IMG/VR virus record: IMGVR_UViG_3300012921_000011
Location: 1-25,244 of that record
Source: a virus
Lineage: Duplodnaviria; Caudoviricetes
Reading direction: 5' to 3' (one strand)
DNA length: 25,244 bases
Shown here: piece after piece, positions 1 to 25,244 of the stretch
Numbering within the stretch: position 1 is the stretch's first letter
Layout of the letters: each line of letters opens with the position of its first letter
Made by a program: the position numbers and the translations under genes
The notes under the pieces: generated by a model
Databases searched by the model: none
What the model was told of the DNA's origin: nothing
What the model saw: only the letters and a program-made list of their open reading frames with translations

Positions 1-501
1 AGCGGGCCGCATCAGGGCGGTGACTTCGGCTTCGCGCAGGACCCCACGGCGGCGATCCGCTGCTGGATACAGGACGACACGCTCTACATCAGCCATGAGG
101 CGGGCAGGGTTCAGCTAGAGCTGGACGACACGCCAGACTTCGTGTGCCGAGCCATTCCCGGCTTTGCCGACTACACGACCCGCTGGGACAGCTCCAGGCC
201 CGAAAGCATCAGCCACCTGCAGCGCCACGGACTGCCGAAGTCTACGGCGGTCAGCAAGTGGCCCGGCAGCGTGGAAGACGACATCGCCTTCCTCCGCTCG
301 TTCAAGCGCATCGTGGTTCACCCGCGTTGCGTCGAGACCACCAAGGAACTGCGTCTGTATAGCCACAAGGTCGACCGCCTCTCCGGCGACGTCCTGCCCG
401 GCATTGTGGACGCGCATAACCATTACCTGGACGCCCTTCGTTACGCCGTTGGCCCGCTGATCAAGCGCCGCGACGCCGAAGTCCGCATCATGAGACGATA
501 G
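1..501 (+). CDS. terL: Terminase large subunit, PBSX/Terminase_3 type, C-terminal nuclease domain (5'-truncated by window)
   Basis: Frame 1 is open from base 1: SGPHQGGDFGFAQDPTAAIRCW...DSSRPESISHL...KWPGSVED...VHPRC...DAHNHYLDALRYA. The GxDFGF-DP and NH-DALRYA motifs are typical of the RNase H-like terminase nuclease. It lies directly upstream of the portal. Confidence 0.93.
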   Translation, partial: SGPHQGGDFGFAQDPTAAIRCWIQDDTLYISHEAGRVQLELDDTPDFVCRAIPGFADYTTRWDSSRPESISHLQRHGLPKSTAVSKWPGSVEDDIAFLRSFKRIVVHPRCVETTKELRLYSHKVDRLSGDVLPGIVDAHNHYLDALRYAVGPLIKRRDAEVRIMRR

Positions 502-512
502 GAGGCCTGCCA

Positions 513-1973
513 TTGGCCGCAGCCGTTAACGACAGATCGGCTGCCGTCTCTGAGATGGCGCAGGACTGGGATATGCTCGAGGCCCTGATGTCGGGCACGC
601 GGGCCATGCGAGCGCGTGGGGAAACCTACCTCCCGCGCTGGACCCTTGAGCATCCCAACGACCACGTTGCGCGCCTCGCCGTCGCCACGCTGTTCCCTGC
701 CTACCAGCGCACCGTCTCGGTCATGGTGGGCAAGCCGTTCGCCAAGGCCCTGGTGCTGAGCGACGACACCCCGCCGGAGATCGAAGCGTGGGCCGAGGAC
801 ATCGACCTTGAGGGCGTGAGCCTTCATGTATTCGCCGCCGAGATGTTCGCTGAGACCTTCTACGGTCTGGCCGGTATTCTCGTTGAGGCCCCGAAGGCTG
901 TTGAGCCCAAGGGCGGGATGGTCACGAAGGCCGACCAGATCCAAGCCGGTGTTCGCCCCTACTTCGTCCGCGTCCTGCACAACCAGCTTCTGGGCTGGCG
1001 CGTCGAGAAGGTGAACGGCAAGGCCAAGCTGATGCAGCTTCGCCTGAAGGAGTCGGCCACGGTTCCCGATGGGGACTTCGGCGAGGTGGAGGTTGAGCGC
1101 GTCCGCGTTCTGACTCCGGGCGCCTATGAGGTCTGGCAGAAGCAGGCCAATGCCGAGACGGGCAAGGACGACTGGAAGAGCGTCGAGAAGGGCACTACCG
1201 GCCTGACGGAAATCCCGTTCGTCCCGCTCTACGGTCGCCGCAAGGGCTTCATGTGCGGTCACCCGCCGTTGCTCGACCTCGCCTTCCTGAACGTGAAGCA
1301 CTGGCAGGAACAGAGCGACCAAGACGACGGCGTCATGTACGCTCGCAAGCGCCTGGTCGCCATCATCGGGGATCAGGACAAGGCCGATCTGGTCGCCAGC
1401 TCGTCGGCTGTCGTTCACCTCCCCGTTGGCGGTGACATCAAGATCGCGCAGGGCTCTGCCGAGAACGTCAAGATCGGCATTGACAGCCTGCAGGCCCTCG
1501 AGGATCAGATGATCCAGGCCGGCGCGGAATTGCTGGTGAAGAAGCCGGGCTCGCGCACTGCCACGGAGTCGGCCAACGATGCCGAGGGCAACAAGTCCGA
1601 CCTGCAGCGCCTCGTCGAGAATTTCGAGGACAGCCTCGATCAAGCGCTCTGGTTCATGGCGCAGTACGGCAGCCTGAAGAGCGCGGGCAACGTCTCGCTG
1701 TTCAAGGACTTCGGCGCTTCCTCGCTGTCGCAAGCCTCTGGCCAGCTTGTCATGTCCATGCGCGGCGAGGGCCTGATCAGCGATGAGACGGCCATTGCGG
1801 AGATGAAGCGCCGGGGAGAGTTGTCGGCTGACGTGGAAGCGGACGAAGAGGCCGAGAAGATCGCCTCGCAGCCCCCCGCGCTGGGCGCCATCCCGCCGAT
1901 GGATCCGAACCCGGACCCTGCCGAAGACCCGCCCGTTGATCCGAACGACCCGGCGACTGACGCGAACGACTGA
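513..1973 (+). CDS. Portal protein (DUF4055-like)
   Basis: 486 aa following terL, TTG start with GGAGG at 501-505. Motifs GT-AMRA-GE-YLP, IPFVPLYG and PPLLDLA-LNVKHWQ-QSD are characteristic of DUF4055 portals. Confidence 0.88.
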   Translation: MAAAVNDRSAAVSEMAQDWDMLEALMSGTRAMRARGETYLPRWTLEHPNDHVARLAVATLFPAYQRTVSVMVGKPFAKALVLSDDTPPEIEAWAEDIDLEGVSLHVFAAEMFAETFYGLAGILVEAPKAVEPKGGMVTKADQIQAGVRPYFVRVLHNQLLGWRVEKVNGKAKLMQLRLKESATVPDGDFGEVEVERVRVLTPGAYEVWQKQANAETGKDDWKSVEKGTTGLTEIPFVPLYGRRKGFMCGHPPLLDLAFLNVKHWQEQSDQDDGVMYARKRLVAIIGDQDKADLVASSSAVVHLPVGGDIKIAQGSAENVKIGIDSLQALEDQMIQAGAELLVKKPGSRTATESANDAEGNKSDLQRLVENFEDSLDQALWFMAQYGSLKSAGNVSLFKDFGASSLSQASGQLVMSMRGEGLISDETAIAEMKRRGELSADVEADEEAEKIASQPPALGAIPPMDPNPDPAEDPPVDPNDPATDAND

Positions 1974-1975
1974 CG

Positions 1976-3097
1976 ATGGCTCAGTCCGTCAACGAGCGCC
2001 TTCTCCATGAAGCGGTCGCGCACAGCATCGACCTCAGCCGCTTTTCCAACGGCGTCATCCGTCGACTGATCGGCATTCTCAACGCGACCGACGATAGCCT
2101 CATGGCTCAGTTGGTCGTTGCCCTGTCCCAGATCGAGCCCAACCAGTTCCGCATTGACCGGCTCGAAAGCCTCCTTGGTTCCGTTCGGGAGATCAACGCT
2201 TCCGCCTATCGCGCGGTGTTCAACGCCCTTGCCCCGGAGATGCGGGCGCTGGCGGGGTATGAGGCGGGCTATCAGATCGACCTGCTGGAGCATGTGCTGC
2301 CGGCGGAAGTGCAGGCCCGGTTTATCCTGGCTCGCATCAGCGTCGATCAGGTCTACGCCGCAGCCTACAGCCGACCGTTCCAAGGCGCGCTCCTCAAGGA
2401 CTGGGCCGCGAACGCCGAGGCCAACCGCCTGACCGCCCTTCGCAACTCGATCCGCACCGGATACGTCGAAGGCCGAACGACCGACCAGATCATCCGCGAC
2501 ATTCGCGGGACCAAGGCCAAGCAGTTCCGCGATGGCAAGCTGGACGGCTCACGCCGGGGTCTGGCGGCCATTGTGCAGACGGCGTTGAGCCACACCGCAG
2601 CGACCGCCCGAGATGAGAGCTACAAGGCCAACAGCGACATCATCAAGTCGGTCAGATGGACCGCGACCTTGGACCAGCGCACAAGCAAAACCTGCTCCAT
2701 TCGGGACGGGAAGCGATACAGTGCCGACGCCGAACACAAGCCGATAGGCCACAACCTGCCATGGCTGGGAGGGCCGGGCCGCGCACACTTCAATTGCAGG
2801 AGCGTCTCCTCGCCAGTCACGGCCAGCTTCCGAGAGTTGGGTCTGGATATTGACGAGATCAGCCCATCGACCCGCGCCAGCATGGACGGCCAAGTCCCCG
2901 CCGACCTCACCTATGGCGAGTGGCTCCGCAAACAGCCCGCCGCCCGTCAGGACGAGGTTGTGGGCGCCGAGCGTGGCAAGCTGATGCGATCCGGGGGCCT
3001 TGCCTTCGACGAGCTATACTCTCCGCGTGGCGACTACCTCACACTCGACCAGTTGCGCGCCAAGGATGCAGAGGCCTTCCGCAAGGCGGGGCTCTGA
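1976..3097 (+). CDS. Head morphogenesis / minor capsid protein (Mu gpF / SPP1 gp7 family)
   Basis: 373 aa with W-ATLD-RTS-TC-RDG and HFNCRS motifs and an RASMDGQVP..TY-EWL tail. Sits after the portal. Confidence 0.9.
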   Translation: MAQSVNERLLHEAVAHSIDLSRFSNGVIRRLIGILNATDDSLMAQLVVALSQIEPNQFRIDRLESLLGSVREINASAYRAVFNALAPEMRALAGYEAGYQIDLLEHVLPAEVQARFILARISVDQVYAAAYSRPFQGALLKDWAANAEANRLTALRNSIRTGYVEGRTTDQIIRDIRGTKAKQFRDGKLDGSRRGLAAIVQTALSHTAATARDESYKANSDIIKSVRWTATLDQRTSKTCSIRDGKRYSADAEHKPIGHNLPWLGGPGRAHFNCRSVSSPVTASFRELGLDIDEISPSTRASMDGQVPADLTYGEWLRKQPAARQDEVVGAERGKLMRSGGLAFDELYSPRGDYLTLDQLRAKDAEAFRKAGL

Positions 3098-3111
3098 GGT
3101 AGACATTAGGG

Positions 3112-3363
3112 GTGAAGGCCCCACCGCACCTACACGTCGTTCCCGACACTCCCGCACCAGACAGCCCCGCAAAGGCCGTCAGGAAGCGCCTACAGGCCCA
3201 CGACAAGCCCGCTGAGATGCTCTCCTGCCCCCGGTGTTCGGGCCGCTCCTTCGTGGAGACGGTGACCGGAGCCTTGAAGCGGCGAGGGCGCGTGTCGGGG
3301 GGAACCAAAGCCCTCGTCTGCGTCATGTGCCTGCTCAACGGCGAGCGCGTCGTAGCCACCTAG
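3112..3363 (+). CDS. Small Zn-ribbon protein (CPRC...CVMC), function unknown
   Basis: 83 aa, GTG start, two CxxC pairs, basic central segment. Fills the gap before a terminator. Confidence 0.7.
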   Translation: MKAPPHLHVVPDTPAPDSPAKAVRKRLQAHDKPAEMLSCPRCSGRSFVETVTGALKRRGRVSGGTKALVCVMCLLNGERVVAT

Positions 3364-3390
3364 CCTGACCGGCCCAATCTAACCTGTTCC

Positions 3391-3416
3391 AACCCGCCCT
3401 GACCCGGCGGGTTTTT
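3391..3416 (+). terminator. Rho-independent terminator
   Basis: AACCCGCC-ctgaccc-GGCGGGTT followed by TTTGCGTTT. Confidence 0.75.
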
Positions 3417-3430
3417 GCGTTTGGCCGTCT

Positions 3431-3487
3431 GCCTCGGAAGGGGCGCGGCGCATCGGGCGGGATCGCCCATCCACCGGGCGGATGCCC
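3431..3487 (+). promoter_or_regulatory. Three tandem GGA(A/U)-loop hairpins in the scaffold-gene leader
   Basis: GCCTC-GGAA-GGGGC (3431-3444), GGGCG-GGAT-CGCCC (3455-3468) and GGGC-GGAT-GCCC (3476-3487), ending at the AGAAAG SD. Confidence 0.55.
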
Positions 3488-3502
3488 AGAAAGACCACCA
3501 CC

Positions 3503-4261
3503 ATGGAATTGAAAGTCGTCACCATCGAGGGCGTGACCTATGCCGCCGTTCAGGACGGTAAGCCCGTCTATGTCGACGGAGCCCGCGAGATCGCCTTCGA
3601 CGCGGCCGGAACCCGCGACACCATCACCCGCCTGAACGGCGAGGCCAAGGGCCACCGGGAGGCCAAGGAAGCCGCTGAGGCCCGCCTTCGCACCTTCGAC
3701 GGCATCACCGACGCCGCCGCCGCCATGAAGGCGCTGGAGACGGTAGGCAAGCTCGACCAGAAGCAGCTCATCGACGCCGGCCAGGTCGACACCGTCAAGG
3801 CCGAGATCACCAAGGCCTATGAGGAGAAGCTCACCGCCGCTGAGGCCCGCGCCAAGGCGCTGGAAGAGAGCCTCTACGGCGAGAAGGTCGGCGGCTCCTT
3901 CGCCCGTTCGCAGTTCATCGCCGAGCGCCTCGCTATTCCCGCCGACTTCGCTGAGGCCCGCTTCGGCAAGAACTTCAAGGTGGTCGATGGCAAGGTCGTC
4001 GCCGTCGATGGCAACGGCAACCAGATTTACAGCCGCGCCAAGCCCGGCGAGCTGGCCAACTTCGACGAGGCCCTCGAGTTCCTGGTCGACGCCTATCCCC
4101 AGAAGGACCTGATCCTGAAGGGCGACATCAAAGCCGGGGGCGGGGCCAACCAGCCCGGCACGATCACCGGCAACAAGACCATGAAGCAAGCCGCCTTCGA
4201 CGCCCTGCCTCCCAAGGAGCGGGCCGCGAAGATGGCCGAGGGCTACACGCTCCAGCCGTAA
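3503..4261 (+). CDS. Capsid scaffolding protein (DUF6651-like)
   Basis: ATG 3503 follows an AGAAAG SD (preferred over 3482). Coiled-coil protein with DGKPVYV, LNGEAKGHRE, GGSFARS-FI and PGELA-FDEALE motifs. Directly upstream of the capsid. Confidence 0.85.
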   Translation: MELKVVTIEGVTYAAVQDGKPVYVDGAREIAFDAAGTRDTITRLNGEAKGHREAKEAAEARLRTFDGITDAAAAMKALETVGKLDQKQLIDAGQVDTVKAEITKAYEEKLTAAEARAKALEESLYGEKVGGSFARSQFIAERLAIPADFAEARFGKNFKVVDGKVVAVDGNGNQIYSRAKPGELANFDEALEFLVDAYPQKDLILKGDIKAGGGANQPGTITGNKTMKQAAFDALPPKERAAKMAEGYTLQP

Positions 4262-4281
4262 GGCAGGGCCGCATGACTACT

Positions 4282-4322
4282 GCCTAAGCCTGGATGGGCG
4301 AGGGCGCGCGGGTCGGAGACCC
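4282..4322 (+). promoter_or_regulatory. Two GGA-loop hairpins in the capsid-gene leader
   Basis: GCCT-GGAT-GGGC (4288-4299, extended by 4282-4285/4302-4305) and GGGTC-GGA-GACCC (4310-4322), followed by a C/A-rich unstructured spacer and AGAAAGG. Confidence 0.5.
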
Positions 4323-4380
4323 AAACCACCACCACCCCTGACCCCCACGTCATCACTCATCCAGAAAGGGCCTAAACCCC

Positions 4381-5511
4381 ATGGCCAACGTTTTCACCGC
4401 TCTCGCTCCCACCCTGTTCAGCGCCGCCAAGGAAGTGGCCAACGAGCCCTTCGGCGTCGTTGCGGCCATCAACACCGACTTCGACGACAAGGGCGTTGCC
4501 AAAGGCGACACCGTGACCGTCGATGTGGCCCCGACCCGCGCCGCGTCCGACTTCACCCCGAACAACATCGCCAGTTCCGGCACCGAAGCGACCGCCTCCG
4601 GCATCGGCGTCCAGATCACCAAGTCGCGTAAGGTGGACTGGAACCTGACCGGCGAGCAACAGCGCTCGCTCGAAAACGGCGGCATCTCGCAGGACTGGGT
4701 CAGCCAACTGATCAAGCAGGGGATGCGGACGCTCCGCAACGAAGCCGAGATCGACGCGGCTCTGGCCGTGAAGGTCGGTGCGTCCCGCGCCGTGGGCACC
4801 GCCGGCACCACGCCGTTCGCCTCCACCCTGGACCTGCTGGTCGATAGCCGGAAGGTGCTGCAGGACAACGGTTCGCCGATGGCCGACATGCAGTTCGTCG
4901 GCGACACCACGGCGGGCGCTGCCATGCGCAAGCTTGGCGTGATCCAGAACCACTACCAAGCCGGTTCGGATGAGGAGCGCCGCTCGGGCAACCTGCAGCG
5001 CCAGTTCGGGTTCATGCCGCGTGAAAGCGCCGGCATTGCCCTGCACACCAAGGGCACCGGCTCGGGCTACCTCGTCAACAACGGCGCGGGCTATGCCATC
5101 GGCGCCACGGCCATCACCGTGGACACCGGCACCGGCACGATCCTGGCCGGCGACGTGATCACCTTCACGGGTGACGCGAACAAGTACGTGGTCGCTTCGG
5201 CTCTGGCCTCCAACGTGGTGACCCTCGCCGCGCCGGGCCTGCGCCAAGCGGTGGCCGACAACATCGCGATCACGGTTGGCAACAACTACACCGCCAACCT
5301 GGCCTTTGAGCGGTCCTCGGTCGTGGGCGTTCTGCGTCCGCCGCTGATGCCCGCCAACCCGACCATCACCCAGCAACTGATCAGCGATCCGATGGGCATG
5401 ACCTACCTCATGCTCGACATCGCCCAGTACGGTCAGCGCAGCTGGGAGCTGCACCTCGCGTGGGGCTTCAAGACGGTCAACTCCGAGTTCTCGTCCATCG
5501 TCCTCGGCTAG
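4381..5511 (+). CDS. Major capsid protein (P22 coat protein-like, HK97 fold with insertion domain)
   Basis: 376 aa with strongly biased codons. MAN-T-L-PTL N-terminus, Q-MRTL-NE-E-D, a Gly/Thr-rich beta insertion (ILAGDVITFTG) and a DP-G...LAWG-K C-terminus. Confidence 0.88.
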   Translation: MANVFTALAPTLFSAAKEVANEPFGVVAAINTDFDDKGVAKGDTVTVDVAPTRAASDFTPNNIASSGTEATASGIGVQITKSRKVDWNLTGEQQRSLENGGISQDWVSQLIKQGMRTLRNEAEIDAALAVKVGASRAVGTAGTTPFASTLDLLVDSRKVLQDNGSPMADMQFVGDTTAGAAMRKLGVIQNHYQAGSDEERRSGNLQRQFGFMPRESAGIALHTKGTGSGYLVNNGAGYAIGATAITVDTGTGTILAGDVITFTGDANKYVVASALASNVVTLAAPGLRQAVADNIAITVGNNYTANLAFERSSVVGVLRPPLMPANPTITQQLISDPMGMTYLMLDIAQYGQRSWELHLAWGFKTVNSEFSSIVLG

Positions 5512-5526
5512 ACCAACCTGCACGAT

Positions 5527-5548
5527 GGGGGCGGCTTCGGTCGCCCCC
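5527..5548 (+). terminator. Strong cUUCGg hairpin after the capsid gene (weak terminator or mRNA-stabilising stem)
   Basis: GGGGGCGGC-TTCG-GTCGCCCCC. No clear U-tract. Confidence 0.5.
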
Positions 5549-5591
5549 TGACTGCTTCTCCATCCCCTGAAACAGTCTGAGGAGGCTACGC

Positions 5592-5927
5592 ATGTCCGAC
5601 ATCGAAACCATCCGGCTTGTCCGCGACGCCAAGGAATTTCCCGACAGCCATGAGGCTCTCGTCGATAGCGAGACCATCGGGACGTTCCTTGACGCCGGTT
5701 GGAAGCGCGCCGATCCGCTCGACCACGACGGCGACGGCAAGAAGGGCGGCGCAAAGCCGGGCCGTAAGGCCAAGGCCAGCCAAGACGAAGAGGCTGGCGA
5801 TCCGCCGCTGACCCGACGCGAGATCGAAGCCGACCTCACCGCCATGGGCGAAGACTTCGACCCCACCGCTGACCTCGCCGACCTGCGGAAGCAGCGCGAC
5901 GAAGCCCGCGCCGTTCTGGAAGGCTAA
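5592..5927 (+). CDS. Small head-associated protein with DxDxDG motif and HeH/LEM-like C-terminus
   Basis: GGAGG SD, 111 aa, immediately after the capsid. Contains DPLDHDGDGKKGG and a C-terminal LTRREIEADLTAMGEDFDPTADLADL helix-extended-helix pattern. Confidence 0.65.
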   Translation: MSDIETIRLVRDAKEFPDSHEALVDSETIGTFLDAGWKRADPLDHDGDGKKGGAKPGRKAKASQDEEAGDPPLTRREIEADLTAMGEDFDPTADLADLRKQRDEARAVLEG

Positions 5928-5930
5928 GAC

Positions 5931-6446
5931 ATGGCGCTTGTGACAGAGGATGGCTCGGGACGGGCTGACGCTGAGAGCCTGCTCTCTGTCTCCGACGCTC
6001 TGACCCACCACGCCAACCGTGGCAACGCGGCTTGGGCGCTGCTCTCCACCGCCGCTCAGGAGCAGGCGCTCCGCAAGGCCACAGACTACATCCAAGGCGT
6101 CTACGGCCTTCGCTGGGGCGGCTATCGGGTCTCCCAGACCCAAGCGCTGGATTGGCCCCGCTATCAGGTCGTGCGCCGCGACGTTCTGGCCTCCCATGTC
6201 GTCCAATATTGGCCGAGCAACGAAGTCCCCGCCGGAGTAAAGCGCGCCTGTGCCGAACTGGCCCTGCGCGCCTCTGCGGGCGACCTGAACCCGGACAACT
6301 CGCAGGCCATCAAGCGCGAGAAGGTCGGGCCTATTGAAACCGAATACCAGGATTACAGCAGCGCCGCCCCGTCCTACCCGGCGATCGACGCGGCCCTGAA
6401 GCCGTACCTCGCCACGGGCGGCAGCGCGAGGCTCGTTCGCGGGTGA
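5931..6446 (+). CDS. Head-tail adaptor (family often annotated DnaT-like ssDNA-binding protein)
   Basis: MAL-EDGSG-DAES, W-G-R-QALDWPR, P-VKRACAELA and KREKVGPIETEY motifs, plus position. Confidence 0.82.
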   Translation: MALVTEDGSGRADAESLLSVSDALTHHANRGNAAWALLSTAAQEQALRKATDYIQGVYGLRWGGYRVSQTQALDWPRYQVVRRDVLASHVVQYWPSNEVPAGVKRACAELALRASAGDLNPDNSQAIKREKVGPIETEYQDYSSAAPSYPAIDAALKPYLATGGSARLVRG

Positions 6447-6823
6447 CAGCCTTCTATGACCGCATGGTCCTTTCCTCGCATCGACAGATTAAGGCCAAGG
6501 GGCAAACGGTCACGCTTATCGAAAGCACGCCCGGCCAGTACGACACGGCCACGGGCGCGCCTGCTGCGGCGTCAACCGTAACCCAATACGGCTACGCGGT
6601 CGAAGAGAGCTACAGCTCCTTCAGCATCGACGGCACGCTGATCCAGATCGGCGACAAGAAGTTGATCCTGTCCCCGCGGAATACCGCAGACGGGCCGCTG
6701 ACCGCTCCGCAACGGGAGTCCACCGTCACGCTTGCTGATGCCTCGGTCTGGACGGTCAAGAAGTGCGACCCGACCAGCCCCGCCGGAACGCCAGTACTCT
6801 ACACCCTGCAGGTTCGCCAGTGA
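6443..6823 (+). CDS. Head closure / stopper protein
   Basis: 126 aa, GTGA overlap. PG-YD-TG, IDGTLIQ-GDKK and PAGT-VLY-LQVR motifs, plus synteny. Confidence 0.72.
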   Translation: MTAFYDRMVLSSHRQIKAKGQTVTLIESTPGQYDTATGAPAAASTVTQYGYAVEESYSSFSIDGTLIQIGDKKLILSPRNTADGPLTAPQRESTVTLADASVWTVKKCDPTSPAGTPVLYTLQVRQ

Positions 6824-7368
6824 GCGGCCCCCTTGAACTCGCCCTTGCGGCCTTCGCTGAGAAGGCGGGGAACCGAGCCAATGACGTGGTTCGCAAGGTC
6901 GTCATCGACGTAACGGCCAGCGTTGTGGACAAGAGCCCCGTTGGCAATCCCGACCTGTGGAAAGAGAACGAGGCGGCTAACTATGCCCGCGAAACCTACA
7001 ACCTTTTCGCCCCGCTAGTCGGAGCAAAGACCCTAACGGCCCGCACCCTTCGGAAGAAGTTCAAGAACCAGTCGGTCGGCGGCTACGCGGGCGGGCGGTT
7101 CCGGGCGAACTGGACAATGCAGGAGGCCTCGGTGGACGATACCACAACCGAGGCTATTGATGCGGGCGGGCAGGCGACGAAGGACCGGCTGGCGGCAGCA
7201 GTGCCAGACAAGGCGGCGGGCCGGGTCTACTTCATCGCCAACTCACTCCCCTACGCCCAGGCTCTCGAATACGGCCACTCGACGCAGGCGCCCGGCGGCA
7301 TGGTCGGGCTTACGGCGATTGAGTTTCAGGGCTTCGTTGACCGTGCAGTTGCGAGCCTCAGCCAATGA
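6820..7368 (+). CDS. Neck / tail completion protein (HK97 gp10 family)
   Basis: Likely start GTG 6820, overlapping the upstream TGA. SPVG...GGRFRANW and NSLPYA-LEYGHS-QAP-GMV motifs. Confidence 0.82.
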   Translation: MSGPLELALAAFAEKAGNRANDVVRKVVIDVTASVVDKSPVGNPDLWKENEAANYARETYNLFAPLVGAKTLTARTLRKKFKNQSVGGYAGGRFRANWTMQEASVDDTTTEAIDAGGQATKDRLAAAVPDKAAGRVYFIANSLPYAQALEYGHSTQAPGGMVGLTAIEFQGFVDRAVASLSQ

Positions 7369-7775
7369 GCATCATCAAGGTTCGCGCCGCGCTGGAAACG
7401 GCGATCAGCGGCATGGCGTCTCTCGCTCCGGCTTGGGAGAACGTGCCCTATTCGCCCGTCCCCGGCACGCCGTACCAGAAGATCAACCTTCTCCCTGCGC
7501 GCCCTGACAACCGCGAGAACGGGCCGAACTACACAGAGCAGGGCCTCCTGCAGTTCAGCCTCATGTATCCGCTCGAGGCGGGTAGCAGCCCGGCCATGAC
7601 GCGGGCCGAACTGATCCGCTCCACCTTTTACCGTGGTCGGTCCTTCACGTCGGGCGGGGTCACCACCCTGATCACCGACACCCCTGAGATCGGCCCCGCG
7701 ATGGTCGATGGCGACCGCTTCATGGTTCCCGTCCGCGTCCGCTGGCGCGCTCAAGTCACCGTTCAGTCGGCGTAA
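7365..7775 (+). CDS. Tail terminator protein (DUF4128-like)
   Basis: 136 aa, ATGA overlap. AWENV-Y-P-PY, G-Q-L-YP-G and F-RG motifs. Sits just before the tail tube. Confidence 0.75.
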   Translation: MSIIKVRAALETAISGMASLAPAWENVPYSPVPGTPYQKINLLPARPDNRENGPNYTEQGLLQFSLMYPLEAGSSPAMTRAELIRSTFYRGRSFTSGGVTTLITDTPEIGPAMVDGDRFMVPVRVRWRAQVTVQSA

Positions 7776-7788
7776 CCCGACGAAGCCC

Positions 7789-7838
7789 GACCGGCCTCCG
7801 GTCTCTCCCTAGCCCAGACCCTCGGCAGTTGAGCCGAG
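7789..7838 (+). promoter_or_regulatory. Two hairpins in the tail-tube gene leader
   Basis: GACCGG-cct-CCGGTC (7789-7803) and CTCGGC-agttga-GCCGAG (7821-7838), separated by C-rich spacers, upstream of an AGGAG SD. Confidence 0.35.
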
Positions 7839-7871
7839 CCCTCAAACTCCCAAGACAGGAGCGCCTTACCC

Positions 7872-9086
7872 ATGCCTAACGCCCAGGGCCTCACCAAGCA
7901 GACCGTTTTCGCCAAGCAATCCGCTCTCGGCACGCCCGCCACGACCGGCGGCAAGATCAAGCGCCGCACCAACTCGGTGTTCGCGCGCAACGTCGCCACC
8001 TACGAAGGCAACGAGATCGTCGAGCACCAACAGTCGACGGGCTCCACCGCCGGTATCCAGCAGACCTCGGGCAAGCTCGACGGCCTGCTCTCGGCTGGAA
8101 CCTACACCGAGCAATTCGCCTCGCTGCTCCGCAAGGACGCCGCTGCCACCACGGCCATCACCGGCTTGTCGCTGACTGTCGCCGGCACGGGTCCGACCTA
8201 CACCGTCACCCGCACGGGCGGCGACTTCCTGACCGGCGGCATCAAGGCCGGTGACGTGGTCCGCATCACGGCGGGCGCGGTCAACGCCAACAACCTCAAC
8301 AAGAACCTTCTGGTGGTCAGCCTCACGGCGCTGGTCCTGACGGTTCGCACGGTCAACGGCTCGGCGCTGACGGCGGAAGGCTCCATCGCCTCCTGCACCA
8401 TCTCCGTTCCCGGCAAGAAGATCTGGGTGCCCACGTCCTCGCACACCAACGACTTCTGGAGCGTGGAAGAGTGGTATCCCGACCTGCCCCGTTCGGAACT
8501 GTTCACCGACTGCAAGATCGCCAAGTCCGACGTCGCCATCCCCGCCACGGGCAACGCGACGGTCAGCTTCGACGTTCCCGGCCTGAACCGCGTCCGGTCC
8601 GGCACGCAAGCCATCGCCTCGCCTGCCGCTTCGACCACCTCCACCGTCCTGGCTGCCGTCAACGGCGCGGTTATCGTCAACGGCGTGGCCACCACGATCA
8701 CCGGCGCCCAGCTTTCGATCAACGGCAACATTGCCCCCGGTGAAGCGGAGGTCGGGTCCAACTCGATCACCGATCTGGTTCGCGGCGAGATCATGGTGAC
8801 CGGCTCGTTCACCGCCAAGTTCAGCGGCGTGACCCTGCAGGACATCTACGACCAGCAGACGGTCGTGAAGCTGTTCCTGGTCATCGCCGATGGCAGCGGC
8901 GCGGCTGCGGACTTCGTCACCTTCGTGATGTCGGCGGTCAAGCTGTTCGGGGACAACCCCGATGACGGCGAGGCCAAGGAGATCATCCGCACCTACCCGT
9001 TCACGGCCCAGCTCAATGGGTCGGGCGGCGCTTCGCTCGCGGACCATCAGACGATCCTCAGCCTTCAGGACAGCCAGTCCCCGTAG
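7872..9086 (+). CDS. Major tail (tube) protein
   Basis: 404 aa, Thr/Gly/Ser-rich, highly biased codons, AGGAG SD. Lies between tail terminator and chaperones, with an internal GDVVRIT beta insertion. Confidence 0.85.
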   Translation: MPNAQGLTKQTVFAKQSALGTPATTGGKIKRRTNSVFARNVATYEGNEIVEHQQSTGSTAGIQQTSGKLDGLLSAGTYTEQFASLLRKDAAATTAITGLSLTVAGTGPTYTVTRTGGDFLTGGIKAGDVVRITAGAVNANNLNKNLLVVSLTALVLTVRTVNGSALTAEGSIASCTISVPGKKIWVPTSSHTNDFWSVEEWYPDLPRSELFTDCKIAKSDVAIPATGNATVSFDVPGLNRVRSGTQAIASPAASTTSTVLAAVNGAVIVNGVATTITGAQLSINGNIAPGEAEVGSNSITDLVRGEIMVTGSFTAKFSGVTLQDIYDQQTVVKLFLVIADGSGAAADFVTFVMSAVKLFGDNPDDGEAKEIIRTYPFTAQLNGSGGASLADHQTILSLQDSQSP

Positions 9087-9128
9087 GCCTGAGCCCAACC
9101 ACAACAACAGTCTCCCCCTTCAACTTTA

Positions 9129-9155
9129 TGCGCCGGTAGCTCCGGCGTACTTTTT
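9129..9155 (+). terminator. Rho-independent terminator after the tail tube gene
   Basis: TGCGCCGG-tagct-CCGGCGTA-C-TTTTT. Confidence 0.6.
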
Positions 9156-9169
9156 CAAGGCTATCCCCC

Positions 9170-9607
9170 ATGACCAAAGCCACCGTTGCCCCGTTCTCCC
9201 TCGCCGACATCGAGGGTCAGGTCGCCACCGAGGCCACCTATGAGTTCGAGCCCCTGCTGCCGAACCTGAAGCCGTCCGGGGTCCTCTTCCAACTGAAGAG
9301 CGACCTGGCGCCCAGCGTCCAGAATGCTCTGACGGACATGATGGACACCGACCGCAAGAAGGAACACTTCCGGGCCGCCCAGAACCAGAAGGCTCGCCCG
9401 GAGTCGGTGCAACTGACCCCGGTCAACGAACTGAGCGACTTCGGGCGCAAGGCCATCGCCATCCGCATCGCCGGCTGGAACCTGCCCGACGAGTTCAACG
9501 AGGCCACCGTGCTGCGCGTCCTGAAAGCGTGGTCGGGCCTCGGTGACCAGATCCTCGCCAAGACCGCCGAGCTGGCGAGTTTTACTCCGGCCTCGTCGAA
9601 GGCCTGA
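9170..9607 (+). CDS. Tail assembly chaperone (lambda gpG equivalent)
   Basis: 145 aa between tail tube and tape measure, with RIAGWNL-EF and a terminal QI...ASFT segment typical of these chaperones. Confidence 0.8.
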   Translation: MTKATVAPFSLADIEGQVATEATYEFEPLLPNLKPSGVLFQLKSDLAPSVQNALTDMMDTDRKKEHFRAAQNQKARPESVQLTPVNELSDFGRKAIAIRIAGWNLPDEFNEATVLRVLKAWSGLGDQILAKTAELASFTPASSKA

Positions 9608-9981
9608 TCGCTTTCGCCGAGGCCCATTGGGCGCTTGAGAAGCTGATAGACAACGGGGCGGGTGGTAAATGCCCCCGCCGCGTTCACGTCGAGGCCTTGG
9701 CCAGAGACGGAGACGTCGAGGCCGAGTGGGAATTGAACCACGGCCCGACGCTGGACCCCCACGCCGCGTATCTCTGGCAGTGGTGGTGCGACATCGGATC
9801 GACGAGGGGCAGTAACGGCTTCGGCCCCTCGTTGATCACCCGCCACGACATACGCCAGTGGTGTGAGGACGAGGGCCATATCCTCGATCCTTGGGAGCGC
9901 AGGGCCCTCCTCGCGCTTGACCGCATCTATCTCGCCTCGACGGTTGAGACGACCAAAGCCCCCCCGAAGGAGACGAAATGA
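9580..9981 (+). CDS. Frameshift extension of tail chaperone (gpT equivalent; G-T fusion 9170-9981)
   Basis: The -1 frame is open from 9547 to 9981: FYSGLVEGLIAFAEAHW...YLWQWWCDIGSTRGSNGFGPSLIT...WERRALLALDRIYL. Candidate slip site G-AGT-TTT at 9577-9583. Confidence 0.75.
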   Translation, partial: FYSGLVEGLIAFAEAHWALEKLIDNGAGGKCPRRVHVEALARDGDVEAEWELNHGPTLDPHAAYLWQWWCDIGSTRGSNGFGPSLITRHDIRQWCEDEGHILDPWERRALLALDRIYLASTVETTKAPPKETK

Positions 9982-12900
9982 GCGAAGACATCGCCTCCCT
10001 TGTGCTGAAGATCGACGCTGCCCAAGCCGACGTCGCCGCCACCTCGCTCGACAAGGTGACGGCTGCAGGCGCGAAGGCCGAAGCGGCGGTCACCAGCCTT
10101 GGCGGGGCGGGCAAGGCGTCTCTGGGTGGCCTCTCGGCTATCCCGGCATCCCTGCAGCAGATCGAGGCCCGCACGGACGCCCTGCGCTCGTCGGTCGACC
10201 CGCTCTATGCCGCGCAGAAGCGCCTCAACACCCAGATGGCTGAGGCGGACAACCTGTTCAAGTCCGGGGCGCTTGGCGCTGCAGAGTACCAGCGCACCAT
10301 CGGCATCCTCGACAACCAGCTGAACGCCGTCAGCATGGCGCAGGACAAGCTGAACGCGGCTCACGTCAAATCGGCAGCCGGTTCCAAGCTGGCTAGTCAC
10401 GAAGCGGCGAACCTTGGCCGGCAGTTTGCTGACATCGGCACTTCCTTGGCGGGCGGCGCCAGCCCCTTCATGGTCCTGATCCAGCAGGGTCCGCAAATCG
10501 CCGACATCATGCACACGTCGGGACTCAGCGCGAAGGGCTTGGCCAAGGAGGTTGGGCTCATGCTCGGCATCCTCCGTGCCGTCCCCGCTGCCAACGCGGC
10601 TGTCGCAGTCTCCACTGCTGCTGTGGTTGCGGGCAATGAAGCTATCGCCACTTCGGCCACAGCCGCCGCTGCTGCTGAGGCAGTGGCGCTGGCCCCCCTT
10701 GCAATCGTCCTGGCTGGTATTGCGCTCACCCTTGCCACGCTGGGCGTCGGCTTCGCCGTCACCGCCCAGCAGATCGACAAGACCGGCCACAGCGCCAAGG
10801 ATCTGCAGGCCAAGCTTGGCTTGACCGAAGAGCAGATGAAGCGGCTGAAGAAGGAGGGCCATGAGGTCGGCGTGACCTTTGGCGACGTGCTGGTCGGAAC
10901 CTTCGACTTCGCCGGCAAGAAGCTGGCCGAGGCCTTCAAATGGAACGACATGAAGAAGGCGGTGGGCGGCTTCTATCAGACCGCCGTCGATTGGACCGTG
11001 ACCAGCATCCGCTCCATGGTCGGGGCGTGGGCGGGCTTCCAAGGCGGCCTTCGCGCGATGTTCACGGCCATGCCTGCCGTCATCGGCGAGGCGGCTATCG
11101 GCGCGGCCAACATGGCGATCCGCGCGGTCAACTGGCTGATTGAAAACGGCCGAGACAAGCTCAACGATCTGATCAAGATCGCCAACATGGTCGCAGCCCT
11201 GACCCTGAACCCGATCCGCATTCCCGAGATCCCTGACGGCAAGATCGCCGAGATGAAGAACCAGTATGCGGGGGCGGGGGCCAAGCTGGGCTCGGCCTAC
11301 AGCGACGGGTTCAAGGAGGCGTCGGACGCCGCCATGAGCCAGTTCGACAAGGATGTGGCCGGCTGGCTCGGAGCCATAGACGCAGCCTGGCTGAAACGGA
11401 ACAAAAAGGCGGCTGGCGATCCCGGCAAGGAGGCCAAGGGCGCGACCGAAAAGGACCCCTTCGGCGATCTGATGAAACAGGTCGCGGCTCAGGCTGTGGC
11501 CACGGACGCCGCGACGGTGGCTCAGAACGCATGGAACGACGCCGTCGCCTCCGGAACCATGACCGTCGAGGAAGCCAACCGCGCGCGGGACTGGGCCATT
11601 GAGCGGGCGGGCATTGAGGCCAAGGCTGACACGTTCAGCGCCGAGCAGAAGGCCGTTCTGGGAAAGGCGCTTGATGCGCTGGCCATCTCCTATGACAAGG
11701 CCGCTGCCGCCAAGGCTGCAGGGGAGCAGATCGGGGCCAACCGTCAGGCCATGGCCGATCAGGCCCGCACCCTGGAGTTTCTTGGCGCGCAAATCCGCCT
11801 GATCGGGGCTGGCAATGTCGAGCGCGAGGTAGAGCTCGCCCAACTTCGCGAAAAGCAGGCCATCCTCAACGGCAAGGGTCCCGGCTACGTCCTGACGGAG
11901 AGCGACAACAACCGCATCTCGGGAGCCGGTGACGTCGCCGCTTCGCAGGCCGCGCTCGCCATCGGGCAAGACCTGTACAACAAGTCCCTTGACTACACCT
12001 ATGATCGCCTCACGCAGATTGACGATCTGGTGAGCAACTCGACGGCGGGCCTGGCTGATGCCTTTGATGGCATGAGCGACGGGGCGGCCAAGTTCACGCG
12101 GGCGCTCGGTGGTGTTCTGGGTGCGGTCAACAAGCTGGCTATCGCGGAGGAGAAGGCAAACCAAGCCCGCATCAACGGGTGGAAGCGCGTCAACGACGTC
12201 GCGGCCACAGGCGACATTGGAGCGATTATTCAGGCGATCAACGTCGGCATGAGTGAGCAGGCGGATAGCGCCCGCCAATTGGCGGATGCCCAGGTCGGCG
12301 CTTATGCCAACATGGCCAATGCGGCCAAGGGGTTCTTTGAGGAAGGTAGCGCGGGTTATGAAACCCTCCAGGCCGCTGAGATCGCCTTCCGTGCCGTCCA
12401 GTTCGCCCTGTCGGGCCAAGCGATGGCGCAAAGCGCCGCTGAGACTACCACCGGCCTCGCGCAGTCCGCCTCCAAGGCTGTCGCGTCGACCATTGCCGGT
12501 GCGGCCAAGGCCTTTGAGCAAATGGGCATCTGGGGCTTCGTCGGCGCGGGCGCCATCATCGCCTTCATGGCCGCTGTGGGCGTGAATGCCGGGGGTGGTG
12601 GCGGTGGGGCTGCCTATGACCTTGAAGGCGTGCAGTCTCGCCAAGGCACAGGCAGCGTTCTGGGCAGCACCGACGCCAAGTCAGAGAGCATCGCCAAGAG
12701 CCTTGAGCTGGTCGCTGACCACACCAACGACATGCTCGAGTACAACAACGGCATGTTGCGCGCCCTGCGGAACATCGACATCAACATTGGAAATCTCGCC
12801 TCCTCGCTGGCCCGCTCACTGAACCTGAGCGGCATCACCGACGTGCAGTCGACCTCCTACAACCCGATCACGGGCCGGGATGCTTCCGGCGAGATCAATA

Positions 12901-14594
12901 AGGTGTTGCTCGGCGCGGGTGGCGCGGCTGACCTCGGCAAGCTGGCCAAGGCGTTCAGCCAGCCCTTCGGCAGCGGCAACATCCTGCGCGACATCTTCAA
13001 CCCCGGCCCCATCGACCCGCTCGGCCTCTTCGACTCCAAGATCAGCAAGAAGCTGGTCGATGCGGGCGTGACCTTCACCGCGCAGAGCCTCGGCTCCATC
13101 CTGACCGAAGGGCTGAAGGCGAGCTACTTCCAGGTCATGCGAACGACCCGCGAGGACAAGGCGTTTGGCTTCGTCTACAACACCAGCACCAAGGAAAAGA
13201 CCGCGACGACGGGCCTTGATGCAGACCTGCAGCGCCAGTTCAGCCTTGTCATCGGCAGCCTCCGCGAAGGTGTGCTGTCTGCCGCCTCGGTGCTGGGTGT
13301 CGATGGAGCGCAGGCCGTTCTGGACGCCTTCAAAATCAACATTGGCAAGATCAGCTTCAAGGACATGGACGGCGCCGAGATCACGGCGACCCTTGAAGCG
13401 GTGTTCTCCAAGGTCGGTGACGACATGGCCGGCGCGGTCATCCCCGGTCTGAGCGAGTTCCAGAAGGCAGGGGAGGGCCTGTTCGAGACCCTAATCCGCG
13501 TCGCTCGCCAGTATCAGGTCATCGACGTGACGCTGGCCTCTGTCGGCCTCACGTTCGGCGCAGTTGGCCTGTCTTCCCTCGCCGCCCGCGAGCGCCTGGT
13601 TGATCTGTTCGGCTCGCTGGACGACTTCACCGATCAGGTGAGCTTCTACAGCGAGAACTTCCTCACCGAAGCCGAACGCCTCGCTCCGGTGCAGGCGGCT
13701 CTGACGACCGAGCTTGCCCGCCTTGGCATCACCGGGCTCGACACCCGCGACGAGTTCAAGGCGCTTGTGCAGGGGCTGGACCTGTCCTCCGCTGCCGGTG
13801 CTGAGTTGTTCGCCGCCCTCATGGCCATCGCTCCGGCCTTCGCCGCCATCACCGAAGAGACGCAGGCTATCGCTGATCAACGGGACCGGCTGTCGACGGC
13901 TTACGAGCGCGAGAGCAGCGCACTGGCTGACACCAAGGCGCAGTTCCAGGACCTGTTCAAGTCGCTCGGCTCCTTCAAGTCGAGCCTCTACACCGGCCCC
14001 TCGGCGGCCCTGTCGCCGGAAGCGCAATACAACGCCTCCAAGGGCGAGTTTGAGCGTATCAGGGGCCTCGCCCTCACAGGCGACGTCAACGCCCTTGGCG
14101 ACCTGCAGAGCGTCTCTCAGGAGTATCTGGACGCCAGCCGCGCCTACTTCGCCAGCTCGCAAGGCTACTTCGCCGATCTGGAGGCTGTCCGCTCTGCCGT
14201 CACGGCTGCGGAGGGTATCGCCGGGGCGCAGGTGGACGTTGCCCAACAGCAACTGGACGCCCTGCTCAACCTCGTCGATCCGATCCTGAACATCCGTGAT
14301 GACATCGGGACTGTCGCGGCCGAGATGCAGCGGCTGAACCAGCTTCTGGGAGCGACCACGACCAACACGCCGGTTGTGGTGGGTGGCATCTCTGCCGGGG
14401 CCGTGGCGAACGACAACACGCAAGTCGTCACCGCCATTGAGCAGACCAACGCCAACCTGAACACCCTCATTGAGACGACCAACGCCGCGATGAGCCAGCA
14501 GGCCGCCATCCATAACGAGAACATGGTGGCCCAGCAGCAGCAGATCACCGTTCTGCAACGTCAGGTTCAGGAGATGCAGGAAAACCGGGCGTAG
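9978..14594 (+). CDS. Tail tape measure protein
   Basis: 1538 aa, Ala/Gly-rich helical. AAGGAG SD, DIASLVLKID N-terminus and the lambda-type NLGRQFADIGTSLAGG-SP-VLIQQGPQI motif. Confidence 0.95.
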   Translation: MSEDIASLVLKIDAAQADVAATSLDKVTAAGAKAEAAVTSLGGAGKASLGGLSAIPASLQQIEARTDALRSSVDPLYAAQKRLNTQMAEADNLFKSGALGAAEYQRTIGILDNQLNAVSMAQDKLNAAHVKSAAGSKLASHEAANLGRQFADIGTSLAGGASPFMVLIQQGPQIADIMHTSGLSAKGLAKEVGLMLGILRAVPAANAAVAVSTAAVVAGNEAIATSATAAAAAEAVALAPLAIVLAGIALTLATLGVGFAVTAQQIDKTGHSAKDLQAKLGLTEEQMKRLKKEGHEVGVTFGDVLVGTFDFAGKKLAEAFKWNDMKKAVGGFYQTAVDWTVTSIRSMVGAWAGFQGGLRAMFTAMPAVIGEAAIGAANMAIRAVNWLIENGRDKLNDLIKIANMVAALTLNPIRIPEIPDGKIAEMKNQYAGAGAKLGSAYSDGFKEASDAAMSQFDKDVAGWLGAIDAAWLKRNKKAAGDPGKEAKGATEKDPFGDLMKQVAAQAVATDAATVAQNAWNDAVASGTMTVEEANRARDWAIERAGIEAKADTFSAEQKAVLGKALDALAISYDKAAAAKAAGEQIGANRQAMADQARTLEFLGAQIRLIGAGNVEREVELAQLREKQAILNGKGPGYVLTESDNNRISGAGDVAASQAALAIGQDLYNKSLDYTYDRLTQIDDLVSNSTAGLADAFDGMSDGAAKFTRALGGVLGAVNKLAIAEEKANQARINGWKRVNDVAATGDIGAIIQAINVGMSEQADSARQLADAQVGAYANMANAAKGFFEEGSAGYETLQAAEIAFRAVQFALSGQAMAQSAAETTTGLAQSASKAVASTIAGAAKAFEQMGIWGFVGAGAIIAFMAAVGVNAGGGGGGAAYDLEGVQSRQGTGSVLGSTDAKSESIAKSLELVADHTNDMLEYNNGMLRALRNIDINIGNLASSLARSLNLSGITDVQSTSYNPITGRDASGEINKVLLGAGGAADLGKLAKAFSQPFGSGNILRDIFNPGPIDPLGLFDSKISKKLVDAGVTFTAQSLGSILTEGLKASYFQVMRTTREDKAFGFVYNTSTKEKTATTGLDADLQRQFSLVIGSLREGVLSAASVLGVDGAQAVLDAFKINIGKISFKDMDGAEITATLEAVFSKVGDDMAGAVIPGLSEFQKAGEGLFETLIRVARQYQVIDVTLASVGLTFGAVGLSSLAARERLVDLFGSLDDFTDQVSFYSENFLTEAERLAPVQAALTTELARLGITGLDTRDEFKALVQGLDLSSAAGAELFAALMAIAPAFAAITEETQAIADQRDRLSTAYERESSALADTKAQFQDLFKSLGSFKSSLYTGPSAALSPEAQYNASKGEFERIRGLALTGDVNALGDLQSVSQEYLDASRAYFASSQGYFADLEAVRSAVTAAEGIAGAQVDVAQQQLDALLNLVDPILNIRDDIGTVAAEMQRLNQLLGATTTNTPVVVGGISAGAVANDNTQVVTAIEQTNANLNTLIETTNAAMSQQAAIHNENMVAQQQQITVLQRQVQEMQENRA

Positions 14595-14738
14595 GTTGCC
14601 ACCCGCCTAGCCAAGCGGACGCGCCTAATGTACCTTCTCCGGTATTGGGCGAAGCGCGCCACCGCGCCGCCTCTCCAGCTTTCCCCCCGAACATCATCGC
14701 GCCGCCGGTCTCGTCTGGCCTTGCGTTATCACAGCACC

Positions 14739-14766
14739 AAAAGGGCGCGCTTCGGCGGGCCTTTTT
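14739..14766 (+). terminator. Rho-independent (possibly bidirectional) terminator
   Basis: AAAAGGGCGCGC-TTCG-GCGGGCCTTTTT: cUUCGg loop, one G-G mismatch, A-tract and U-tract. Confidence 0.65.
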
Positions 14767-14784
14767 CACATTCGGAGTTTGCCG

Positions 14785-15210
14785 ATGTCGAAATCGAACA
14801 CGTCGGAGAACGCCTTTCTCCTGCTGCTCTACAACGCGACCACCTGGGCCAACGTCGCCATCAACGCGACCTCGAGCCCGCTGACCAACATCTGGCTCGC
14901 CCTCTACACCGCCGACCCCGGCGAGGCTGGATCCGCCAACACCAACGAGTGCGCCTACACCAGCTATGCGCGGGTGGCGGTGGCGAGGCCTGCAGGCTTC
15001 ACCGTCTCTGGCAACACCGTGACCCTCGCGGCTGACGCGACGTTCCCCACGGCCACGGGCGGGACCGAGACGGTCACCCACTGGGCCACGGTCAGCACGG
15101 CCAGCGGCGCCGGCACCATTTTCCACAGCGGCACGGTCAGCCCGACCATCGCTGTGAGCACGGGCGTAACCCCGAAACTTCTCGCCGCTACTTCGATCTC
15201 GGAGGACTAG
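14785..15210 (+). CDS. Small virion structural protein (fibre/decoration-associated)
   Basis: ATG 14785 after GGAG, 141 aa. LALYTADPGEAG-NE-Y-YARVAV and N-FP-TG-TVTH motifs recall a widespread virion protein family usually found next to fibre genes. Confidence 0.7.
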   Translation: MSKSNTSENAFLLLLYNATTWANVAINATSSPLTNIWLALYTADPGEAGSANTNECAYTSYARVAVARPAGFTVSGNTVTLAADATFPTATGGTETVTHWATVSTASGAGTIFHSGTVSPTIAVSTGVTPKLLAATSISED

Positions 15211-15588
15211 ATGATGGTTCAGGTCACCCCTAACGCCGATCCCCGGATCCGCTTTGACATCACCGTCAACGGACCGGGCAACATCACGCTCAACGCCGTC
15301 CGCAACCTCGACACCAACGAGGAATGGGACGGCACGGAACCGGAGGCCATCGCGCTCTGGGCCGAGCAGATGGCCCGCAATGCGCTGGCGCTGAAGGCCG
15401 TGGTCGCCTTCGATGGCATCTCCTTCAGCGACTACGAGCGCAAGGACGTCAACGGCGTGGTCGAGTACTCGATCATGGTCGACTTCCGCGAGGAGTGGGA
15501 GGAGCCGATCATGGACGCCTTTGAGGCCGACACCGATCTGGCCAACGCCATGACGGCGGGCGACCTGATCTTCATCTGGATCAGCTAA
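15211..15588 (+). CDS. Hypothetical acidic protein
   Basis: 125 aa, GGAGG at 15201-15205, phage-like codon usage, abuts both neighbours. Confidence 0.7.
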   Translation: MMVQVTPNADPRIRFDITVNGPGNITLNAVRNLDTNEEWDGTEPEAIALWAEQMARNALALKAVVAFDGISFSDYERKDVNGVVEYSIMVDFREEWEEPIMDAFEADTDLANAMTAGDLIFIWIS

Positions 15589-15593
15589 CCTAG

Positions 15594-18566
15594 ATGGCTC
15601 GGAGTCCTCTGACTCCGGGCGGTAACAATACCACGGGCGCGGCCCTATCAGCCACGCCGTGGTATGCCCCCCTTGGGGGGCCGGTGGTCTCCACTGCCAG
15701 CGTCGAGGCGGAACAGCAGTTCCGTTTCGCCGTGGCGGGGACCGTCGACCGCCCCGGCTTCTACAGCGTATCCTCGGCGGGCGTGAGCCGGACTGTGGCT
15801 GTTCGCAAGAACGGATCCACGGGCCTCTCATACACTGCGCCGGATGGGGCTGCGGGCGCATACTTCAGCACCAGCGGTAGCGTCTCCGTAAGCTCTGGCG
15901 ACTTGGTCGCCCTGATGGCGTCTGCCAGCACGACCGCCGGCACCGTCAACTCGCTCATTGCCAACTTCAAGGCGACCACTGGTCACGCCTACCTGCTGCA
16001 GACTTCGCCGTCTCCGGCCTTGTCTCTCGCCATCACCGGCAGCCGCACGCTGGCAATCCACGGCACGACCCTGGGCAACTCCAACGGGTCGATGAACGGG
16101 CGCATGATCGCCCGGATTGGCGGGACGCTTAAGGGCGCGTTCGTCTATATACCGACGAACAGCAAAACGACCGACACGACCGTCACGCTCGCGGTCAACA
16201 ACGTCGACACAACCATTGTTGTCACTGTTCCGGCGGGCACGACGGGCTTCTTCACTTCCGCCAACACCGCCACCTTCTCGAGCGGGGATGACCTGGCGTG
16301 GCGGATCGTCACTGGCAGCGGCGAGGCATTCACGGTCGCGTCGCTTGGCGTCACGGTGGACGTTGGCAGCGGCGCTCAAAGCGACATCTACAGCCGCCCG
16401 ACCGGCACCCTTAACCGCGCCGCATCGGCAACCGCGTCTTACGCCCCGATCAACGGGCAGCTCGCCTTCTCGACGACCGAGGGGCAGAAGCAAGTCGCGC
16501 TTGGCTTCCCGGCCCGACTGTCGCTGTTCCGCGCCTACCTCACGGCGGTGGCCTATGATGCGGTAGCGACGATCCGCGTCAATGGCGTTGCGACGGCCCT
16601 TACCTTCGCGCTGACGACGGGCGTTACGGGGCTATACGAGGACTCCGTCGACACCGTCGATGTCGCAGCCTCAGACCTGATCAGCATTGAGATCACCGGC
16701 ACCGGGACCGGGAACAACACCTTTACCCACGTCGGCCTGACGGTCGAAGACATCACCCCGCTATCAGACGGCACCGGCGCCGCCTCGGGCGTCGGCACGG
16801 CCTCTGGCGTTGGCGCTTCCATTGCCGCGACCACCGGCTCCGCGTCTGGCGTGGGCACCGCGACAGGGGCCGCCTTCGCTCCTGCGCCTCCCTCCGTTGA
16901 CACCACCGGCTCGGCTGTCGGCACGTCCACCGCCTTGGCCATCGGGGCCTTCACAGGCGCGTCCATCGGCACGGCCTCGGGCAGTTCGTCCGTCATCGCC
17001 GTTTCCAACGCGGCCCCGCCCTCGCGCATCAATGCCGGGCCGGTCACGACTATTGAGATTACCGCCGCTGTCGATGGCGCGGGCACGCTGCAGAGCTTCT
17101 ATGCCTCAGACCGCCGCTTCGCCACGCAGCCAACCGACACCCCCGCCAACGTCCCGTTCAATGAGGGCATTCTGGATAGCGGGAGCCTCAGCCTTTCGGC
17201 CTTCGGGAACCGTCGCACCAGCGGCGCAACCCGCCTCGCCGCTGGCCAGATCAGGCTGACGAACATCAACGGCCAGTTCGACGACTGGCGCAGCTACGGC
17301 TTCGACGGTCGCCCGCTTGTCATCCGCCGGGGAACGCCGGGAGCCTACCCCGCCGACTTCCGCACGCTCTTCACCGGCACGGTCGACGCGATCCAGGTCG
17401 ATATGGATGAGGTCGTTCTGAAGCTGCGTGACAAGCAGCTCATGTTCGACCGCCGGGCGCTGTCCAGCACCTACGCCGGGACCAACGCCCTGCCCGATGG
17501 GGTGGAGGGGACTGAGGACGATCTCAGGGGCAAGCCGAAGCCTCGCCTCTATGGGCAGGCCTTCAACGTCGCCCCGCCCTGCGTGAACACCTCCAAGCTG
17601 GTCTATCAGGTCAGTGACGGGGAAATCTCGTCGGTCGATGCGGTGTATGACCGTGGGCAGGCGCTGGCCTTCGCCAGCAACTTCGCCAACCCGACAGCCC
17701 TTCTCGCCGCGACCGTGGCCGGCGGCACCTTCGCCACCTGTGCAGCCTTTGGCCTGTTTCGTCTGGGCAGCGCCCCGGGTGGACAGATCACCGCAGACGC
17801 AACGCAGGGAACCGGAGCGGCAAGCCGAACGGCGGCGCAGATCCTCTTCCAGCTTGGAACGGCTGCAGGCCTCCTCAGCGGCGAGATCAGCACGACGGAC
17901 GTCTCTGCTCTGGACGCGGCCAACAGCAGCCCCCTTGGCCTCTGGGTCAGCGGCGAAGACACCTTCACCGCCCTGATGGACAACGTCGCCGGGAGTGTGG
18001 GCGCCTACTACGGCTTCGACTCCTCCGGCGTCCTCCGCATGGGCAGGCTGACCCCGCCCGAGGGCTCGCCCGTCCTGTCGCTCACCGAGGATGACATCTT
18101 CAAGCCGTTTGAGCGCCTTCCGGCCAACGACGGTGATATTCCCGCTTGGGCCTACACCATCCGTCACAGTCGCCTGTGGACGGTGCAGGGCAACGACCTT
18201 GCCGGGGGTGTGTCTCCGGCCAGACGAGCGGCTCTGGCGACGGAATACCGGGCCGAGCGGGCCGAGAATCTCGCCATCCGCTCCCAGTTCCTGCTGGCCC
18301 CGGAAGAGGCGTTCGACACCCTGTTCATCTCGTCCGACCCCGCGCTGGCTGAGGCCGAGCGCCGCCTGACGATGCACGGCACCCGCCGCGACTTCTTCCG
18401 GGCTCCGGTGCGGGCCGACCTGCTGACCCAGACGGAGCTTCGGCTTCTCGACGTCGTCCAACTGACCCACCCCCGGTTCGGGCTCTCCGGCGGGCGTCTG
18501 TTCCGCCTCCTCGGCTTCACGCTCGAGCTGAAGACGAACCGCGCAATCCTGATCCTGTGGGGCTGA
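15594..18566 (+). CDS. Tail tip / baseplate hub-like protein with N-terminal tandem beta-rich domains
   Basis: 990 aa. C-terminal ~510 aa carries F-T-PTDTP-N, GKPKPRLYG-NV-P and YQVSDG-VDAVYDRG motifs. The N-terminal ~390 aa forms three ~130-aa repeats, followed by a G/A/S/T linker. Confidence 0.75.
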   Translation: MARSPLTPGGNNTTGAALSATPWYAPLGGPVVSTASVEAEQQFRFAVAGTVDRPGFYSVSSAGVSRTVAVRKNGSTGLSYTAPDGAAGAYFSTSGSVSVSSGDLVALMASASTTAGTVNSLIANFKATTGHAYLLQTSPSPALSLAITGSRTLAIHGTTLGNSNGSMNGRMIARIGGTLKGAFVYIPTNSKTTDTTVTLAVNNVDTTIVVTVPAGTTGFFTSANTATFSSGDDLAWRIVTGSGEAFTVASLGVTVDVGSGAQSDIYSRPTGTLNRAASATASYAPINGQLAFSTTEGQKQVALGFPARLSLFRAYLTAVAYDAVATIRVNGVATALTFALTTGVTGLYEDSVDTVDVAASDLISIEITGTGTGNNTFTHVGLTVEDITPLSDGTGAASGVGTASGVGASIAATTGSASGVGTATGAAFAPAPPSVDTTGSAVGTSTALAIGAFTGASIGTASGSSSVIAVSNAAPPSRINAGPVTTIEITAAVDGAGTLQSFYASDRRFATQPTDTPANVPFNEGILDSGSLSLSAFGNRRTSGATRLAAGQIRLTNINGQFDDWRSYGFDGRPLVIRRGTPGAYPADFRTLFTGTVDAIQVDMDEVVLKLRDKQLMFDRRALSSTYAGTNALPDGVEGTEDDLRGKPKPRLYGQAFNVAPPCVNTSKLVYQVSDGEISSVDAVYDRGQALAFASNFANPTALLAATVAGGTFATCAAFGLFRLGSAPGGQITADATQGTGAASRTAAQILFQLGTAAGLLSGEISTTDVSALDAANSSPLGLWVSGEDTFTALMDNVAGSVGAYYGFDSSGVLRMGRLTPPEGSPVLSLTEDDIFKPFERLPANDGDIPAWAYTIRHSRLWTVQGNDLAGGVSPARRAALATEYRAERAENLAIRSQFLLAPEEAFDTLFISSDPALAEAERRLTMHGTRRDFFRAPVRADLLTQTELRLLDVVQLTHPRFGLSGGRLFRLLGFTLELKTNRAILILWG

Positions 18567-18570
18567 CCCG

Positions 18571-19428
18571 ATGGCCAACGCTCTGCTTGCCCATGGCAAC
18601 CGTATCGAAAGCGCGACCCTCTCCGGTGGGTCATGGCTTCCGGCGATGCCGCTGACGAACCTGCAGGACCGAAGGCTCGGCTATCTGGCCCGGTCCTCGT
18701 CTCCTGCAGCCGCTCACACCAAGTTCGACGTCGACTTCGGCGGCACGCGTCTGTTCCGCGTCATTGCGCTGGTCAACCACAACCTCAGCTCGACCGCCAC
18801 CTATCGCATCCGCCTGGGCCTTGACCCGACCTTCGCCACCACGGCGGGCGACAGCGGCACGCGGGATGTCTGGCCCGTCCTCTTCCCGTTCGGCACGGTT
18901 CCTTGGGGCTCGCCTAGCTGGTGGACGGGGCGGATCAGCGCCGAGGAGGCCTCCTCCTACACCGGCACGCTGGTCTTTATTCTGCCGCAGAGCACGAACG
19001 CCCGATACATCCGCGTCGAGATCACCGACGAGTCCAACGTCGACGGCTATGTCCAGGTGGGCCGCATGTTCGCGGCGGACGCATGGCAGCCGACCCGGAA
19101 TATGGTCTACGGCGCCAGCATTGGCTGGGAGCCCCGCACCGAGGTGCAGGCCGCGCTCTCCGGGGCGGAATACTTCAACGAAAAGCCCTCGATCCGCGTC
19201 GTGAAGTTCGAGCTTCCGGCGATGACGGAGGATGAGGCTATGGCGCTGGCTTTCGAGCTTCAGCGCAGCGCCGGGACCAGCAAAGAGGTCCTCTTCGTCT
19301 GGGATCCTGACGACACATTCCACGCGGTGCGGAGGCAGTTCCTTGGCCGGCTTAGCACCCTCTCCCTCATCGAGAACTCCGGCATCAACCGCTGGAAAAC
19401 TCCCTTTGAAATTCAGGAGCTGCTCTGA
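18571..19428 (+). CDS. Tail tip protein (distal tail-like)
   Basis: 285 aa with PL-NLQD, ALVNHNLS-A-RIR, ARY-RVEI-D-N-DGY-GR-F and WQP-N-YG motifs. Lies between hub and fibre. Confidence 0.65.
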   Translation: MANALLAHGNRIESATLSGGSWLPAMPLTNLQDRRLGYLARSSSPAAAHTKFDVDFGGTRLFRVIALVNHNLSSTATYRIRLGLDPTFATTAGDSGTRDVWPVLFPFGTVPWGSPSWWTGRISAEEASSYTGTLVFILPQSTNARYIRVEITDESNVDGYVQVGRMFAADAWQPTRNMVYGASIGWEPRTEVQAALSGAEYFNEKPSIRVVKFELPAMTEDEAMALAFELQRSAGTSKEVLFVWDPDDTFHAVRRQFLGRLSTLSLIENSGINRWKTPFEIQELL

Positions 19429-20849
19429 TGACGAGCGTTACATGGTCAGTCAGTCTGGGCGGCGACGGCTCCACGGTTGACGACACCGCCGATCCGAACA
19501 CCGGGCTGGATAACTACGGCTATGCCTCGCGCCTGGTCCCAGCCTTCAGCAACCTCCTCAACGTCGCCACCTACACGCAAGGGCGGGCGGTGGCTGCGGC
19601 AGCTTCGGCTGTTGATGCGTCCAACTATGCCGCGTCGGCCCTGAACGCGCCCGGCACGAACGCCACCTCGACCACGTCCGTGGCCATCGCCAACAGCGTT
19701 GACAAGACGTTCGTTATCCAGACGGGCAAGGCCTACGTTACCGGCCAGACGCTCAACGCGGCCTCGGCGGCCAACCCGGCCAACTACATGGCGGGGCAGG
19801 TGAAGACCTACAACAGCGGCACCGGCTCGCTGGTCATCGCGGTCTCCCAGATCGGCGGCTCCGGCACCTTCGCCGATTGGGTCATCTCCATGGCCGCTAT
19901 CGTGTCCTCGACCCTGCCCAGCAGAACGGGCAACGGCGGCAAGTTCCTGACGACCAACGGCACCTCGGCTGAAAGCTGGGCGGCTGCGGTCATCCCGTCG
20001 AACAACGGCTCCGACTTCACCAACATGACGACGTTCCGCTCCAATGTGGGCCTCGCCATCGGGTCGAACGTCCAGGCCTATGACGCGGGCCTGCAGTCCA
20101 TCGCCGGCCTCACCACCGCCGCCGACAAGATGATCTATACGACGGCGTCGGATACCTACGCGACGACGGACCTGACCTCGTTTGCGCGGACCCTGCTGGA
20201 CGACGGCAGCGCGGCGGCGATGAAGACCACGCTTGGCTTGGTCATCGGAACCGACGTTCAGGCCTACAACGGCAACCTCGCGGCCATCGCCGGGCTGGGC
20301 TTCACCGCCGACAAGATCATCTTCTCGACGGGGCCGGGGGCTGTGGCCCTGCAGACCCTGACCGGCTTTGCCCGCACCCTGCTGGATGACAGCGACGCCG
20401 CTGCTATGCGGACGACCATCGACGCGGCGACGCGCGGGGCCAATACCGACATCACCTCTTTGGCCCTGACCACGCCCCTTCCGACCTCGCAGGGGGGCAC
20501 GGGGAGCAACTTCGCTGACCTTGCCGCACTCCTCGCCGGCCTGCCCGTCACGGGCGGCTATTCCGGCGAGGGCCGGATCGGCACCCTTCAGTTCAAGTGG
20601 GGGGTCGCCTCTGTGACGTCGGCGTCTTCGGGCACAACCGGTGAGGCTACTGTCACCTACACCACGCCATTCTCTACCGGAACTGCCGGGGTCTGGGTAA
20701 CGCCCGACCTCAACGCCGGCGCGATTGGCGGGACCAATTACGCCCCATACGTCCGCTCCACGTCAGCCGGCAGCGTCATCATTGGCCTCGATAACAGCGG
20801 CACGCCGAACAACAGCTACTCCTGCTACTGGCTGGCCATCGGCTTCTGA
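19428..20849 (+). CDS. Tail fibre protein
   Basis: 473 aa, Thr/Gly/Ser-rich. LPS-TGN-GKFLTTNG-SW, a duplicated LT-FARTLLDD-AAAM-TT shaft repeat, GANTDITSL, and a C-terminal LQFKWG...WLAIG head domain. Confidence 0.85.
   Translation: MTSVTWSVSLGGDGSTVDDTADPNTGLDNYGYASRLVPAFSNLLNVATYTQGRAVAAAASAVDASNYAASALNAPGTNATSTTSVAIANSVDKTFVIQTGKAYVTGQTLNAASAANPANYMAGQVKTYNSGTGSLVIAVSQIGGSGTFADWVISMAAIVSSTLPSRTGNGGKFLTTNGTSAESWAAAVIPSNNGSDFTNMTTFRSNVGLAIGSNVQAYDAGLQSIAGLTTAADKMIYTTASDTYATTDLTSFARTLLDDGSAAAMKTTLGLVIGTDVQAYNGNLAAIAGLGFTADKIIFSTGPGAVALQTLTGFARTLLDDSDAAAMRTTIDAATRGANTDITSLALTTPLPTSQGGTGSNFADLAALLAGLPVTGGYSGEGRIGTLQFKWGVASVTSASSGTTGEATVTYTTPFSTGTAGVWVTPDLNAGAIGGTNYAPYVRSTSAGSVIIGLDNSGTPNNSYSCYWLAIGF
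20049..20420 (+). repeat. Tandem 62-aa (186-bp) degenerate duplication within the tail fibre
   Basis: GLAIGSNVQAYDAGLQSIAGL...LTSFARTLLDD versus GLVIGTDVQAYNGNLAAIAGL...LTGFARTLLDD. Confidence 0.8.
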
Positions 20850-20855
20850 TCCATC

Positions 20856-20926
20856 GGCCCTGATGGTGTTGGAGCACCACCAGGGCCACCGACTAGTGAC
20901 AGCCGGCATCACGCGCGTGACCCGGT
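20856..20926 (+). promoter_or_regulatory. Structured leader (two hairpins) between tail fibre and lysis region
   Basis: GGCCCTG-a-TGGTGT-tgga-GCACCA-c-CAGGGCC (20856-20887) and GCCGG-ca-TCAC-gcgc-GTGA-c-CCGGT (20902-20926). No U-tract. Confidence 0.5.
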
Positions 20927-20975
20927 AAGCGTAACCAGCAAAGCGAGTGACCGCCATGCAGAAAGAACCCCGCTG

Positions 20976-21281
20976 ATGGAGTTCGCCCAGTTTTTCCAAA
21001 TGGTGGCCACAGGCGCCATGGTCATCATCGCGGGGCTTCTCGCGTGGACCGTAAAGGAAGTGGTCCGTCTCGCCGGCACGAATACCCGGATGGAGACCGC
21101 CATGAACACGCTCGAGAAGCGCATGGAGAAGGTGGAGGGCAAGGCCAACGGCGTTGACCAGCTCAATACCAAGCTCGCGGTGCTGGAGGAGCGGTCGGCC
21201 AACACGGTGACCGCCCTTTCCGAGATCAAGGCGCTGCTGGCATCCCCGCCGCCGCCTCCCCGCCGGAGGGCTACCTCTTGA
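20976..21281 (+). CDS. Membrane protein with one N-terminal TMD and coiled coil (holin/antiholin-like)
   Basis: 101 aa. Hydrophobic residues ~8-26, then a heptad-like coiled coil and a basic PPPPPRRR tail. First gene after the fibre. Confidence 0.7.
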   Translation: MEFAQFFQMVATGAMVIIAGLLAWTVKEVVRLAGTNTRMETAMNTLEKRMEKVEGKANGVDQLNTKLAVLEERSANTVTALSEIKALLASPPPPPRRRATS

Positions 21282-22453
21282 TCCTCGACCCCGGGCTGAA
21301 ACAATTCGCTCAGGGTCGCCAAGCCGAGTTCATCGACGCGGTTAACAACAACGGCTCAATGCGGGCCGCCGCCGTCGCGCTTGGTCTGTCGCAGGATATG
21401 ATCGGGCGTTCGATGCGGGGGCTGAAGAAGCGGGCCGCGCTGGCTGGATACAGCCCCGCATCCGACAACATGCACCACCCCATCCCGGACGGCTTCACGA
21501 TCAAGCGCAGGTCGGCGCGCTTCGACCGCGAGGGCAACCCGGCGGGGGGCTGGGTCATCTCGGAGCCCGGCAAGGAAGAACTGGCGGCCATGCTCCGCGA
21601 GTTCATGGAAACCCTGTCGGCGGACTACGGGGGTCGCTCTCCCCTGATCAGCCGAACGTCACCGGACGCCGCTGACGTGCTGGTCTCCTACAAGTTTGGA
21701 GATCCACACTTCGGCATGTCGTCCAGCTCCCAGACCGGGGCCGACGACTTCGACACCGACGACGCCGAGCGCCTGACCCGCGCCGGCATCGACCAGCTTC
21801 TTGCGGTCACCCCCAACGCCGACACCTGCATCCTCGAAGTCATTGGCGACGTGATGCACGCCAACGATAGCTCGGCCCTCACGCCCGGCCACAAGAACCC
21901 CCTGGACGTGGATAAGCGGGGCTTTCACTACGCCCTGATGCGGGCGGGCCTCGCATGGGCCTACGCCGTTGAGCGGGCCCTGGAGAAGCACGAGACGGTC
22001 ATCGTCTGGATGCTCCCCGGCAACCATGACCCCGACGCGGTGTTCGGCATCACCATGGGGCTGGCCTTCTATTTCCAGAACAATCCCCGCGTCATCATCC
22101 CCATCGACAACCACCCCTTCCGCTACCACCAGTTCGGCAAGAACCTGTTTGGCGCCCACCACGGCGACAAGGTGAAGATGGCCGAGCTTCCCCTGCTGAT
22201 GGCCGTCGATCAACCGGAGGCATGGGGCCAGACGGTCTATCGCTACATCACCACCGGCCACATTCACCACGACGTGGTGAAGGAGCTTCAGGGGGTCAGG
22301 GTGGAGAGCCTGCGGACCTTGGCGGCCAAGGACACCTATCACGCCATGAAGGGCTATCGCTCCCTGCGAGACACGCGGGCTGCGGCCTATCACCGGGAGT
22401 ACGGCGAGTTCCAGCGCCACACCGTTTCAGCCGCCATGTTGGAGGCCGCCTGA
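21278..22453 (+). CDS. Calcineurin-like metallophosphoesterase with N-terminal HTH
   Basis: Five metallophosphoesterase motifs in order: GDPHFG, GDVMH, GNHD, HHGD, GHIHH. N-terminal GSMRAAAVALGLSQ is HTH-like. Confidence 0.85.
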   Translation: MILDPGLKQFAQGRQAEFIDAVNNNGSMRAAAVALGLSQDMIGRSMRGLKKRAALAGYSPASDNMHHPIPDGFTIKRRSARFDREGNPAGGWVISEPGKEELAAMLREFMETLSADYGGRSPLISRTSPDAADVLVSYKFGDPHFGMSSSSQTGADDFDTDDAERLTRAGIDQLLAVTPNADTCILEVIGDVMHANDSSALTPGHKNPLDVDKRGFHYALMRAGLAWAYAVERALEKHETVIVWMLPGNHDPDAVFGITMGLAFYFQNNPRVIIPIDNHPFRYHQFGKNLFGAHHGDKVKMAELPLLMAVDQPEAWGQTVYRYITTGHIHHDVVKELQGVRVESLRTLAAKDTYHAMKGYRSLRDTRAAAYHREYGEFQRHTVSAAMLEAA

Positions 22454-22614
22454 TGGTCACCCCGATCCCCTGGAAGCGCAAGTACGCCGCCTATGCCCGC
22501 GAGCGCCGCGAGTACCGCAAGGCCATCCGCCAAGCCGCTGGCTTTCCCCCGGATGAACACGACCTGAGGCCGGAACCGGCAACGCTGGACTTCTACGACG
22601 ACGAGGAGGGGTGA
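22453..22614 (+). CDS. Small hypothetical protein (53 aa, basic N-half, acidic C-tail)
   Basis: GGAGG at 22441-22445 and TGATG overlap with the upstream stop. Sequence MVTPIPWKRKYAAYARERREYRK...DFYDDEEG. Confidence 0.55.
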   Translation: MVTPIPWKRKYAAYARERREYRKAIRQAAGFPPDEHDLRPEPATLDFYDDEEG

Positions 22615-22648
22615 GCCCCGCAGCACAATAGCGGGGCCACCCAACTGC

Positions 22649-22990
22649 TCACCCCATTTGTTCGGCGATGTTGGCGTTGAGCATCCGCCAGAACCGACGT
22701 TCCGTCGCCAGTTCTTCACCCTCCAGCGGGGCGAAGTCATCGCCGTCGTAGGCAACGACAAACTCCGGCACTCCCGCCGGGGCATCGCTCGACAGGAGCG
22801 CCAGTTGCTCGGCGGAAGCCTGGAGCAGCAGTTCTTGCGCGTAGGCCTTGGCGTGTTCGTCGGGGCTCACGGCGGGCAGTTCTACGCACCACGCAAGCGT
22901 AGCGATGGCGTCGGCATGGATGGCGGCGCTGTCGCCAACGGCGGTTGCAAGCTGCGCTGTGTGCCAGTCGATAAGTTCACGAATGTCCAT
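22649..22990 (-). CDS. Hypothetical acidic protein on the opposite strand (moron-like)
   Basis: ATG at 22990-22988 preceded by GGAGAG on the minus strand. 113 aa, MDIRELIDWH...NIAEQMG. Fills a gap in the + strand operon. Confidence 0.6.
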   Translation of the reverse strand: MDIRELIDWHTAQLATAVGDSAAIHADAIATLAWCVELPAVSPDEHAKAYAQELLLQASAEQLALLSSDAPAGVPEFVVAYDGDDFAPLEGEELATERRFWRMLNANIAEQMG

Positions 22991-23125
22991 TGGCTCTCTC
23001 CGGTGTGTGATGGGAGCAACCTGCGCTTTGACGGCCCGGCCATCAATAGACGCGACAAGCACTCGAAGCAGCGGTGGACAGTCTAGGACACCGATCACAA
23101 GCAATTGACAGAACAGGCGGCGCCC

Positions 23126-23464
23126 ATGACCATCCCTGAGACGGTAAAGGACTGGGCGTCCGCCGCGCGTGACGTTCTCGCCCTCCTGTTCACCCCTGTC
23201 GTCACCCTCATCGCTGGCTGGCTGATCTGCATCCTCGCCTATCGCCCGTGGGCTGAAGGGACGCAGGAATAGCGGATCAACTACCTCGGAGCCGTGGCGA
23301 TCATCGCTGTCGTTCTGGTCGGCTTCGGGGGTCAGTGGTTCCAGCGCAACCGGCTGGAGAAGCTGAAGCTGTCAGGCCCCGGTGGCTTCGGCGGCGAGAT
23401 CGAGACGGAGGCCGAGCCCACCGTCACCACCACAACCACCATCGAAACGGAGGTCAAGCCATGA
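23126..23464 (+). pseudogene. Holin-like gene (two TMDs) interrupted by in-frame TAG at 23270-23272 (nonsense allele or readthrough)
   Basis: MTIPETVKDWASAARDVLALLFTPVVTLIAGWLICILAYRPWAEGTQE*RINYLGAVAIIAVVLVGFGGQWFQRNRLEKLKLSGPGGFGGEIETEAEPTVTTTTTIETEVKP*. The same frame continues across the TAG and ends in an ATGA overlap with the endolysin start. Confidence 0.75.
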
Positions 23465-23844
23465 CCTATGCACTCGGGGCGACGTCGCTTGCCCGGCTTC
23501 AAGGCGTCCACCCGGATCTGGTTAAGGTCGTCAAGCTGGCCATCACGCGAACCCCGGTAGACTTCACTGTCCTTGAGGGCCTCCGAACGAAGGAGCGCCA
23601 AGCCGTCCTGTTCAAGCAGGGGGCCACGAAGACCATGAACAGCCGGCACATCACCGGCCACGCGTTCGACCTGGCGCCGGTCATCGACGGCAAGGTGTCG
23701 TGGGATTGGCCGCTCTATCACCGCCTAGAGCCGGTGGTGAAGGCCGCCGCGAAAGAGCTGGGCGTGCCTATCGAGTGGGGCGGGGGCTGGGCGAGTTTCC
23801 CCGATGGTCCCCATTGGCAGCTCCCGTGGAAAGCCTACCCATGA
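23461..23844 (+). CDS. Endolysin, peptidase M15 family (L-Ala-D-Glu peptidase, T5-like)
   Basis: True start ATG 23461 (GGAGG upstream), 127 aa. L-GVHPDL, EGLRT-ERQ, SRH-TGHA-D and WGG-W...DGPH Zn-peptidase motifs. No SAR or signal sequence. Confidence 0.93.
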   Translation: MTYALGATSLARLQGVHPDLVKVVKLAITRTPVDFTVLEGLRTKERQAVLFKQGATKTMNSRHITGHAFDLAPVIDGKVSWDWPLYHRLEPVVKAAAKELGVPIEWGGGWASFPDGPHWQLPWKAYP

Positions 23845-23963
23845 TCGCCGCCTTCCTCGCTGGCTTCTTCACCGTCGCGGGTGGTGCTCTCGCCATCGTC
23901 TGCGCTGCGGTCGGAGGCTTCTTCGGCCTTCGCTGGCTGTATAAGAAGGGGGTAACGGGATGA
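23841..23963 (+). CDS. 40-aa hydrophobic membrane peptide
   Basis: MIAAFLAGFFTVAGGALAIVCAAVGGFFGLRWLYKKGVTG, with ATGA overlaps at both ends. Confidence 0.6.
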   Translation: MIAAFLAGFFTVAGGALAIVCAAVGGFFGLRWLYKKGVTG

Positions 23964-24364
23964 TCCCCCGCCTCTACCTCTGGATCGCTGGCGTCGCCCT
24001 TGTCGCGGTTCTCGGCGCCATCTTCCTTGGCGGCCCCATCGTCGGCTTCCTTCAGGGTCAGGTGAAACACTGGCAGGCCAAGGAGGAGACCGCCACCGAC
24101 ACCGCCGTCAGCAATGGCGCGGAGACCGCCGGCCAAGCCGCCCTGTCCGCTGCTCAAGGCCAGATCACCGAGCGCGTTATCGAACGCACCAACACCATCA
24201 CCCGCTATGTTGAGCAAGCTTCAGGAGTCCCCGATGCGAAAGCCCCTCTCGGTCCTGATCGTGAGCAGCGCATTGCTGACCATGACCGCAGCCTGTGCCT
24301 CTCAAGGCCGTCTGTCTGCCCCGGTGGGACCGGCGCCACGGGTTCTGACGCCGGAGTACGCTAA
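23960..24364 (+). CDS. Inner-membrane spanin (Rz-like)
   Basis: 134 aa with an N-terminal TMD, helical periplasmic domain and two C-terminal Cys. Follows the endolysin. Confidence 0.75.
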   Translation: MIPRLYLWIAGVALVAVLGAIFLGGPIVGFLQGQVKHWQAKEETATDTAVSNGAETAGQAALSAAQGQITERVIERTNTITRYVEQASGVPDAKAPLGPDREQRIADHDRSLCLSRPSVCPGGTGATGSDAGVR

Positions 24365-24587
24365 GGCCCCCTGCACGCTCTACAGCCGCCCTGCGGTGAC
24401 GCTGGAAGACCTCGAAATCATCGCGGCTATCCGGGGGGAACAACTGCTGACCTGTGACGAGAAGCGCGAGCTGGCGGTACTGGCGAACGCAGCGCAGGCG
24501 AAGGCTCTGGACGCTTGGGAGCAGGCGAGGGCGTTGAGGCGGTGTCCCTGGTGGCGCTTCGGTACATGCAAGCCACCGGATAGCTAG
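24234..24587 (+). CDS. Outer-membrane spanin lipoprotein (Rz1-like), overlapping the i-spanin in +1 frame
   Basis: AGGAG SD at 24223-24227. MRKPLSVLIVSSALLTMTAA-C signal with lipobox, Pro-rich segment, PC...C-KR-V pattern. Confidence 0.78.
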   Translation: MRKPLSVLIVSSALLTMTAACASQGRLSAPVGPAPRVLTPEYAKAPCTLYSRPAVTLEDLEIIAAIRGEQLLTCDEKRELAVLANAAQAKALDAWEQARALRRCPWWRFGTCKPPDS

Positions 24588-24589
24588 GC

Positions 24590-24614
24590 AACCGTCAAGC
24601 ATTCTTTGACAGTT
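24590..24614. repeat. 25-bp imperfect palindrome
   Basis: AACcGTCAA-gcattct-TTGACaGTT: 9-bp arms around a 7-bp spacer. Confidence 0.6.
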
Positions 24615-24649
24615 CACCCTTGTAGGCTAAGGCCTCGGGTTCAAACGAT

Positions 24650-24679
24650 AAGGCCCCGCTGGAAACGGCGGGGCCTTTT
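24650..24679 (+). terminator. Rho-independent terminator ending the late operon
   Basis: AAGGCCCCGCTG-GAAA-CGGCGGGGCCTT-TT. Confidence 0.85.
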
Positions 24680-24696
24680 GCTTGTCCGCTCCCCGC

Positions 24697-24724
24697 TTCA
24701 CATAGCGTCGGTTTGTGCTATTGT
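24697..24724 (+). promoter_or_regulatory. Candidate sigma70 promoter with extended -10
   Basis: TTCACA-N16-TATTGT with TG at 24716-24717, just after the terminator. Confidence 0.45.
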
Positions 24725-24730
24725 GTGGGT

Positions 24731-24884
24731 GTTGCGGCAGAGGGTCCACGACTGTCTGGTTCGCCGGAAAGCCGATCTACCCGCGAGGATGATACGCTGT
24801 CGCTACAGCCCCTGCCGCCGTTAGGTCCAACGCTTGCGTCGGCCCGTTAGAGCGGCGGTGGGGGCGGCCAACTCAGACCCCCGC
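24731..24884 (+). ncRNA. Candidate structured small RNA
   Basis: GCGGCAG-A-GGG (24734-24744) pairs with CCC-CTGCCGC (24809-24818), enclosing UUCG, GCGA and CGCT-loop hairpins. A gCUUGc hairpin lies downstream. No credible ORF. Confidence 0.4.
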
Positions 24885-24890
24885 TAAGCC

Positions 24891-25085
24891 CTAAATCTCC
24901 TCAACCTCCCCACCCTCAGTAACCCTACCCCAAGCTACAGGCTGAAGGCGAAACTCTCGGAGGATGGCGTCGGCTGCGTCGGCTGAAAGCATCAGGCCGG
25001 CGGCGCTGTCGTGATAGTCGTCGATCAAGTCGATCAGCCTCTCCCTCACCCGCTCTCTCAGCGTAACCGTCTCAGCCTCGCTCAT
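24891..25085 (-). CDS. Small hypothetical phage-type protein (64 aa)
   Basis: GAGGAG SD upstream on the minus strand. Helical, with ADAIL and QPVAW motifs common in small phage proteins. Confidence 0.6.
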   Translation of the reverse strand: MSEAETVTLRERVRERLIDLIDDYHDSAAGLMLSADAADAILREFRLQPVAWGRVTEGGEVEEI

Positions 25086-25125
25086 CGGTTCATCTCCTCA
25101 TTTTTCGATCTCATCAGAACGCCTG

Positions 25126-25156
25126 TTGACCGCGCCCTGTAAAACGGCTGTAAAGC
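25126..25156 (+). promoter_or_regulatory. Probable promoter for the tRNA
   Basis: TTGACC at 25126-25131, then GCTGTAAAG at -10 distance, ~45 nt before the tRNA. The -10 element is imperfect. Confidence 0.45.
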
Positions 25157-25199
25157 GCCTCTTCCGAAGCCGGGGCGAAACCCCCGGAAACACTGGTTA

Positions 25200-25244
<45 letters not shown>

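Follow-up and report, generated by a model that had tools for sequence, protein, structure and literature searches.

A lone amber codon in a phage holin-like gene is private to a single environmental contig

Results and discussion

Organization of the lysis region

The window analysed here, a 25,244-nt stretch of the viral record IMGVR_UViG_3300012921_000011, covers the late half of the genome of a tailed phage, with the end of the terminase gene followed by portal, head and tail genes and then by genes for lysis. The features of the lysis region, all on the plus strand, are as follows.

20976..21281, +, 101-aa protein, soluble apart from one N-terminal helix, the second membrane-protein candidate of the region
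23126..23464, +, two-helix holin-like gene of 112 codons, interrupted by TAG at codon 49 in the window contig
23171..23242, +, predicted membrane helix 1, about residues 16-39 (hydropathy and AlphaFold2 model)
23270..23272, +, private TAG; position 23270 is C in 4/4 compared runs
23273..23341, +, predicted membrane helix 2, about residues 50-72 (hydropathy and AlphaFold2 model)
23461..23844, +, M15-type endolysin with private change V69F (Pfam PF13539, E 1.4e-11; phrog_465, E 7.6e-61)
23841..23963, +, 40-aa one-helix gene, also found in relatives L001, L002, L003 and L026
23960..24364, +, inner-spanin-like gene with private change A90V, suggested by position and an N-terminal helix, with no family hit
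24234..24587, +, overlapping outer-spanin-like lipoprotein frame with putative start
24650..24677, +, terminator-like hairpin ending the lysis cassette
25200..25244, +, 5' 45 nt of a tRNA with GCT (Ser) anticodon (Rfam tRNA, partial, E 0.093)

The first-pass annotation had proposed that a hidden 112-codon frame with a lone TAG at codon 49 lies in front of the endolysin gene, and translation bears this out: the sole internal stop is that TAG, in the context GAA-TAG-CGG, and a plain ORF caller divides the frame into 23105-23272 and 23294-23464. The overlap claimed for the two genes is also present, the TGA of the holin-like gene and the ATG of the endolysin sharing ATGA at 23461-23464. The TAG falls in the loop joining the two predicted helices, and the next base is C. 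Both hydropathy windows and the AlphaFold2 model of the read-through form place a helix on either side of it, as had been suggested; the model is a two-helix hairpin (H3-39 and H47-82) with a disordered tail (mean pLDDT 69.9, pTM 0.43). C-terminal of helix 2 lie a basic stretch and then an acidic, Thr-rich tail. Restart of translation after the TAG at GTG 23294 was judged unlikely, GGAG sitting just 2 nt upstream.

That the frame is a genuine gene, again as first proposed, follows from a search with the read-through protein, which returned 30 full-length homologues with 54-91% identity (among 172 candidates, E<=0.001). The adjoining endolysin has no hydrophobic signal or SAR-like stretch by hydropathy (maximum 1.2), in agreement with the earlier reading, and the outer-spanin-like frame carries what we take to be a lipobox-like motif.

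The surroundings of the cassette vary among relatives. About 515 nt at 22615-23143, between a 53-aa gene and the holin-like gene, are absent from L001-L004 and present in the near-identical assemblies X1-X3 described below; this insertion includes a reverse-strand 111-aa ORF (22990-22655), for which there was no Pfam, PHROG or Atlas hit, and accompanies a different holin N-terminus. A 391-aa nuclease/phosphoesterase-like gene (21278-22453; phrog_704, E 1.6e-82), in which an N-terminal helix-turn-helix is hinted at, belongs to the late region and sits directly ahead of the lysis genes, as it does in L003 and L004. In L004, an insertion of ~600 nt at about 5750-6370 takes the place of the 40-aa one-helix gene, between the endolysin and the spanin-like gene.

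The intact product as a predicted holin

The intact 112-aa two-helix membrane protein is probably the holin for the adjoining endolysin. It is a small protein with two predicted membrane helices and a charged cytoplasmic tail, as in two-helix holins. We favour this role because of position and shape: an endolysin-like gene lies 3' of the holin-like gene in 19/21 loci (14 M15-type, 4 GH19-like and 1 other lysozyme-like), with spanin-like genes behind. The two exceptions are L029, which ends too soon, and the weak match L036, for which none was found. By analogy with known systems, the intact protein (N-in, C-in, with the basic stretch after helix 2) would accumulate in the inner membrane and then open it, allowing the signal-less M15 endolysin to reach the wall, and the spanins would complete lysis.

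The type of endolysin appears, from sequence comparison, to be exchanged while the holin-like gene stays. Short M15, longer M15, GH19-like and phrog_1259-like lysozyme forms are distributed over L001-L009, L021-L023 and L031-L038, and the relatives with the longer M15 form (L001, L003, L004 and L026) switch sequence near window position 23600. A by-product of our analysis is thus an unnamed two-helix holin-like family filling the slot before three endolysin types. It comprises 66 representatives at E<=0.001, three of which are long repeat proteins and probably spurious, and occurs in Caulobacteraceae genomes, among others.

Known families offer little by way of a name. Neither the holin-like protein nor the 31 rows of our alignment (A1) gave a hit at E<=0.001 in Pfam, PHROGs or NCBIfam, and 60/66 distant representatives gave none either, save three weak Pfam matches below the curated cut-offs and one unnamed PHROG. 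The best holin hint was phrog_12666 (E 0.012), in 5/31 members. Foldseek returned no fold match in BFVD at E<=0.001; the best ESM Atlas match (0.87) was to unnamed viral clusters and is a lead only. Among 50,697 GenBank phages there was no match for either the holin-like protein or the 101-aa protein, and the literature that we searched, in the portions of text accessible, held no report of this two-helix family.

Two other small membrane proteins nearby (20976-21281 and 23841-23963) count against the assignment, in that they could share or hold the holin role. The former, the 101-aa protein, is possibly a second lysis membrane protein. Many relatives have a similar gene upstream of their holin-like gene, often adjacent to it (L006, L008, L021, L023 and L032-L034).

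The closest parallel is S21 of phage 21, a class II-type holin, which is likewise small, has two predicted helices, is N-in/C-in by charge and is encoded directly before the endolysin with spanin-like genes after. The protein described here differs in having no holin-model match at E<=0.001, about 16 residues rather than 3 before helix 1, and a partner endolysin without a SAR stretch; the usual partners of pinholins are SAR endolysins according to the accessible part of a published account (PMC13056207).

Codon 49 in relatives

The 30 full-length homologues came from a protein search, which is unable to reveal broken copies of the gene, and DNA-level searches, which can, were therefore used as well. 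In alignment A1 (31 rows), R50 is invariant in 31/31 and position 49 is Q in 16/30 homologues. At the DNA level, 14/14 related contigs (11 viral contigs, one genome contig from a Caulobacter assembly and two metagenome contigs) have a sense codon at position 49 and 0/14 a stop, so the conserved TAG for which a comparison of relatives had been proposed is not there. Among the 13 distinct sequences, codon 49 is CAG in nine, and CAA, CTG, GAG and GCG in one each, which supports the earlier view of CAG as the original codon. An alignment-based metagenome scan yielded six loci, the window itself among them, and contig L024 is identical to the window. Nine matches in 8/401 Caulobacteraceae genomes are without internal stop, the sole TGA being the natural end of a fragment at a contig edge.

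The 48-aa truncated product was the only match among 127 candidates of 30-52 aa, with no second 48-aa form recorded there. Among the 66 representatives, which were found without a word index, only the window's product and the distant P0135 end before helix 2. P0135 (74 aa) was considered as a case of the same lesion and rejected: its family sequence is lost right after residue 52, and it looks like a separate frameshift.

Near-identical copies in public runs

Of 24 sequencing runs listed for the window, with no RNA dataset among them, X1-X3 contain 97% of the sampled words, and these three and the next best, X4, were compared with the window. Between 20800 and 25229 (4,430 nt), X1-X3 are otherwise 99.9% identical to the window and differ at three positions, 23270 (C), 23665 (G) and 24228 (C), each at full depth in these assembled contigs, from which rare variants are dropped. 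The depth supporting C at 23270 is 39.5/39.5 in X1, 797.5/797.5 in X2 and 81.4/81.4 in X3, although these runs are possibly the source samples of the window and so not independent of it. X4 is a more divergent strain, with seven other letters in 1,670 nt, and has the same letters as X1-X3 at all three places. The exact protein with Gln49 is known from a 49,231-nt Logan contig, and the 48-aa form only from the 25,244-nt window contig.

The TAG is therefore private to the window contig. The first-pass annotation had pointed to CAG in the reads as the mark of an assembly error, and CAG is what contigs of 4/4 runs carry, X1-X3 being near-identical copies. If one of X1-X3 is the source of the window, the T at 23270 is an outright assembly error.

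Readthrough and recoding

The first-pass annotation had raised the prospect of programmed amber readthrough, in which translation would end at the TAG to give a 48-aa antiholin and, rarely, continue to the full-length holin, the dual-start motif being recast with a stop codon. The position of the stop in the inter-helix loop, with C directly after it, fits such a device, yet we consider it highly improbable. The stop is missing from 4/4 runs, from 14/14 related contigs and from the nine matches in 8/401 family genomes, and no other 48-aa form is recorded among the 127 candidates. The supposedly leaky context is an inherited Glu-Gln-Arg coding sequence, GAA-nAG-CGG recurring with CAG in L001, L002 and L026. 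CAG stands in a copy that otherwise matches the window at 99.9% over 4.4 kb, so the phage can do without a readthrough device. Nor is the RNA downstream unusual: the fold of the 131 nt from the stop has a z of -1.26, with 24/200 shuffles as stable. The proposal of a one-helix antiholin made by readthrough is thus unsupported, given an unconserved stop, an ancestral context and an unremarkable fold. A conserved readthrough-gated holin would have offered a novel means of timing lysis; this falls away with a stop private to one contig. In the parts of the literature accessible to our search there was no report of such a holin, and work on UAG context was mostly eukaryotic.

Dual-start holin/antiholin genes also yield two products from one frame, as was proposed here. 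In lambda S105/S107 and phage 21 S21-68/71, two start codons lie 1-3 residues apart, as described in the available text of PMC13056207. Here, by contrast, A1 has no conserved second start and the internal stop is unconserved; the window's holin-like gene has a single Met, and N-termini vary across A1.

The remotest of the explanations, in our estimate, is that TAG is decoded as Gln in the manner of code-15 phages, whether by recoding or with the help of an amber suppressor tRNA. The original residue is indeed Gln, and an enrichment of in-frame TAG codons is described for the lysis genes of recoded phages in the portion available of bioRxiv 10.1101/2021.08.26.457843; the window thus resembles TAG-to-Gln recoded phages in having an in-frame TAG at a Gln position of a lysis gene. 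However, in the crAss-like, Lak, Garnet and Topaz phages described there, in-frame TAGs are numerous throughout the late genes and suppressor tRNAs are often present (10.1101/2021.08.26.457843, same portion), whereas the 27 genes here contain a single in-frame TAG, 6/27 plus-strand genes, including terL, capsid, tail tube and tape measure, end at TAG in the ordinary way, and GC is 65%. These counts support the first-pass annotation, which had already dismissed genome-wide recoding. As to a suppressor, no whole tRNA, and no amber suppressor tRNA, lies within the 25,244-nt window (the late half of the phage), and the partial tRNA has a GCT anticodon. This terminal piece was itself considered as an amber suppressor and rejected, CUA being one base out of register.

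Private substitutions across the contig

The amber codon is one of several private changes, the others being the following.

1479, 9506, 12414, 14911, 19354, 20430, 23665 and 24228, codons or bases at which portal, tail or lysis genes carry the other private changes of one residue each, relative to near-identical copies or relatives

The base-level comparison spans 20800-25229, and for 1-20,800 proteins were compared instead. Of 20 proteins (5,625 aa) set against the near-identical copy, 12 are identical and eight carry a single residue change each (portal, 9170 gene, tape measure, 18571 gene, tail fibre, holin-like, endolysin and spanin-like); for 3/20 the 49,231-nt contig is not named, two of these being covered by the run comparison. 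This tally leaves out seven of 30 exact look-ups that were absent from the collection (probably through choice of start), the capsid, which has no near-identical copy in its cluster, and the 14785 gene. The last holds a ninth change, against 2/2 relatives, having been compared with relatives only. The window's capsid protein (4381-5511) is alone in its cluster.

The endolysin change V69F (23665) lies in a HAVD-type motif where 14/14 relatives have V, and at the spanin-like change A90V (24228) 5/5 relatives have C. The odd letter belongs to the window in 6/6 cases that could be polarised by outside relatives. The contig differs from its near-identical copy by about 0.5 amino-acid-changing differences per kb, in structural and lysis genes alike, and the 27 translated genes contain no frameshift and no second stop. 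The seven missense changes imply a rate of 0.57 per kb, and 2.6% of random changes in these genes create a stop; the expected number of new stops in the window at this background rate is 0.35, and the probability of at least one is 29%. One lone stop in this contig is thus unremarkable.

With the base change inferred from the protein difference for 6/9 changes, and one base change assumed, 7/9 are A/C or G/T swaps, against 35% expected among amino-acid-changing substitutions (P 0.011 against uniform), and transversions weigh heavily in the spectrum (P 0.0002 if a fourfold bias towards transitions is assumed). A lineage defective in the repair of oxidative damage would yield a similar spectrum. 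A/C and G/T swaps are also the commonest HiSeq errors, at 29.2% and 26.8% (together 56%), in the accessible part of PMC3334598, and the mechanism of Illumina substitution errors is treated further in PMC4381044, likewise available in part. The window resembles Illumina-based assembly errors as these two accounts describe them in having scattered single-base substitutions, without indels and with A/C and G/T dominant, and differs in that the stop arises from a C>T change.

Error or mutation

We think it likely that the TAG is a base-calling or consensus error confined to the window contig, and that the gene of the phage itself reads CAG. We prefer this to a real disarming mutation because the contig has a background of scattered substitutions; thin coverage or amplification behind the assembly would account for these private differences. 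Against an error stand the C>T at 23270, which is outside the A/C and G/T class, and the length of the contig, as 25 kb needs some depth.

A real and recent CAG>TAG nonsense mutation in the sampled sub-lineage, leaving a 48-aa one-helix fragment and blocked lysis, is a less likely but tangible possibility, and may reflect either genetic drift within a lysogen or the beginning of prophage disarming. C>T is a common true spontaneous mutation, and the element resembles an integrated prophage. Moreover, 3/8 changes fall in lysis genes (holin-like, endolysin and spanin-like), which account for 7% of the residues in the comparison (P 0.017 by a post hoc test; 0.088 without the stop). However, private substitutions also occur in the portal, tape measure and tail fibre genes and in three other genes of the structural region, the window has the odd letter in all six polarised cases, the spectrum leans towards transversions as described, no frameshift or second stop accompanies the change, and the near-identical runs carry an intact gene. 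Of the proposal that a nonsense mutation disarms a domesticated prophage, the CAG ancestry therefore stands; the mutation may still be real, yet error is likelier given the scattered substitutions. A bolder version, in which a sub-lineage truly has the amber stop together with endolysin V69F and the spanin changes, caught at the first step of disarming while near-identical sisters are intact, seems to us improbable.

The split holin-like gene is hence most likely no feature of the phage. More generally, single in-frame stops in environmental viral contigs need comparison with sister assemblies, and the other private changes of this contig, such as endolysin V69F, are not to be interpreted without reads.

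Probable prophage setting and host

In X1, the same element is a single 49,231-nt contig, both ends of which join the 45-nt piece at 25200-25244. The depth of this piece is about twice that of the phage (70 vs 39.5 in X1, 1500 vs 797.5 in X2 and 160 vs 81.4 in X3). Because both contig ends join a piece at about twice the depth, the element is likely an integrated prophage with 25200-25244 as its attachment repeat. Most tRNA-targeting integrases use the 3' half of the tRNA gene; here, integration would leave the phage supplying the 5' half of the tRNA and the DNA upstream.

As the relatives include one Caulobacter assembly and matches in 8/401 genomes of the family, we infer from these sequence matches a Caulobacteraceae-like host. 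Upstream of the tRNA piece, at about 25127-25155, a TTGACC...TGTAAA stretch that the scan giving the terminator-like hairpin did not report was seen by eye.
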